From: Eubacteriales bacterium
Lineage (GTDB): Bacteria > Bacillota > Clostridia > Oscillospirales > CAG-272
Reading direction: 5' to 3'
NCBI GenBank assembly: GCA_045656765.1
Contig: JAZORU010000030.1
Coordinates: forward strand, 1,728-65,727
Length of the DNA stretch: 64,000 nt
Part shown: positions 1 through 64,000 of the stretch, piece by piece
Layout of the letters: the number at the start of each line of letters is the position of its first letter
How positions within the stretch are numbered: position 1 is the stretch's first letter
Made by a program: the position numbers and the translations under genes
The notes under the pieces: generated by a model
Told to the model about the DNA's origin: nothing
The model's input: the letters and a program-made list of their open reading frames with translations, nothing else
Database searches by the model: none

Positions 1-123
1 GAATTTCGCTTTTTGTAAATATATAAATTATACTTTTATTAACATTTTAAGGCAAAAATCGATAATTTTTTAACAATTTTTCGGCTTTTGCAGTCAAAAC
101 GGACGTCTGCACCGAAAAACAGG

Positions 124-1569
124 CTATTTTATATAACCGAGCGAGCGGTTTGCCGCCCGCTTGTTGCGCTCGAAAATTTCGGAATATGCTTCGGTTCCCG
201 TGCACGCATCCGAAAATGCGGAAAGCGTAGCCTTTGAGAAATTCGCAAACTCATCGGTATAATAAAGAGTAAAATCGGTGCGCTCTGCCGCGAAGAGACG
301 GGAGAGCATATCCATGCTCTTTTCGTTTCTGACGTAGTGATTGAAATAGGTGTCAAAATATGCCGCGTCTATTATCTTATACGATGAAGCAAAGACAGAC
401 TCAATAAAAACGCCCGTTTTTGCAAGGTCAGCGGATGTGCTCGGATAACAGATAACGCGAAGCGACTTCGTGTGAGGAAGTGCGTGTCCCGTGCCGGATA
501 CGGTAGGCAGAGGAAGAACTCCCCATACGTCAGGCATATTGTAAATTTTTTCTATCGCTTCAAGCTTTGATGCCAAAAACAGTCCTTTCCCCGAAGCGAA
601 CGCACTCTCGGCAGTCGTATCCTCTACGCTTGCCGCAAAGTAAGCCCCCGAGCCTGTAAGCTCGCGCAGCTTTGCCGAGACGGCATCAAGGATTTCGGTA
701 TTGTCCCGCACTGTAAGCGAGCCGTCAAGCTCGACACTGTCAACACCCGAGGCAACGTAAGCCGATGAGAAAAGGTCGCTTGAGTCTGAGTTAAGCATTC
801 CGTATAGCTTGCTCTCGTCGGTGGATGCCGCCTGCGCGGCTTTTGCAAGCTCGGTCATTTTATCATATGTCCACTCGCCCGAGTAAACAAGCCCCTCAAG
901 CTCTGCAAGCCCGAGTCTTTCTCTCAATGCCTCGTTATAGAAAACCGCGCTCATCTGCCCGTAGTCTCGCAAGGCCTCACCGTAAAGCGCGTACAGCCCC
1001 GACGGTGTTTTCATCTCCTCGCAAAAAGCAGAGTCGTAGTATGGCTTGCCTGTGTCTACGTAAGGAAGTGCCTCGATGCTGCCTATCATGCCGTTGTAAG
1101 CAAGCGAGCCGACGTGCCGCCCTTCAACGTGCAAAAGGTGAGTGTATACGGAAGCCGAGTTGCTTGCTTTTTTCATGCTCTCAAATATATTGTCTATGCT
1201 GTCGGTTGCCGTGACTATATTGACGTGAAGTCTCTCGGCGATATATTTGAGCCTCATGTACTTTTCTTTTGAAACGGTCGTCGCGCCTACGCTTTCACCG
1301 AAAACACCCTTGCTGTCGGTAGAGGTGATTATAAAGGTCATTCCCTCAAAATCAAGCTTGGGCGCGGCGCTGAGAGCCGCCTCTGCCTCCGCCATAGCCT
1401 CGGATAGTCTGTCGGGCAGGGAAGTGTCGGGGGCGCTTGGCGACTCTCCCTCAAGCGTACCGCCGCCAAAACAAGCGTCCGTTCCTTGCACCGCCGAGCC
1501 TGCGCCCGAGCAAGCGGTAACGAACAGCATCACGAGAAGGATGCATAAAGCCGTGTTTAATCTTTTCAA
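124..1569 (-). CDS. Extracellular solute-binding lipoprotein (ABC sugar-binding-like), no adjacent permeases seen in window
   Basis: 481-aa ORF; lipobox VTAC after hydrophobic signal; GEWTYDKM and WGVLPLP motifs typical of SBP family 1 proteins. Confidence 0.7.
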   Translation of the reverse strand: MKRLNTALCILLVMLFVTACSGAGSAVQGTDACFGGGTLEGESPSAPDTSLPDRLSEAMAEAEAALSAAPKLDFEGMTFIITSTDSKGVFGESVGATTVSKEKYMRLKYIAERLHVNIVTATDSIDNIFESMKKASNSASVYTHLLHVEGRHVGSLAYNGMIGSIEALPYVDTGKPYYDSAFCEEMKTPSGLYALYGEALRDYGQMSAVFYNEALRERLGLAELEGLVYSGEWTYDKMTELAKAAQAASTDESKLYGMLNSDSSDLFSSAYVASGVDSVELDGSLTVRDNTEILDAVSAKLRELTGSGAYFAASVEDTTAESAFASGKGLFLASKLEAIEKIYNMPDVWGVLPLPTVSGTGHALPHTKSLRVICYPSTSADLAKTGVFIESVFASSYKIIDAAYFDTYFNHYVRNEKSMDMLSRLFAAERTDFTLYYTDEFANFSKATLSAFSDACTGTEAYSEIFERNKRAANRSLGYIK

Positions 1570-1590
1570 AATCTATACCTCGAAAATACA

Positions 1591-1748
1591 ACTATGATTG
1601 CCCTGCGGGCAAGTTATGAGTTATGATTGGCTTCGCCAAGTTATGATGTGCCTTCGGCACAGTTTGAAAATACAAGGCAATCATATCATAACGCGAGGCG
1701 CAGCCTCGCTTATAACGGCAAGCGCAAGCGAGCCTTATAACTCTAAAC
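1591..1748. repeat. Intergenic multi-hairpin repeat element (GTTATGA(T) / (A)TCATAAC-TTATAAC units separated by GC hairpins)
   Basis: GTTATGA at 1613, 1620, 1640; ATCATAAC 1685; TTATAAC 1710, 1735; hairpins TTGCCC-tgc-GGGCAA, TTGGC-ttc-GCCAA, TGTGCC-ttc-GGCACA, GCGAGGC-gca-GCCTCGC. Confidence 0.75.
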
Positions 1749-1754
1749 TTTTAT

Positions 1755-3095
1755 CTATCTCCGTCCGCCCGTATAGGAGCGCGGACGGGTGTTGCGACGA
1801 CGTCTTTTTTCACGTTTGTAGCTGTTAAACAGTACAAATCCGACCGTCACGACAACCAATGCTATAGCGGTGCATATAAAAAACTTGCTTTGAGTGAATT
1901 CCTTTATCCCCTCAAGTGCGGACAAAAACGCGCTTTTTTCGACCTCGTTCTGTGTCACGAGCGTGACCGTCCCGAGAAGCTCGTCTCTGTAGTATACCGA
2001 TATGTGCCCAGCTTCCAAGCCCGCTTCAACGGGCGCGGTGAGCTTTTCGTTTGTAAGCGTATAGGAATAACTGATATCATTCTCGAAGCTTACGTCAACA
2101 GGCAAAAACGCCTTTATCTCTCCACTCGGAACGAGCATGACCTTGTCGGTCTTTTCGCTCAGCTCGACGGGGATATCGTAAACGAGCTTGTCCGTGCCGA
2201 GCACCTTAACGTAGCCGAAGCCGTCAAGCGCGTAGCTGCAAAGCGACCTTGCCGCGTCAAAAGCGTAGATATGCTCCTGCGCGTCCTGCTCTCCGCCGAG
2301 AATTACGCAGATATATGAAAGCCCGTCTCGCTCGCATAGCGTAACGAAGGAGTCTCCGCCTTCCTCGGTCGAGCCGTACATAATGCCTTTTGCATTCGGA
2401 TAGTAGTATTCTATTGTTCCCATGCTGTTAAGCTTGGATATAAACGCGTTTCGCGTGTATATATCTCTCTTCGTGCAGTCTGCCGTACCCTCTATCGTGT
2501 GCTTCGGTGTGCTTGACATCGAAAGAAGCTCCGGGTATGAGCAAAACAGTCGGGCAGCCTTTGCCTGATCGCGTGCCGTCGTATGCATTGCCTCGTCGTG
2601 CATACCCGTCGGGTTTGTGTAACGGGTGGATCTCATCCCAAGCTCGCTTGCACGGCGGTTCATCTCGGAAACGAAAGCCTCGGTCGAGCCGTACGCCGTA
2701 TGTACTAACACGTAGGTCGCATCGTTTGCTCCCTTCAGCAGCATCGCATAGAACAGGTCGCGCACCGAAATTCGCTCGCCCGCTTCAATAGCTATGTAGT
2801 TACCGCGCGACTCGGCTATCATTTCCCTCGTTACCGTAATCTTCTCGTCCATTCGGTCGCGGAGAGCCTCGTATGCGACTACGCTCGTCATTATCTTGAC
2901 CGCCGCCGACGGATATTTCACGGTATCTGCTTCGTAGGCAAATATTTCTTTTTCGTTTTCCAAATTAAAAAGGAAAGCCGCCCCCACGTGCTCGGTGCTC
3001 GGCGCTTCAAGAGCACAAGCTCCGACGGCGGCAAAAGAAAACAGCAATAGTACCGACAAAAAAACGCTTATTGCCGCAATAATTCTTTTGTGCAT
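1755..3095 (-). CDS. D-alanyl-D-alanine carboxypeptidase (peptidase S11, DacA/DacF-like)
   Basis: Signal peptide, YPSAAVKIMT (variant of the SxxK region), GANDA, YTNPTGMH, PBP5 C-terminal domain, C-terminal TM; start moved to ATG 3095 behind AAGGA RBS. Catalytic motifs look degenerate. Confidence 0.8.
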   Translation of the reverse strand: MHKRIIAAISVFLSVLLLFSFAAVGACALEAPSTEHVGAAFLFNLENEKEIFAYEADTVKYPSAAVKIMTSVVAYEALRDRMDEKITVTREMIAESRGNYIAIEAGERISVRDLFYAMLLKGANDATYVLVHTAYGSTEAFVSEMNRRASELGMRSTRYTNPTGMHDEAMHTTARDQAKAARLFCSYPELLSMSSTPKHTIEGTADCTKRDIYTRNAFISKLNSMGTIEYYYPNAKGIMYGSTEEGGDSFVTLCERDGLSYICVILGGEQDAQEHIYAFDAARSLCSYALDGFGYVKVLGTDKLVYDIPVELSEKTDKVMLVPSGEIKAFLPVDVSFENDISYSYTLTNEKLTAPVEAGLEAGHISVYYRDELLGTVTLVTQNEVEKSAFLSALEGIKEFTQSKFFICTAIALVVVTVGFVLFNSYKREKRRRRNTRPRSYTGGRR

Positions 3096-3097
3096 TT

Positions 3098-3520
3098 TTA
3101 TTGTTCCTTGCTTTCGGTTTTTTTGCATTGTCTGAAAAACTCTCTTGCACGCTCGGCGTCGGCCGCAATCTGCCTGCGAAGCTCGTCTACCGAGTTAAAT
3201 TCCGTCTCTTTTCGCAAAAAGCACAGAAGCGAGGTCTTTATCCCGCGTCCGTACAAGTCTCCCGAATAGCCAAATATATGGCTCTCGCAGTTCGGCTCTT
3301 CTCCCGACACGGTCGGACGAACACCTACGTTTGAGACGGCTTCATAGCGTTTGCCGTCAACCTCAACCTCGGAGGCGTATATCCCGAAAGGAATGTCTGC
3401 CCCGCGCGGAAGCTTCTGGTTTGCGGTAGGGAAGCCCATCGCTCTGCCAAGCTGCTTGCCCGCCTCAACCTTGCCGTTTAGCGTGTAGAGTATGGGCGCG
3501 CCTTTTTCTTTAGCTTGCAC
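3098..3520 (-). CDS. Riboflavin kinase domain protein (stand-alone RibF C-terminal module)
   Basis: GKQLGRAMGFPTAN, SNVGVRPTV, ESHIFGYSGDLYG, FLRKETEF motifs; only 140 aa, no FAD-synthetase domain. Confidence 0.85.
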   Translation of the reverse strand: MQAKEKGAPILYTLNGKVEAGKQLGRAMGFPTANQKLPRGADIPFGIYASEVEVDGKRYEAVSNVGVRPTVSGEEPNCESHIFGYSGDLYGRGIKTSLLCFLRKETEFNSVDELRRQIAADAERAREFFRQCKKTESKEQ

Positions 3521-3522
3521 CG

Positions 3523-3777
3523 TTATACTCCGAGATAGTGAGCAAGAATGGTGTTAAGAATCTCGTCGCGGTCAAGCTTACGGATAAGCGTGCGCGCGCT
3601 GTTGTGGTTCGTGATGTAGGTCGGGTCCTCCGAGAGAAGATATCCTACTATCTGGTTTATCGGATTGTATCCCTTTTCAACTAAAGCATCGTATACCGTG
3701 GCAAGCGTTCTTTTCATTTCCGTATCCTTCTCGTTTCTGATGCGGAAGGTTTGAGTCTTTTCTTTTTCGTTATGCAT
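3523..3777 (-). CDS. ireB: IreB family regulatory phosphoprotein (DUF965)
   Basis: [35 protein letters not shown] signature; ATG 3777 with AAGGA RBS. Confidence 0.9.
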
Positions 3778-3993
3778 ATCTATGTTTCCTTTCGAAATAG
3801 TTTTTCTTGTTTTTGGACAGAGTCGTTTTGCCCGTCTCTCTATCATATTAACATTATATAATATTTCATTAAAATATTCAAGTTAAATTTTTATGTATTA
3901 AGGTTCGAATACTGAATTTTCCGCAATTTCCGCAGGGCTCTTTACTTTTTCTTTGGATTATGATATAATGCTACTCACAACAGGGGGATTACT

Positions 3994-4458
3994 ATGTCTT
4001 GGATTTTTGACTTGATGAGCAACCGTTTTTTTGTAACTGCAATATCATCTTGGGCGATAGCACAGGTGTTTAAAGTAATTATTCACGCTTTTATTACGCG
4101 TAGCTTTGATATAAAACGTCTTTTCGGTGACGGCGGAATGCCATCGGGCCACAGCGCCACCGCATCCTCGCTTGCCGTAGCTGCGGCTCTCTCATACGGC
4201 TTTTCAAGCTTTGAATTTGCCCTCTCCTGCATCTTCGCAATAGTAGTCTGCCACGACGCTATGGGTGTCAGACGGGAAACGGGTAAGCAAGCGGTCGTGC
4301 TTAATGAAATTATCAAAACCTTCAGTATTATTTCGAACAAAAAGCTTCCCGAGGAAAACCTAAAGGAATTCGTCGGCCACTCGCCCGTTCAGGTAACGGC
4401 AGGCATTATTATCGGTGTCTCAAACGCCCTCGTGCTAAATTGGCTTTTCTTTGCATAG
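3994..4458 (+). CDS. Divergent PAP2 family protein (DUF212/YuiD-like)
   Basis: GGMPSGHSA, HDAMGVRRETGKQA, LKEFVGHSPVQV motifs. Confidence 0.9.
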   Translation: MSWIFDLMSNRFFVTAISSWAIAQVFKVIIHAFITRSFDIKRLFGDGGMPSGHSATASSLAVAAALSYGFSSFEFALSCIFAIVVCHDAMGVRRETGKQAVVLNEIIKTFSIISNKKLPEENLKEFVGHSPVQVTAGIIIGVSNALVLNWLFFA

Positions 4459-4586
4459 AACAGCCAAAGCAGCCATATTGAAGAAAAAAACAACAAAAGC
4501 TTCCCGCAGGACAAACAGGTCGTGCAGGAAGCTTTTTATGTCGCATAGGAAATTACGCAGAAATTTCACAAAGCAACCCTTCGCCT

Positions 4587-4614
4587 TGTCATCCTTGAGC
4601 GAAGCGAAGGATCT
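4587..4614. repeat. Single REP-like palindromic unit TGTCATCCTTGAGCGAAGCGAAGGATCT
   Basis: ATCCTT...AAGGAT stem around GAGCGAAGCG; resembles (from memory) the widespread GTCATCCTGAGCGAAGCGAAGGATCT palindrome class; only one copy in window. Confidence 0.5.
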
Positions 4615-4846
4615 TACTATTAGCAAACATACTAACAACTGAACCAAAACCATATAAACGGCTTGAAGTGATAAAACAATTGACAACATTTAACAGAGAA
4701 ACTATTTTAGCAGAACTTTCAGACGTTTAATTTGAAAAACGAACCAAAAACATATAAAAAAGGAAAAGTACAATAAAAAATAACGATTTGGTTCACAACT
4801 AATTATAACGTATATATGCAGACCAAATGTCAAATAATTTTAGAAA

Positions 4847-4877
4847 AGGGATAATTCGCAAGTCGCGAATTATCCCT
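4847..4877. terminator. Strong hairpin, likely terminator for the ParB/Noc-like gene
   Basis: AGGGATAATTCGC-aagtc-GCGAATTATCCCT perfect 13-bp stem; T-run follows on minus strand. Confidence 0.7.
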
Positions 4878-4981
4878 ATGTTAGATATTTTTGAAAAAGT
4901 AACGGTAGACCTTTTTGTATAATTTTTGATTATTTTATATATTGTTTTCTTTTTCGTGGTTTGGACATTTTTAACATCCCC

Positions 4982-6112
4982 TTACTCCTTCGGTATTGTT
5001 ATGGTGATAACAGTACTCCCCTCGTCATCCTCTCTTTTCTGTGCGCCGATGCTGTATCCTGCCGCGCGCATAACGTCAAGTGCCCTCTCTATCGTATTAT
5101 AAAAGATGCGGATATCGCGTATAAGACAGCAGGACGACTTTGACGTAGATTTTTTCAGTTTCTTTTTGAGGCAGGAAAGCACAAGCGCGTCGGTTGAGCA
5201 GTCGTCAAGGCGCTCCCTTATCGTGCGGTCGAGCATTTTTGCACGAACCGTTCTGTCCTCTATGTTCAAGAGACTGCTTGCTTGGCGCTCGCTCAGAGCC
5301 GCTTCTCTTATCCTGCGGCGCTCTGCCTCGCTCCATTCAAGCAGGTGAAGCTTCTCTGCAACGAACGCTTCTGCAACGCAAAGGCGCGCGGCAACCGAGC
5401 AAACGTCAAGGTTGTATTTCGCTGCGAGCTTTCCCATGCTTTCCGCTATGTCGAGATAGTTCATCTCCACGGTCTGCAGGTTTTCGCACAGCATCATCGC
5501 ATCGCTTTTCTGTCGGTCGGTGGATATCACGATGCAGTTTACGTTTTTGTATCCGAGAAGCCGCACGGCGCGAAGTCTGCGCTCTCCGCATATAAGCTCG
5601 TACGTACCGTCGGGCATATCCCGCACGGTCAGGGGGTGTATAACTCCGTATTTGTTTATGCTCTGCGCCAGTGCCGTAATGCTCTCGGGCGAATAATACT
5701 TGCGGTTAGGATAGCCGTAGCTTTTTATTTTCGCCACGGGAACGCTGTAGACAGCAATACCCGACGGACATAGACTCCGCGGCATTTCCTTTATTTTTGT
5801 GGCGGCATGGGACAATCCTCTCACCTCGCCCACGGCACGCTTTTGACTTCCCGAGGTAATATTCATGTATTCTCGCTCCTTTTTCGGTGTTTTAGACTTT
5901 ATCGGATATATTTTATCACCGTTTTTGCGCGAAAAAGCGCGAAGCGTGTTTCCCTTGCAGAAATTTTTGAGAAAATTGCGTATTTTTTTGTGCGTGCGCA
6001 GCTCTTCGTTTTTAGTCAAGCCTTCTTGTGTATTCTGCGGCGCACCCTCTGATTGCTCGGTTTCGTTTGTTTCTTCCTCTTTTAAAAAATCGCTTTCGTA
6101 GGTTTTCGACAT
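4982..6112 (-). CDS. ParB/Spo0J family protein, Noc-like, with long N-terminal extension
   Basis: LAQSINKYGVIHPLTVR, YELICGERRLRA, ENLQ motifs, HTH region, C-terminal IRDIRIFYNTIERALDVMRAAG (Noc-like); own promoter and AAGGA RBS. Confidence 0.8.
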   Translation of the reverse strand: MSKTYESDFLKEEETNETEQSEGAPQNTQEGLTKNEELRTHKKIRNFLKNFCKGNTLRAFSRKNGDKIYPIKSKTPKKEREYMNITSGSQKRAVGEVRGLSHAATKIKEMPRSLCPSGIAVYSVPVAKIKSYGYPNRKYYSPESITALAQSINKYGVIHPLTVRDMPDGTYELICGERRLRAVRLLGYKNVNCIVISTDRQKSDAMMLCENLQTVEMNYLDIAESMGKLAAKYNLDVCSVAARLCVAEAFVAEKLHLLEWSEAERRRIREAALSERQASSLLNIEDRTVRAKMLDRTIRERLDDCSTDALVLSCLKKKLKKSTSKSSCCLIRDIRIFYNTIERALDVMRAAGYSIGAQKREDDEGSTVITITIPKE

Positions 6113-6169
6113 ATTCGGTTACTTCCTTTCAAGCTCAATTGCACTTTAACCTTGCCTTTTTTTGTAATA

Positions 6170-6198
6170 ATTATATAATTGCTTTATATATAAGTCAA
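6170..6198 (-). promoter_or_regulatory. Sigma-A promoter of ParB/Noc-like gene
   Basis: Minus strand TTGACT (6198-6193), 17 nt spacer, TATAAT (6175-6170). Confidence 0.7.
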
Positions 6199-6270
6199 GT
6201 GCTATATAAAGAATACAGAAAGAGCAGCAGGGAAAAAGTATAATTATATTGAGAGGCGGGTGAACAAAAG

Positions 6271-6546
6271 ATGAGCAAAAACGTAGATTTTAAAAACCGA
6301 GACAGATTTATTCAGTTAGGAATTGCGATTGCCGCTTTGCGTAAAATGCGCGGTATGTCACAGGAAAAGCTTGCAGAAAAAGCTAACGTCAGCCGTTCAC
6401 ATATAAGTGCTATTGAAGCACCCGGATTGGTTCGTCCTTTTTCATTAGACGTGTTTTTTAATATTGCGGATGCTTTGGAGATAGACCCTGCCGATTTAAT
6501 TGATGCGGCAGTATTCCCCGACAAAATACTTAAAAGAAACAAATAA
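6271..6546 (+). CDS. XRE-family helix-turn-helix regulator
   Basis: LRKMRGMSQEKLAEKANVSRSHISAIE HTH_3 pattern, 91 aa. Confidence 0.9.
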   Translation: MSKNVDFKNRDRFIQLGIAIAALRKMRGMSQEKLAEKANVSRSHISAIEAPGLVRPFSLDVFFNIADALEIDPADLIDAAVFPDKILKRNK

Positions 6547-6645
6547 CAGGGCATGTTGTTAAGTCAAGTGCAACACTTTGTCAAACGGACGGTTGATACG
6601 GTATGCCCGCGAATTCAAAAAAGGGACAATTTCCTTCGTTTGTAC

Positions 6646-6674
6646 TTGACAAAACGGCTTTTGTATTGTATAAT
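6646..6674 (+). promoter_or_regulatory. Consensus sigma-A promoter of tRNA-Val
   Basis: TTGACA 6646-6651, 17 nt, TATAAT 6669-6674. Confidence 0.85.
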
Positions 6675-6693
6675 GTCAAAGCAAACAAAACAC

Positions 6694-6770
6694 GGAGGCA
6701 TAGCTCAGTTGGTTAGAGTACTTGCTTGACATGCAAGGGGTCGCAGATTCGAGTTCTGCTGTCTCCACCA
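6694..6770 (+). tRNA. tRNA-Val (GAC)
   Basis: GGAGGCA/TGTCTCC acceptor stem, TAGCTCAGTTGGTTAGAG D-arm, CTTGC-ttGACat-GCAAG anticodon arm, TTCGAGT T-loop, encoded CCA. Confidence 0.97.
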
Positions 6771-6895
6771 AAAAATTCCGCACGAAAGTGCGGGATTTTT
6801 ACTTATTACCTTTTACGTCTTCACTCTTACCTTGCCAAAAATTACGCAGGATTTTTTGAAAAGTAATAAGTAAAAGGTAATAGGTAAGAAGTGAG
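6771..6895. repeat. Terminator hairpin plus inverted heptamer-repeat element after tRNA-Val
   Basis: AAAAATTCCGCAC-gaaa-GTGCGGGATTTTT, then TTACTTATTACCTTTTAC facing AGTAATA-AGTAAAA-GGTAATA-GGTAAGA; related copy at 25818-25891. Confidence 0.65.
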
Positions 6896-7041
6896 GTAGC
6901 TTTTCGCCTTAGCGAAAAGCTTTTTTATTTTCCGTCAACCACCCAAACACAGCCGATTTTTGTTACGGCTGTGATTTTTTTTCATTTTAGGGTAAAATAG
7001 AAGCAGACGGAGACAGCTCCGCAAATCAACGGGAGGTTAAA

Positions 7042-7887
7042 ATGAAAAATCAAACGGTTACAAACGAGAGCATTGCGAGATTCGGAGAATTTTTGAAAAA
7101 AGAAGAAAAGGCAGAGGCAACCTGTGAGAAGTATATCCGCGATATATGCCGCTTTTCTCGGTTTTTGGCAGGGAAGCTTTTGAAAAAAGAGCTTGCAGTC
7201 GAGTACAAGGGTGAGCTTTTGTCGGGAGGATATTCCCCGCGAAGCGTAAACTCAATAATAGCCTCGCTCAACGCATACTTTGAATTTGCAGGTGCGCGCG
7301 AGTGCAAGCTAAAGACGCTAAAGCTTCAGCGGCAGATATACTGCCCCGAGGAAAAGGAGCTCACAAAGGCGGAGTACACGCGCCTCGTGCAAGCCGCCGC
7401 GAGAGCGGGCAACGAAAGGCTGAATTTGATAATTCAGACGATATGCGGCACGGGCATTCGTGTAAGCGAGCTGAAATTTATTACCGCGGAGGCGGTACGG
7501 GCAGGGGAAGCGATTGTCAGCTGCAAAGGCAAAACACGCTCTGTGTTTATAGTTCGGGCATTGCAGAAAAAACTGCTCTCATTTATTAAAAGAGAGGGTA
7601 TCCGCGAGGGATGCGTTTTCGTAACTCGCTCAAAAAAGCCTGTTTGCAGAACTAACGTATGGAAGGATATGAAGGCTCTTTGCAAGCAAGCCAACGTATC
7701 TCCGAGCAAAGTATTTCCGCATAACCTGCGCCACCTTTTTGCCCGCACCTTTTACGGAATCGAAAAGGACATAGCGAAGCTTGCCGACGTGCTCGGACAT
7801 TCAAGCATCGACACCACGAGAATATATATAATGACAAGCGGACAGGAGCACCGTCGCCGTATGGAAGGTATGCGCCTTATTATTTAA
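7042..7887 (+). CDS. Tyrosine recombinase (probable DNA invertase)
   Basis: N-terminal SAM-like domain; catalytic R in TGIRVSEL, HNLRH, LGHSSIDTTRIY; GGGAGG RBS; inverted repeat sites directly downstream. Confidence 0.95.
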   Translation: MKNQTVTNESIARFGEFLKKEEKAEATCEKYIRDICRFSRFLAGKLLKKELAVEYKGELLSGGYSPRSVNSIIASLNAYFEFAGARECKLKTLKLQRQIYCPEEKELTKAEYTRLVQAAARAGNERLNLIIQTICGTGIRVSELKFITAEAVRAGEAIVSCKGKTRSVFIVRALQKKLLSFIKREGIREGCVFVTRSKKPVCRTNVWKDMKALCKQANVSPSKVFPHNLRHLFARTFYGIEKDIAKLADVLGHSSIDTTRIYIMTSGQEHRRRMEGMRLII

Positions 7888-7908
7888 AAACATAATTCAG
7901 AAAAGAAA

Positions 7909-7931
7909 AAACGCCCAAAAAACAGGCGTTT
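7909..7931 (-). terminator. Hairpin with T-tract on minus strand, shielding the recombinase from the leftward promoter
   Basis: AAACGCC (7909-7915) / GGCGTTT (7925-7931); A-run at 7901-7910 gives a U-tract on the minus strand. Confidence 0.55.
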
Positions 7932-8000
7932 GAAACGTAATCCGTATTATGTAGTACATATGCTCTTGAAAAAATCGTTCGATATGACCGATTTCGGTTT

Positions 8001-8029
8001 ATTATACCTTGCTTTTTTTCGTATTTCAA
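8001..8029 (-). promoter_or_regulatory. Sigma-A promoter inside the invertible segment, currently pointing left (OFF for downstream genes)
   Basis: Minus strand TTGAAA (8029-8024), 17 nt, TATAAT (8006-8001). Confidence 0.8.
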
Positions 8030-8215
8030 TAGTTTTTTAAAAGTTTTCACTTTAAGTTGCTAAAGTCAAAAAATAGTGCACAAAATGCGCATAGAAACAA
8101 AGCCTTTTTTTGTAGCTTTTTAAAAAAAGGCTTTGTCTCTATGCTTTTTTGGTGGCTTTTGTGATTTAGGAATTTATCTTGCATTGTCTTTGCTACATAA
8201 TACGGATTACGTTGC

Positions 8216-8239
8216 GGCTGCCGGAGATGGCGGCTTTTT
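8216..8239 (+). terminator. Putative weak intrinsic terminator between sites R1 and R2
   Basis: GGCTGCC-ggagat-GGCGGCT stem (two G-U pairs) running into TTTTT. Confidence 0.6.
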
Positions 8240-8312
8240 AATATTACATAATACGGATTACGTAGTACGTCCCGCATTATCCGTTTTTGCAAAGCTAAAG
8301 AAAGGAACAAAA

Positions 8313-8477
8313 TTGATCAACTTTATATGGATTTTAACTGTAATTTGTGTTTTGACAATTGTTGCAAAGGTATGTTACGACGTATGCCTTTTTCTGAAAG
8401 CCTCTTCGAAATTTGCGAATAAAAGCGCTGAGAATGAAAACGACAGTTGTTTAGACTGCGAAATCGAAAAAGGGTAA
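8313..8477 (+). CDS. Small single-TM hypothetical protein (54 aa)
   Basis: TTG start 8313 after AAAGGA RBS; MINFIWILTVICVLTIVAKVCYDVCLFLK hydrophobic N-terminus; 3' part of listed ORF 8133-8477. Confidence 0.55.
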   Translation: MINFIWILTVICVLTIVAKVCYDVCLFLKASSKFANKSAENENDSCLDCEIEKG

Positions 8478-8483
8478 GACGTT

Positions 8484-8759
8484 ATGTCGGAGCTTAAAAT
8501 ATTAACGTCAGACGGCTTTTTCCTGCTGATAATTGTTTTGTTTTTTGCGGTGATCTTTTTCGTTGGTTTAGTAAACTACGTAGCGCAGTATATTGAAGCC
8601 TTAAATGACCTGAGAAGATCTTTATACAACTCGGAGAGCGAAGAGGAGTACAGATACTGGAAGCGGGAGCTTAGGATATACCGTCTGTGCATTATTCCGT
8701 TTATGACGCCTCAAAGAATAAAAAAGCTTCTCAAAATCTTCGGGATAAAGGCCGAATAA
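8484..8759 (+). CDS. Small membrane hypothetical protein (91 aa)
   Basis: ATG 6 nt after previous stop; N-terminal TM helix GFFLLIIVLFFAVIFFVGLV, then charged helix and EEEYRYWKRELR. Confidence 0.7.
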   Translation: MSELKILTSDGFFLLIIVLFFAVIFFVGLVNYVAQYIEALNDLRRSLYNSESEEEYRYWKRELRIYRLCIIPFMTPQRIKKLLKIFGIKAE

Positions 8760-8787
8760 AAAGTCAACAGTCTATTTTTTCATACAA

Positions 8788-8946
8788 AATCCTGCTGTCT
8801 GATGAAGTCGGGCATAACAGAGCCGTCGTCCCTTAAATGATCCTTCACACACTAATCATCCTTCACACAAACTCTCTAAAAGCGAAGGCTCTCCGACCGT
8901 GACGGGCAACAGAATTGCAAAAAAGCACCTTTTGGGGTGCTTTTTT
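8788..8946 (+). ncRNA. Candidate structured non-coding RNA (long irregular stem, ~50-nt G-poor loop with duplicated ATCCTTCACACA) ending in a terminator
   Basis: CTGCTGTCTG/CGGGCAACAG, GTCGG/CCGAC, AGAGCC/GGCTCT, TCG/CGA nested pairings; 12-nt repeat at 8840 and 8858; AAAAAAGCACCT-tttg-GGGTGCTTTTTT terminator. Confidence 0.55.
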
Positions 8947-9049
8947 GTTTGCACAATTACAAATAACAGCTTTCTCTTGTCTACCGCTTGAAATCGGGAG
9001 GCTTTTGATATATAATATATTAAGAAACGTCATGTGAAAGGCGCAAGGT

Positions 9050-9775
9050 ATGAAAGAAATACATCAAAGAACGGTATCTCTTATAGGGGAAGCGGCGCAT
9101 AGGAGGATAGAGGCCTCGCGCGTGCTTATCTTCGGTATCGGGGGCGTGGGCGGACATTTGTGCGAGGCGCTTGCCCGTGCGGGCGTGGGAAGTCTGACGC
9201 TCGTTGACTCGGACACGGTCTCGCTTTCAAACATAAACAGACAGCTTTTTGCGCTTCATTCAACGGTCGGGATGAAAAAGGTCGAGGCGGCAAAGGCGAG
9301 GATAAGGGACATCAATCCCGACGTCGAGGTTGTGGCGATAGACGAGTTCTTTCTGCCCGAATGCTCGGACAGGTTTGATTTTACACAATACGACTACGTG
9401 GCTGATTGCATTGATACCGTCAGCGGAAAAATCGAGATAGCCGTAAAGGCAGACAGAGAAGGCGTGCCCGTGATAAGCGCTATGGGTGCGGCAAATAAGC
9501 TTCACGCGGATGCTTTCGAGGTGAGCGATATATATAAGACGTCGGTGTGTCCGCTTGCCCGCGTGATGAGGACCGAGCTTAAAAAGCGCGGAGTGAGAAA
9601 GCTAAAGGTGGTATATTCGAGGGAAGAAGCGAAAAAACCGCTTTTGGATGAGTGCGACCGGCTCGGCAGGCGCGTGCCTGCGAGCATTTCCTACGTTCCG
9701 AGCGCAGAGGGGCTTATAATGGCACAGGAAATACTGCTTGATCTTATAGCGGACTGTCCGCGAGACGAGCAGTAA
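9050..9775 (+). CDS. tcdA: tRNA threonylcarbamoyladenosine dehydratase (ThiF/MoeB family)
   Basis: GIGGVG, DSDTVSLSNINRQ, DCIDT, SAMGAANK, DIYKTSVCPLARVMR, VVYSREE. Confidence 0.88.
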   Translation: MKEIHQRTVSLIGEAAHRRIEASRVLIFGIGGVGGHLCEALARAGVGSLTLVDSDTVSLSNINRQLFALHSTVGMKKVEAAKARIRDINPDVEVVAIDEFFLPECSDRFDFTQYDYVADCIDTVSGKIEIAVKADREGVPVISAMGAANKLHADAFEVSDIYKTSVCPLARVMRTELKKRGVRKLKVVYSREEAKKPLLDECDRLGRRVPASISYVPSAEGLIMAQEILLDLIADCPRDEQ

Positions 9776-9796
9776 AGTGAAAACGCATATAATCAA

Positions 9797-9832
9797 AAAT
9801 TCCCGCAAGCCAAAAACGGCTTGCGGGAATTT
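9797..9832. terminator. Bidirectional terminator between convergent tcdA and Crp/Fnr genes
   Basis: AAATTCCCGCAAGCC-aaaaac-GGCTTGCGGGAATTT. Confidence 0.75.
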
Positions 9833-9869
9833 GTTGTTTTGGTGTTGTTTTGTTTGGGCTTTTGGGTTT

Positions 9870-10526
9870 TTATCTCACGTATTTTTTCAGCTTTATGTGA
9901 GAGCCTTTGGCGTCAAGTATTCCCTCGTCCTTTAGCTTTTTCATCTCGCGCATCATGGCGCTTCGGTCGGCGCACAGATATTTCGACAGGTCGGAGAGGG
10001 TGATATTTATATTGAACTCGGCACTTTGCACGTCGTTTGCACAAAGAGAAAAGTAAGATAGGAGCTTGTCGCGCAGGCTCTTTTTCGATATTATCGAGAG
10101 ACGGCGTGTGTCGGCTTGCGACTGTGCAACTATCAGTCGGTAGAGATTTCTTGAAAAGCGCACGTGTATGGGGCATACGTTTTCGCAAAAGTCGCTGATA
10201 CGTTCAAAATCGGTATAGGCTACGGTGCAGTCGGTTTTCGCTTCTATAACGTAGTAATCGTCGGCAGACTCAGTCAAAAACATAGAGCCGAATACTCCCT
10301 CGCCCAAATACATCTGTGTAAAGTAGGTCTCGCCTTCAACGTCGCAGAGCGAAAGCTGAGCCACCCCTTCGATAATTACGCCGACCGTGCGCGCGGAGAG
10401 TGTGTCGGAGGGAAACTGTGCCACCGTCATGCCCGCGTCATATTTTCTTATCTTCGCGCCGAAGCACCCGAGCACCTCGTTTATCTGCGCCCTGTCAAGC
10501 CCGTCGTAAAGTATGCTTGCCTTCAC
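9870..10526 (-). CDS. Crp/Fnr family transcriptional regulator
   Basis: cNMP-binding-like N-domain, CENVCPIH motif, SLRDKLLSYF and LSKYLCADRSAMMREMKKLKDEG HTH. Confidence 0.9.
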   Translation of the reverse strand: MKASILYDGLDRAQINEVLGCFGAKIRKYDAGMTVAQFPSDTLSARTVGVIIEGVAQLSLCDVEGETYFTQMYLGEGVFGSMFLTESADDYYVIEAKTDCTVAYTDFERISDFCENVCPIHVRFSRNLYRLIVAQSQADTRRLSIISKKSLRDKLLSYFSLCANDVQSAEFNINITLSDLSKYLCADRSAMMREMKKLKDEGILDAKGSHIKLKKYVR

Positions 10527-10581
10527 TCTCTCGCCCCCTTTTTGCGTCCGCGTTTTTTCTTTAATTCTATTCTAACATACA

Positions 10582-10626
10582 ACTGTTGCATTTGCAACAG
10601 TATTTTTTTATACCTTAAAGTATAAT
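10582..10626 (+). promoter_or_regulatory. Palindromic operator ACTGTTGCA-tt-TGCAACAGT plus TATAAT upstream of nrdD
   Basis: Palindrome 10582-10601; TATAAT 10621-10626 without a good -35 at 17 nt. Confidence 0.7.
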
Positions 10627-10671
10627 ATTTATTGACACGAAAATACCGTAAAATGATGAAAGGAAAAGAGT

Positions 10672-12795
10672 ATGCAGGTAGTAAAGAGAGACGGAAGCAC
10701 GGTTGCGTTTGACCGTACTAAAATTATGCTCGCAATACAGAAGGCAAACGCAGAGGTAGAGCCTGCGGAGAGGGCAACTGCCGAGCAGATAGAGGAAATA
10801 ATCGAGCATATTGAGGGAAAGCATCGCCAGAGAATGCTCGTTGAGGACATTCAGGATATTATAGAGAAGCGTCTTATGATGTACGGCAAGCTCACCTTGG
10901 CCAAGACCTACATCATATACAGATACACGAGAGCTCTGGTGCGCCGTGCAAACACGACCGACGAGAGTATTCTTTCGCTGATACAAAACAGCAATAAGGA
11001 CGTAATGGAGGAAAACTCTAACAAAAACGCGATTATAGCGTCTACCCAGCGCGACCTTATTGCAGGAGAGGTCTCAAAGGACCTTACACGCAGGATCCTT
11101 CTTCCCGAAAAGATATCGAAGGCGCACGACGAGGGAGTTTTGCACTTCCACGATGCAGACTATTTCCTTCAGCCCATTTTCAACTGCTGCCTTGTAAATA
11201 TCGGGGATATGCTCGACAACGGCACGGTTATGAACGGCAAGCTTATAGAAAGCCCGAAGAGCTTTCAGGTTGCCTGCACGGTAGTAACGCAGATAATTGC
11301 AGCCGTCGCATCCAGCCAATACGGCGGTCAGTCGGTTGACATAAGACACCTTGGCAAGTACCTGCGCCGTTCACGTGAGAAGTTCTATGCCCAGATAAAG
11401 AAAAAGCACCCCGAGCTTGACGAGGCAACCGTACAGACTTTGACAGAGGAAAGAACCCGCGACGATCTTCGCTCGGGAGTGCAGACTATACAGTATCAGA
11501 TAAACACGCTTATGACGACAAACGGACAGTCCCCGTTCGTTACGCTTTTCCTTTACATTGATGAAAATGACGAGTACGTAGAGGAAAACGCGGCTATTAT
11601 CGAGGAGATACTTCGTCAGAGATACGAGGGAATCAAAAACGCGACGGGAGTTTACGTTACCCCCGCGTTCCCGAAGCTCGTTTACGTGCTTGACGAGTGC
11701 AACTGTCTCGGCGGCGGTAAGTACGACTATATCACCAAGCTCGCGGTAAAATGCTCGGCAAAGCGCCTTTACCCCGACTATATTTCCGCAAAGAAGATGC
11801 GCGAAAACTACGAGGGCAACGTGTTCAGCCCCATGGGATGCCGTTCCTTCCTTGCGCCCTGGAAGGACAAGGACGGAAAATACAAGTTTGAAGGACGTTT
11901 CAATCAGGGCGTCGTTTCGATAAACCTTCCCCAGATAGGAATTATCGCAAAGGGCGACCGTGAGAAGTTCTGGCAGCTCTTTGACGAGAGGCTTGAGCTT
12001 TGCTATGAGGCACTTATGTGCCGTCACGAAGCACTCAAGAAGGTCACCAGCGACGTAAGCCCTGTTCACTGGCAGTACGGCGCGCTTGCGAGATTCGGCA
12101 AGGGCGAGAGCATCGAGCCGCTTCTCTATGGCGGTTATTCGTCAATTTCGCTTGGATATATCGGTCTTTACGAGCTGACAAAGCTGATGTGCGGTGTCAG
12201 TCACACGCACCCCGACGGCCGCGAGTTTGCTCTTGAGGTAATGAACCACATGAGAGAAGCGACTGACAGATGGAAGAGGGAGACCAACATCGGCTTTGCT
12301 CTTTACGGCACGCCCGCAGAGTCGCTTTGCTACCGCTTTGCAAGAATAGATGCGGAGCGCTTCGGCACGATAGAGGACGTAACCGACAAGGGCTATTACA
12401 CCAACTCCTACCACGTAGACGTGCGCGAGGACATTGATGCATTCAAGAAGTTTGAATACGAAACGCAGTATCAGCGCATTTCCTCTGGCGGTGCTATCTC
12501 TTACTGTGAGATACCCAATATGCGCCATAACCTGAAGGCTCTTGAAGAGGTAGTTAAGTATATCTACGAAAACGTACAGTACGGCGAGTTTAACACAAAG
12601 AGCGACTACTGTCAGGTATGCGGCTACGACGGCGAGATAATTATAAACGACGAGGGCGAGTGGGAGTGTCCGCAGTGTCACAACAAGGACCACGCGAAGA
12701 TGAACGTTACCCGCCGCACCTGCGGTTATCTCGGCGAGAATTTCTGGAACGTCGGAAAAACCAAGGAGATCAAGGCAAGGGTGCTTCACCTTTAA
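10672..12795 (+). CDS. nrdD: Anaerobic (class III) ribonucleoside-triphosphate reductase
   Basis: ATP-cone (VVKRDG), NCCL, MGCRSFL, GTPAESL, YYTNSYH, CxxC pairs, RRTCGYLG glycyl-radical loop. Confidence 0.97.
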   Translation: MQVVKRDGSTVAFDRTKIMLAIQKANAEVEPAERATAEQIEEIIEHIEGKHRQRMLVEDIQDIIEKRLMMYGKLTLAKTYIIYRYTRALVRRANTTDESILSLIQNSNKDVMEENSNKNAIIASTQRDLIAGEVSKDLTRRILLPEKISKAHDEGVLHFHDADYFLQPIFNCCLVNIGDMLDNGTVMNGKLIESPKSFQVACTVVTQIIAAVASSQYGGQSVDIRHLGKYLRRSREKFYAQIKKKHPELDEATVQTLTEERTRDDLRSGVQTIQYQINTLMTTNGQSPFVTLFLYIDENDEYVEENAAIIEEILRQRYEGIKNATGVYVTPAFPKLVYVLDECNCLGGGKYDYITKLAVKCSAKRLYPDYISAKKMRENYEGNVFSPMGCRSFLAPWKDKDGKYKFEGRFNQGVVSINLPQIGIIAKGDREKFWQLFDERLELCYEALMCRHEALKKVTSDVSPVHWQYGALARFGKGESIEPLLYGGYSSISLGYIGLYELTKLMCGVSHTHPDGREFALEVMNHMREATDRWKRETNIGFALYGTPAESLCYRFARIDAERFGTIEDVTDKGYYTNSYHVDVREDIDAFKKFEYETQYQRISSGGAISYCEIPNMRHNLKALEEVVKYIYENVQYGEFNTKSDYCQVCGYDGEIIINDEGEWECPQCHNKDHAKMNVTRRTCGYLGENFWNVGKTKEIKARVLHL

Positions 12796-12804
12796 TATTG
12801 TGAT

Positions 12805-13329
12805 ATGAACTATGCAACGATAAAGAAAAACGACGTGGCAAACGGCCCTGGCATCCGAGTATCGCTTTTCGTGTCGGGTTGCCGCCACGCATGCCCGGGC
12901 TGCTTTAACCGCGAGGCATGGGATTTCGGCTACGGCGAGAAATACTCGAAGGAAACAGAAGAAGAGATACTCGACGCGTGCGATAAGCCCTATATAGAGG
13001 GACTGTCGCTTCTCGGCGGAGAGCCCTTTGAGCGCGAAAACCAAGCACAGACGGCAGAGCTTTTGCGTGCGTTTCGCACACGCTTCCCAAATAAAAGCGT
13101 GTGGTGCTACACGGGCTTTACGCTTGAGGAGCTGAAAGGTGGCTCTCGCGCAAGCTCGCCCACAGCCGACGAGATGCTCTCGCATATCGACGTGCTCGTC
13201 GACGGCAGATTTATAGAGGCAAAGAAGGACCTGTCGCTTCGTTTTCGCGGCTCGTCAAACCAACGCATTATAGATATGAAGAAAACGGCAGAAGCAAAGA
13301 GCATAGTTCCGTGGACGGACGAGGAATAA
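12805..13329 (+). CDS. nrdG: Anaerobic RNR activating protein
   Basis: NGPGIRVSLFVSGCRHACPGCFN radical SAM motif, LGGEP, FRGSSNQR. Confidence 0.97.
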   Translation: MNYATIKKNDVANGPGIRVSLFVSGCRHACPGCFNREAWDFGYGEKYSKETEEEILDACDKPYIEGLSLLGGEPFERENQAQTAELLRAFRTRFPNKSVWCYTGFTLEELKGGSRASSPTADEMLSHIDVLVDGRFIEAKKDLSLRFRGSSNQRIIDMKKTAEAKSIVPWTDEE

Positions 13330-13346
13330 AAAGGAGATAAAACGAA

Positions 13347-13790
13347 ATGAAACCTACTGTAAAAGTTAAGAAATTAAACGATAGAGCGCACCTTCCCACG
13401 CTCGGCTCGGAATTTGCGGCAGGAGCTGACCTTTACGCGATAATCGACGGAGAGCTCACCATAGCTCCGAGCGAGACGGTGCTCGTTCATACGGGACTCT
13501 CTATGGAAATACCCGTAGGATATGCAGGACTTATATACGCAAGAAGCGGACTCGCTTCAAAGAAGGGACTCGCCCCCGCAAACAAGGTGGGCGTGGTCGA
13601 TGCGGACTACAGAGGCGAAATTATGGTAGCGCTTCACAATCACTCGGCAGAGCCGCAGACTATCGGCGACGGCGAGAGGGTTGCCCAGCTCGTTATAGCA
13701 CCATTCCTTTCGGTAAATTACGAGGAAGCAGACGAGCTCTCGGACACCGCACGCGGCATAGGCGGCTTTGGCTCAACAGGGTCTAAATAA
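13347..13790 (+). CDS. dut: dUTP diphosphatase
   Basis: AAGADL, ARSGLA, GVVDADYRGE, RVAQLV, RGIGGFGSTG. Confidence 0.97.
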   Translation: MKPTVKVKKLNDRAHLPTLGSEFAAGADLYAIIDGELTIAPSETVLVHTGLSMEIPVGYAGLIYARSGLASKKGLAPANKVGVVDADYRGEIMVALHNHSAEPQTIGDGERVAQLVIAPFLSVNYEEADELSDTARGIGGFGSTGSK

Positions 13791-13980
13791 AAGTGCTCCA
13801 AACCGTTGCACAACATCGGTTTGGAGTGTTTTTTATCACCGCCGTGTCGATTTGTGTAAATCAAAAAATTCCCGCCCGTATTGAAAACTCGGCTCGCGTG
13901 TGGTAAAATAAATATATACAGCAATTATGCACAAGATATAGACAGGATAAAACACAAGCTAAAACAACGGAGTGTCAAAT

Positions 13981-15966
13981 ATGAGCCTTAAAATTCTAAA
14001 AATTGACCCGTATCTTATGCCGTATGAAAGCGACCTTGAGCTGAGAATGGAAAACTACCGGCAAAAGCGGGAGAGCCTGCTTTGCGGACAGTCTATAGCC
14101 GATTTCGCGCAGGGATATAAATATTTCGGAATACACAAGACCGAGCGCGGCTGGGTATACAGAGAGTGGGCGCCTGCGGCGGAGGATATGTATTTAACGG
14201 GCGACTTTTGCTCGTGGGATTTGTACGCGCACAAAATGACGCGGAAAGACGGCGGCGTTTTTGAGATATATCTTGACGGTGCCGACACGCTTAAGGTCGG
14301 AGACAAGGTGCAGGCGGTAGTTATCCACAACGGCGAGACCCTTCGCCGCATCCCTACCTACGCTACGAGAGTAGTGCAGGACAAGGAGACTTATCTCTGG
14401 TGTGCCGAGGTAGACGACGTGCTCTGCGACGGCTTCAAGTGGACTGACGGGAGCTTTTGCCGCGCGCGCACGCCTATTATATACGAGTGCCATATCGGAA
14501 TGGCGCAGGAGGAGGGCAAGGTAAGCTCGTACAGAGAGTTTACAAAATATACTCTTCCGCGAATAAAAGCGCTCGGCTACAACACGATACAGATAATGGC
14601 GATAATGGAGCATCCCTATTACGGCTCGTTTGGATATCAGGTGTCAAACTTTTTTGCCGCATCCTCGCGCTACGGCAAAAGCTCGGAGCTAAAGGAACTT
14701 ATAAACACCGCGCACAAGCTCAAAATCGCCGTGCTTCTTGACGTAGTTCACTCGCACGCCGTAAAAAATACGAGCGAGGGACTCAACCAATTTGACGGCA
14801 CCGAGTATCAGTTCTTCCACGAGGGCGAGCGTGGTGAGCATTCCGCGTGGGGCACGAAGCTCTTTAACTACGCAAAGGACGAGGTGCTTCACTTCCTTCT
14901 GTCAAACCTGCGCTTCTGGATGGAGGTCTATCATTTCGACGGATTCCGCTTCGACGGTGTAACGAGTATGCTCTACCGTGACCACGGACTCGGCTCTGCT
15001 TTTACCGATTACAGTATGTATTTTTCGCTTAATACCGATACGGAGGCTGTTACCTATCTTCAGCTTGCGAATGAGCTTGTGCACGAACTCAATCCAAACG
15101 CGCTTACGGTAGCTGAGGATATGTCGGGAATGCCGGGTATGTGCCTTCCCATATCGGATGGCGGCATCGGCTTTGACTACAGGCTGAATATGGGCTTGCC
15201 TGACCTGTGGATAAAACTGATAAAGGAACGGCGCGACGAGGACTGGGATATGTGGCAGCTCTGGCACGAGCTTACCACGAGCCGTCCGAAAGAAAAACGC
15301 ATAGGCTACGCGGAGTCGCACGACCAGGCGCTTGTCGGAGATAAGACTATAATGTTCCGCCTGTGCGACGCGGAGATGTATTCCGAGATGTCGAAGTATA
15401 GCCAAAGCCCGATAATAGAGCGCGCGATTGCCTTGCATAAGATGATACGGCTCGTGACCTCGTCTCTTGCGGGAGAGGGATATCTTAATTTTATGGGTAA
15501 CGAGTTCGGTCACCCCGAATGGATAGATTTTCCGCGCGAAGGAAACGGCTGGAGCTATCACTACTGCCGCCGCCAGTGGCATCTGTGCGACAGCGACGAG
15601 CTTAAGTACAAGTATCTTTACCGCTTCGACCGCGAAATGATAGGTATGCTTCGCCGCGAGAGACTTCTTACTAAAGCGGCGGTCAGCCGTTGGATACACG
15701 ACTCGGACAAGGTGCTTATATACTCGAAGGGCAGGTGTGTATTTGCCTTCAATTTCAATCCGACAAGCTCGTTTGAGGGATACTTTATCCCGACGGGCGA
15801 GGAGGGAGAGTACAAGGTTATCCTTTCAAGCGACGACGCGCGCTTCGGTGGACAGGGCAGAGTCGATACCGAGTACGTCTACACCGCAACGAAGGGCGAG
15901 GACGGCAGGACAGGGTTTATGTGTTATCTGCCGCAACGAAGTGCCATAGTGTTTCGTGGGATGTAA
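13981..15966 (+). CDS. glgB: 1,4-alpha-glucan branching enzyme (GH13)
   Basis: YREWAP, IYECHIGMA, EHPYYGSFGYQV, DVVHSHA, DGFRFDGVTSM, AEDMSG, YAESHDQ; ATG 13981 has a GGAG RBS. Confidence 0.93.
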   Translation: MSLKILKIDPYLMPYESDLELRMENYRQKRESLLCGQSIADFAQGYKYFGIHKTERGWVYREWAPAAEDMYLTGDFCSWDLYAHKMTRKDGGVFEIYLDGADTLKVGDKVQAVVIHNGETLRRIPTYATRVVQDKETYLWCAEVDDVLCDGFKWTDGSFCRARTPIIYECHIGMAQEEGKVSSYREFTKYTLPRIKALGYNTIQIMAIMEHPYYGSFGYQVSNFFAASSRYGKSSELKELINTAHKLKIAVLLDVVHSHAVKNTSEGLNQFDGTEYQFFHEGERGEHSAWGTKLFNYAKDEVLHFLLSNLRFWMEVYHFDGFRFDGVTSMLYRDHGLGSAFTDYSMYFSLNTDTEAVTYLQLANELVHELNPNALTVAEDMSGMPGMCLPISDGGIGFDYRLNMGLPDLWIKLIKERRDEDWDMWQLWHELTTSRPKEKRIGYAESHDQALVGDKTIMFRLCDAEMYSEMSKYSQSPIIERAIALHKMIRLVTSSLAGEGYLNFMGNEFGHPEWIDFPREGNGWSYHYCRRQWHLCDSDELKYKYLYRFDREMIGMLRRERLLTKAAVSRWIHDSDKVLIYSKGRCVFAFNFNPTSSFEGYFIPTGEEGEYKVILSSDDARFGGQGRVDTEYVYTATKGEDGRTGFMCYLPQRSAIVFRGM

Positions 15967-16141
15967 AAAACGTCCAGACCACGAAAAAAGAGAAAAACAA
16001 ATTAAAACACAAAAAGGACACAAATTTTCTCCTGTTGGTACTTTTATACACTCAAATTAAGGAATAAAAAGCCCAAAGCATGAAAAAAGAGGCTGCAGAG
16101 AACCTTTCGGTTTTCTGTAGCCTCAATTTTTTTATTTTCCC

Positions 16142-16333
16142 GCCCTGCCGTGTAATGCAAGTATGATAAACCCTGCTTGCGCAGGATGGTGCCCTCTCCC
16201 GTACTTTGTGCTTCCAACGTCCGCATATACCGCATGCGGTATATGCGGGAGGCCTGCATTCCCATAAGGGAAGTCCGGGCTCCCTTGTATATCTTGTGGG
16301 TTTTAAACTCACACTATCACGCACAGTGCAGGC
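16142..16333 (-). ncRNA. ssrS: 6S RNA (clostridial type)
   Basis: Minus strand CCTGCACTGTGCGTG...CACGGCAGGG terminal stem, AAGGGAGC and GAGAGGGCACCATCCTG...GCAGGGTTTA segments recognised as clostridial 6S-like; ~190 nt; ends approximate. Confidence 0.75.
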
Positions 16334-16363
16334 TGTACTAAGTATACGCAAAAGGGGGAATGA

Positions 16364-16645
16364 TTATTCGCCCTGGTCGTAATCTACCTCGTCGAAGAGC
16401 TCATCCTCGAAGAAGTCTGCTACCTTATCAAACTCATCGTCATCCTCGATGGTGATAAGAATATCCTCGCCTGCTTCGTCCTTGGTAAGCTTGAGAATAA
16501 CGTACTCGTCGCTCTCTTGCTCGGGAATGAGTGCGTAGTAGACGTTATCGTTCATCTCGACGCTTCCGATAAGCTCAAAGCGACTTTCGTTGCCCTCCTC
16601 GTCGGTCAGTGTATAAAACTCGCCTTCAAGTATCTCGTCTGCCAT
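16364..16645 (-). CDS. DUF1292 domain protein
   Basis: Acidic 93 aa; YTLTDEEGNESRFELI, YYALIP, LITIEDDDEFDKV. Confidence 0.88.
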   Translation of the reverse strand: MADEILEGEFYTLTDEEGNESRFELIGSVEMNDNVYYALIPEQESDEYVILKLTKDEAGEDILITIEDDDEFDKVADFFEDELFDEVDYDQGE

Positions 16646-16752
16646 TTTCTATTTCCTCCAAATTTTCGTTTGTTTTGTTTGTTCGCTCTTTAGTTATATT
16701 GTATCAGCGAAAGCTTTCGCTGTCAACAATTTTTATATCAAATATTTTGACA

Positions 16753-17922
16753 TTATAAGTCAAGAATATCCGAAAGTATCCTGTTTGACACGTAAAGTCC
16801 CTCGGGTGAGAAGGCGCATTTTGCGTGTGTGTCAACGATAAAGCCTGCGTCTGCATACTCGCGTATGCGTTCTGCATATTTTGAGTCGAAATCAAAGCCG
16901 AACTTTTCTTCAAAGCGTGCCTTATCAACTCCCGCGCTTGTGCGAAGCGCAAGCATAACGTACTCGCACTCAAGCGTGCGCGCGTCTATTTCCTCAATCG
17001 AGCCTTGCGCGATGATCTTCGTAAAGTCCTCCTCGCCGCAGATATAGGCAATATATCTGTCTACGTCGGTTATGCGCGCAAAACGCTTGCCGTCGTAATA
17101 GGAATGTGCCGCAACGCCAAAGCCTATGTATTCCTCGCATCTCCAATATTTAAGGTTATGCTTTGATTTATAGCCTTTGCGTGCGTAGTTGCTTATCTCG
17201 TAGTGCGAGTAGCCCTGCGCTTGAAGCGCGGCGCGTCCCTCTCTGTACATAGCGTATTCCTCGTCCTCGGTGGGAAGCGGAAGCTCGCTTTGGTGAATAC
17301 AGAAGGGAGTGCCTTCCTCTATTCTCAGTCCGTACATTGAGATGTGCTCGGGCTCAAGCTCACATACCGTTTTCAGCGTCTCTTTAAAGCTTTCGAGCGT
17401 CTGCTCGGGGATGCCGTACATAACGTCTACGTTGATATTCTCAAAGCCCGCTTTGCGCGCCGCCTTGAAGGAAGCCAAAAAATCCTTGTATGTGTGTATT
17501 CTCGAGAGGCTCTCAAGCTCTGTGTCGTGTGCCGACTGAAGCCCGATGCTCAGTCTGTTTACACCCGAGTCAAGCAGACATTTCGCTTTGCCGCGGTCAA
17601 GCGTTGCGGGATTCGCTTCAAAGGTAAACTCAGCATCCTCCGTTACGTTGAAGCTGTCGTATATCGTGTCGGTCAGAAGCTCTATCTCGCGCTTCGAGAG
17701 AAGAGTCGGTGTGCCGCCGCCGACGTATATGCTGTCTACGACGACGCCCGCGTCCTTCAGCTCTTCGCCCGTGTGTGCGATATCAAGCATCAGCGCATCA
17801 ACGTACGCTTCCTTTTGGTTTTTGTCCTTTGGTACACCGGAGCAAAAGTCGCAGTACGCACATTTATGAAGGCAAAAGGGTATGTGTATATAAAGTCCTA
17901 TATGCCGTGTATTGTTTTCCAT
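16753..17922 (-). CDS. hemW: Radical SAM heme chaperone HemW (HemN-like)
   Basis: LYIHIPFCLHKCAYCDF, GGGTPT, EANP, HYEISNYA, HNLKYW; downstream of lepA; ATG 17922 with GGAGG RBS. Confidence 0.9.
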   Translation of the reverse strand: MENNTRHIGLYIHIPFCLHKCAYCDFCSGVPKDKNQKEAYVDALMLDIAHTGEELKDAGVVVDSIYVGGGTPTLLSKREIELLTDTIYDSFNVTEDAEFTFEANPATLDRGKAKCLLDSGVNRLSIGLQSAHDTELESLSRIHTYKDFLASFKAARKAGFENINVDVMYGIPEQTLESFKETLKTVCELEPEHISMYGLRIEEGTPFCIHQSELPLPTEDEEYAMYREGRAALQAQGYSHYEISNYARKGYKSKHNLKYWRCEEYIGFGVAAHSYYDGKRFARITDVDRYIAYICGEEDFTKIIAQGSIEEIDARTLECEYVMLALRTSAGVDKARFEEKFGFDFDSKYAERIREYADAGFIVDTHAKCAFSPEGLYVSNRILSDILDL

Positions 17923-17935
17923 GATTCCTCCGAAA

Positions 17936-19747
17936 TTATTTGTCGTCGTCAAGCTTCAATACTGCCATGAAAGCCTCGGGGCTTACCTCAACGGAGCCGA
18001 GCTTACGCATTTTCTTCTTGCCCTCTTTTTGCTTTTCAAGCAGCTTCTTCTTTCTCGTTATATCTCCGCCGTAGCACTTTGCAAGGACGTCCTTGCGGAG
18101 TGCCTTTACCGTTTCTCTTGCAATTATTTTCGAGCCTATCGCCGCCTGTATCGGTATCTCGAAAAGCTGGCGCGGGATGTTGTCCTTGAGCTTTTCCGCT
18201 ATTCTTCTGGCTCTCGGGTACGCCTTTTCCTCGTGAACGATAAAGGAAAGTGCGTCTACCACCTCGCCGTTGAGAAGGAAATCGAGCTTAACGAGCTTGC
18301 TCGCTCTGTACTCGGAAAACTCGTAGTCGAGCGAAGCGTATCCCTTCGAGCGAGACTTGAGTACGTCAAAGAAATCGTATACTATCTCGTTCAAGGGAAG
18401 TATATAGTGAAGCTCCGCGCGCTCTGTGTCGATATATTTCATATCTATAAACACGCCTCGTCTGTCCTGACAGAGATCCATAAGTCCACCGACAAACTCT
18501 ACGGGTGTGATTATGCTCGCCTTAACCACGGGCTCGCGCGCTATCTCTATTTCGTCTGCCGTCGGGAAGTTCGACGGGTTGTCTATTTTCACGCACTCGC
18601 CGCCGCGGCGAACTATCTCATAGATAACGCTCGGGGCGGTGGTTATAAGGTCAAGATTGAACTCGCGCTCAAGTCGCTCCTCTATTATTTCCATGTGCAA
18701 AAGACCAAGGAAACCGCATCTGAAGCCAAAGCCGAGAGCTATCGAGGTCTCGGGCTCGTAGATGAGCGCCGCGTCGTTTAGCTGCAGCTTTTCAAGCGCG
18801 TCGCGGAGGTCCTCGTATCTTGCGCCGTCGGCGGGATATATACCTGCGTAAACCATCGGCTGAACGCTCTTAAATCCGGGAAGTGCCTCCACAGCTCCTC
18901 CCTCTGCATGAGTGACCGTGTCTCCCACGCGAGTGTCAGCGACGTTTTTGATGCTTGCCGTGATATATCCGACCTCGCCCGCCGAGAGCGACTCGCACTT
19001 TTTAAGACCGAAGGCCTCCATAGTGCCTACCTCTACCACGTCAAACTCAACGCCCGTGCTCATCATCTTTATTCTATCGCCCGCGCGAAGAGTTCCGTCA
19101 ATTACGCGGATGTTTACGACAACACCGAGGTAGCTGTCGTAGTAAGAGTCAAATATCAGGCACTTAAGCGGAGCATCCGCATCCCCCTCGGGTGCGGGAA
19201 TATCGCGTACTATAGCTTCAAGCACGTCCTCTATATTCAGTCCGGTCTTTGCCGAAACCGCAGGACATTCCTCGGCGGGAATACCTACGACGTCCTCTAT
19301 CTCTGCACGCACGCGTCCGATGTCTGCGCTCGGAAGGTCTATTTTGTTGATAACCGGCACTATCTCAAGATCAGCATCTATCGCGAGATAAGCGTTTGCA
19401 AGCGTCTGCGCTTCAATACCTTGCGTTGCATCAACCACCAAAAGCGCACCCTCGCAGGCGTTGAGCGAGCGTGATACCTCGTAGTTGAAGTCAACGTGGC
19501 CGGGGGTGTCTATAAGGTTGAGAGTATAGACCTTGCCGTCGCGTGCCTCGTACTCTACTCGCACTGCTCTCGCCTTTATCGTGATTCCGCGCTCGCGCTC
19601 AAGGTCCATGTTGTCGAGCAGCTGCTCCTCCATGTCGCGTACCGCAACCGCACGGGTGCGCTCAAGCAGTCTGTCGGCAAGCGTGCTTTTGCCGTGATCT
19701 ATATGGGCTATTATCGAAAAATTTCTTATAAGTTCCTGTTTTGCCAC
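17936..19747 (-). CDS. lepA: Elongation factor 4
   Basis: [49 protein letters not shown]. Confidence 0.98.
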
Positions 19748-19946
19748 TTCAAACCTCTGTGTGAGTTATTTTTTAAGCTATTCATATTATTTTAGCATAT
19801 TTTAAAATGATTGTAAAGAACTTTGTAAATTTGTTTGGCGATTTTTACCCGTAATTATACTTAATATTGCATTTTAGAGGAGTGTGTGGTATACTAACTA
19901 TAATAGCCTATCTATAATCTAACGGCTGACAGGACAGTGATAATTT

Positions 19947-21815
19947 ATGCAAAAAGAAAAATATCCTCTTTTGAATAAAATAAATTCACCCGCCGATCTC
20001 AAAGCCATGCCCGAGTCGGACATGGGGGCGCTTTGCCTTGAGATACGTCGGTTCTTGGTTGAAAACGTAAAGAACACGGGCGGACATCTTGCTTCAAACC
20101 TCGGTGTAGTTGAGCTGACCGTAGCCTTGCACCGCATCTTTGATTCCCCGACGGATAAGTTTATCTTCGACGTTGGACACCAGAGCTACGTCCATAAGCT
20201 GCTGACGGGCAGGCGCGAGCTTTTTGTGACCTTGCGGCAGCCGGGCGGAATGTCCGGCTTTACGAAAAGAGCCGAGTCGGAGCACGATCCCTTCGGCGCA
20301 GGACATTCGTCAACCTCGGTCTCGGCGGCACTTGGATTTGCCGCGGCGGACAAGCTCTCGGGGAATGACGGTTTTAGCATAGCGATTCTCGGCGACGGTG
20401 CTTTCACGGGCGGTATGGTGCACGAGGCACTAAATAACTGCTCGCCCGACCTTAAGCTGATAATAATTCTCAACGAAAACGAAATGTCGATATCGAAGAA
20501 TATCGGCGGCTTTGCAAATTATATGGCGAAGATCAGAGCTTCGCGCGGATACAACAAGGCGAAGAGAAGAACGAAAAGCCTGCTCAACGCTTTCCCCAAG
20601 GCAATAGGAAAGCCTCTTTATAACGTCGCAAGAGACACAAAGCAGTTTATAAAGAACACCCTTTATTCCTCGAACTACTTTGAGGAGCTCGGGCTTTTCT
20701 ATCTCGGTCCCTGCGACGGTAACGACTACGAAAGCGTCAGCCGTATGCTTATTGAAGCAAAGGAAAAGGGCGAGAGCGTTATAGTTCACATAAAAACGAA
20801 AAAGGGCAAGGGATACCTTCCGGCCGAGCAGGAGCCGAACAAGTATCACGGGATCCTGCCGCGCGGAAAGAGCGAGTGCTATAACTTCTCGCGCGCTATG
20901 GGCGAGCATTTGTGCGCTCTTGCAGAGAAAAACGAAAAAATATGCGCCGTAACGGCGGCTATGTGCGAGAGCACGGGACTTTCACCCTTCAAGGAGAAAT
21001 ACCCCGACCGCTTCTTTGACGTAGGAATAGCAGAGGAGCACGCGCTTACCTTCTCGGCTGCGCTTGCCGCTGACGGAATGCGTCCCGTCTTTGCCGTATA
21101 CTCGTCCTTTTTGCAGAGAGGATACGACAATATTATCCACGATATAGCTATGCAGAATCTGCCCGTTTCGGTTATGATAGACCGCGGAGCGCTTGCGGCA
21201 GGCGACGGGCCGACGCATCACGGAATATACGACGTCTCAATGCTTGCGGCGGCAAATAATTTCACCCTTTACGCACCTATGAGCTTCGCTACCCTGAAGC
21301 TCGCTATGGATGAGTCGCTGTCGCTTTCATCCCCCTCTGCCGTACGTTATCCGAACAGCGCGGAGATTCCCGAAATTATGGACGCGTTTGATTTTTCGAG
21401 TCTTGATATTAAGACAAGCTATCCTGACGGCGAGGCACCGAGCACGGTTATCGTTACCTATGGCAAGATAGCGGCAGAAGCACTAAAGGCAAAAGAGGAG
21501 CTTTCGCGCGGCGGTATCCGTGTGGGTGTGGTGCTTCTTGAGAAGCTTATGCCTTATAGCGACGTAGCCCCCCGCCTTGCAGAAATTATCTCGGGCGCGG
21601 AGCATATAATTTTTCTTGAAGAGGGTATTCGCGCAGGCGGATTTGGCATGATGATGACGGATGCACTGAGAACGCATCACGCAAACGCAGTGAAGGCGGC
21701 GAGAATAGACATTCTTGCTATCGACAGCGGCTTTTGCGGCGGCGAGCGCGGTGTGGCTCTCACCGAAAGCTTAGGCATATCCTCGAAGGATATTATTGAA
21801 CTTTGTAAAAAGTAA
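19947..21815 (+). CDS. dxs: 1-deoxy-D-xylulose-5-phosphate synthase
   Basis: GGHLASNLGVVELT, DVGHQSY, GHSSTS, GDGAFTGG, DVGIAEEHA, DGPTHHG. Confidence 0.96.
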   Translation: MQKEKYPLLNKINSPADLKAMPESDMGALCLEIRRFLVENVKNTGGHLASNLGVVELTVALHRIFDSPTDKFIFDVGHQSYVHKLLTGRRELFVTLRQPGGMSGFTKRAESEHDPFGAGHSSTSVSAALGFAAADKLSGNDGFSIAILGDGAFTGGMVHEALNNCSPDLKLIIILNENEMSISKNIGGFANYMAKIRASRGYNKAKRRTKSLLNAFPKAIGKPLYNVARDTKQFIKNTLYSSNYFEELGLFYLGPCDGNDYESVSRMLIEAKEKGESVIVHIKTKKGKGYLPAEQEPNKYHGILPRGKSECYNFSRAMGEHLCALAEKNEKICAVTAAMCESTGLSPFKEKYPDRFFDVGIAEEHALTFSAALAADGMRPVFAVYSSFLQRGYDNIIHDIAMQNLPVSVMIDRGALAAGDGPTHHGIYDVSMLAAANNFTLYAPMSFATLKLAMDESLSLSSPSAVRYPNSAEIPEIMDAFDFSSLDIKTSYPDGEAPSTVIVTYGKIAAEALKAKEELSRGGIRVGVVLLEKLMPYSDVAPRLAEIISGAEHIIFLEEGIRAGGFGMMMTDALRTHHANAVKAARIDILAIDSGFCGGERGVALTESLGISSKDIIELCKK

Positions 21816-21839
21816 AAGGATTATTTTGTGAGGTCGGAT

Positions 21840-23672
21840 ATGAATTTTTCACAGAAGAAGCTACCGAAAATACTTGCTCTGCTGCTTGCATTTTTGCTCA
21901 GCGCACCGCTTGGCGCGTGCGTGACGGCAAACGCAGAGGGAGAAGAAGCACAGCCCGCAGGAGAGAGAATTCTTCACGTTAAGGCGGGCGGAGAGGGAGA
22001 CGGCTCGACGGCTGAAGCGCCTATGGCGGATATAGGCGGGGCGTTCTCCGCGCTTTCTGAGTCGGGCGGTAAAATTATCGTATACGGAAGATACGAGCTT
22101 GCTTCGGCATCTGCCCACGACAAAACGCTTGAAGCCTTCGTTGAGCCTGCACATTCGGCAAAGATTACGGTGTCGGGCGTTGATGCGTTTCTTGAATGTA
22201 AGGAAAACTACCGCTATTATATGAGTGGCTCGACACAGTTTGAGCATATCGGCATCTCCGGAAGCGGTACGCTGATAATTGCCGCGAGATACAATCCGCT
22301 TTGTATGGGCGACGGTATAAATATCGTCGGATGCTCGGACGGAGTATATCTTATAGGGGGATACAACGGCGCGAACAGCGGACTTACCGAAGAGTCGCTT
22401 TCAAAGAATTCCTCTATTGAGATAAGAAGCGGAAGCTACAGATACGTAGCCGGCTATAACAAGGGCACGGCTTCGACAAATTGCACGGGTGAGGCGAATA
22501 TAAGCGTCTCGGGCGGCAAGATAAACTGTATTGCCGCGGGCATTTCAAACCTTAGTCCCGCTTTTACGCAAAACACGATGAAAAAGCTCAACGTCAAGGT
22601 AACGGGCGGCGAGATATACAAGATATGCGACACCGATATGGCAAGCTACGGAACGCTCTCGGAGCTGTCTCTTGACTATTCGGGCGGAGCTATCGAAAAC
22701 GTAATCATCCCCGACACAACGTCGGCACAGGTCGGATTTACAGAGGAAATGAGCACGGCAATAGCGCCGTTTCTGCGCTATTTTGACACCTACAAAAAGG
22801 GAGACGGCGAGGTCTCTGCAACAGATAAAATAAAGGTAGCCTGTGTCGGAGACAGTATTACCGCAGGCGTGCGCGCAGAGGGTGAGGCTGATACCAGCTA
22901 TCCTGCGAAGCTCGGTGAAATGCTCGGCGACGCCTACGAGGTCGGTAACTTCGGCGAGGGCGGAGCTACGGTTATAAATTCGAGCGAAAGCGCGTACATA
23001 AACACACAAAAATACAAGGACAGCCAGAGCTTCGGGCCGAGCGTCGTATTTATAATGCTCGGAACGAACGACCTCTCGACGCTTATATCCGATGCTACGG
23101 CAAAGGACAGACTCTACTCGGATATGCTCTCTCTCATACAGAGCTACAGTGCACTTGAGTCAAAGCCTGTAATATACCTTCTTTCACCCACGCAGAGAAC
23201 AGACTCAAGCGAGCTTGACGCGGCGCTCAGAGATATTCTCGTTCCGCTTTACAAGCAGATAGCAGAGCAAACGCAGGTCGGCTATATCGATATATACGAG
23301 ATATCCAAGAGCATAAAAAATCAGTTCCCCGATGCGATACACCCGAACGCGACAGCCGCATCGCATATAGCGACATGGCTTTACGGCGCGGTGGTTACAA
23401 ACTCAAACATAAACGGTATAAACCCGAACACCACGCACGTTGAGCTTACGATAGGTGAAGCTCAACCCCCTGTAACAACACCCGCACCCGCTCCCGCGAA
23501 AGCGAAGGATTCGAGCGCAGGACTCGTCGTGGCTATGCTTCTGTTCGTTTTGGGTGAGGCAGGGTATTTTACCTATCTCGCAATAAAGAAGCGCGGTGAG
23601 CGCACGGGCGAAACCGAAGCGGAAGCGCAAGCCGAAACCGAAAAGGATAACGAACAGGAAAACGAAAACTGA
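21840..23672 (+). CDS. Secreted, membrane-anchored SGNH/GDSL hydrolase with N-terminal beta-rich domain
   Basis: Signal peptide; VACVGDSIT, GNFGEGG, MLGTND, DAIHP blocks; Pro-rich linker and C-terminal TM. Confidence 0.8.
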   Translation: MNFSQKKLPKILALLLAFLLSAPLGACVTANAEGEEAQPAGERILHVKAGGEGDGSTAEAPMADIGGAFSALSESGGKIIVYGRYELASASAHDKTLEAFVEPAHSAKITVSGVDAFLECKENYRYYMSGSTQFEHIGISGSGTLIIAARYNPLCMGDGINIVGCSDGVYLIGGYNGANSGLTEESLSKNSSIEIRSGSYRYVAGYNKGTASTNCTGEANISVSGGKINCIAAGISNLSPAFTQNTMKKLNVKVTGGEIYKICDTDMASYGTLSELSLDYSGGAIENVIIPDTTSAQVGFTEEMSTAIAPFLRYFDTYKKGDGEVSATDKIKVACVGDSITAGVRAEGEADTSYPAKLGEMLGDAYEVGNFGEGGATVINSSESAYINTQKYKDSQSFGPSVVFIMLGTNDLSTLISDATAKDRLYSDMLSLIQSYSALESKPVIYLLSPTQRTDSSELDAALRDILVPLYKQIAEQTQVGYIDIYEISKSIKNQFPDAIHPNATAASHIATWLYGAVVTNSNINGINPNTTHVELTIGEAQPPVTTPAPAPAKAKDSSAGLVVAMLLFVLGEAGYFTYLAIKKRGERTGETEAEAQAETEKDNEQENEN

Positions 23673-23685
23673 AACGGGTGAGCTT

Positions 23686-24675
23686 ATGGCAAAAACGCAG
23701 AATCAAAAGCTGAAGCTTCTTTGGCTGAAGGAGTTTTTAGAGAGAAATACCGACGAGGAGCACGGCGTAACGCTTGCAGAGATAACCGACTACCTTTCGG
23801 CTAACGGCATTAAGGCGGAGCGAAAGAGCCTTTATGACGATATCGAGCTTTTGCGCGAGTATTGCAATATGGACGTAGTGCTCGAAAAAAACGGCGGTCG
23901 CTTTGAATATAAGCTGCTCTCGCGTGACTTTGACCTTCACGAGCTGAAGCTTCTTGGAGACGCGGTGCAGTCCTCGAAGTTTATAACAGAGAAGAAAAGC
24001 GGCGAGCTTATCTCAAAGCTAAAGGGGCTCTGCAGCCGTCACGAAGCCGAGGCGCTCTCGCGACAGGTGCTTTGCGGCAAGGTCAAGGGCATGAACGAGA
24101 GTATATACTACTCGGTAGATGCTATATTCGACGCTATTGCAGACGAGCGCTGCATAGAGTTTAAATATTTTAATTACAACTTCAACGGCGAGAGGGAATA
24201 CCGCCGCGGAGGCGAGAGCTACGAGGTAAGCCCGTATGCGCTCACCTATTCAGAGGAAAAGTATTACCTTATCGCGCATGATTTCAAAAGCTCTCAGATA
24301 CGGCATTTCCGCGTAGACAGAATGGAGAAGATAACCAAAACCGAGCGCAAACGCAATGCCGCGCGCCTTTTCGGCGGGCTTGACCGCACGAAATATACCG
24401 ATATGCATTTCAGTATGTTCGGCGGAGAGTGTGTGCGTGTGCGCCTTGAGTTTGAAAGCTCGCTTGCAGGCGCATATTACGACCGCTTCGGTGCGGATAC
24501 CGCCGCAATAAAAACCGCCCCCGATAAGTACGAGGTCTCGGTCTCGGTCGCAGTATCCGAGCAGTTCTTCGGCTGGCTTGCGGGACTTGGCGGAGGTGCG
24601 AGGATAGTAGCCCCGAAGGAAGTAAAGGAAGAATACCGCGCCTTCCTTGAAAAAGCACTGGAAAATACGAAGTAA
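23686..24675 (+). CDS. WYL domain transcriptional regulator
   Basis: NTDEEHGVTLAEI wHTH, ERKSLYDDIELL, VSPYAL...YYLIA, RHFRVDRM, FFGWLAGLG. Confidence 0.9.
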   Translation: MAKTQNQKLKLLWLKEFLERNTDEEHGVTLAEITDYLSANGIKAERKSLYDDIELLREYCNMDVVLEKNGGRFEYKLLSRDFDLHELKLLGDAVQSSKFITEKKSGELISKLKGLCSRHEAEALSRQVLCGKVKGMNESIYYSVDAIFDAIADERCIEFKYFNYNFNGEREYRRGGESYEVSPYALTYSEEKYYLIAHDFKSSQIRHFRVDRMEKITKTERKRNAARLFGGLDRTKYTDMHFSMFGGECVRVRLEFESSLAGAYYDRFGADTAAIKTAPDKYEVSVSVAVSEQFFGWLAGLGGGARIVAPKEVKEEYRAFLEKALENTK

Positions 24676-24828
24676 TAAAAAACGGACGGCAGCCGATAAG
24701 ACTTCCGTCCGTTTTTTGCTTCTGTATCAACGAAGGGCGGAGCGCATATAATATAAAGGTACGGCGAATAAACGCATAGCGGTGCTTGGGCAGCGCCAAA
24801 ATTATTTTCCGTTTTTTAAAAAAAGATG

Positions 24829-24857
24829 TTGACAACACATCGCCTCTGTGCTATAAT
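24829..24857 (+). promoter_or_regulatory. Consensus sigma-A promoter of tRNA-Cys
   Basis: TTGACA 24829-24834, 17 nt, TGcTATAAT ending 24857. Confidence 0.85.
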
Positions 24858-24891
24858 AGCTTGCGTGTTAAAACACGGAAGTAAATAAATC

Positions 24892-24965
24892 GGCGCCATA
24901 GCCAAGCGGTAAGGCATGGGTCTGCAAAACCTTGATCCCCAGTTCAAATCTGGGTGGCGCCTCCA
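24892..24965 (+). tRNA. tRNA-Cys (GCA)
   Basis: GGCGCCA/TGGCGCC acceptor stem, TAGCCAAGCGGTAAGGC D-arm, ctGCAaa anticodon loop, GTTCAAATC T-loop, TCCA end. Confidence 0.96.
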
Positions 24966-25002
24966 AAAAATGTCGAAAGCTCTGCTTTCAGGATTTTTTT
25001 AT

Positions 25003-25192
25003 TCAAGCCGACAGGCTTGGTATATTATCACGCAGTATGCGTGTATATCATCAACACGGCAACGCCGTGTTGTATCTCATCACACCGTAGGTGTGTATCA
25101 AAAAAACTGTCGGCTTGATGATATACAAAACTTGCGTTTTGATGATATGCAACGGTTTCACCGTTGATGATATACAATGCTCCGCATTGATT
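25003..25192. repeat. Multi-hairpin repeat element (3x GTATATCATCA-like facing 3x TGATGATATAC-like)
   Basis: Units at 25020, 25043, 25072 and inverted units at 25116, 25140, 25165, each followed by a short hairpin; 12-bp IR TCAAGCCGACAG (25003) / CTGTCGGCTTGA (25107). Confidence 0.8.
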
Positions 25193-25235
25193 TTTTACCG
25201 CTTTTATGCTATAATACACCTAAAGAGGTGATTTT

Positions 25236-25769
25236 ATGGAAATTAAAGCAAAGTGCAAATACGATTTAGATTCAGTAAAAGCATTAACACATTTAACAAT
25301 GTATAAAAAATCTGACCCTAGAAAGCGATTAATATTTTGGTCTACTGCTTTTGCGATTTTCTTTATAATCATAATTTTAGAAATTATTGCTTTTGGCTTT
25401 GATACAATTTTGGCTGTGTTACTCGGTGTAGAAATTTTTGGACTATTGCTGATATACTTTTGGTATTTTATTATTCCAAAGATACAATACAAATCATTAG
25501 CAAAAATGCAAAATGCAGAAAATCAGTACATCTTTTGTGATGATGTGTTGAAGGCATTTACTAAAAGCCAAGAATATAATGGTGAAGCAGAAATCGAATA
25601 TTCTTTGTTTGTAAAAGCCTATGAAACATCGAAGTATTTGTTTTTGTATCAAACAAACAATCAAGTTTTTATTGTTGATAAAAATACTATTGAAGGCGGA
25701 ACTGTCGAAGAAATCAGAAATAAATTATCTGCTTTCGTAACGAATAAGTATATTGTTTGTAAATATTAA
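25236..25769 (+). CDS. YcxB-like membrane protein, AT-rich
   Basis: Two N-terminal TM helices, then EIEYSLFVKAYETSKYLFLY...FIVDK PH-like domain. Confidence 0.75.
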   Translation: MEIKAKCKYDLDSVKALTHLTMYKKSDPRKRLIFWSTAFAIFFIIIILEIIAFGFDTILAVLLGVEIFGLLLIYFWYFIIPKIQYKSLAKMQNAENQYIFCDDVLKAFTKSQEYNGEAEIEYSLFVKAYETSKYLFLYQTNNQVFIVDKNTIEGGTVEEIRNKLSAFVTNKYIVCKY

Positions 25770-25817
25770 AAAATCTTCGGTTTTCAGGCACTTTAATTCG
25801 TGCCACTAAGTTCAAAC

Positions 25818-25891
25818 TACCCAAAAATCCCGTTCACGAAAGTGGGCGGGATTTTTGGGTAGTAAGAAGTAAGAAGTAATAGGTAATAAGT
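25818..25891. repeat. Terminator hairpin plus heptamer repeats, related to 6771-6895
   Basis: CTACCCAAAAATCCCG..CACGAAAGTG..CGGGATTTTTGGGTAG, then AGTAAGA-AGTAAGA-AGTAATA-GGTAATA. Confidence 0.65.
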
Positions 25892-25940
25892 ATTGCACCG
25901 TCACCGTTTTTATGCTATAATACACATAGGTGGTGATGAT

Positions 25941-26468
25941 GTGAAAAAATACACACTTAAAAGAATAGTGCTTTCGGCTTTGTTTTTGGGCATAGGGCTT
26001 GCTCTGCCGCTTCTTACAAGCCAAATAAAAGAGATAGGCGACACTTTGCTTCCGATGCATCTTCCGGTTATGCTATGCGGGCTTATTTGCGGTGCAAAAT
26101 ACGGCGGATTAGTGGGGCTTGCCCTGCCTGTCGTGCGCGCTTTGACCTTCGGCATGCCGCCTATTTATCCCAATGCGGTCTGGATGGCGGCGGAGCTTGC
26201 GGCATACGGCTTTGTTGTGGGCGACATATATGAACGTTTCAAGCGCAAAAACACGGTTGCGGTATGCGTCAGCTTGATTATTTCGATGATAGCTGGCAGA
26301 ATAGTATGGGGAATAAGTAAGGCACTGCTGCTTGGTGTCGGGGGCAAGAGCTTTGGAATTTCGGCGTTTATTGCCGGGGGATTTGTTGATGCGCTTCCCG
26401 GAATTATTATTCAGCTTGTGCTGATTCCCTTGATAATGAAGACGGTGAATAAAGGCAGAAAGAAATAA
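25941..26468 (+). CDS. ECF transporter S component
   Basis: LLPMHLPVMLCGLICG, MAAELAAYG, GIIIQLVLIP; multi-TM; GTG start after GGTGGTGA. Confidence 0.85.
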   Translation: MKKYTLKRIVLSALFLGIGLALPLLTSQIKEIGDTLLPMHLPVMLCGLICGAKYGGLVGLALPVVRALTFGMPPIYPNAVWMAAELAAYGFVVGDIYERFKRKNTVAVCVSLIISMIAGRIVWGISKALLLGVGGKSFGISAFIAGGFVDALPGIIIQLVLIPLIMKTVNKGRKK

Positions 26469-26632
26469 CGTATAAAAACAGCGGGGTCAGGATGATTTTG
26501 AACGCCGCTATATTATCAAAAATATGCTATAAAATATCGCAAATGTGCTCTTTTTTGTCAAAATCACACTTGAAAAGATATTCTCTTTTTGCTAAAATTT
26601 AATTAGAAAAAACTTTTTCTTTGGAGAGCGAA

Positions 26633-27775
26633 ATGAAAGCAATAATTAACGGAAAAATTATTTTAAAAGACCGCGTAGTTGACGGCTGTGCCTTGCTTTT
26701 CTCGGACGTGATCGAGGGTGTTGTACCCGCAGAGAGCTTGCCCGAAGGAGCAGAGGTCATAGATGCCTGCGGCGGATACGTTTCCCCCGGACTTATCGAC
26801 CTTCACATTCACGGATATCTCGGACGTGACGTGTGTGACGGAGAGGAAGAAAGCATCAGAGTCATATCGAAGGGACTGCTCCAAAACGGCGTCACGGGAT
26901 ATCTTCCCACCACTATGACGGTGGATATGAAGGTAATAAAAAAGGCGCTTGAGGTATGCCGAGCGCTGAAGGAAGAGAGCAAGAGCTGGGAAGGCTCGGA
27001 AATTCTCGGATGCCACGCGGAAGGCCCCTTTATCAGCGAAAGCAAAAAGGGCGCTCAGGATGCAAAATACATACTTAAGCCGGACGCTTCTTTCGTTCGT
27101 GAATACGCGGATATTATAAAGACTATCACGCTTGCACCCGAGTGTGACGAGGGAGATTTTTCTGCTATCCGCGAGATAGTGAGAGATACCGACGTCGTCG
27201 TTTCTATGGGACACACCTCGGCTGATTATAACACCGCTATGGCAAGTACAGCCGCGGGAGTTCGCCACGCAACGCATCTTTTCAACGCTATGACACCTCT
27301 TGCTCACAGAGCACCCGGTGTTGTAACGGCGGCGCTCAATTCCGACGTCTCGGTTGAGCTTATCGTGGACACCTTCCACGTAGATAAGTGCTTTTACGAT
27401 ATGCTCTGGAAGCTCAAGGGCAGAAAGCTCTGCTTTATAACCGACTGCTTGCCCGCAGGCGGACTTCCTTTTGGCGAGTATACTCTCGGCGGAGCCAAGA
27501 TAATTTACAGAGACATCGTTTGCCGTCTTGAAGACGGGACGGTTGCGGGAAGCGTGCTTCACCTCAACCACGGTGTTTGGAACGTATACAAAAATTCAAG
27601 CATTCCGCTCCATGAGTGCGTAAACTGTGCTACTCTCAATCCTGCAACGGCAATAGGCGTAGCAGACAGAAAGGGCTCGCTTGAAATAGGCAAGGATGCC
27701 GACATAATTATAACTGATGATAATTTTGAAGTTAAGAAAACTATTATAAGAGGAGAAATGAAATATGAAGCTTAA
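26633..27775 (+). CDS. nagA: N-acetylglucosamine-6-phosphate deacetylase
   Basis: PGLIDLHIHG, HAEGPFI, KKGAQ, TLAPE, ATHLFNAM, AGS, TLNPA. Confidence 0.95.
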   Translation: MKAIINGKIILKDRVVDGCALLFSDVIEGVVPAESLPEGAEVIDACGGYVSPGLIDLHIHGYLGRDVCDGEEESIRVISKGLLQNGVTGYLPTTMTVDMKVIKKALEVCRALKEESKSWEGSEILGCHAEGPFISESKKGAQDAKYILKPDASFVREYADIIKTITLAPECDEGDFSAIREIVRDTDVVVSMGHTSADYNTAMASTAAGVRHATHLFNAMTPLAHRAPGVVTAALNSDVSVELIVDTFHVDKCFYDMLWKLKGRKLCFITDCLPAGGLPFGEYTLGGAKIIYRDIVCRLEDGTVAGSVLHLNHGVWNVYKNSSIPLHECVNCATLNPATAIGVADRKGSLEIGKDADIIITDDNFEVKKTIIRGEMKYEA

Positions 27776-29141
27776 GGTTAGTGCAAAATTAGACCCCCAG
27801 TTCCAGCCGCTTTCTCTCGTTTGCCGTGAGATGCGCGAAAAAACGAAGGAAGACGGACAGGATATCGTAATAGCCGTTCGCAGAAACAAGGGCTATACGA
27901 CTACGTACAAGACCCGCATTTTCAAGGACGGCTGCGGTCACGACGAGGAGAATTTCCGCTTCGTTGAGCGAATTGCGAAGTCGCTACTCTGGGTTGCGGG
28001 CGGTTATAAGATAATAATCGCAGGTAGTGAGGTCGTAGGAAACAAGATAAAGGAAGCATACACCGACGGAGGCCTTCGCGATTTTGACGTTCACTTTATG
28101 GAAAGAGTTTACGAGGAGAAGTTCGAGGTAGAGGTAGTCTCGCTTGAGAACGCTCCCGAGGATAAGAGCGGTGCCGCTCCCATCGGCCGTCATCTTGACG
28201 GCTGCCGCATCGGCTTTGACGCGGGCGGAAGCGACAGAAAGGTCAGTGCCGTTATCGACGGTAAGAGCGTTTATTCTGAGGAGGTCGTATGGTTTCCGAA
28301 GATAAATTCCGACCCGAGCTATCACTACGAGGGCATAAAGGAGGCTATGAAAACAGCCGCTTCCCACATGCCGCGCGTTGATGCGATAGGTGTATCGAGT
28401 GCCGGCGTTTACGTTGACAATCGCATAATGGTCGCATCCCTTTTCCTTAAGGTAAGCGACGAGGAATTTGATAAAAAGGTCAAGAATATGTACCTTGACG
28501 TTGCAAAGGAAATCGGCGAGAACATACCGATCGAGGTTGCAAACGACGGCGACGTAACTGCGCTTGCAGGTGCTATGGACCTTGACGACGACTCTGTTCT
28601 CGGTATCGCTATGGGTACGAGTGAAGCGGGCGGCTACGTTGACCCGCAGGGCAATATCACGGGCTGGCTCAACGAGCTTGCTTTCATTCCCGTTGACTAC
28701 TGCGAGGATGCTATGGTTGACGAGTGGTCGGGTGACTACGGCTGCGGTGTTAAATACTTCTCTCAGGACGGCGTTATAAAGCTTGCTCCCTATGCAGGAA
28801 TCGAGCTTGACGAGGCACTTTCCCCTGCAGAAAAGCTCAAGGTCGTTCAAGGACTTATGGCAAAGGGTGATGAGCGCGCCGCTGCAATTTACGACACTAT
28901 CGGTGCGTACTTTGGCTATGCAATCGCATATTACGCTGAATTTTATAAGATCAAGCACGTTCTTATAATGGGACGCGTTACCTCGGGCGAGGGCGGAGTT
29001 ATCCTTCTTGAGCGCGCTCAGGAGGTGCTCGACAAGGAATTCCCTGAGCTTGCTGCCGAGATCAAGCTTCACATTCCCGACGAAAATTCCCGCCGCGTAG
29101 GTCAGTCGGTTGCTGCCGCAAGCCTGCCTAAGATAAAATAA
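27765..29141 (+). CDS. ROK family protein (probable amino-sugar kinase) with N-terminal extension
   Basis: IGFDAGGSDRK, VANDGDVTALAG, GIAMGTSEAGG, WLNEL; overlaps nagA stop. Confidence 0.8.
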   Translation: MKLKVSAKLDPQFQPLSLVCREMREKTKEDGQDIVIAVRRNKGYTTTYKTRIFKDGCGHDEENFRFVERIAKSLLWVAGGYKIIIAGSEVVGNKIKEAYTDGGLRDFDVHFMERVYEEKFEVEVVSLENAPEDKSGAAPIGRHLDGCRIGFDAGGSDRKVSAVIDGKSVYSEEVVWFPKINSDPSYHYEGIKEAMKTAASHMPRVDAIGVSSAGVYVDNRIMVASLFLKVSDEEFDKKVKNMYLDVAKEIGENIPIEVANDGDVTALAGAMDLDDDSVLGIAMGTSEAGGYVDPQGNITGWLNELAFIPVDYCEDAMVDEWSGDYGCGVKYFSQDGVIKLAPYAGIELDEALSPAEKLKVVQGLMAKGDERAAAIYDTIGAYFGYAIAYYAEFYKIKHVLIMGRVTSGEGGVILLERAQEVLDKEFPELAAEIKLHIPDENSRRVGQSVAAASLPKIK

Positions 29142-29153
29142 AACAAAGCATTA

Positions 29154-29191
29154 AAAAAAGCTGTTGCGTGAAAACACGCAACAGCTTTTTT
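29154..29191. terminator. Bidirectional terminator
   Basis: AAAAAAGCTGTTGCGTG-aaaa-CACGCAACAGCTTTTTT. Confidence 0.85.
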
Positions 29192-29399
29192 AATATCTTT
29201 TTGGATTGTCGGTTTCTCCGAGAAGGTAATCGATGCTCGTTCCGTAAAATTTTGCAAGCTTTATGAGCACGGCGGTAGGAATGTCGTTTTCTCCGGTTTC
29301 GTATTTCGAATATCCGGTTTGCGACATCTCGAGAACCTTTGCTATTTGCGTTTGGTTCATATCCATATCTTCTCTTAAATCTCTCAAGCGTGAATACAT
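29190..29399 (-). CDS. XRE-family HTH regulator
   Basis: RLRDLREDMDMNQTQIAKVLEMSQTGYSKYETGENDIP...SIDYLLG; ATG 29399 after GGAGGG. Confidence 0.92.
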   Translation of the reverse strand: MYSRLRDLREDMDMNQTQIAKVLEMSQTGYSKYETGENDIPTAVLIKLAKFYGTSIDYLLGETDNPKRY

Positions 29400-29438
29400 A
29401 AATCCCTCCATAAACAGTATGGTGGTTTTATTATAATT

Positions 29439-29484
29439 TAATCTGTTTCAGGGTATTGACATTTAACCTGAAACAGATTATAAT
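29439..29484 (+). promoter_or_regulatory. Consensus promoter overlapped by 14-bp inverted-repeat operator
   Basis: TAATCTGTTTCAGG (29439-29452) / CCTGAAACAGATTA (29467-29480); TTGACA 29456-29461, 17 nt, TATAAT 29479-29484. Confidence 0.8.
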
Positions 29485-29656
29485 GTTAAATACTGTCCGA
29501 AGCTGCTCAAAAACAACAAATTTTGAGTTGTTTTCTTCTTCGACAAAGTTGCCCTCTTTTACCGCTTTTTTATGTGAAAACAGAGCTTTCGACTAATAGT
29601 GACGGAAATAGAACTAATTCGAGCACATATTATAGTAGAAAAATAACTAAAAAGGG

Positions 29657-29685
29657 TTGCAAAACCAAAAACACCGTGATATAAT
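29657..29685 (+). promoter_or_regulatory. Probable promoter of polysaccharide locus
   Basis: TTGCAA, 17 nt, extended TGaTATAAT. Confidence 0.65.
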
Positions 29686-29822
29686 AGTAGAAGAAAATTG
29701 GGGAAGTGTCCCTATACTGCTTTTTTTCAAAACGAAAGGGCAGGACGGGCATTTTTGAAAACAAGGGCTTTCGCACAGACCTTTTCTGTGCCTTGGAATG
29801 ATAAAAGGAGCGAAGGAAACTA

Positions 29823-30575
29823 ATGGAAAGACAGGATAACAGAGAGTATTATACTATTGACGTTTTGCATATAGCGAAGACGCTTTTGAGACGCTTATGG
29901 CTTATCGCCTTGTGCGGTTTGCTTGCGGCAGCTATCGGTTTTTCGATAGCCGCTTTCGGAATTGCGCCCACCTATTCGTCATCGGTTAAGCTGTACGTTA
30001 ATAACAGCTCACTCAGCATAGGAGAGTTCAGCATCAGTGCATCCGAGCTTACGGCGGCGCAGGGACTTGTCAGAACTTACGGAGAAATACTTGACAGCCG
30101 AAGCACTCTTGAAATGGTTATAGAAAAGGCTGAGGTCGATTATACCTGGAAAGAGCTTTCGGGTATGATCAAATACGCGCCTGCAAACGACACCGAGATC
30201 ATGCGTGTTACGGTTACCTGCGAGGATCCTTATGAGGCAAGCAAGATAGCGAACACCATATCGGAGGTGCTTCGCGACAGGATCGGTGAAATAATAGACG
30301 GTGCTACGATGGAAGTAGTTGACTATGCCGTTGCGGATACCGAAAAGGTGGCACCCAGCATTACGAAATACACGGGTGTAGGACTTGTGCTCGGCGCACT
30401 TCTGAGTGCGGTTATGGTAACTATCTCCGCTATGATGGACGATACGATTCACGACGAGGAATATATTCTCAGAACGTACGATTATCCGATACTCGGAAAG
30501 GTTCCCGACCTTCTGAACAGTGCAAACAAGTCTTACGGCTATTATTACCGCAAGCACCAGAAGACAGGTAACTGA
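29823..30575 (+). CDS. Polysaccharide co-polymerase / chain-length regulator (Wzz/CpsC-like)
   Basis: IDVLHIAKTL, PTYSSSVKLYV, two TM, DDTIHDEE...PILGKVP. Confidence 0.9.
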   Translation: MERQDNREYYTIDVLHIAKTLLRRLWLIALCGLLAAAIGFSIAAFGIAPTYSSSVKLYVNNSSLSIGEFSISASELTAAQGLVRTYGEILDSRSTLEMVIEKAEVDYTWKELSGMIKYAPANDTEIMRVTVTCEDPYEASKIANTISEVLRDRIGEIIDGATMEVVDYAVADTEKVAPSITKYTGVGLVLGALLSAVMVTISAMMDDTIHDEEYILRTYDYPILGKVPDLLNSANKSYGYYYRKHQKTGN

Positions 30576-30592
30576 GAAAGGGGGAGCTGAAA

Positions 30593-31363
30593 ATGGGATT
30601 TTTTGATAAAAGACGCAAGCACAAGCACTTTTTGTTAGGTACAAACGAAAACAAAAAAACACTCCACAAGAATCTGGAGTTCACGGCGACCGAACAGTAC
30701 AAGCTGATACGTGCAAATCTTGACTTTACGCTTCCCGAGGATGAAAAGTGTCCCGTCATAGGCGTAACGAGCTCAATGCGAGGCGAGGGCAAGAGCACGA
30801 CGGCGGTAAACCTTTCCTACGTTTTTGCCGAGAAGGGAAGCAAGGTGCTTTTGATAGACGCCGACCTACGTATACCGTCGATTGCAAAGAAGCTTGATAT
30901 CGAAAGCTCGCCCGGACTTGCGGATCTCTTGCGAGGCAAGGGCACGCAGATAACAGAGCTTAAGTCACACCTGCTTGATAACTGGTTCGTGCTTCCGTCG
31001 GGAGATATTCCCCCGAACCCCTCCGAGCTTTTGGGCTCGGGCAGAATGGAAAACACGCTTAACCAGCTCAGAGAGATGTTCGATTACATCATAATAGACC
31101 TTCCCCCCGTCAATATAGTTTCGGATGCGGTTTCCATTTCAAGCTTGATCTCGGGTATGATAATAGTTATCCGCGAGGAATACACCGAGAAAAAGGAGCT
31201 TGAGAGGTGCTTCAGACAGCTTAAGCTTTCTAACGTAAACGTACTCGGATGCGTTATGAACGAGGCAAAGACTGAGGGCAAATCTTACGGCAAATACAAG
31301 AAATACAAGTATTATAAGTACTACAGATACTACCAGAGCGAATCGAAGGGTGAGGGCAAGTGA
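30593..31363 (+). CDS. BY-kinase (CpsD/CapB family tyrosine kinase)
   Basis: EQYKLIRANL, GEGKST Walker A, LIDADLR, PPNPSELL, IIDLPP, Tyr-rich C-tail. Confidence 0.95.
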   Translation: MGFFDKRRKHKHFLLGTNENKKTLHKNLEFTATEQYKLIRANLDFTLPEDEKCPVIGVTSSMRGEGKSTTAVNLSYVFAEKGSKVLLIDADLRIPSIAKKLDIESSPGLADLLRGKGTQITELKSHLLDNWFVLPSGDIPPNPSELLGSGRMENTLNQLREMFDYIIIDLPPVNIVSDAVSISSLISGMIIVIREEYTEKKELERCFRQLKLSNVNVLGCVMNEAKTEGKSYGKYKKYKYYKYYRYYQSESKGEGK

Positions 31364-32052
31364 TAGACTGGCACACCCACGTTTTGCCGGGAATTGACGA
31401 CGGGGCGCACACCGTGCAGGAAAGTGTTTCGATGCTTGAATCGCACGCGGCGCAAGGGGTAGACACGGTAATAGCAACTCCGCATTTTTATGCAAACGAA
31501 GACTCGGTAGAGTCATTCTTGAAAAGACGCGACAAGGCTTTTTTGGAGCTTTGCTCTCATCTGCCGGAGAGAGCACCTAAGATTCTCTTGGGTGCCGAGG
31601 TAAGATACTATCCCGGAATCAGCCGACTGGAAGAGCTAAAGGCGCTGAGGATAGAAGGAAGCAAGCTGTTGCTTCTTGAGATGCCGATGACGCGCTGGAC
31701 CGAATATATGATAAGAGAGCTTACCGAGCTTGCGGGCAGGGGCAGTGTGAAAATAGTTCTTGCTCACGTCGAGAGATACCTGAAGCTTCAGCCGCAGTCG
31801 GTATGGGACAGAATAGCAGAAAGCGGCATTTTGATGCAAACGAACGCAAGCTTCTTTACGTCTCTTTTATCAAGACGGCGTGCTTTATCCCTTCTGCGAG
31901 AGGGAAGTATTCAGTTTTTGGGCACCGACTGTCACAATACGACGTCGAGACCCCCGAATATAAGCGGTGCCGTTGATCTTATCCGCAAAAAGCTTGGCGA
32001 GGATTGTATCGCCGAAATGAACGAGTACGGCAAGAGCCTGCTCGGGATATAA
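31360..32052 (+). CDS. CpsB/CapC family PHP tyrosine phosphatase
   Basis: IDWHTHVLPGIDDG, ATPHF, AHVERY, GTDCH. Confidence 0.93.
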   Translation: MIDWHTHVLPGIDDGAHTVQESVSMLESHAAQGVDTVIATPHFYANEDSVESFLKRRDKAFLELCSHLPERAPKILLGAEVRYYPGISRLEELKALRIEGSKLLLLEMPMTRWTEYMIRELTELAGRGSVKIVLAHVERYLKLQPQSVWDRIAESGILMQTNASFFTSLLSRRRALSLLREGSIQFLGTDCHNTTSRPPNISGAVDLIRKKLGEDCIAEMNEYGKSLLGI

Positions 32053-32091
32053 AACAATTAAAAATAAAAAAATTTATTATACATTGAAAGG

Positions 32092-32772
32092 ATGAATTCC
32101 AAAATGAAAAAATTATTGGCAATTTGTTTGGTGCTTGTAACGGTTGTTACAATGTGTGTGAGCGCAGTAGCTGCTCCAAACGGCTTCGTTTCCAGTCCCT
32201 CGGGAAATTCCGCTCCTACGGTAGAGGATTTTGAGGCAAGCGACGAGGATTGTACCGCAAGACTCGTTATTACTCCTTACGCTGAAAAGGAAGAGCTTCC
32301 TCAGGTTCTTCTCGACCTTTTTGAGAAGGCTTACGACACTATCGTTGAAACCGACGATCTTACAACTCTTAACGAAGGTCTTGCAAAGATAGCGGCTGAC
32401 AAGGGAATTGCAGGCGCAAACCTTGCGGTAAGCGATCTTTTTGATATTCACGTTACCGGATGCGATTTCCACGACGGACACGTTGACTTCGACGTTACGC
32501 TTGAGGCAGATACGCTCAGCCACTTCGTCGGACTTCTTCACATGAACAAGAACGGCGAATGGGAGCTTGTTTCCGACGCTAAGGTTACGAATAACGGCGA
32601 GCATCTTGAGTTCTCGGTTGAGTCATTTTCACCGTTTGCAGTTGTTGTAGACACAAGCGACATGCCGAACACAGGCGACAACGCTATGGTCTACGTTTAC
32701 GCTGTTATTATGGCGGCTTCTGCTTTGGCATTCGTTTTCGTTTGCGTAAAAATGAAGAAGCAGGAAAACTAA
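32092..32772 (+). CDS. Secreted acidic protein with LPXTG-like (MPNTG) anchor
   Basis: Signal peptide; ESFSPFAVV motif; MPNTGD followed by TM and KMKKQ tail. Confidence 0.75.
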   Translation: MNSKMKKLLAICLVLVTVVTMCVSAVAAPNGFVSSPSGNSAPTVEDFEASDEDCTARLVITPYAEKEELPQVLLDLFEKAYDTIVETDDLTTLNEGLAKIAADKGIAGANLAVSDLFDIHVTGCDFHDGHVDFDVTLEADTLSHFVGLLHMNKNGEWELVSDAKVTNNGEHLEFSVESFSPFAVVVDTSDMPNTGDNAMVYVYAVIMAASALAFVFVCVKMKKQEN

Positions 32773-32817
32773 TTAAACCATAAAACCCAAAAAAAGAGAA
32801 AAGGCGGTTGTGAGATT

Positions 32818-33810
32818 ATGAAGGCGAAAAAAAGCTACCTTAAATATATAGCTATAGCTCTTGCGGTAATTTTCGCGGTTTCCGCCGCTTTGATACTTCT
32901 TGAGATGTGGGAAAAAAGGCAGAATACCTTTCCCGATTTCAGCGAGGATGACGGTGTAGTTAAATACAACGGCAAGGAATACGTTAAAAAGGACAAGATC
33001 GAAACCTTTTTGGTGCTCGGACTTGATAAGTACGAGGGCGACGTTACCGCGGAATCGCACGAGCACGGTGTTCAGGCGGACTTCTTGATGCTGTTCGTAT
33101 TCAACAACGAAACCAAACAGACCTCTGCTATCCACATCAACCGCGACAGTATGACTAAGGTAAACAAGCTTTCTGTCGGCGGTACGTCCGTCGTTGACAG
33201 CTATACGAAGCAAATTGCGCTTGCCTATAACTACGTCAACGACTCAAACGACAAGATCAGATGCCGAAACACGAAGGATTCGGTAGAGTATTTGCTTAAC
33301 GGAATCAAGGTAGACCACTATCTGTCTGTGACTATGGACTTCGTTTCTGCGAGCAGCGAGCTTGTGGGCGGTGTTGAGGTGACCGTGCTTGACGATTTTA
33401 CGGGTATTGACGACACTCTCGTAAAGGGAGAGAAGGTTACTCTCTCGGGCGAGCGTGCTCTTACCTACGTTCGTACACGCTACGGCCTTGAGGACAACAC
33501 CAACGGCACGAGAATGGCGCGCCAGCAGCAGTATATAAACGCGCTCTACGATAAAATAGTTTCCCGTGCGGAGTCGGACGGTGAGTTTCTTCTCAATGCA
33601 GTCGCAACCTTGGGCGACTACGTTACCTATGACTCGTCGGGACAACGGATGCAGGAGTTTGCCGAGAAGTTTAAGGATTATGAATTCCTCGGTGTAAGAG
33701 ATATCGCAGGAGAGACGAAGGTTGGAGAGTTCGTTGAGTTTTATCCCGATGAAAATTCGGTGTGTGAGATAGTGCTTGACCTATTCTATAAAGAAAAAGA
33801 CGGTAAATAA
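32818..33810 (+). CDS. LCP (LytR-CpsA-Psr) family protein
   Basis: N-terminal TM, FLVLGLD, ADFLML, INRDS, ALTYVRTRY, RMARQQQY. Confidence 0.93.
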   Translation: MKAKKSYLKYIAIALAVIFAVSAALILLEMWEKRQNTFPDFSEDDGVVKYNGKEYVKKDKIETFLVLGLDKYEGDVTAESHEHGVQADFLMLFVFNNETKQTSAIHINRDSMTKVNKLSVGGTSVVDSYTKQIALAYNYVNDSNDKIRCRNTKDSVEYLLNGIKVDHYLSVTMDFVSASSELVGGVEVTVLDDFTGIDDTLVKGEKVTLSGERALTYVRTRYGLEDNTNGTRMARQQQYINALYDKIVSRAESDGEFLLNAVATLGDYVTYDSSGQRMQEFAEKFKDYEFLGVRDIAGETKVGEFVEFYPDENSVCEIVLDLFYKEKDGK

Positions 33811-33844
33811 ATAGTGAGAAAGGCTTTAAGCCGGGAGCAGTTAA

Positions 33845-34555
33845 ATGTCAATTGAAGTAAAAGATAATAACACAATAACGGCTCCCGCGCAGGAGAGCAC
33901 GGCTTCGGCAAATAATATTGCCGGGGAGAAAATACAAATTCAAAAGAAGCCCGTTTATCTGTTCTTCAAAAGGGTGTTTGATATAGTATGCTCGGTCTTG
34001 GGCTTGGTAGTGCTTTTTGTGCCGCTTTTGATAGTTGCTTTGATAGTAGTTATCGACAGCCCCGGAGCATCGCCGATATACGTTCAGGAAAGAGTAGGAA
34101 AGAACGGGCGCAGGTTTAAGTTTTATAAATTCAGAAGCATGGTGCCTGATGCCGACAAGATGCTTGAGCAGCTTCTCGACAAGAACGAGATGCAAGGGCC
34201 TGTGTTTAAGATGAAGGACGACCCGAGAATCACGCGAGTCGGTCACTTCATAAGAAAAACGAGCATTGACGAGCTTCCGCAGCTCTGGAACGTGCTCAAA
34301 GGAGATATGAGTCTCGTAGGTCCCCGCCCGCCGCTTACACGCGAGGTGGAGATGTATAACGAATATCAGATGCAGCGTTTGTCGGTCACTCCCGGTATTA
34401 CTTGCTATTGGCAGGTACAGCCTAAGAGAAACAGTCTGTCGTTTGACGAGTGGCTTGAGCTCGATCTCAAATACATAAGAGAGCGGAGCTTCCCTGTGGA
34501 TATAAAGGTTCTGTTCAAGACGGTGGGAGCCGTGTTCGGACAGGAGGGCGAATAA
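33845..34555 (+). CDS. Priming polyprenyl-phosphate sugar-1-P transferase
   Basis: [54 protein letters not shown]. Confidence 0.95.
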
Positions 34556-35758
34556 GTGCCGAAGGGGAAGGACAAAAAGCTCAGGATCGCTATGCTTGGG
34601 CATAAGAGAATACCCTCGCGCGAGGGCGGAGTTGAGATAGTAGTAGCCGAGCTTGCAACGAGAATGGCAGCGCGCGGATATGACGTCACCTGCTACAACC
34701 GACGCGGGCATCACGTGGGCGGCGCCGAGTTTGACTCTGCCCGCGAAAAAGAGTACAAGGGCGTGAAAATAAAAAACGTCCTGACTATTGATAAAAAGGG
34801 ACTTGCGGCGATGACAGCTTCCGTGTCGGCGGCACTTTGCGCGGCATTTGGAAGATACGACGTCGTTCATTTTCACGCAGAAGGCCCTTGCGCTATGCTG
34901 TGGCTTCCGAAGCTTTTCGGTAAAAGGTGCATAGCGACCATACACGGACTTGACCACCAGAGAGCCAAGTGGGGAAAATTTGCATCTTGGTATATACGCA
35001 CGGGCGAGAGATGTGCCGTGCGTTTTGCTGACGATATAGTAGTTCTCAGCGAGAACGTAAAAAATTACTTTAAAGAGAAGTATAACCGTGACACCGTTTT
35101 TATTCCCAACGGAGTGTCCCGCGCAGAGATTAAAGAGGCGGACGAGATAACGGACAAGTACGGTATATATAAGGATGATTATATTCTCTTTTTGGGAAGA
35201 CTCGTTCCCGAAAAGGGTGTCAAATATTTGATAGAAGCTTACCGTGGGCTTGATACGGACAAGAAGCTCGTTATCGCGGGCGGCTCGTCGGACACGGACG
35301 GGTATCTCGGTGAGCTGAGAGAGCTTGCAGGGGATGATGAGCGAATCATCTTCACGGGCTTTACCCAAGGGCGAGAGCTTGAGGAGCTTTACGGAAACGC
35401 CTATCTCTACGTGCTTCCGTCCGACCTTGAAGGTATGCCACTCAGCCTGCTTGAAGCTATGAGCTACGGTAACTGCTGCTTGACCTCGGATATAGCAGAG
35501 TGTGCGGACGTGCTCGGAGAGTTTGGATTGACCTTTAGACAAGGAGACTCATCCGACCTCAGAGAAAAACTGCAGCAGCTATGCGACGAGCCCGCAACCG
35601 TCGCCCTCTATAAAGAAAAGGCGGCTGACTATATAACAGCCCGCTATAATTGGGACGACGTTACAAATAAGACTTTAAGGCTTTACGGAGTAACCGATGC
35701 AGATGCTTTGGCAACTTCGGCAAAGGAGATAGAATATGAAGGTGCTTCTCGTAAATAA
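34556..35758 (+). CDS. GT4 glycosyltransferase
   Basis: HKRIPSREGGVE, FLGRLVPEKG, LPSDLEGMPLSLLEAMS. Confidence 0.93.
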   Translation: MPKGKDKKLRIAMLGHKRIPSREGGVEIVVAELATRMAARGYDVTCYNRRGHHVGGAEFDSAREKEYKGVKIKNVLTIDKKGLAAMTASVSAALCAAFGRYDVVHFHAEGPCAMLWLPKLFGKRCIATIHGLDHQRAKWGKFASWYIRTGERCAVRFADDIVVLSENVKNYFKEKYNRDTVFIPNGVSRAEIKEADEITDKYGIYKDDYILFLGRLVPEKGVKYLIEAYRGLDTDKKLVIAGGSSDTDGYLGELRELAGDDERIIFTGFTQGRELEELYGNAYLYVLPSDLEGMPLSLLEAMSYGNCCLTSDIAECADVLGEFGLTFRQGDSSDLREKLQQLCDEPATVALYKEKAADYITARYNWDDVTNKTLRLYGVTDADALATSAKEIEYEGASRK

Positions 35759-36932
35759 GTTTCTGTATCCTAAAGGGGGAGCGGAGACTTATACGTTTAA
35801 GCTCGGTGAGGCTTTAGAGAGCCACGGACATACGGTTGAATATTTCGGGCTTGACAATCCCAAAAACATAGTGGGAAACAGTGCGGGCGAGTACGTATCC
35901 GATATGGACTTTACTCGCGGTGTTCGCAAGAATCTTTTAGCTCCGTTCCGCATCATTTATTCGGCAGAAGCAAAGAAAAAGATGAGCCGCGTGTTGTATG
36001 ATTTTGAGCCTGACGTCGTTCACTTGAACAATATTCAGTTTCATCTGACGCCAAGCATTATTATTGCGGTTGAGAAATACCGCAAAAAGACGGGCAGAGC
36101 GGTGAAGATAGTATATACTGCTCACGATTATCAGCTGATATGTCCGAGCCACGGACTGTTTGATTCGGATATAAACGTATGCGAAAAATGCCTTGGCGGA
36201 AATTACACACATTGTCTCAGAACGAAGTGTATGAAGAATTCGCGCGCCAAAAGCTTGCTTGCTATGCTTGACGCATACCTATGGAAATTCAGCCGAGCAT
36301 ACAGCTATATTGATACGATAGTTTGCCCGTCGCGCTTTTTAAAGAGCAAGCTTGATACTCAAGCACGTTTTGCGGACAAAACGGTAGCAATACATAATTT
36401 TATTGAGGAACAGACCACGACCGAGACGCGTAAAGGGGATTACGTTTTGGAGTTCGGTCACCTTTCAAGAGACAAGGGAACGCTCACACTTCTTGAGGCA
36501 GCAAAACGCATGCCCGACGTTCGTTTTGTCTTTGCAGGCTACGGTGCGGCAGAGGCGGAAATTGCGAAAGTGCCTAACGCAGAATACGTCGGCTTTAAGA
36601 CGGGAGACGAGCTCAAAGCGCTTATCGCAGGCGCGGCATGCAGTGTTTATCCATCCGAGTGGTATGAGAATTGTCCGTTTTCTGTTATTGAGTCTCAAAT
36701 TTACGGCACACCGGTTATATGTTCGCGAATGGGCGGCATACCCGAACTGATAAAAGATGGCGAGACGGGGCTGATGTTTGAAGCCGGAAATGCAGATGAT
36801 TTGGAAAATAAACTACGCTATTTGCTTTCTACACCTGAAATTCTGCAAACCTACACCGAGAATTGCCGCAAAGTCAGCTTTGAGACACCGGAGACCTATT
36901 ATAGCAAAATGATGAAGATATACGGTGAATAA
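35736..36932 (+). CDS. GT4 glycosyltransferase
   Basis: NKFLYPKGGAE, TAHDYQLICP, PSEWYENCPFSVIES. Confidence 0.92.
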   Translation: MKVLLVNKFLYPKGGAETYTFKLGEALESHGHTVEYFGLDNPKNIVGNSAGEYVSDMDFTRGVRKNLLAPFRIIYSAEAKKKMSRVLYDFEPDVVHLNNIQFHLTPSIIIAVEKYRKKTGRAVKIVYTAHDYQLICPSHGLFDSDINVCEKCLGGNYTHCLRTKCMKNSRAKSLLAMLDAYLWKFSRAYSYIDTIVCPSRFLKSKLDTQARFADKTVAIHNFIEEQTTTETRKGDYVLEFGHLSRDKGTLTLLEAAKRMPDVRFVFAGYGAAEAEIAKVPNAEYVGFKTGDELKALIAGAACSVYPSEWYENCPFSVIESQIYGTPVICSRMGGIPELIKDGETGLMFEAGNADDLENKLRYLLSTPEILQTYTENCRKVSFETPETYYSKMMKIYGE

Positions 36933-36934
36933 AT

Positions 36935-38101
36935 ATGAAAATATACGAAATAGGAACGGGATATACACCTATTCCCGCGCAGATGGGCGCTGCAACCGAA
37001 ATAGTCGTTGAAGAGCTCACGCGGTCCTTTCTGAAAAACGGCGAGGACGTTGAGATAATAGATATTAAAGCCCAAAGCAGAGCAAAGACCGAGCTTCCTA
37101 TCAGCGAGGTAAAGGTTCCCGCTATGTTTACAAAAACAGACGTGAGCCTTGGAATTATGCACAAGCTGAAAAGAGTCGTTTATTCTATCTGCTTGGCAAG
37201 GCATATAAAACGCATTCTGAAAAAAGTGACGGGAGACGTGGTTTTTCATTTTCATAACCAGTACAACCTCTTTTTTGTATTAAAGCTCGTACCCAAAAAG
37301 CTGCTTGAAAAGGCAACCGTGGCTTATACGGTCCATTCGTATATTTGGGGAACAGAGTGGGAAAAAATCGAGAGCACGGTTAAAAAGAAGTACTTTCAGG
37401 AGATTGCCTGCGTAAGAAGGGCAGATCTCGTTTTCGTTCTTAACGATATTACTACAGACCACTTCGTAAACCGTTTGGGCGTTCCAAAGCAGAATATACA
37501 TAAAATCAAAAACGGTGTCAATACAGACCGTTACGCACCGTTGCCCTTGCAAGAGATCAACCGTTTGAAAGAAAAGCACGGTGTTGCAGGGAAAAGAGTC
37601 GTCTTTCAGGTCGGCTCTGTATGTGACAGAAAGAATCAGCTCGGCTCTGTGAAAATGTTAGCTGAATATATGAAAGAGCACGGTGACGTGGTTTATATGT
37701 ATGCAGGCGGCATAATTGATGCCGAGTATCAGCAGGAAATAGCGGAGTTTGCAAAGGATCAGTGCTTAGCGGACAGAGTAAGATACGCAGGCGAGCTTGT
37801 TCCGGGCGAGCAGCTGAACGAATACTACAATATCGCAGACTGCTGTGTGTTTACGTCTACCTTAGAGTCGTTTGGACTCGTTATTATTGAAGCGATGTCA
37901 TCAGGCACTCCCGTGGTAGTCGGGCCTAATTTAATGTTTGATTTGTCAGGCGGATACTTTATGTATCACGACGAAAAGGAGTTTGTCGAACAAGTAAACG
38001 CGGCGCTGAACGCTACCGATGCCCAGAAGATAGAGGGACGCGAGGCGGCTTCTGTTTACAGCTGGGATCCGGTGGCGGAAAATCATAAAGCGTTGTTCTG
38101 A
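36935..38101 (+). CDS. GT4 glycosyltransferase
   Basis: KNGVNTDRY, GSVCDRKNQ, ESFGLVIIEAMSSGTPVV. Confidence 0.9.
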   Translation: MKIYEIGTGYTPIPAQMGAATEIVVEELTRSFLKNGEDVEIIDIKAQSRAKTELPISEVKVPAMFTKTDVSLGIMHKLKRVVYSICLARHIKRILKKVTGDVVFHFHNQYNLFFVLKLVPKKLLEKATVAYTVHSYIWGTEWEKIESTVKKKYFQEIACVRRADLVFVLNDITTDHFVNRLGVPKQNIHKIKNGVNTDRYAPLPLQEINRLKEKHGVAGKRVVFQVGSVCDRKNQLGSVKMLAEYMKEHGDVVYMYAGGIIDAEYQQEIAEFAKDQCLADRVRYAGELVPGEQLNEYYNIADCCVFTSTLESFGLVIIEAMSSGTPVVVGPNLMFDLSGGYFMYHDEKEFVEQVNAALNATDAQKIEGREAASVYSWDPVAENHKALF

Positions 38102-38145
38102 ACATAGCTTTTCTTGTTGAAGCAGGATTGAAAGAGGAATTTGTC

Positions 38146-39231
38146 ATGTCAAAAAAGCTTAACGGCACGGTAATCGTTACGTATCGCTGTAATGCGAAAT
38201 GTACGATGTGCAACAGATACAAGGTTCCATCGAACCCAGAGGAAGAAATATCTATCGAAACAATACGCAAGCTTCCCGAGATGTATTTTACAAACATCAC
38301 GGGCGGCGAGCCCTTCATTCGCGAGGATCTCGCTGACATCGTCAGAGAGCTTTATAAAAAAAGCGAGCGTATCGTTATTTCGACAAACGGATTTTTTACC
38401 GACCGTATAGTCGCTCTCTGTAGAGAGTTTCCGCAGATAGGTATCAGAATATCCATTGAAGGTCTTGAGCAGACAAACAACGAGATACGCGGCCTTGACG
38501 ACGGCTTTAACCGCGGATACACTACGCTCAAAACCTTGGTTGATATGGGTATGAAGGACGTGGGCTTCGGCATGACGGTGCAGGACAAAAACGCGCCTGA
38601 CCTCGTAGCTTTATACAACATTTCTGACGAGCTCAATATGGAATTTGCTACGGCTTCTCTTCATAACAGCTTCTATTTCGTAGAGTCAAACAACATTATC
38701 CACGACAGATTGATGGTTGCTCAGAATTTCGAGGATCTTATAAACCGTCTTCTTGAATCGAACAGTCCTAAAAAGTGGTTCAGAGCATACTTCAATCACG
38801 GACTTATCAATTACATATTCAGTCAAAAGAGACTGCTTCCGTGCGATATGAGCTTTGACACCTTCTTTATCGACCCGTTTGGCGACGTTATGCCGTGTAA
38901 CGGCACAAAAGAGAAGGAAGTTATGGGTAACTTGAACACGCAAACGTGGGACGAGCTATGGAACAGCCCTGAGGCTGAGCAGGTTCGCTCGAAGGTTCGC
39001 TCTTGCAACCGCAACTGCTGGATGATAGGCTCGGTGTCGCCCGCAATGCACAAGTATATTCATAAGCCTGCGCTTTGGGTGCTCAAGCATAAATTCCTTT
39101 ACTTCTTTAAAAAGAAGAAGTATTCAATGTACGAAAACAAGATAGTGCGCGATCTTCGCGACGGAAAGGTGACAAAGGAAGAGCTTGACGCTTGCAGCAC
39201 GTGTGAAAAATGTGCAAATTATCAAGTGTAA
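38146..39231 (+). CDS. Radical SAM protein with SPASM/twitch domain
   Basis: CNAKCTMC, TGGEP, STNG; C-terminal PC...GDVMPCN...GNL...CNRNCW. Confidence 0.92.
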   Translation: MSKKLNGTVIVTYRCNAKCTMCNRYKVPSNPEEEISIETIRKLPEMYFTNITGGEPFIREDLADIVRELYKKSERIVISTNGFFTDRIVALCREFPQIGIRISIEGLEQTNNEIRGLDDGFNRGYTTLKTLVDMGMKDVGFGMTVQDKNAPDLVALYNISDELNMEFATASLHNSFYFVESNNIIHDRLMVAQNFEDLINRLLESNSPKKWFRAYFNHGLINYIFSQKRLLPCDMSFDTFFIDPFGDVMPCNGTKEKEVMGNLNTQTWDELWNSPEAEQVRSKVRSCNRNCWMIGSVSPAMHKYIHKPALWVLKHKFLYFFKKKKYSMYENKIVRDLRDGKVTKEELDACSTCEKCANYQV

Positions 39232-39249
39232 ACGCGCAAGGAGATATAT

Positions 39250-40401
39250 ATGTTAGGTGTTTGCCTGAAATATAATCAACACAATTACGGCAGTAAGCTT
39301 CAAGCGTTGGCTACGGTCAAAACGTTTGAAGATTTAGGTATAGAATACGAGATCATCAGATATAACAAGAAAAGCTTGCGTTTTTATATCAAGTCTATCC
39401 CGCGGTTTTTTAACTGGGTGTTTATAAACGATAGGTATCTTCAGATCCAGCGAAAGCTGGAGTTTAAAGCGCACCCGCAAATAAAAGCACAGGTAGACGT
39501 AAGAAACGCGGCGTTTGATTCGTTTGACAGGTATTTTTCGGACTGCTTGTCAAAGGTTTACCCAAGCTATGCGGACTTGAAGCGCAAGTGCTCGGATAAA
39601 TATAACAAGGTTATTACCTGCAGTGACCAGCTATGGAGTCCGTCTGCACTGGGGTCGGGCTTTTACAACCTGATGTTTGTCGGAGAGTCGACCGAAAAAA
39701 TTTCCTGGGCATCGAGCTTTGGTGTCAGCAGGATTCCTTGGTATCAGAAATCGAGAACAAAAGCTTACCTCGAAAGAATAGAGCATATAAGTATGCGTGA
39801 AAATCGCGGTGCGGAGATCGTAAAAGAACTTACAGGACGGGATGTTCCCGTTTTGATGGACCCTGTATTCGTCTTTGACAAGGATGAGTGGAACACGCTT
39901 GTGCCTGTCGAAAAGCCCGAATGGGATAACTACATATTTTGCTACTTTTTGGGATCTAATCCCGAGCACCGAGTTGCCGCTAACGAGTTAGCAGCCCGAA
40001 CCGGTATGAAGATCGTTACGTTGCGGCATTTGGATAAATACGTAGCTGACGACGAGGATTTCGGCGATATAGCCCCATACGACGTTGATCCGATACGCTT
40101 TTTGAACATATTAAGAAACGCAACCTATATTTGCACGGATTCTTTTCACGGAACCGCTTTTTCCGTGATTTTTGAGAAAAAATTTATCGTGTTTGACCGA
40201 TATGATTCTAAGTCCTCAAATTCTAAAAATTCCCGAATTGATTCGCTGTGCCATAACGTCGGACTGTCAGAGAGACGGTATATTGATAAAGAGCATATAT
40301 CAGGGATGATGGATAAGGATATCGATTATGCTTCGGTTTCCGAGAAGGTTGCACTGTACAGAGAAAATACGAAGCAGTATTTAAAAGAAGCGTTAATTTA
40401 A
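39250..40401 (+). CDS. Polysaccharide pyruvyl transferase family protein
   Basis: NYGSKLQA, SDQLW, ASSFG, ISMRE, DPVF, TDSFHGTAFS, SRIDSL. Confidence 0.9.
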   Translation: MLGVCLKYNQHNYGSKLQALATVKTFEDLGIEYEIIRYNKKSLRFYIKSIPRFFNWVFINDRYLQIQRKLEFKAHPQIKAQVDVRNAAFDSFDRYFSDCLSKVYPSYADLKRKCSDKYNKVITCSDQLWSPSALGSGFYNLMFVGESTEKISWASSFGVSRIPWYQKSRTKAYLERIEHISMRENRGAEIVKELTGRDVPVLMDPVFVFDKDEWNTLVPVEKPEWDNYIFCYFLGSNPEHRVAANELAARTGMKIVTLRHLDKYVADDEDFGDIAPYDVDPIRFLNILRNATYICTDSFHGTAFSVIFEKKFIVFDRYDSKSSNSKNSRIDSLCHNVGLSERRYIDKEHISGMMDKDIDYASVSEKVALYRENTKQYLKEALI

Positions 40402-40425
40402 GCAGTTAGCAGAAAGGGAAAGAGC

Positions 40426-41619
40426 ATGGGTGTACCAAACATTCCGGTTACCGACTGTTGCGGTTGCACCGCGTGTGCAAGTGCCTGTCCTACGAGGGCT
40501 ATAGATATGAAGCCCAACGAAGAAGGCTTTTTATACCCCTCGGTAAACGGCGACCTTTGCTATAGTTGCCATAAATGTGAAAAAGCTTGTCCGCTTATCA
40601 ATCCCGCGCCTGTCGCAGATGCGTTTTCCGACTGCGTTGTCGTGCAAAGCAAAGATGAAGAGGTTTTAAACGAAAGCACGTCGGGCGGTTTTGTTGATGC
40701 CTTGTGCAGATATATGATCGAAGAAAAGGGCGGATACGTGTGCGGCGTAGCTTTTGACTCGGATTTTATTCCCCGTCATACGATAGTTGATACCTATCAA
40801 GAGGCAAAAGCCTTTAGAAATTCAAAATACGCCCAAAGTGATCTTGGCACTGCTTTTTGCGATATAAAAGAGCTATTAAAGCAAAATAAAAACGTATTGT
40901 TTATAGGAACGCCGTGCCAGGTAGCAGGATTACATTCCTTTTTAGGCAAAGACTTCAGCCGGCTTGTTTGTGTAGACTTGGTGTGCAGAAGCGTTCCCAG
41001 CCCAAAGCTTTGGCGCATGTATCTTGATTGGCAAGAGCAGCGGTACAGATCTAAAATAACAAAGGTTGTGTGCAGAAAGAAAACCTACGGATATCACAGT
41101 GGGGCGCTTGAAATAGACTTTGAAAACGGGAAGCACTATGCAGGCAGCAACCGAGTGGATTATTATATGAAATCCTTTCATGGTGACGTTTGCTCGCGCG
41201 AGTCCTGCTATAATTGCAAATTTAAAACCAAGCATCGATGCAGTGACTTTACAGCCTTCGATTCGTGGCGGCCGGCTTCCGTTACTACCCCGCCCATTGT
41301 TGACAACGACAGGGGATATTCAAATGTTCTTGTCCATACCGACAAGGGCAAGGAAATAGTTGGTTCTCTAAAGGAAATTGATCTATATTCCGCAAACGCT
41401 GATCGGCTTCTTTCTGTGATGGGAAGCATGGTTTCGGCTTCTATCAAACAAAAAAAAGAAAGAACTTCGTTTTATAGCGATTTAAACACCCAAGGCTTTT
41501 ATCGGACAGCTAAGAAATACAGCAGGATAAGCTCCAAGGATAGAATCATAGAGTCGCTCAAGCCTATTAGATATAAGCATAGGCTTCGTGTAGCATCAAG
41601 ACAAAAAAGCAAAGAGTAG
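40426..41619 (+). CDS. 4Fe-4S / FrhB-FdhB (F420 hydrogenase beta subunit-like) domain protein
   Basis: CCGCTACASACP and CYSCHKCEKACP ferredoxin motifs; STSGG, SKYAQS, GTPCQVAG, DLVC, RESCYNC. Confidence 0.88.
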   Translation: MGVPNIPVTDCCGCTACASACPTRAIDMKPNEEGFLYPSVNGDLCYSCHKCEKACPLINPAPVADAFSDCVVVQSKDEEVLNESTSGGFVDALCRYMIEEKGGYVCGVAFDSDFIPRHTIVDTYQEAKAFRNSKYAQSDLGTAFCDIKELLKQNKNVLFIGTPCQVAGLHSFLGKDFSRLVCVDLVCRSVPSPKLWRMYLDWQEQRYRSKITKVVCRKKTYGYHSGALEIDFENGKHYAGSNRVDYYMKSFHGDVCSRESCYNCKFKTKHRCSDFTAFDSWRPASVTTPPIVDNDRGYSNVLVHTDKGKEIVGSLKEIDLYSANADRLLSVMGSMVSASIKQKKERTSFYSDLNTQGFYRTAKKYSRISSKDRIIESLKPIRYKHRLRVASRQKSKE

Positions 41620-41622
41620 AAT

Positions 41623-42702
41623 ATGGAACTTATAAGTGTAATTGTGCCGGTGTATAACGCAGAAAAGTATTTGCTTAGGTGCGTTGACAGTATTCGACAC
41701 CAAACGTATACGAATCTTGAAATTATACTTGTAGACGACGGGTCCCCCGACAATTGTCCGCAAATGTGCGACGAGGTATGCGGGAAGGACGCTCGCGTGA
41801 AGGTGATACATAAGCACAACGCAGGCCAGGGATTGGCAAGAAACGATGGGCTTGACATTGCAACCGGCAAGTACGTAACCTTTGTTGATTCGGATGATTG
41901 GATAGGTCCGGAGCATGTTGAAAATTTATATAACGCAATTAAAAAGCACGATGCAGACGCTTCGCTTGGAAATCATACGAGGGTTAGCGCGGATGGAATC
42001 AAAACACCCCGTATGCTTCCTTTGGAGGAAGGCACTTACGAAGGCGAAAGAATCATTTCAGAGCTGATGCTTCCTTTGATAGGTGCGGATACTAAAACTT
42101 CCGGGGATATACTGATCAATTCAAGCGTGTCTATGAATATGTACCGTATGGAGTGCATTTCAAAAAACAACATCCGCTTTATCAGCGAAAGATACGCCGT
42201 GGCAGAAGATTTCTATTTTAACGTGGACTTTTTTCACTACGCTTCTAAAATAGTCTACGTTAAAGAGAAGGAGTATTATTACTTTAAAAATCCGGATTCA
42301 ACCTGTGAAAAATATAATCCCAAACGCTTTGAGAGAACGCTTAATTATTATAGCGTTATTTCCCAAAGAGTTGATTCTTACGGCTTAAGGGATAGGGTAG
42401 AGAACCGTGTCGAGCGAAGCTTTCTTATGAAGATAAGAGTGGCTATCCGTCATATCGTTATGTCAGAGCTGTCCCGCAAGGAAAAGCTTCGGCAGATACG
42501 CGAGATTTTAGATAACGATACGGTAAAGACGGTGCTTTGTAATTATCCTATCGAGACATACGGCAGATCAATGCGTTTGCTTATGAGCAGTATGCGAAAG
42601 AGAAACGCAAAAACAGTATACTTGCTTATGCGTTTTAGAGAAAAGGGACGTCGCGGCAAGGCATCCAAAGCATTTTTGCGTTGGATAGGAATAGGAAGAT
42701 AA
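41623..42702 (+). CDS. GT2 glycosyltransferase
   Basis: ISVIVPVYNAEKYL, LVDDGSPD, ARNDG, FVDSDD, AED. Confidence 0.95.
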   Translation: MELISVIVPVYNAEKYLLRCVDSIRHQTYTNLEIILVDDGSPDNCPQMCDEVCGKDARVKVIHKHNAGQGLARNDGLDIATGKYVTFVDSDDWIGPEHVENLYNAIKKHDADASLGNHTRVSADGIKTPRMLPLEEGTYEGERIISELMLPLIGADTKTSGDILINSSVSMNMYRMECISKNNIRFISERYAVAEDFYFNVDFFHYASKIVYVKEKEYYYFKNPDSTCEKYNPKRFERTLNYYSVISQRVDSYGLRDRVENRVERSFLMKIRVAIRHIVMSELSRKEKLRQIREILDNDTVKTVLCNYPIETYGRSMRLLMSSMRKRNAKTVYLLMRFREKGRRGKASKAFLRWIGIGR

Positions 42703-43754
42703 AAGACAAAAGCAAAGAGAGCAAGAAGGGTATGCTGATATTATCAAACAGTCTGACGGGCAAAGCGGATGAAGGCAGCTTGAAGTTAGCTTCGAGTTTG
42801 GTAAAAAGAATAAAAAGCAAACATCCAAGCGATGCTTTGGTAGTTACGTTTGAAAGAGAATTTCCACTAAGCGACCTGCATCTTGAGCTAAGCAAGCTTC
42901 ATATCAGCTCACGGCTGATATCTCTTATAAGAGGGCAAAAGGAAAACCTGCTTTATATCCCCTTTCCCGCCCCGACTGCGTCTATGGCGGTACGCATTTT
43001 CCTTTTATCTTTGTTTGTCCGCGGGGGATTTCGTGTTATGATGATACGTCAGTACCCTATGAGCAGGATTGCCGCCGCGCTTTTGCGGTGGAGCAAGGCA
43101 GAGATTGCCGTTTTTTCGAAGAAGGCCTGCGATTTTTACAGACCTATAGTGAAGGGGCGTGTGCTTTATCTTAAGACCGGAGTGGATACCGAGAAGTTTG
43201 TACCCGTATCCGAGCAGACGTCAAGAGAGCTTAAGATAAAATACGGATTTGATCCTGACAGACCGATAGTGCTTCACGTCGGTCATATGAAGGAAGGCCG
43301 CAACGTAGCCGAGCTTATGAAAATAGATGAGAAGTATCAGGTCCTGCTCGTTGTCAGCACCTTGTCAAAGGATCGCCAAAACGGCGAATTGAAAGAGCGT
43401 CTCTTAAAACGCCCTAATATTAGGGTTATGGAAGGATACATACCTTGTATTGAGGAAATTTATCAAATGAGTGATGTATACTTCTTTCCCGTTAAGGAGG
43501 TGGGTCATTGCATTGACGTGCCGCTGTCTTGCTTAGAGGCGGCAGCCTGCAACAAGCCCATTATTACGACGGAATACGGCGAGATGGCTGAGTTTGTCGG
43601 ATCAAAGGGATTTTATTTTATAGACGATATCGATTCTGATACGGTTAACGGCAAAATATCCGAAGCATTAGTCGAGGAAAATTGCAATACAAGAGATTTT
43701 GTGATAGATTACGATTATGAGAGGTCTATCGAGCGTTTATATGTCGGTAAATAA
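42681..43754 (+). CDS. GT-B (GT4-like) glycosyltransferase; start may be 42732
   Basis: GVDTEKFVP, LHVGHMKEGRN, PLSCLEAAACNKPII. Confidence 0.8.
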   Translation: MDRNRKIKDKSKESKKGMLILSNSLTGKADEGSLKLASSLVKRIKSKHPSDALVVTFEREFPLSDLHLELSKLHISSRLISLIRGQKENLLYIPFPAPTASMAVRIFLLSLFVRGGFRVMMIRQYPMSRIAAALLRWSKAEIAVFSKKACDFYRPIVKGRVLYLKTGVDTEKFVPVSEQTSRELKIKYGFDPDRPIVLHVGHMKEGRNVAELMKIDEKYQVLLVVSTLSKDRQNGELKERLLKRPNIRVMEGYIPCIEEIYQMSDVYFFPVKEVGHCIDVPLSCLEAAACNKPIITTEYGEMAEFVGSKGFYFIDDIDSDTVNGKISEALVEENCNTRDFVIDYDYERSIERLYVGK

Positions 43755-43792
43755 TTTTAAAGCCGATTTGATGATTTGGGAGATCGTGAAGT

Positions 43793-45085
43793 ATGAACTA
43801 TGAACTTGGACAATTGCATATAAAAAAACGGTCATTCCCGCAATGGTTTTCGTTAGGAATCTTTGTTTTGCCGTTCTTCTTTTCTTTCTTTATTGATTTG
43901 TTAAACCTGCCGAGCTTCATTAAATATATAAATGACGTAATGTGGGTTGCTTTGCTTATCGTTATGTTTTTCAGCAAACAAATTAGAATCAAAAAAAATA
44001 TTACGCCGTTTATAGTAATTTCTTTATTGTGGCTCTTATATGTGCTTTTTGTATATCTTTTTAATTATCAGTCCATCTTCTATTTTTTGTGGGGCATAAG
44101 AAACAATTTCAGATTTTACATCGCGTTTCTTGCTTTTTCTTCCTTTTTGGATGAGGACGACATTGAAAAAACACTTGGCTTTGTTGATATTTTGTTCTGG
44201 GTGAACATACCGATATCCCTGTATCAATTCTTCGCTTTGGGATATAAGCAGGACTATTTGGGCGGAATATTCGGCGCCGAGCGCGGTTGCAATGCCTTTA
44301 CGACGGTGTTATTTGCTTTAGTCATAACGAAATCGCTTCTTCGGTATTTTGAGGGCAAGGAACGGTTTTCCATCTGTTTGTTAAAGAGTGGATTCTCTTT
44401 GATCTTAGCGGCTATGGCGGAGCTGAAATTCTTTTTCGTTCTGTTTATGATCATGGTTGTCATTACAATGATAATGACAAAATTCTCTTTTAAAAAGCTT
44501 GTTGTGCTGTTCGGTGTCGGCATTATAATTTCTTTTGCGGGAACTATTCTGGTAGGCTTGTTTGGAACAAACCAAGAGCTTAGCTTAGAAAAGATTATCA
44601 GTTTGGCTATGTCTGAGAACTATGCGACGGGAGAGGATCTGGGACGCTTTACGGCGATACCGACTATTTCAAGGAGCATACTGACAGAGTGGCATGACAG
44701 AATGTTTGGAATGGGCATTGGAAACTGTGATACGTCGGCGTTTGCGATTTGCAACACCCCTTTCTTCCAAATGTATGAATACCTACATTATACGTGGTTT
44801 TCGAGCGCGTTTTTGTTCTTGGAAACCGGATATATTGGATTGATTATAAATCTGTCCTTTTACGTAGCCGTAATGGTTTTGGCAATTAAAAAGATGAAGT
44901 CGGGTCAGGGAAACAGATTTTTCTGTCAGATAGCGATAGTCTTTGCAATTATATGTTTAATACTTACCTTCTACAATTCGGCATTGCGAAAGGAAGTCGG
45001 GTATTTAGCATATTTTGCCCTGGCGCTTCCGTTTGTGAAAAACAACAAAAGCCAAGAGCAAGCATCAAACGGTGATCGAATATGA
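43793..45085 (+). CDS. wzy: Probable Wzy polysaccharide polymerase
   Basis: About ten TM helices, AT-rich, GMGIG loop and LETGYIG motif; position in locus. Confidence 0.75.
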   Translation: MNYELGQLHIKKRSFPQWFSLGIFVLPFFFSFFIDLLNLPSFIKYINDVMWVALLIVMFFSKQIRIKKNITPFIVISLLWLLYVLFVYLFNYQSIFYFLWGIRNNFRFYIAFLAFSSFLDEDDIEKTLGFVDILFWVNIPISLYQFFALGYKQDYLGGIFGAERGCNAFTTVLFALVITKSLLRYFEGKERFSICLLKSGFSLILAAMAELKFFFVLFMIMVVITMIMTKFSFKKLVVLFGVGIIISFAGTILVGLFGTNQELSLEKIISLAMSENYATGEDLGRFTAIPTISRSILTEWHDRMFGMGIGNCDTSAFAICNTPFFQMYEYLHYTWFSSAFLFLETGYIGLIINLSFYVAVMVLAIKKMKSGQGNRFFCQIAIVFAIICLILTFYNSALRKEVGYLAYFALALPFVKNNKSQEQASNGDRI

Positions 45086-46101
45086 GAAGAATTCTTTCTT
45101 TGGATATTCTTAAATATTTTGCCTGTTTTTTGGTTATCTGTATTCATATGGATCTTCCCGAATCGTTTGAATATATTCTTCGCCCGCTTTTGACGACGGC
45201 AGTTCCCGTTTTCTTTATGATAACCGGTTACTTTTATAATCAAACTCTAAGTGCGGGCAAGGCTAAAAAGCAAATATGTAAGATTGCTGTTTTGGCACTT
45301 GTAGGCAATGCGGTGCATTTTGGGTATTACGTCTTCAAATATGTATTAAGCGGAGAACCGTTACTGCAATTGGGAGCAGGGCTTACCGAACCGTCTTCCC
45401 TTGTTAATTTGATTATATTTAATCAACCTGTGTGGCGTACGTCATTATGGTTTATAAACGCTTTGCTGTTAGTGCTTATATGTATTTATCCGATTCGTAA
45501 AAGCGAGACGTTACATAAGTTATATCCGCTGATTCCCGTATTTTTAATATGTAATTTGTTTATTGGGACGTATTCGTTCGCTTTGTCCATAGAGGAATAC
45601 TTTCCTCTGTGTTATAGCAGAAACTTCCTTTTTTGCGGATTTCCGTACTTTTTGATGGGGAACTTCATATTTTCCCACAAACAACGGATAAGTTGTTTTG
45701 GCAAATGGAAATTCACAGTTTGTTTTTTAGCTATGGCATATGTCGAGATAGCCATTTTGAGTTATTTAGATAAATTACATTACAAAGATCATCTAATAAG
45801 TACTTTCTTTTTAGCGGTTTCTTTGTTTTGCTTGTTTTTGGAAAAAGAGGATGCGTTCAAGGGCAACATTTGGACAAAGATTGCACAATTGGGCAGAAAA
45901 CATAGTTTTGTAATATATATTACTCACTCAATTATAATAGAGATCCTTTATAAAACCGTTGCTATTGTGAGCAAACGGCTGCCTTTTGTGTCAGGTGCGT
46001 TTGCATTTGCAGGACCGCTTGTTGTTTTGGTATTATCCAGTGCTTTTGCAATCCTGTTTGGGCATTTAACGAGCAAAGTTAAGGCAACCCGAAAGGCTTG
46101 A
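45082..46101 (+). CDS. Acyltransferase family 3 (O-acetyltransferase)
   Basis: SLDILKYFACFLVICIH, AVPVFFMITGYF, LWFI, SFVIYITH. Confidence 0.88.
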   Translation: MRRILSLDILKYFACFLVICIHMDLPESFEYILRPLLTTAVPVFFMITGYFYNQTLSAGKAKKQICKIAVLALVGNAVHFGYYVFKYVLSGEPLLQLGAGLTEPSSLVNLIIFNQPVWRTSLWFINALLLVLICIYPIRKSETLHKLYPLIPVFLICNLFIGTYSFALSIEEYFPLCYSRNFLFCGFPYFLMGNFIFSHKQRISCFGKWKFTVCFLAMAYVEIAILSYLDKLHYKDHLISTFFLAVSLFCLFLEKEDAFKGNIWTKIAQLGRKHSFVIYITHSIIIEILYKTVAIVSKRLPFVSGAFAFAGPLVVLVLSSAFAILFGHLTSKVKATRKA

Positions 46102-46168
46102 TAAATTAACCATATAAAAAACGCCTTAGTGCGTAATTATAAAAAATTTTTCTTAGGAGGAAAAATCA

Positions 46169-49100
46169 ATGAAAAGATTTCTTGCAATGGCATTGGTAGT
46201 ATTGATGGTAACGTCAATTTTGCCGATGTCGGTCATCGCATCAGAGTTTGATGTGTCGGCTACGGGTGATTACTTTACTGTAATTTCCGAAGACCGCTAC
46301 GCTCTCGCTCCCGGTGCGACCGAAACCGAATTGGTGCTCAATAACGTTGAAGGTAATGACCGTAAGGTCGTTCACTACTTTGAGGTTGACACCAAAAACG
46401 AAAATATTGAGGTTTTGCCGGGTTACTACGGAATCGACAAGCTTGATCCCGATAACCTTGCCCTTGACGGCATCGCTGACAAATCTCAATATTGGAAGGC
46501 AGAGCAGTTGACAAAGACTGTTGCTTACTACGAGGCTATGGGTTACAACGTAGTCGGAGCTATGAACACTGCTTTGGCTTATGACTCCAACGCTCCCTAT
46601 GGATATATGGTAATGAACGGAGTTGTGCTCGGCTCTCCCGAAGTACACAAGGGTGCTCAGACCTATCTTGCAATTGATGCAGAGGGTAACTGTGAGCTTC
46701 GTTCTATGTCTACTCCTCTTGACGGAAGCGAAGTTACCGCTATTTCCGCAAACTTCGGTTGGCTTGTAAAAGATGGTAAATTGCAGAAAACGGCGGTAGA
46801 GCGTACCTCTTCCGACGCGTCCCGTTCTATGATCGGTATTAAGGCTGACGGAACGCTTGTGTTCTGTCAGGTTGACGGGCGTAATGCTCCCGTTTCTTCC
46901 GGACTTTCCGACTATGAGATGGGTGAGATGATGCTTGCTCTCGGTTGCGTTAACGCTGTTAACTGCGACGGCGGCGGATCCTCTACTTTTGTTTCGAAGC
47001 GTGAGGGTGAAACCGCAAACACAATGCGTTCTGTTCCCTCCGACGGTTCTGAGCGTGCAACCATTAACAGTGTTATCCTCGTTTCCAAAGCTAAGGCAAC
47101 GGGTGAGTTTGACCACGCAGTTCTTAGCTCCGAGTATAACTACTACGCTCCCGGCACTTCGGCAAAGATAATTATAAAGGGTGTTGACGTTGCAGGCTCA
47201 CCCGCAGAGCTTCCTGCAGAGGGAATTACCTGGGCACTTTCCGATTCTTCTTTCGGTAGTGTTAGTGAAGGTGTATTTACCTCTAACGGCAAAAAGGGCG
47301 ACGTTACGGTTCAGATGTTCTATAACGGTGAGATAGTTGGAGAGAAGACTATTCACATCGTTGACCCCGACGTGTTTGCTCTGCTTCTTGACGAAACGGT
47401 TCTTCCTTACGGAAAGAGCATGAATATCGAATTTGCCTGCACATACGGCGCTGACGACTGGGCAGTTTGCGTTGACGGTGCGTATACGCTCACTCTTTCG
47501 AACAGTTCTGCCGCTACTCTTAACGGCAACGTCCTTGTTGCTCCTACAGACGAGTCGATATTAGGAGTTGACGTAACTGCAACCTATATTCCCAACACTG
47601 CAGTAACAGACGTTTTAAAGGTTACATACGGTAAGGGCTCCGAGATCGTTTTCGACTTTGAGGATGGAGACGTTTCCGATTTTCTCGGCGTTGACGAAAT
47701 GTACGACTGGGCAGAAGAGGTTGGCGCACCTGCTCCCATTCAGTCTAACAGCAACTATTCTGAAAATACCGACTCAGAGACATTCCTTTCAAGCAATATT
47801 GTAAGAAACGGAAAGTATTCTCTTGGTGTGACACTTGATTACACAGATGCAACGTTTGCAAGCTGGTCGTACAACATGTTCTTCTATACGGGAGAATCTA
47901 TTGTTCTTCGCGATGTTGCAAACGGAAAGAATGCAACCACTTTCGGTATGTGGGTATACATTCCCGAGGGAGCAGCGGGATTGGCTATGCAGATGCAAGG
48001 ATTCAAGAACGCAGACGGTACCGGAGGTACAGGCGGACACTTCTACTTTACTACGGTAAGCGGTGTCAAGAAGAACCTTAACTCTTGCACGGAAGCAGAC
48101 ATTCCCGAGTCTCGTTGGGTATACGCTACTTGTGACCTGACTCAGTTCGGCGATTTCTTTGCAACCTACGCTCCGTTTGGTACAAACGGTCGTGAACCTT
48201 CTTTCATTCGTTTTTATATCAAGCCTGATACTGCGGCTAACCTTACGTTCTATTTTGATGACTTCACGCTCGACTACAGCTCGGCTGTTGACGACAGAGT
48301 TTTGCCCACAATAAGCGACGTAAGCTATACTACGCAGGATGAGTCTGTTGCGCTTAACGAAGGTGCTACTATCAACGGTAACAGCATTTCCTTCTCTGCC
48401 GTTGTAGCAGACAACATTAAGCTTGACAATGCTACAGGTAAGATATACGTTGACGGAAACGCATTGGCGAACGTTGCGGTTTCGGGCAAGTATCTTGCTA
48501 CTACGACAAACGCAACTCTTCTCCCCGGAGTTCACACCGTTACGTTTGAGATAAAAGATACTCTCGGCAACACAGCAAAGGTAACCAGAACCTTTATGGT
48601 TGCAGGCGATGCGGTAGTAGCTCTCGATGGACACAACGACGGCGGATTTAAGCCCGGAGATGATGCAAACGCTGAAGGTGCACCCGCTCCCGAATACGGC
48701 TCTGTATATTACGTTGATATTAACGTAGCAGACATTACTGCCGTCAATAAAATTACGGCAGCTCTTGCACTACAAACAGGAAACACGTGGGAACCTCAGG
48801 GTGTCGTTGTTGCCGAAGGCTTTAAGTATAGCTACAGCTTGAATTCTGTTGAACAGATCCTTTACGTTACTATTGAACGCAACGGTGAAGCGGTTGATGC
48901 TGGTGCAACAACAATAGTAAGCGTTCCGGTTCGTCTTTGGACTTGGAACGGTTTAAATCACGTAACCGATACTCCCATTACTCCCGAGGCTCAATTCAAG
49001 ACGGGATATTGTCCTGTTGTTAAGGTAGAATGTAAGGTACTAAACGGTCTTGTAAACGACACCGATTTCTTCGGCGGAAAGATTACCGTTGCTACGAAGA

Positions 49101-51310
49101 TCAACGATAACGTTTATCCTTGGCACTATCACGATGCAGAGCTCACAGTTCTAAGCAAGGATGCAACTTGTACCGTTGACGGCTACAAGAACAGAACCTA
49201 CTGCGAGACTTGTAAGTCTGTAGTTGATTGGGGCGAGGTTATCGAAGCTGAAGGCCACGACTACCAGAACGGCGAGTGCACTAAGTGCCACCAGGAGTTC
49301 AACTACACAGGACTTTATCAGGTCGGCGAAAACTGGTACTACTACGTAAACGGCAAGGCAGTAACAGGCTGGCAGATGATAGGCAGCGACTGGTACTACT
49401 TTGATACAACGACCGGTATCGGTGCAAACGGCGACGTTGAGATCGGTGTCATTACCTACAACTTCGTTGACGGTAAGCTGACCTCCGGTGTTTGGGCAAA
49501 GACTCTGTTCGGCTGGAGATACTATTACGGCCCGAGCTTCTACAATGACAGAGGAAGCTGGAGAACTATCGACGGCAAGGATTACTTCTTTGAGAAAGGC
49601 GTAAGACTTGAAGGCGGATGGCAGCTCGTATTTGAAAACCAGAAAAACAAGAACTGGTATTATTTCAATGAAGACGGTTCTTGCGACAGAAGTGTAAAGC
49701 CTGAGGACGGTTTCTACACTGACCGTAACGGATATGCTTATGCTAAGGACGGAGAGGGTCTTTCGGGACTTCAGACTATAGACGGCAAAACCTACTATTT
49801 CGATTCCAAGGGATATGCAAAGACTAACGGTACTTACGCAAGCCATCTGTTTAAAGACGACTATGCAGCATATACGGGACTTCACACGGTAGACGGAGTA
49901 CTGTATTACTATCAGAACGGAAGAACTGCAACCTGCGGTCTCTTTAATATTGACGGTGACTATTACTACTCATACTGGGGCGGTGTTATAAAAACGTCCG
50001 GTCAGTATTACGTAAGCCGTACCTACTGCGATCTTCCCGTCGGAACGTACGAATTCGGCGCAGACGGTAAGATGCTTCAGGGAATAGTTGAAAAAGACGG
50101 TGTTCAGTATTTGTACGCTAACGGAAAATTGGCTTCTTACGGCTTGTATAAAATAGGCGATGACTACTATTTCGCTTCTTCTGCCGGAGAGTTCAAGACA
50201 AGCGGAAGATACTACGTTTCCACGACTTACTGCGATCTTCCTGCCGGCAACTACACGTTTGGTGCTGACGGCAAGATGCTTGACGGTGTTGTAGAGCAAG
50301 ACGGAGTTCTTTATCTCTACATCAACGGAACTACTGCAACCTGTGGTCTCTTTGAGGTAGATGGCAAGTACTACTACTCATACTGGGGCGGCGTGCTCAA
50401 GACTGACGGCAGATACTACGTATCTTCGTCATATTGCGACCTTCCCGGCAAGAGAAACTATACCTTTGGTGCAGACGGTGTAATGCTTGACGGTATCGTA
50501 GAGCAGGACGGCGTACTCTATCTCTATAACAATGGAACTACCGAAACCTGTGGTCTCTTTGAGATAGACGGCAAGTACTACTACTCATACTGGGGCGGCG
50601 TGCTTAAGACCGACGGCAGATACTACGTTTCCCGCACCTACTGCGACCTTCCTGTAGGCAACTACACGTTTGGTGCAGACGGTGCTATGCTTGACGGTAT
50701 CGTAGAGCAGGACGGCGTACTCTATCTCTATAACAATGGAACTACCGAAACCTGCGGTCTCTTTGAGATAGACGGCAAGTACTACTACTCATACTGGGGC
50801 GGCGTGCTTAAGACCGACGGTAGATACTACGTATCCCGTACCTACTGCGACCTTCCCGCAGGCAACTACACCTTCGGCGCTGACGGCGCTATGCTTGACG
50901 GCGTTGTAGAGGTTGATGGCGAGCTTTATCTCTATGAGAACGGAACTACCGTTACAGCCGGCTTATATGAAGTAGACGGTGATTACTATTACGCATACTG
51001 GGGCGGCGTGCTTAAGACCGACGGCAGATACTACGTTTCCCGCACCTACTGCGATCTTCCCGTAGGCAACTATACTTTTGATGCAGACGGTAAGATGCTC
51101 AACGGCTTCGTAACCGTTGACGGTGTTAAGTACTTCTATAAGAACGGTTCATGTCCTGCTCCCGGTGTAATAGAGGTAGACGGTGATTACTACTTCGTTA
51201 ACTGGAACGGCGTAGTGGTAACTAACCAGAAATTCTACGTATTCGCAGGTAATGGATATACCATTAAAATGACCTACACGTTTGATGCAGACGGAAAAAT
51301 TGTCGGATAA
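46169..51310 (+). CDS. Large surface protein: phosphodiester glycosidase (NAGPA-like) domain, Ig/CBM-like modules, Cys/His module, C-terminal aromatic cell-wall-binding-like repeats
   Basis: Signal peptide; SRSMIGIKADGTLVFCQVDGR, AVNCDGGGSSTF, PSDGSER motifs; seven ~68-aa repeats; AGGAGG RBS. Confidence 0.85.
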   Translation: MKRFLAMALVVLMVTSILPMSVIASEFDVSATGDYFTVISEDRYALAPGATETELVLNNVEGNDRKVVHYFEVDTKNENIEVLPGYYGIDKLDPDNLALDGIADKSQYWKAEQLTKTVAYYEAMGYNVVGAMNTALAYDSNAPYGYMVMNGVVLGSPEVHKGAQTYLAIDAEGNCELRSMSTPLDGSEVTAISANFGWLVKDGKLQKTAVERTSSDASRSMIGIKADGTLVFCQVDGRNAPVSSGLSDYEMGEMMLALGCVNAVNCDGGGSSTFVSKREGETANTMRSVPSDGSERATINSVILVSKAKATGEFDHAVLSSEYNYYAPGTSAKIIIKGVDVAGSPAELPAEGITWALSDSSFGSVSEGVFTSNGKKGDVTVQMFYNGEIVGEKTIHIVDPDVFALLLDETVLPYGKSMNIEFACTYGADDWAVCVDGAYTLTLSNSSAATLNGNVLVAPTDESILGVDVTATYIPNTAVTDVLKVTYGKGSEIVFDFEDGDVSDFLGVDEMYDWAEEVGAPAPIQSNSNYSENTDSETFLSSNIVRNGKYSLGVTLDYTDATFASWSYNMFFYTGESIVLRDVANGKNATTFGMWVYIPEGAAGLAMQMQGFKNADGTGGTGGHFYFTTVSGVKKNLNSCTEADIPESRWVYATCDLTQFGDFFATYAPFGTNGREPSFIRFYIKPDTAANLTFYFDDFTLDYSSAVDDRVLPTISDVSYTTQDESVALNEGATINGNSISFSAVVADNIKLDNATGKIYVDGNALANVAVSGKYLATTTNATLLPGVHTVTFEIKDTLGNTAKVTRTFMVAGDAVVALDGHNDGGFKPGDDANAEGAPAPEYGSVYYVDINVADITAVNKITAALALQTGNTWEPQGVVVAEGFKYSYSLNSVEQILYVTIERNGEAVDAGATTIVSVPVRLWTWNGLNHVTDTPITPEAQFKTGYCPVVKVECKVLNGLVNDTDFFGGKITVATKINDNVYPWHYHDAELTVLSKDATCTVDGYKNRTYCETCKSVVDWGEVIEAEGHDYQNGECTKCHQEFNYTGLYQVGENWYYYVNGKAVTGWQMIGSDWYYFDTTTGIGANGDVEIGVITYNFVDGKLTSGVWAKTLFGWRYYYGPSFYNDRGSWRTIDGKDYFFEKGVRLEGGWQLVFENQKNKNWYYFNEDGSCDRSVKPEDGFYTDRNGYAYAKDGEGLSGLQTIDGKTYYFDSKGYAKTNGTYASHLFKDDYAAYTGLHTVDGVLYYYQNGRTATCGLFNIDGDYYYSYWGGVIKTSGQYYVSRTYCDLPVGTYEFGADGKMLQGIVEKDGVQYLYANGKLASYGLYKIGDDYYFASSAGEFKTSGRYYVSTTYCDLPAGNYTFGADGKMLDGVVEQDGVLYLYINGTTATCGLFEVDGKYYYSYWGGVLKTDGRYYVSSSYCDLPGKRNYTFGADGVMLDGIVEQDGVLYLYNNGTTETCGLFEIDGKYYYSYWGGVLKTDGRYYVSRTYCDLPVGNYTFGADGAMLDGIVEQDGVLYLYNNGTTETCGLFEIDGKYYYSYWGGVLKTDGRYYVSRTYCDLPAGNYTFGADGAMLDGVVEVDGELYLYENGTTVTAGLYEVDGDYYYAYWGGVLKTDGRYYVSRTYCDLPVGNYTFDADGKMLNGFVTVDGVKYFYKNGSCPAPGVIEVDGDYYFVNWNGVVVTNQKFYVFAGNGYTIKMTYTFDADGKIVG
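49937..51300 (+). repeat. Seven intragenic ~204-bp tandem repeats
   Basis: GLFEIDGKYYYSYWGGVLKTDGRYYVSRTYCDLP.GNYTFGADG.MLDG units starting near 49937, 50141, 50345, 50552, 50756, 50960, 51164. Confidence 0.9.
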
Positions 51311-51321
51311 ATAGAAAGCTA

Positions 51322-51355
51322 TTCTCCCAACCGACATCCTTGTCGGTTGGGAGAA
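51322..51355 (+). terminator. Strong hairpin after the large surface-protein gene
   Basis: TTCTCCCAACCGAC-atcctt-GTCGGTTGGGAGAA followed by TTTGATTTT. Confidence 0.7.
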
Positions 51356-51367
51356 TTTGATTTTATT

Positions 51368-52687
51368 ATGAAAAGCAAACAAGTTATTAACAATGCAAAA
51401 TGGATTATAGTATGTAAGATAGCACAGTCTATTCTTCAACTGATAATCGGAATGATATCGGCAAGATATCTTGGGCCGTCAAACTACGGACTTATAAATT
51501 ATGCATCGAGTGTCGTTGCATTTGCTCTGCCGATAATGAAGCTGGGATTGGATGCCACGTTGGTTCATGAGCTTGTAGAGTCGCCGGAGCGAGAGGGCGA
51601 GATAATGGGAACGTCTCTGCTTTTAAACGTGATATCGGGTATTCTTTGTATAGGCGGTGTTACGGTTTTCTCGTGGCTGACGAATATGGGAGAGACGGAA
51701 ACGCTGATCGTTTGTATCCTTTACAGCATTTCCATATTTTTTGCTGCCCTTGAAATGATCCAATATTGGTTTCAATATAAGCTTTTATCTAAGTATTCAT
51801 CCGTCATAATGCTTTTTGCTTACCTATTTGTATCTGCATATAAGATTTTTCTATTGGCTACGGCAAAAAGCGTTTATTGGTTTGCTCTTTCTCACTCGGT
51901 TGAATACGGCGTTATAGGAATTTTATTAATTTTGTTCTACAAGAAAAACGGCGGGGGATCTTTGTCGTTTTCCTTTGCACGAGCAAAAAAAATGCTGTCA
52001 AAAAGCAAGCACTATATATTGGCGGCACTTATGGTTATAGTTATCCAGAACACAGACCATATAATGTTGACGTCAATGATTGGAAAAGCGGAAAACGGTT
52101 ATTATGCAGCTGCAATTACTGCCGCCAGCGTTGCGCAGTTTGTTTTTACTGCAATAATTGACTCTTTCAGACCGGTCATTCTTGCTTCCAAGAAAAATAA
52201 CGACAATGAATTTGAAAACAACATAGCAAGACTTTACGGTGTAATTATCTATTTATCATTTGCACAAAGCTTGTTATTTACAATATTTGCTCCCGTTATA
52301 ATCAATTTGCTGTACGGAATAGAGTACGCGGCTGCCGTTCCTGTGCTTCAGATTTTGACGTGGTACCGTGCATTTTCATTTATGGGAACTATTCGTAATA
52401 TTTGGCTTCTTGCAGAAGAAAAGCAAAAATACTTGCCTTTTATTAATCTTGTCGGTGTGCTGACAAACATAGCTCTCAATGCAGTTGCAATTCCTTTTTG
52501 GGGGGCGTGCGGTGCGGCAACGGCTTCTTTGATAACTCAGGTGGCGATGAATTTCCTGTTTGGTTTTGTGTTCAAGCCAATAAAACAAAACAACGTTTTG
52601 CTGTTGAGAGGAACAACTCCAAAATACTTGGTGAGGGAAATAAAGCTATTTATTCAAGAAACAAGGAAAACGGACGAAGGAGTCTGA
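51368..52687 (+). CDS. wzx: Wzx flippase
   Basis: NAKWII, ARYLGPSNYG, TDHIML, GYYAAA, LLYGIEY, IPFWGACGAA; ~12 TM. Confidence 0.92.
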   Translation: MKSKQVINNAKWIIVCKIAQSILQLIIGMISARYLGPSNYGLINYASSVVAFALPIMKLGLDATLVHELVESPEREGEIMGTSLLLNVISGILCIGGVTVFSWLTNMGETETLIVCILYSISIFFAALEMIQYWFQYKLLSKYSSVIMLFAYLFVSAYKIFLLATAKSVYWFALSHSVEYGVIGILLILFYKKNGGGSLSFSFARAKKMLSKSKHYILAALMVIVIQNTDHIMLTSMIGKAENGYYAAAITAASVAQFVFTAIIDSFRPVILASKKNNDNEFENNIARLYGVIIYLSFAQSLLFTIFAPVIINLLYGIEYAAAVPVLQILTWYRAFSFMGTIRNIWLLAEEKQKYLPFINLVGVLTNIALNAVAIPFWGACGAATASLITQVAMNFLFGFVFKPIKQNNVLLLRGTTPKYLVREIKLFIQETRKTDEGV

Positions 52688-52690
52688 TCG

Positions 52691-53167
52691 ATGAAACGAA
52701 ATTGTAATATTTCTGTCGCAGTTATTCTGGCATGTTTGCTTGTTGCAGTAACAGGATTTATATTCTTTAATTCTGTAAAGGACTATCAGGCATCACACAA
52801 TTACAGCAACAGTATTGCGGATATAATCGTGTCCGCCGGCGAAAAGCAAAATGTTGCAATAGAAACAATAATCAGAAAAGCGGCACACGTAATTGAATAC
52901 GCAATATTGGGCGTTGCCGTTATGGCTCTTACCCTACACATAAAACAAGCATTTCAAAGGACGTTTGTCGGCACCTCGTTATTCTACACCCTTGCCGTAG
53001 CTGTGGCGGACGAGCATATACAAAGCTACTCTGACAGGACAAGCTCGACGGGGGATATTATACTTGATTTTTGCGGAGCGGTTATTGGATTTTTTGTTGG
53101 TTGGATAATAATCAAAAGCTATACTTACATAAAACATCGTTGTAAAAGAAAGCATGAGGTAAATTGA
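52691..53167 (+). CDS. VanZ family protein
   Basis: IRKAAHVIEYAILG, DEHIQSY..RTSSTGDIILDFCG. Confidence 0.88.
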   Translation: MKRNCNISVAVILACLLVAVTGFIFFNSVKDYQASHNYSNSIADIIVSAGEKQNVAIETIIRKAAHVIEYAILGVAVMALTLHIKQAFQRTFVGTSLFYTLAVAVADEHIQSYSDRTSSTGDIILDFCGAVIGFFVGWIIIKSYTYIKHRCKRKHEVN

Positions 53168-54522
53168 TGATAAATGACAAGGACGATCAGGTAACAGATA
53201 CAGAAGCACAGCAAACGGCAAATCAAGCCTTCGTATTGTCTGTTACGGAATCCCGTGGAGAGCATCACGGCAAGCATCATTCGCACGGCCACCACCGAAG
53301 CCGACGCGGTCATGGGCGAAGAAGAGGAAACTCGGGCAATAAATTCTTTTCGTTTTTAAAGAAAAACAGAAGCATCCTTATAAACGTTTTGTCTTGTACG
53401 GTTTCTGTTGTGCTTTTGGTTGTTATAGCATTTAATATGGATCTCTTTCGAAGCAAGAAGGCTGAAGGCGACGTCTTTCAGACAACACAGTCTACGGTTA
53501 AGATAGAGACGTCCGTATATCCAAAAAAAATTCCGCTTGCACACAACGCAGTTTTATATTATATGTCTGAGAGCAACACCGCGAGTGCAAACGAGGTTTA
53601 CAAAATATTTGATGGACACAAAACGGAGCTGAACAAGGGACTGCCCTTGCAGTTTGTTTACAGGGTTGCCGGCTTGCCTGTAGGAGTGGAAGCAAAGACC
53701 GCGCAGCTTGAAATTTCGGAAAATGACCAATACAGCAATGCGCTTACGTATCAACTTAGCTTGGAAGAATCCGCTATTGATATATACAACTTAAAAACCG
53801 CAACAAAATATTACTATCGCTTTAAGCTTACCTTGAGCGACGGGAGTGATATAGGAACTGTCGGCTCGTTTGAAACCGAAGCGTCCCCAAGGATACTCAA
53901 TGTTGACGGAGCAGTAAACGCAAGGGATATCGGCGGATGGAAAACGGAAGACGGACAAACGGTACGTCAAGGACTTCTTTTCAGAGGAAGCGAGATTGAC
54001 GGAGCGTATGAGCCCGGATTCAAGATCACCGACAAAGGCCTGCAGCAAATGATAGCTGAGCTTGGTATCCGTTATGATATGGATCTCAGAGTGAAGCCCC
54101 AAAATGCAGACAGCGTTAGCATTCTTGGAAAGAACGTCGTGCACGAATACTACAGTGTCGGTATGTACTCGGAGATTTTAAACGCCAACAACAAAGAAAA
54201 CCTGAGACGTATCTTTTCTGATCTGGCAAGCCCTGATAACTACCCCGTGTACCTTCACTGTACATACGGCAGAGACAGGACAGGAAGCGTTTGCTATTTG
54301 CTTGAGGCGCTGCTCGGTGTCTCGGACGATGACCTTAAAAAAGATTACGAATTAAGTGCGCTGACTGATTCATATATAAGTATGGAGTTTAGTGCGTTTG
54401 TTGAGAAAATAGCCTCTTTTGAGGGCAATAGCACGAAGGAAAAGGTAGAAGGGTATCTATTATCTATCGGCGTTACCGAAGAGGAGATCTCAAACATTCG
54501 AAGCATATTTCTTGCCAAATAA
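53164..54522 (+). CDS. Membrane-anchored protein-tyrosine/lipid phosphatase-like protein (Y_phosphatase3 type)
   Basis: His/Arg-rich N-terminus, TM, Fn3-like YNLKTATKYYY, NARDIGGW, LFRGSE, HCTYGRDRTG P-loop, DYELS. Confidence 0.85.
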   Translation: MMINDKDDQVTDTEAQQTANQAFVLSVTESRGEHHGKHHSHGHHRSRRGHGRRRGNSGNKFFSFLKKNRSILINVLSCTVSVVLLVVIAFNMDLFRSKKAEGDVFQTTQSTVKIETSVYPKKIPLAHNAVLYYMSESNTASANEVYKIFDGHKTELNKGLPLQFVYRVAGLPVGVEAKTAQLEISENDQYSNALTYQLSLEESAIDIYNLKTATKYYYRFKLTLSDGSDIGTVGSFETEASPRILNVDGAVNARDIGGWKTEDGQTVRQGLLFRGSEIDGAYEPGFKITDKGLQQMIAELGIRYDMDLRVKPQNADSVSILGKNVVHEYYSVGMYSEILNANNKENLRRIFSDLASPDNYPVYLHCTYGRDRTGSVCYLLEALLGVSDDDLKKDYELSALTDSYISMEFSAFVEKIASFEGNSTKEKVEGYLLSIGVTEEEISNIRSIFLAK

Positions 54523-54533
54523 AACAAAAAAAC

Positions 54534-54570
54534 ACAACACCCTGCAGACGATAGGTCTGCAGGGTGTTGT
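54534..54570. terminator. Bidirectional terminator closing polysaccharide and feo operons
   Basis: ACAACACCCTGCAGAC-gatag-GTCTGCAGGGTGTTGT. Confidence 0.8.
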
Positions 54571-54580
54571 TGTATACAGT

Positions 54581-54751
54581 TTATTTTTTATCGGGCGGAG
54601 AGCTTTTTTGAGCGCCGCCGCATTTTCCGCCGCAGTTTTTTGCGTAAGGGCAGCCGATACACTTCTCACCGCGCTTTTTTGCGCGGATAAGATATAAAAC
54701 GACGCCTGCCGCAATGGCGGCGAGGATTAAGATAACGATAATATCTTCCAT
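54581..54751 (-). CDS. FeoB-associated Cys-rich membrane protein (56 aa, below ORF-track cutoff)
   Basis: Manual translation MEDIIVILILAAIAAGVVLYLIRAKKRGEKCIGCPYAKNCGGKCGGAQKSSPPDKK; starts 2 nt after feoB stop. Confidence 0.85.
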   Translation of the reverse strand: MEDIIVILILAAIAAGVVLYLIRAKKRGEKCIGCPYAKNCGGKCGGAQKSSPPDKK

Positions 54752-54753
54752 AA

Positions 54754-56808
54754 TCAGATTCCCGATTTAATAATTTTGGGCTTTGAGCTTTTAAGCGCTT
54801 TTTCTGCTTTGAGCTTCTTCTCTGTATTTATTATCATTCCGACGATAATGAAAATAATCGAAAGAATCGCAACGAGTCCGCCGACAGCCGCGCCCGCATT
54901 AAGAGGCTCGCCTGCGATAATCGTGCCGATGGTATAAACGAGGTATGCTACACTATAGCCTACCGAAAGCTGAAGCCCGATACCGCCCCAGAGCCATTTT
55001 GCACTTTTCATTTCCGCACCCATTGCCGCTATTGCCGCAAAGCAGGGGGGAGAGAAGAGGTTGAACATAAGATAAGCGAGAGCCGCAACCTTGGTAATTG
55101 CCATAATTCCTGCAACCTCACCGCCTGCGCCTTCTATCAGGGCAAGCTCTTCCGTGTTGATAAGATTCTCAAGGCCGACGAAGCAAACTGCAAGCGTGCC
55201 GACGACGTTTTCCTTGGCTATAAAGCCCGTGATAGCCGCCGCTGCGAGCTGCCAGGAAAGAACGCCAACGACAGGCAGAAGAATATATGCAAATGGGGAC
55301 GCGACGGATGCGAGAATTGATTTGTCAGCACTCTCGGCTACAGCAAAGCTCCAAGTGAAAGTTTGCATTATCTGAACAGCCATATTGCAGAGCAAAATAA
55401 CGGTAGTTGCTTTTACAATATAAGCCCAGCCGCGACTGCAGGTCGATTTAAACGCACCCCAAAGCGACGGCGCCTTATATTCGGGAAGCTCTATGATGAA
55501 GAATGACTTTCTTGCCTTGTGTCCCGTGATTTTGTTCACGAGCAGAGCACCGAGGAAAATGATAGCGATGCCCGAGAAATACATAAGCGCGCTTACCCAC
55601 CAGCCGTCACCGAAAAACGCACCTGCAAAAAGGGCGATAACGGGAATTTTAGCCCCGCACGGCATAAAGGGTGCAAGCATAGCGGTCGCTCTGCGCTCGC
55701 GCTCGTCTCTTACGGTACGGCTTGCCATAATGCCGGGGACGGCACATCCTACGCTGATAACGAAGGGGATGACCGACCTTCCCGAAAGTCCGACGCGCTT
55801 GAAAATAGGGTCAAGCACTACAGCCGCACGCGACATATATCCGCAGTCCTCAAGCAGTGCTATGAGGAAATACATTACCATAACGAGAGGAAGGAAGCCA
55901 ACGACGGCAACGACACCGCCGATAACGCCGTCAACGAGAATAGCTGAGAGCAGGGGATTAGCCCCTTCAAAGAGTGTGCCTACCCAGCTCTGAAAGCTCT
56001 CAAGCAGAGGAACGAGTCCGGGGATAAATTTGCCGTTTATTTCAACACCATCGGCTATCCACGTGCCGAGGGTCGTTTGCGATATGTAGAAAACAAGAAA
56101 CATAACTGCGGCGAATATCGGAATACCGAGCCACCTGCTTGTGAGCAGGTTATCTATCTTGTCGCCGATGTTTTTATCCTTGGTTAAAACCTTGCGCGTT
56201 TCAACCTCTTTTACTATTTTGTTTACGAACTCAAAGCGCGCGCGGTCTGCCGCTTCAGCCTGTGCCTTGGTGGTAAGCTCGGACGCGTTATGTGCGTAGG
56301 GGGCGATTTGTTCTTTGCCCTCTTGCGCGATTGCCGTTTCGATTAAAGTCTTCAAGCCGTCAGCCGACGTGGATACGGTTTTCACAACGGGACAACCGAG
56401 CTTTGCCGAGAGGGAGATTTCGTCTATCTCGTTTCCTTTTTTCTTGCCAATGTCACTTTTGTTTAGAGCAACGACGACGGGAATACCAAGCTCAAGCAGC
56501 TGTGTTGTGAAAAACAGACTGCGGCTGAGATTATCCGCGTCAACTATGTTGATAATAACGTCGGGGCTCATATTTTTTACGTATGAGCTTGTAACACCCT
56601 CTTCGCTTGTGAAGGGGGAGATAGAGTATGCGCCCGGAAGGTCAACGGCAAAAATTCGCTTGCCGTCCGAAAACGTTTTCTTTATTTGGTGTTCTTTTAT
56701 ATCTACGGTAACTCCTGCCCAGTTTCCGACCTTTTCGTTTGCACCCGTCAGCGCGTTGAACATCGTCGTTTTTCCTGAGTTGGGGTTGCCTGCCAAAGCA
56801 ATTTTCAT
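54754..56808 (-). CDS. feoB: Ferrous iron transporter B
   Basis: GNPNSGKTT, VGNWAGVT, DLPGAYS, NKSD, LEDCGYMSR, FMPCGAK, FIIELPEY, AKENVV. Confidence 0.96.
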   Translation of the reverse strand: MKIALAGNPNSGKTTMFNALTGANEKVGNWAGVTVDIKEHQIKKTFSDGKRIFAVDLPGAYSISPFTSEEGVTSSYVKNMSPDVIINIVDADNLSRSLFFTTQLLELGIPVVVALNKSDIGKKKGNEIDEISLSAKLGCPVVKTVSTSADGLKTLIETAIAQEGKEQIAPYAHNASELTTKAQAEAADRARFEFVNKIVKEVETRKVLTKDKNIGDKIDNLLTSRWLGIPIFAAVMFLVFYISQTTLGTWIADGVEINGKFIPGLVPLLESFQSWVGTLFEGANPLLSAILVDGVIGGVVAVVGFLPLVMVMYFLIALLEDCGYMSRAAVVLDPIFKRVGLSGRSVIPFVISVGCAVPGIMASRTVRDERERRATAMLAPFMPCGAKIPVIALFAGAFFGDGWWVSALMYFSGIAIIFLGALLVNKITGHKARKSFFIIELPEYKAPSLWGAFKSTCSRGWAYIVKATTVILLCNMAVQIMQTFTWSFAVAESADKSILASVASPFAYILLPVVGVLSWQLAAAAITGFIAKENVVGTLAVCFVGLENLINTEELALIEGAGGEVAGIMAITKVAALAYLMFNLFSPPCFAAIAAMGAEMKSAKWLWGGIGLQLSVGYSVAYLVYTIGTIIAGEPLNAGAAVGGLVAILSIIFIIVGMIINTEKKLKAEKALKSSKPKIIKSGI

Positions 56809-56846
56809 CCTATGCATACTCCTTTCTGTTAGCCTTTTAGTTAAAA

Positions 56847-57068
56847 TCAGTCTTCCTTGACGGTAATGGCTTCTGCAAGCGGCACGTCAATGCTGTATCT
56901 TGCATCCTTTATAGAAATCGTAGAGCCGCCGCGGCGGTGGGAGATGACGGTAACACTCTCTCCTGTGTAGCATCCGAGAGAGAACAGGAAAGCGTCAAGC
57001 TCCTCGTCGTTCGTGCTGATATTTTTAATTATGTATTCTTTTCCCTCTTGTGCTTCTCTTAGTTTCAT
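56847..57068 (-). CDS. feoA: Ferrous iron transport protein A
   Basis: 73 aa, FLFSLGCYTGESV, IKDARYSID; directly upstream of feoB. Confidence 0.92.
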   Translation of the reverse strand: MKLREAQEGKEYIIKNISTNDEELDAFLFSLGCYTGESVTVISHRRGGSTISIKDARYSIDVPLAEAITVKED

Positions 57069-57094
57069 GTCAAATACCGCCGTATGTTTTGCGT

Positions 57095-57147
57095 AGTTAG
57101 CCGCCGCTAACCGAACGTTTATAAAATGCAGTTAGCCACCGCTAACC
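57095..57147. promoter_or_regulatory. Two tandem DtxR/IdeR-like operator boxes upstream of feoA
   Basis: AGTTAGCCGCCGCTAACC (57095) and AGTTAGCCACCGCTAACC (57130), each a GTTAGC-N4-GCTAAC palindrome. Confidence 0.75.
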
Positions 57148-57316
57148 TATAATAAGTATAGCGGCTTTTCCTTGATTTGTCAATATTTTTTTGTGAAAAA
57201 TTTTGAGGCTTTTGTTTTTTTGTAAAAACTGTATTGTTTTTACCATTGCACTCCGAGCTTTTTTGTGCTATAATATAGCAAAAGAATGATAAAAATTGCT
57301 TTATGGAGAGCTTGTT

Positions 57317-57682
57317 ATGTCACTCAAACCGTCGGGCGAGATGTATCTCGAAACAATTTACGTGCTTTCAAACACGAAAAAAGCCGTACGTTCTATTGAT
57401 ATTTCAGAAAAAATGAATTATTCAAAGCCGAGCGTCAGCCGTGCCGTAGGTCTCCTTAAAAAAGAGAACTATATAAGCGTAGACGGCGACGGATATATCA
57501 CTCTTACCGAGGCGGGACTTTCGCTTGCGAAAAAGATATACGAGCGCCACACGGTCTTGACAATGGCACTCGCGATGCTCGGAGTTGACGAGGATACGGC
57601 AAGCGAGGATGCCTGCAGGATAGAGCACGTTATCAGCGATAAAACCTTTGAAGCTTTGAAAAAATATATAGATAATATATAA
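57317..57682 (+). CDS. DtxR/MntR family metal-dependent regulator
   Basis: SGEMYLETIY, VRSIDIS, SKPSVSRA, IYERH, EDACRIEHVIS. Confidence 0.92.
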   Translation: MSLKPSGEMYLETIYVLSNTKKAVRSIDISEKMNYSKPSVSRAVGLLKKENYISVDGDGYITLTEAGLSLAKKIYERHTVLTMALAMLGVDEDTASEDACRIEHVISDKTFEALKKYIDNI

Positions 57683-57736
57683 AATGAACTCGGCGGCAGA
57701 GAGTAGGTTCTCTGCCGCCGAGCTTTTTTTGTTTTA

Positions 57737-58378
57737 TCATAAAAGTGCCGCGACAGCCGCCGCTCTGTCGGGTTTACCGAATACAGACGAGCCTGCAACA
57801 AGCACGTCAACTCCGAGATCTGTGCAGGTTTTTGCGTTTGACGCGTCAATTCCTCCGTCAACCTGTATAAGAAAACCGAGTCCCTTTTCTCTGCGTATAC
57901 TGTCGAGGGCTTCTACCTTCGGAAGCATATCCGCCATAAATTTCTGACCGCCAAAGCCGGGCTCAACCGTCATAACGAGAAGCATATCTATGTCCGCGAG
58001 GTATTCCTCTATTGCAGACACGGGAGTTTTTGGCTTTATCGAAATGCCGACCTTTTTGCCTGCCGCCTTTATTTTATCTATCGTTTCCTTGATTTTGTCG
58101 GTAGCTTCTGCGTGGAAGGTTATCATGTCCGCTCCCGCGCGCACGAAATCGTCTACGTAGCGTATCGGCTCGTTTATCATCAGATGAACGTCAAAGAAAA
58201 TGTCCGAGTGTGGACGAAGAGCCTTGATTACGGGTGCGCCGAAGGATATGTTCGGAACGAAAGCACCGTCCATTACGTCGAGGTGAAGCCATGGCGCGCC
58301 TGCCTCGCTTACGCTTGCAACTTCTTCCTTCAGTTTTGAAAAATCAGCGGCGAGAAGAGATGGGGATATAATTGTCAT
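57737..58378 (-). CDS. rpe: Ribulose-phosphate 3-epimerase
   Basis: ISPSLLAADF, HLDVMDGAFVPN, DVHLM, MTVEPGFGGQKF, VDGGI, VAGS. Confidence 0.97.
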   Translation of the reverse strand: MTIISPSLLAADFSKLKEEVASVSEAGAPWLHLDVMDGAFVPNISFGAPVIKALRPHSDIFFDVHLMINEPIRYVDDFVRAGADMITFHAEATDKIKETIDKIKAAGKKVGISIKPKTPVSAIEEYLADIDMLLVMTVEPGFGGQKFMADMLPKVEALDSIRREKGLGFLIQVDGGIDASNAKTCTDLGVDVLVAGSSVFGKPDRAAAVAALL

Positions 58379-58562
58379 GATTTTTGCCTTTCTTTTTATC
58401 ACAGGTTTTCACACCTGCCATATATTGATATTGTAAAGCCTTATCTTTACAGCTCGCGGAAGTAGGCTGCATACCGAAGTATAAGCTGCGGGAAGTCATC
58501 CTTTTTTATGCCGCCGCCACCGCTTATATATATCTGCCGTGCCGAGAGGTGCGGCAGAGCCT

Positions 58563-59036
58563 TTACATACTGTCTATAAGACAAACGGCAGAGCTTGAGA
58601 TTCCTTCGCCCTTGCCGGTAAAGCCGAGACCTTCCTCGGTCGTTGCCTTTACGTTTACGCAGTCTACGTCAAGTGCGAGCGCCTCTGCGATATTCTCTCT
58701 CATTTTATCTATGTGCGGGCGCATTTTCGGTGCTTGTGCGATTATAGTTGCATCTATATTAAGTATGCGGTATCCGCGCTCTCGCAACATCTCGCCGCAG
58801 AGAGACAGAAGCTTTTTGCTGTCTGCACCCTTGTATTTTTCGTCAGTGTCCGGAAAATGCTTGCCTATGTCGCCGAGCGCCGCCGCGCCGAGCAGAGCGT
58901 CGCTTATTGCGTGGAGCAAAACGTCAGCGTCCGAGTGCCCGAGAAGCCCAAGTGCGTATTCAATTTTCACACCGCCGACGATAAGGTCGCGTCCTTCGAC
59001 GAGACGGTGCACGTCATATCCTTGTCCTATTCTCAT
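58563..59036 (-). CDS. ispF: 2-C-methyl-D-erythritol 2,4-cyclodiphosphate synthase
   Basis: [40 protein letters not shown]. Confidence 0.97.
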
Positions 59037-59851
59037 TTGCGCTTACCTGCTTTTTGCTTTTTTGCTTTCTTTGCTTTTGCTTTGATTATTTCGAGCCTTT
59101 TTGCTTCTTCTTTTCTGTTTTTCAGTATTGCTTCAGCAAGCAAAAGATCGGTCTTCGTGGTTATCTTGATGTTTTCGTCCCCTACGTTGACGGGCGCTAC
59201 GTCAAAGCCTATGCGCTCAAGCAGGCTCGCATCGTCCGTTCCTGCGAAGTTTTCCTTTTTTGCCATATACGCGCACGCGCGGTAGATGTCAGCGCGTATT
59301 ATCTGAGGCGTGGAAGCGAGCCAAACCGTGCTTCTGTCGGGAGTTTCTTTTACTCTGTCTGCTTCAACTATCTTTATCGTGTCTTTAGCTCGTGATGCGG
59401 CAATAGCCGCGCCTACCTCGAAGGCAGTGACTGCAACGTCGCGTATCTGCTCGGGTGTAATAAGGCATCTTGCCGCGTCGTGTATAGCTACGAATTTTAC
59501 GTCGTCGCTTATTTTTTCAAATGCCGCGAGGGCGCTGCTCTGTCTGTCGGCACCTCCTGCGGTCACGCATTTCATCTTTTTAATTCCGTATTTCTTTACG
59601 ATGTCACGGTATAAGGGAATCTCGTCTCTTTTTGCCGCGACGACTATTTCGTCGATATAAAGGCACTCCTCAAAAGCAAGAAGAGTGTGCGCGACAACGC
59701 TTTTACCGCATATCTCGACCTGTTGCTTCGTCCTGTCCGCGCCGAGCCTCGTACCTGAGCCCCCCGCAAGTATAAGCGCGGCGACCTTCGGTCTTTTCGT
59801 TCCTTTTATTGCATGAATTATACTTGCAAGAACAAATCCCGTTTTCTTCAT
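59033..59851 (-). CDS. ispD: 2-C-methyl-D-erythritol 4-phosphate cytidylyltransferase
   Basis: [42 protein letters not shown]. Confidence 0.95.
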
Positions 59852-59861
59852 TTATAAACAC

Positions 59862-60188
59862 CTACCTGTAATAAACATAGTGTGCAATTACCGTATGTAC
59901 CTCGCCTCCGCGTTCAATGTCGGGTGCAGTGATAACCACTCCGTCCTTTGAAAGAAGCTCGGATGCGTCCATTTCCTCTATCCTGCATCTCATACTGTCC
60001 TTGCCGTAAGTGCTGACGATAAGCTCGTCACCCTTTATCGAAATACACCCGTCCTTGCCTATGACCTCTTCAATGCCGTTTATTCTCTCGGTAACGTATC
60101 TTATGCGCTTGCCGCTGATACGCTCTGCCATCTCATAACGGTAGGCTTTCGTGCCTTCCTTCTTCTTTTTTTTGAAAAGTGAAAACAT
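59862..60188 (-). CDS. Hypothetical protein (108 aa)
   Basis: AGGAG RBS, natural composition, first gene of the ispD-ispF run. Confidence 0.7.
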   Translation of the reverse strand: MFSLFKKKKKEGTKAYRYEMAERISGKRIRYVTERINGIEEVIGKDGCISIKGDELIVSTYGKDSMRCRIEEMDASELLSKDGVVITAPDIERGGEVHTVIAHYVYYR

Positions 60189-60383
60189 CAGAACTCCTGC
60201 CTTTTTGCGTATTTTTGCTTTTTGCTCTTGCTTTTACTTTCACACTGTGATATAATGAAGCGTACGTCACGTTGGTTTTCTTCCTTATTATAATATTATA
60301 ATGCGTACCGAAAACCTTCCATACAGTATTGTACCACATATCTATTATATTTTGCAATATTATCTTGAAAAACGGTGAGAATT

Positions 60384-61319
60384 ATGACTAAAAAAAATAT
60401 GCTCGGCAACGCCCTGCTGCTTATTACCGCGATAGTCTGGGGTGCTTCCTTCGTTGCACAGGCGGTAGGAGGAGCTCTCGGCACGTTTTCCTTTAACGGT
60501 ATTCGTGCCTTGATAGGTTCTGCAGGAATCGGCGCGGTCGTGCTTTTTCAGAGACTTATTACGAAAAAGAAAACGCCAAATGACAAAACGCTTTTCCTTG
60601 GCGGTATCTCCTGCGGACTCGTCGTGTTTGCCGCGTCCTCACTTCAGCAGTACGGGCTCAATCTCGGAGTATCGAGCGGAAAGTGCGGATTTATTACTGC
60701 TCTTTATATCGTAATCGTTCCTATTATATATAAGGCGATGAAAAAGAAGGTCAGCCCGATGATATGGGTAAGCGTCGCTTGCGGTGCCGTCGGACTTTAT
60801 ATGCTTTGTATGGATTCGAGCTTCGATATGTCAAATCCCCTGAAAAGCATCATCAACTCGTTTTCGTTCGGGCTTGGCGAGCTTGCCGTTCTTATGGCGG
60901 CGGTGCTTTTTGCGGTTCATATTATAATTATCGACGCGTTTGCCCCGAAGGTCGACTGCGTAAAGATGTCGGGACTGCAGTTTCTCGTCGTAGGTGTGTT
61001 GTCGCTTCCGATAATACTGTTCATAGAGCAGCCGAGCCTTGAAGCAATAACACTTCAGGCATGGCCCATTCTGTATGCGGGTCTTATGTCCTGCGGCGTT
61101 GGATATACGCTTCAGATGGTAGGGCAGAGTATGACGAAGCCCACGGTCGCCTCACTTCTTATGTCGCTCGAGAGCGTATTTGCCGTAATTTTCGGTGTAA
61201 TACTGCTCAGCGAGAGCCATACGCTCTTTGAATACATAGGCTGCGTTCTCGTTTTTGGTGCTGTGATAGTTGCTCAGCTGCCTCAAAAAAGCGATGCAAA
61301 CAAGGCGGAAAAAGAGTAA
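60384..61319 (+). CDS. DMT/EamA family transporter
   Basis: AIVWGASFVAQ, GFITALYIVIVP, GYTLQMVGQ, SLESVFA; ~10 TM. Confidence 0.92.
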   Translation: MTKKNMLGNALLLITAIVWGASFVAQAVGGALGTFSFNGIRALIGSAGIGAVVLFQRLITKKKTPNDKTLFLGGISCGLVVFAASSLQQYGLNLGVSSGKCGFITALYIVIVPIIYKAMKKKVSPMIWVSVACGAVGLYMLCMDSSFDMSNPLKSIINSFSFGLGELAVLMAAVLFAVHIIIIDAFAPKVDCVKMSGLQFLVVGVLSLPIILFIEQPSLEAITLQAWPILYAGLMSCGVGYTLQMVGQSMTKPTVASLLMSLESVFAVIFGVILLSESHTLFEYIGCVLVFGAVIVAQLPQKSDANKAEKE

Positions 61320-61467
61320 AAATATTTTTGTTCAGATAAAATCGGGCGGGTAAAAATTATTCCGCCCGATTTTTAACAAAACCACTTTTGGTAAAAGTGC
61401 ACAAAAACAAGAACGAAATTTCGTTAAAATTTCTACATAACTTTTTTGTTTTTCTTCAAAAAAACTA

Positions 61468-61496
61468 TTGCAAAAAGCATATATATAATGTATAAT
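61468..61496 (+). promoter_or_regulatory. Promoter of S10 operon
   Basis: TTGCAA, 17 nt, TATAAT. Confidence 0.75.
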
Positions 61497-61504
61497 TGTA
61501 AGGC

Positions 61505-61595
61505 TTGATGTGCGATGAAGCGAAAGGTTGCCGTCGACGGACGGGTAATTTTCGTGGAGTATGTCCGATAAACGGGCGAACAAAGCGACATCTAC
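61505..61595 (+). ncRNA. S10 operon leader RNA (S10-Clostridia-like r-leader)
   Basis: GCGATGAAGCGAAAGGTTGCCG...CGGGTAATTTTCGTGGAGTATGTCCG...GGGCG in the long rpsJ 5' UTR; recognised from memory, ends approximate. Confidence 0.6.
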
Positions 61596-61729
61596 AGCAA
61601 CGCATTCCCGGATGAAATTATGTCTGCTTCACATAATCTATCCGGTTTTAAAACGGGTGTTGATGAAACACACGGCGCGTTGTAAGCAGATGTACCACGC
61701 CCCCCATTATTTAATAAGGAGGCAAAACA

Positions 61730-62041
61730 ATGGCAGTTAAGGAAAAGATCAGAGTTAAGCTCAAGAGCTACGACCACAAGATCATCGATGCAGCAGCAGA
61801 GAAGATAGTGGAAGTTGCAAAGAGAAACGGCGCTACCGTTTCGGGTCCTATACCGCTTCCCACCGAGAAGGAAATAGTAACCATTCTCCGTGCGGTTCAC
61901 AAGTATAAGGACAGCCGTGAGCAGTTTGAAATGCGCACGCACAAGAGACTGATTGACATTCTCAAGCCCTCGCAGAAGGTTGCTGAGGCTCTTGCGGGAA
62001 TCGAACTTCCCGCAGGCGTTGAGATGGAAATCAACCTTTAA
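61730..62041 (+). CDS. rpsJ: 30S ribosomal protein S10
   Basis: [34 protein letters not shown]. Confidence 0.99.
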
Positions 62042-62157
62042 TTCTGATAAACAGTCAGGCAAAAGAACAAGTGTACCTCACTTGGTCAAGTTGATGCGAA
62101 GCACGAAAGTGAAAATTCAAACGTATCAACCAATAACCTTTTAAGGAGGAAAAACAA

Positions 62158-62787
62158 ATGAAGAAAGGCATTATCGGAAAGAAAATCGGTATGACACAGA
62201 TCTTCGACGAGAAGGGCAACGTCATTCCGGTAACCGTCATTGAAGCGGGTCCGTGCGCAATCGCACAGAAGAAGACGGTTGAAACAGACGGCTATGAGGC
62301 TTTGCAGCTTGCATTCGAGGATGCAAAGGAAAAGCACAGCACCAAGGCCGAGATCGGTCACGCAAAGAAAGCGGGACTTACCCCCAAGAAGCATCTCAAG
62401 GAGTTCAGACTTGAGGACTGCAGTGCTTACAACGTAGGCGACGTTATAACAGCCGATACCTTCGCCGCAGGCGAGAAGGTCGACATTACAGGTATAACAA
62501 AAGGCCGCGGATACACGGGTCCTGTAAAGAGATGGGGACATCACATTCTTCGTATGACACACGGTACCGGTCCTATCCACAGACAGCCCGGTTCTATGGG
62601 TGTTATCGACCCTGCAAGAATCTTCAAGAACAAGAAGATGGCAGGTCAGTACGGTAACGAGCAGGTTACAGTACTTAATCTCAGCGTAGTTAAAATCGAC
62701 AGCGAAAAGAACCTTATCGCAGTTAAGGGTGCCGTTCCCGGTGCCAAGGGCGGTATCGTGTTCATTCGCGATTCTGTAAAAGCGTAA
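62158..62787 (+). CDS. rplC: 50S ribosomal protein L3
   Basis: [36 protein letters not shown]. Confidence 0.99.
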
Positions 62788-62805
62788 CGGAAGGAGGAAA
62801 TAACG

Positions 62806-63429
62806 ATGCCAAGCATAAAAGTTGTAGATATGGCAGGTAAGGAAGTAGGAAGCATGGAGCTTTCTGAAAAGGTTTTTGCGGCAAACGTAGACCAGTCCGT
62901 CCTCCACTCAGCAGTTAAAGTTTATCTTGCAAATCAGAGACAAGGTACACAGTCCACTCTTACACGCTCTGAGGTTTCCGGCGGCGGAAAGAAGCCCTGG
63001 AAGCAGAAGGGTACAGGAAGAGCACGTCAGGGTTCTACCCGTTCACCCCAGTGGACACACGGCGGTATCGCTCTCGGCCCGAAGCCCCGTTCCTACCGTC
63101 TTACCCTTAATAAGAAGGTTAGATGTGCAGCAATGTTCGGAGCACTCAGTGCAAAGGTTGCAGGCTCGGATATGATAGTTGTAAACGAGATCAAGACCGC
63201 AGAGTACAAAACAAAGAACATGACCGCAATGCTCAAAGCTATCGGAGCTGAAGGCAAAGCGCTCGTTGTTCTTCCCGAGGTTGACAGTGCAGTAATTAAG
63301 AGCTGCGCAAACATCCCCGGCGTAAAGACGGTTCAGTTCAATGAGATCAACACCTACGACATTCTCAATGCCGACAAGGTCGTTATCGCAGAGGCTGCCG
63401 TAAAGAAGATCGAGGAGGTTTATGCGTAA
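62806..63429 (+). CDS. rplD: 50S ribosomal protein L4
   Basis: [33 protein letters not shown]. Confidence 0.99.
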
Positions 63430-63725
63430 TGAAGGCTATACAGGATATTATCATAAAGCCCATCATCACCGAGAAAAGCATGGACATGCTCGCTGACAAG
63501 CGTTATGTTTTCAAGGTAATGAAGAACGCTACAAAGCCCGAGATTGCAAAAGCAGTTGAGGAAATGTTCGACGGTGTTAAGGTTGCATCCGTAAACACCA
63601 TCAACATGAAGAAAAAGCCGAAGAGACTCGGCGTTCACGCAGGCTACACGTCTGAGTGGAAAAAGGCGATCGTAACACTCACAGCTGATTCGAAGAGCAT
63701 AGCTTTCTTTGACAGCTTGAACTAA
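63429..63725 (+). CDS. rplW: 50S ribosomal protein L23
   Basis: [29 protein letters not shown]. Confidence 0.98.
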
Positions 63726-63744
63726 TGAAAGGAGGAACTGACTA

Positions 63745-64000
63745 ATGCCTACAATTAAGTACAAGCCTACTACCCCGTCGAGAAGACAGATGACGGCTCC
63801 GTCTTTTGAGGAAGTTACAAAGTTTACTCCTGAAAAGAGCCTTATAGAAATAAAGAAGAAGCATTCCGGTCGTAACAGCTACGGCAGAATCACCGTAAGA
63901 CACAAGGGTGGCGGAAACAAGGTTAAGTACAGAATTATCGACTTCAAGAGAAACACCAACGAAGGTGCAGCTACTGTTCTCGGTATCGAGTACGACCCCA
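63745..64000 (+). CDS. rplB: 50S ribosomal protein L2 (5' part, runs off window)
   Basis: [17 protein letters not shown]...[28 protein letters not shown]...IEYDP. Confidence 0.97.

Follow-up and report, generated by a model that had tools for sequence, protein, structure and literature searches.

The switch described here lies in a 64,000-nucleotide stretch of DNA (the window) from a metagenome-type assembly that is 69% complete and 1.23 Mb in size. A tyrosine recombinase gene is followed by three copies of a short site (L, R1 and R2), with a promoter segment between the first two and a small cassette between the last two, and then by two small open reading frames, referred to here as the cargo. 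The features are listed in Table 1.

Table 1. Features of the three-site switch, with positions in the window.
Feature	Position	Strand	Basis
Xer-like tyrosine recombinase, 281 aa, presumed invertase of the switch	7042..7887	+	PF00589 and PF02899 above cut-off
Fixed left terminator A, predicted stop for leftward OFF-state transcripts	7909..7931	-	Hairpin scan, folding
Site L core: 6-bp arm, asymmetric 6-bp spacer TCCGTA, 6-bp arm	7935..7952	+	Within 21-bp repeat 7934-7954
Invertible promoter segment P, 242 bp	7953..8194		Inverted in X1 record 5; both orientations in homologues
Predicted sigma-70-type promoter, TTGAAA-17-TATAAT	8001..8029	-	11/12 consensus match
Long imperfect inverted repeat behind the promoter	8079..8154		-34.7 kcal/mol, z -5.9
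Site R1 core, inner right site, inverted relative to L	8195..8212	-	Repeat comparison, pattern search
Cassette B, 33 bp, predicted intrinsic terminator	8213..8245	+	8-pair hairpin 8216-8235, GAGA loop, T run to 8239
Site R2 core, outer right site, direct repeat of R1	8246..8263	-	Repeat comparison; contig joints
Cargo ORF 1, 54 aa, TTG start behind AAAGGA (8301-8306), hydrophobic N-terminus	8313..8477	+	Peak hydropathy 2.3
Cargo ORF 2, 91 aa, one predicted membrane helix	8484..8759	+	Peak hydropathy 3.35
Hairpin with A and T runs, likely end of the cargo transcript	8918..8947		Repeat and terminator scans

The recombinase reading frame is intact, as an earlier note on this DNA had stated, and has the full set of catalytic residues (R140, H227, R230, H253 and Y262). 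These R-H-R-H-Y motifs are present in 133-138 of 138 recombinase homologues. The gene is the sole copy within the genome, and the closest solved structures to its product are XerA and XerD. The protein scored below the NCBIfam equivalog cut-offs for resolvases (XerA, 125 against 220; XerD, 106 against 330; XerC, 100 against 335). The close kinship with FimB and FimE put forward earlier did not hold, as the FimB/FimE-type invertase model PRK09870 gave 20.3 bits with a cut-off of 221. Judged by these scores, the enzyme is Xer-like and lies below each named NCBIfam cut-off, the FimB/FimE-like model included. Two other identities were dropped. For an integron, the IntI-type integrase model TIGR02249 gave 41.9 bits with a cut-off of 265. 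A tRNA-integrating element was considered because a tRNA-Val lies 270 bp upstream of the locus; a tRNA was found within 700 nt in only 3 of 72 homologous loci. The Rfam search returned only this tRNA above the gathering score.

The three sites are as regular as had been claimed. L (7934-7954) and R1 (8193-8213) are inverted repeats identical at 21 of 21 positions, and R1 (8194-8212) and R2 (8245-8263) are direct repeats, 51 bp apart, identical at 19 of 19. The direct-repeat relation of R1 and R2 is absent from the earlier note, as is a cassette-cassette junction described below. With up to three mismatches allowed, the 18-bp core occurs three times in the 1.23-Mb genome, each time at this switch. 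We take this core to resemble chromosomal dif sites. A family arm profile of the site was built from 338 half-sites. The degenerate site pattern has four matches in the window, three of them exact, compared with 0.67 expected, and four matches were reached in none of 100 shuffles. Since the recombinase gene adjoins the sites, and a hairpin and the same kind of site stand directly behind the recombinase stop in 77 of 81 loci of the family (window counted), we infer that this enzyme catalyzes the inversions.

The predicted promoter points leftward, its -10 box ending 48 nt from site L, and faces the minus-strand hairpin A. The gap between R1 and R2 is filled by the hairpin and T run of cassette B. 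Both readings were first made in the earlier note and were confirmed at the positions in Table 1. Overall, the promoter and terminator scans gave totals only modestly above chance (5 promoters, 4.1 expected; 7 terminators, 2.9 expected). For the cassette hairpin, the folding energy is -12.6 kcal/mol (z -2.4), a value matched by 6 of 200 shuffles. In a test for a hairpin followed by a T run, the + strand of the real cassette passed and its reverse strand failed; 1 of 300 cassette shuffles passed. The cargo proteins belong to no Pfam or NCBIfam family, have two near homologues (the window's own among them) and gave only weak Atlas leads (0.81). A distant relative of cargo ORF 2 lies behind another multi-site switch (L103), with 38% identity over 65 aa and an E value of 8e-5.

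To place the locus in its family, we used the 80 best related loci from GTDB genomes, which share 58-68% identity and come nearly all from genomes titled as gut Clostridia. At least 450 nt of downstream sequence is available for 63 loci; 58 of these carry exactly two inverted sites, in most cases separated by about 260 bp, one has three sites and four have one. Relatives in the window's order (n = 24) are divided into 15 with two sites, six with more and three with one (L082 repeats L065). The best promoter stops 30-60 nt short of the site that it faces in 52 of 73 two-site loci; 38 of those promoters point toward the recombinase, the OFF direction, and 14 toward the cargo. Left flanks score as minus-strand terminators in 66 of 93 cases in the family. 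Family members are thus normally two-state promoter invertons whose OFF-state terminator stays in place, and they are mostly assembled OFF.

Tyrosine recombinases invert the DNA between inverted pairs of sites, and the asymmetric spacer sets the direction. With three sites, the recombinase would flip either the promoter segment alone (L x R1) or the promoter together with the cassette (L x R2). Four arrangements, or forms, would result. In form 1, the assembled one, the promoter points left into terminator A, which would halt transcripts before they enter the recombinase gene in antisense; the assembled state is thus predicted to be OFF, in agreement with the earlier note. In form 2, produced by L x R1, the promoter would point right into cassette B about 80 nt after the start, and the cargo would be mostly silenced with some read-through. 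Form 3, produced by L x R2, would place the cassette on the left and reversed, so that the promoter faces the cargo with no terminator between them, an ON state. In form 4 the promoter would read left through B and then A, again OFF. The states would be linked as a cycle, 1-2-4-3-1, and the two predicted small membrane-protein genes of the cargo would be freely read in only one of them. At equal rates, about one quarter of cells would be ON rather than half.

Junctions of these forms, built in silico, were sought in contigs of seven public runs containing the window's own locus. Rearranged junctions were found in four runs, X1, X2, X4 and X7, including joints at R2, and the use of this outer site, which had been only predicted, is supported. 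No switch junctions were found in the contigs of X3, X5 and X6. Run X4, from a different study, represents a related strain whose flanks are about 88-95% identical to the window. It contains the R1-cassette-R2 unit in a 73-nt unitig with no differences and a depth of 14.7, which shows that this unit is not an artefact of the window assembly. A second X4 unitig joins B, R2 and the cargo at a depth of 4.1 (forms 1 or 2, or a duplication), and a loose end joins B to the left flank, as in forms 3 and 4 only, with 1 of 11 letters differing from the window allele. Forms with the cassette on the right and on the left therefore coexist in one sample. In X7, B is joined to the forward end of the promoter segment (form 2 or 4). 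In X1 this forward end is joined to the cargo (form 3, or an ON form lacking the cassette), and in X2 the back end is joined to the cargo (form 4, or an OFF form lacking the cassette); these well-bridged X1 and X2 joints are equally compatible with a cassette-less strain. X1 record 5 is an opposite-strand joint with a short side of 59 letters, in which segment P is inverted. The two clearest cassette-moving junctions at this locus extend only 10-11 letters past the site, below our bridging rule of 31 letters. An overhang of that length is as expected for short unitigs.

All four predicted isomers were observed at a homologous gut locus with the spacer TTTGCA. Its cargo includes a Wzz protein and a ParA-like ATPase (L149), a pair that we take to be typical of capsule operons. 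Of 12 assemblies, four have form 1 (L149, L160, L166 and L169), three have form 2 (L171, L188 and L204, the last re-oriented by its flanks and not form 4), two have form 3 (L136 and L224) and two have form 4 (L128 and L117, the latter partial and ending inside the promoter segment). L153, with cargo on both sides, was left out as chimeric. Across the assemblies, promoter segments of 211 bp match directly or as reverse complements, differing at 0-1 positions; all share one 37-bp cassette sequence, and flank identity is 95-100%. The junction of recombinase tail, site and reversed cassette requires recombination between L and R2. Short-read assemblies can stitch together false whole forms by wrong paths through the promoter segment, as in L153 and in L231, where the cassette is on both sides, yet every junction must be present in the reads. 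A second lineage contains form 1 (L235), form 2 (L115, L185 and L228) and a form with the cassette on the left (L186). In L228 and L235, the cargo is a TetR regulator followed by a gene that we presume to be signal-peptidase-like. Together, the anatomy of the locus, the junctions at the locus itself and the four arrangements in its homologue make four-state DNA switching very probable.

The output levels (ON, LOW and OFF), the activities of the promoter and terminators and the frequencies of the states are what we infer from sequence. We consider it rather likely that this is a three-site switch with one likely ON state of four, in which form 2 is mostly silenced and the cassette mainly lowers the fraction of ON cells. 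With about a quarter of cells ON instead of half, the cassette would likely keep expressing cells a minority, and the leaky second state would be a side effect. The reading based on the ON fraction is preferred because LOW and HIGH are joined only via OFF states and because the family leans OFF.

Read-through at cassette B decides between LOW and OFF for form 2. A Firmicutes-type terminator score was calculated, with lambda (0.144) taken from PMC1187862, three coefficients taken as background values and folding at 37 °C rather than 25 °C. Cassette B passed with 2.57, on a scale that sorts terminators from non-terminators and does not reach read-through. Ranked against the 70 terminators between convergent genes of the genome that pass, this value is at the 16th percentile; among left-flank terminators of the family (median 2.95) it is at the 34th. 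Its stem, at -10.4 kcal/mol, compares with a genome terminator median of -15.1. By score, cassette B is a genuine, somewhat weak terminator and not a plainly leaky one. Its T-run score is below that of terminator A in every lineage having both (4.84 vs 5.68 in the window, 4.31 vs 5.75 in L087 and 5.05 vs 5.36 in L149), which favors some predicted leak. In the TGGTTA/TGGGTA clade, the cassette is borderline, at -1.2 to +1.1 compared with 4.1-5.4 for A.

These values bear on the proposal of the earlier note that the locus is a rheostat, with form 2 as a distinct, selected LOW level set by a deliberately leaky terminator and cells that are OFF, LOW or HIGH. The cassette's place in the lower tier of genome terminators and its weaker T runs fit such a graded switch, as does the borderline cassette of the TGGTTA/TGGGTA clade, where the cargo begins with a TetR regulator whose dose could matter. 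Intrinsic terminators are also seldom complete. However, the cassette scores about the same as the ordinary OFF-state terminators of the family, and LOW and HIGH are not neighboring states. The four-state geometry of the proposal stands, on the junctions and the forms of the homologues, and its dial does not, since passing from LOW to HIGH takes two inversions and goes through an OFF state. We regard a selected LOW level as unlikely, though the most credible of the alternatives.

Another explanation is that the third site and terminator came from chance duplication or capture of a left-flank unit and are a tolerated by-product, unselected, even though the four forms occur. Compared with a profile of 59 left flanks of the family, the reversed cassette scored 7.8 bits, and the best of 300 shuffles scored 2.4; L065/L082 have a fresh tandem copy of flank plus site. 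The cassette likely arose as a copy of the family unit of gene tail, terminator and site. The arrangement is also rare: the design of the window (site-terminator-site) was found in 1 of 87 unselected loci, namely L087, and when loci were clustered at 90% recombinase identity, 62 clusters were two-site, 18 were multi-site without a terminator in the cassette and eight were multi-site with one. These cluster labels are our own, and L186, L233 and L240 are borderline.

Recurrence speaks against a mere by-product. A design search for two sites 25-55 nt apart, with an unconstrained spacer, matched 113 metagenome stretches (41 of 64 parts scanned), 13 of 401 genomes of the order and 10 of 401 genomes of the class (three already known). 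Among viral contigs scanned, four stretches matched, none beside this recombinase. A short cassette lies between same-sense sites in 55 of 150 loci with a recombinase end and a site; the terminator analysis excludes the class-search loci L242-L247. The eight terminator-cassette clusters collapse to four at 80% recombinase identity. On a quick recombinase tree, which leaves out the partial-recombinase loci L117, L200, L202, L223 and L224, the terminator label needs four changes; the starred branches force four, and L128 is a long branch. L135/L223 form a further terminator-cassette lineage, with a partial recombinase only. The site-terminator-site order raised in the earlier note thus recurs at homologous recombinase loci, and by these counts the terminator-cassette form is rare but recurrent in at least four lineages.

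The signs of selection on the cassette differ in weight. Four lineages have cassettes that pass as terminators in the blocking sense; of the 55 cassette loci, none has one that passes in the other sense. This polarity is weaker evidence than it appears because a copied unit of tail, terminator and site has it by origin. In the L087 clade, where recombinases are 79-90% identical, the stem is kept (63 of 64 cells paired), while the loop, the flanks and even the site spacer change. Both double (compensatory) changes in this clade come from one sequence, and 33 of 500 shuffles were as good. Stem retention is the better evidence of probable selection. At the TTTGCA locus, the cassette is identical in 12 assemblies, with cargo flanks that differ by up to 5%. 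A neutral cassette should also be open to loss through its direct repeats. We therefore consider an unselected by-product improbable.

Direct repeats allow a different main event, R1 x R2 recombination, likely between sister chromosomes, which would give zero, one or two cassettes as a copy-number dial. Record 13 of X7 is an 81-nt unitig reading cassette-site-cassette, and only a tandem copy or a 51-bp circle fits it, so direct-repeat recombination may occur too; it suggests that cassette copy number also varies. The X1 and X2 joints are compatible with deletion forms, in L231 a cassette stands on either side, and several short units are present in L092 and L174. Still, record 13 is one unitig of low depth (3.8) with 11 letters beyond the site, and intramolecular excision probably needs more than 51 bp, given the limits of Cre/lox. 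All 11 usable TTTGCA assemblies have exactly one cassette, in a search whose pattern is blind to zero-copy forms. That copy number is the main dial seems very unlikely. The possibility that the R1/R2 duplication is an assembly artefact and the locus a plain two-site inverton, raised in the earlier note and conceivable for a metagenome-type assembly when chimeric multi-site contigs exist (L102 and L153), is largely refuted and close to negligible, as the cassette is unique in the genome and lies between two sites with no differences in unitigs of two other studies (X4 and X7).

The three-site switch with a lowered ON fraction matters for how invertons are scored. Inversion of a promoter is regarded as a two-way event, and programs that find invertons call a single pair of repeats forward or reverse. 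Such calls break down once a third site and a terminator are present: a promoter called "forward" may still be blocked, as in form 2, and counts of junctions pool four states. With no extra protein, the design offers an easy means of setting what fraction of cells express the cargo, or at what level, and in one gut lineage a presumed capsule operon is under such a switch. A broader claim would be that gut Clostridia have repeatedly evolved a one-enzyme, three-site machine in which a promoter and a leaky terminator are independently shuffled, giving heritable OFF, LOW and HIGH states for capsule, fiber and membrane genes; we hold this as tentative and on the doubtful side. Cassette copy number (0, 1 or 2) may add a further tier of output, and a variant of the switch may operate between two divergent surface-protein genes.

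Among known systems, the two-site relatives are probably inverton group 139 of the hCom2 study (invertase group 35), a group of two-repeat invertons whose flipping was seen in reads (PMC11892184); the match is on host, adjacency and a segment of about 200-250 bp. As in the switch, that group is found in Clostridia with an adjacent tyrosine recombinase, and two examples have an inner segment of about 206-228 bp. The main text of that paper does not use "nested" and has "terminator" once, as future work; here there are a third site and a terminator. The fimS switch of FimB/FimE and the Salmonella T1-antigen switch have a promoter segment of 270-310 bp, two 9-bp repeats and two states, and serve ON/OFF phase variation of surface genes (PMC11294581). 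The present switch is like them in its adjacent tyrosine recombinase and in the inverted repeats flanking a promoter segment, and unlike them in its three sites, movable terminator and Xer-like enzyme (PMC11294581). As in fimS-like invertons, inverted repeats surround a promoter-like element and the segment is seen in both orientations.

In Clostridioides difficile cwpV, inversion decides whether an intrinsic terminator blocks a surface gene; there are two sites, the promoter is outside and immobile, and the terminator is formed at the junction in one orientation (PMC2784873). Here, unlike in cwpV, the promoter is inside L-R1, and promoter and terminator are separate movable pieces. The R64 shufflon, p15B Min and the Campylobacter fetus inversion have more than two sites per recombinase and choose among coding cassettes or genes. 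The switch shares with the shufflon and the nested inversion the use of alternative partners among more than two sites by one recombinase; unlike in the shufflon, the movable pieces are non-coding, and a terminator is shuffled in front of one operon. All three are named as multi-site natural inversions in PMC2481393.

Judged on defining features, the switch falls outside the fim, cwpV, shufflon and integron families. A literature search, covering few subscription papers, found no natural three-site promoter/terminator switch, and the switch is a real and recurrent variant of promoter inversion, known in kind and itself apparently undescribed. In the synthetic double-inversion switch of Ham et al. 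2008 (PMC2481393), FimB and Hin act on four sites; as here, promoter and terminator segments are inverted, and output arises only if the promoter points away from the terminator. Unlike that engineered switch, the present one is natural and has one enzyme and three sites (PMC2481393), a compact natural counterpart of recombinase logic that synthetic biologists made with two enzymes. By analogy, it may be viewed as promoter inversion in the style of fimS combined with terminator gating as in cwpV, in a nested, shufflon-like layout, and the design in PMC2481393 appears to be the closest to it.

Recombination at the terminator cassette, the 33-bp predicted plus-strand terminator piece between the direct repeats R1 and R2 of the window switch, was examined in public sequencing runs. 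One run (X7, record 13; window 8194-8263) contains an 81-nt unitig with the order cassette-site-cassette, which would correspond either to two terminator cassettes in tandem or to a circle of 51 bp. Additional switch sites are present at five related loci (L088, L092, L103, L174 and L199), with a 31-33 bp period and spacers of 13-15 nt, or about three helical turns. These switches have up to five sites each, and terminators are absent. The extra sites may serve as accessory binding sites, or they may have arisen by recombination between direct repeats.

The remaining features of the window locus are listed in the table below. Long inverted-repeat arms were found in 13 of the 79 invertible segments of the family, compared to 2 of 79 shuffles. 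In a related strain from a different study (run X4), 13 nt are missing at the place of the lone half-site. Partial copies of the palindromic element occur on several further contigs of the same genome.

Features around the recombinase and invertible segment of the window
Feature	Position	Remark
ParB-family gene	4982-6112	On the upstream side of the tRNA, with XRE-type regulator
Small XRE-type HTH regulator	6271-6546	On the upstream side of the tRNA, with ParB-family gene
tRNA-Val(GAC)	6694-6770	
Palindromic repeated element	6775-6930	Behind tRNA-Val(GAC)
Lone half-site	7891-7897	Immediately after recombinase stop
Long inverted repeat	8079-8154	Very stable (z -5.9); behind promoter, inside invertible segment

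Three further loci, L237, L238 and L239 (G090, G114 and G152), have a three-site switch with a strong predicted terminator cassette, and no recombinase match was found inside their fetched flanks. At L237, the switch is flanked by a divergent pair of surface-protein genes whose N-termini are identical, and it could choose among gene 1, gene 2 and neither. Alternatively, this symmetry could be an assembly chimera.

In two lineages, the gut L149 group and L236, a three-site switch precedes Wzz and kinase-like genes, presumably capsule genes. The L236 cassette is not clearly a terminator. Behind another three-site switch, L103:801-992 encodes a distant relative (38% identity over 65 aa) of the 91-aa membrane cargo protein of the window (8484-8759). 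This pair hints at a small switch-associated protein family.
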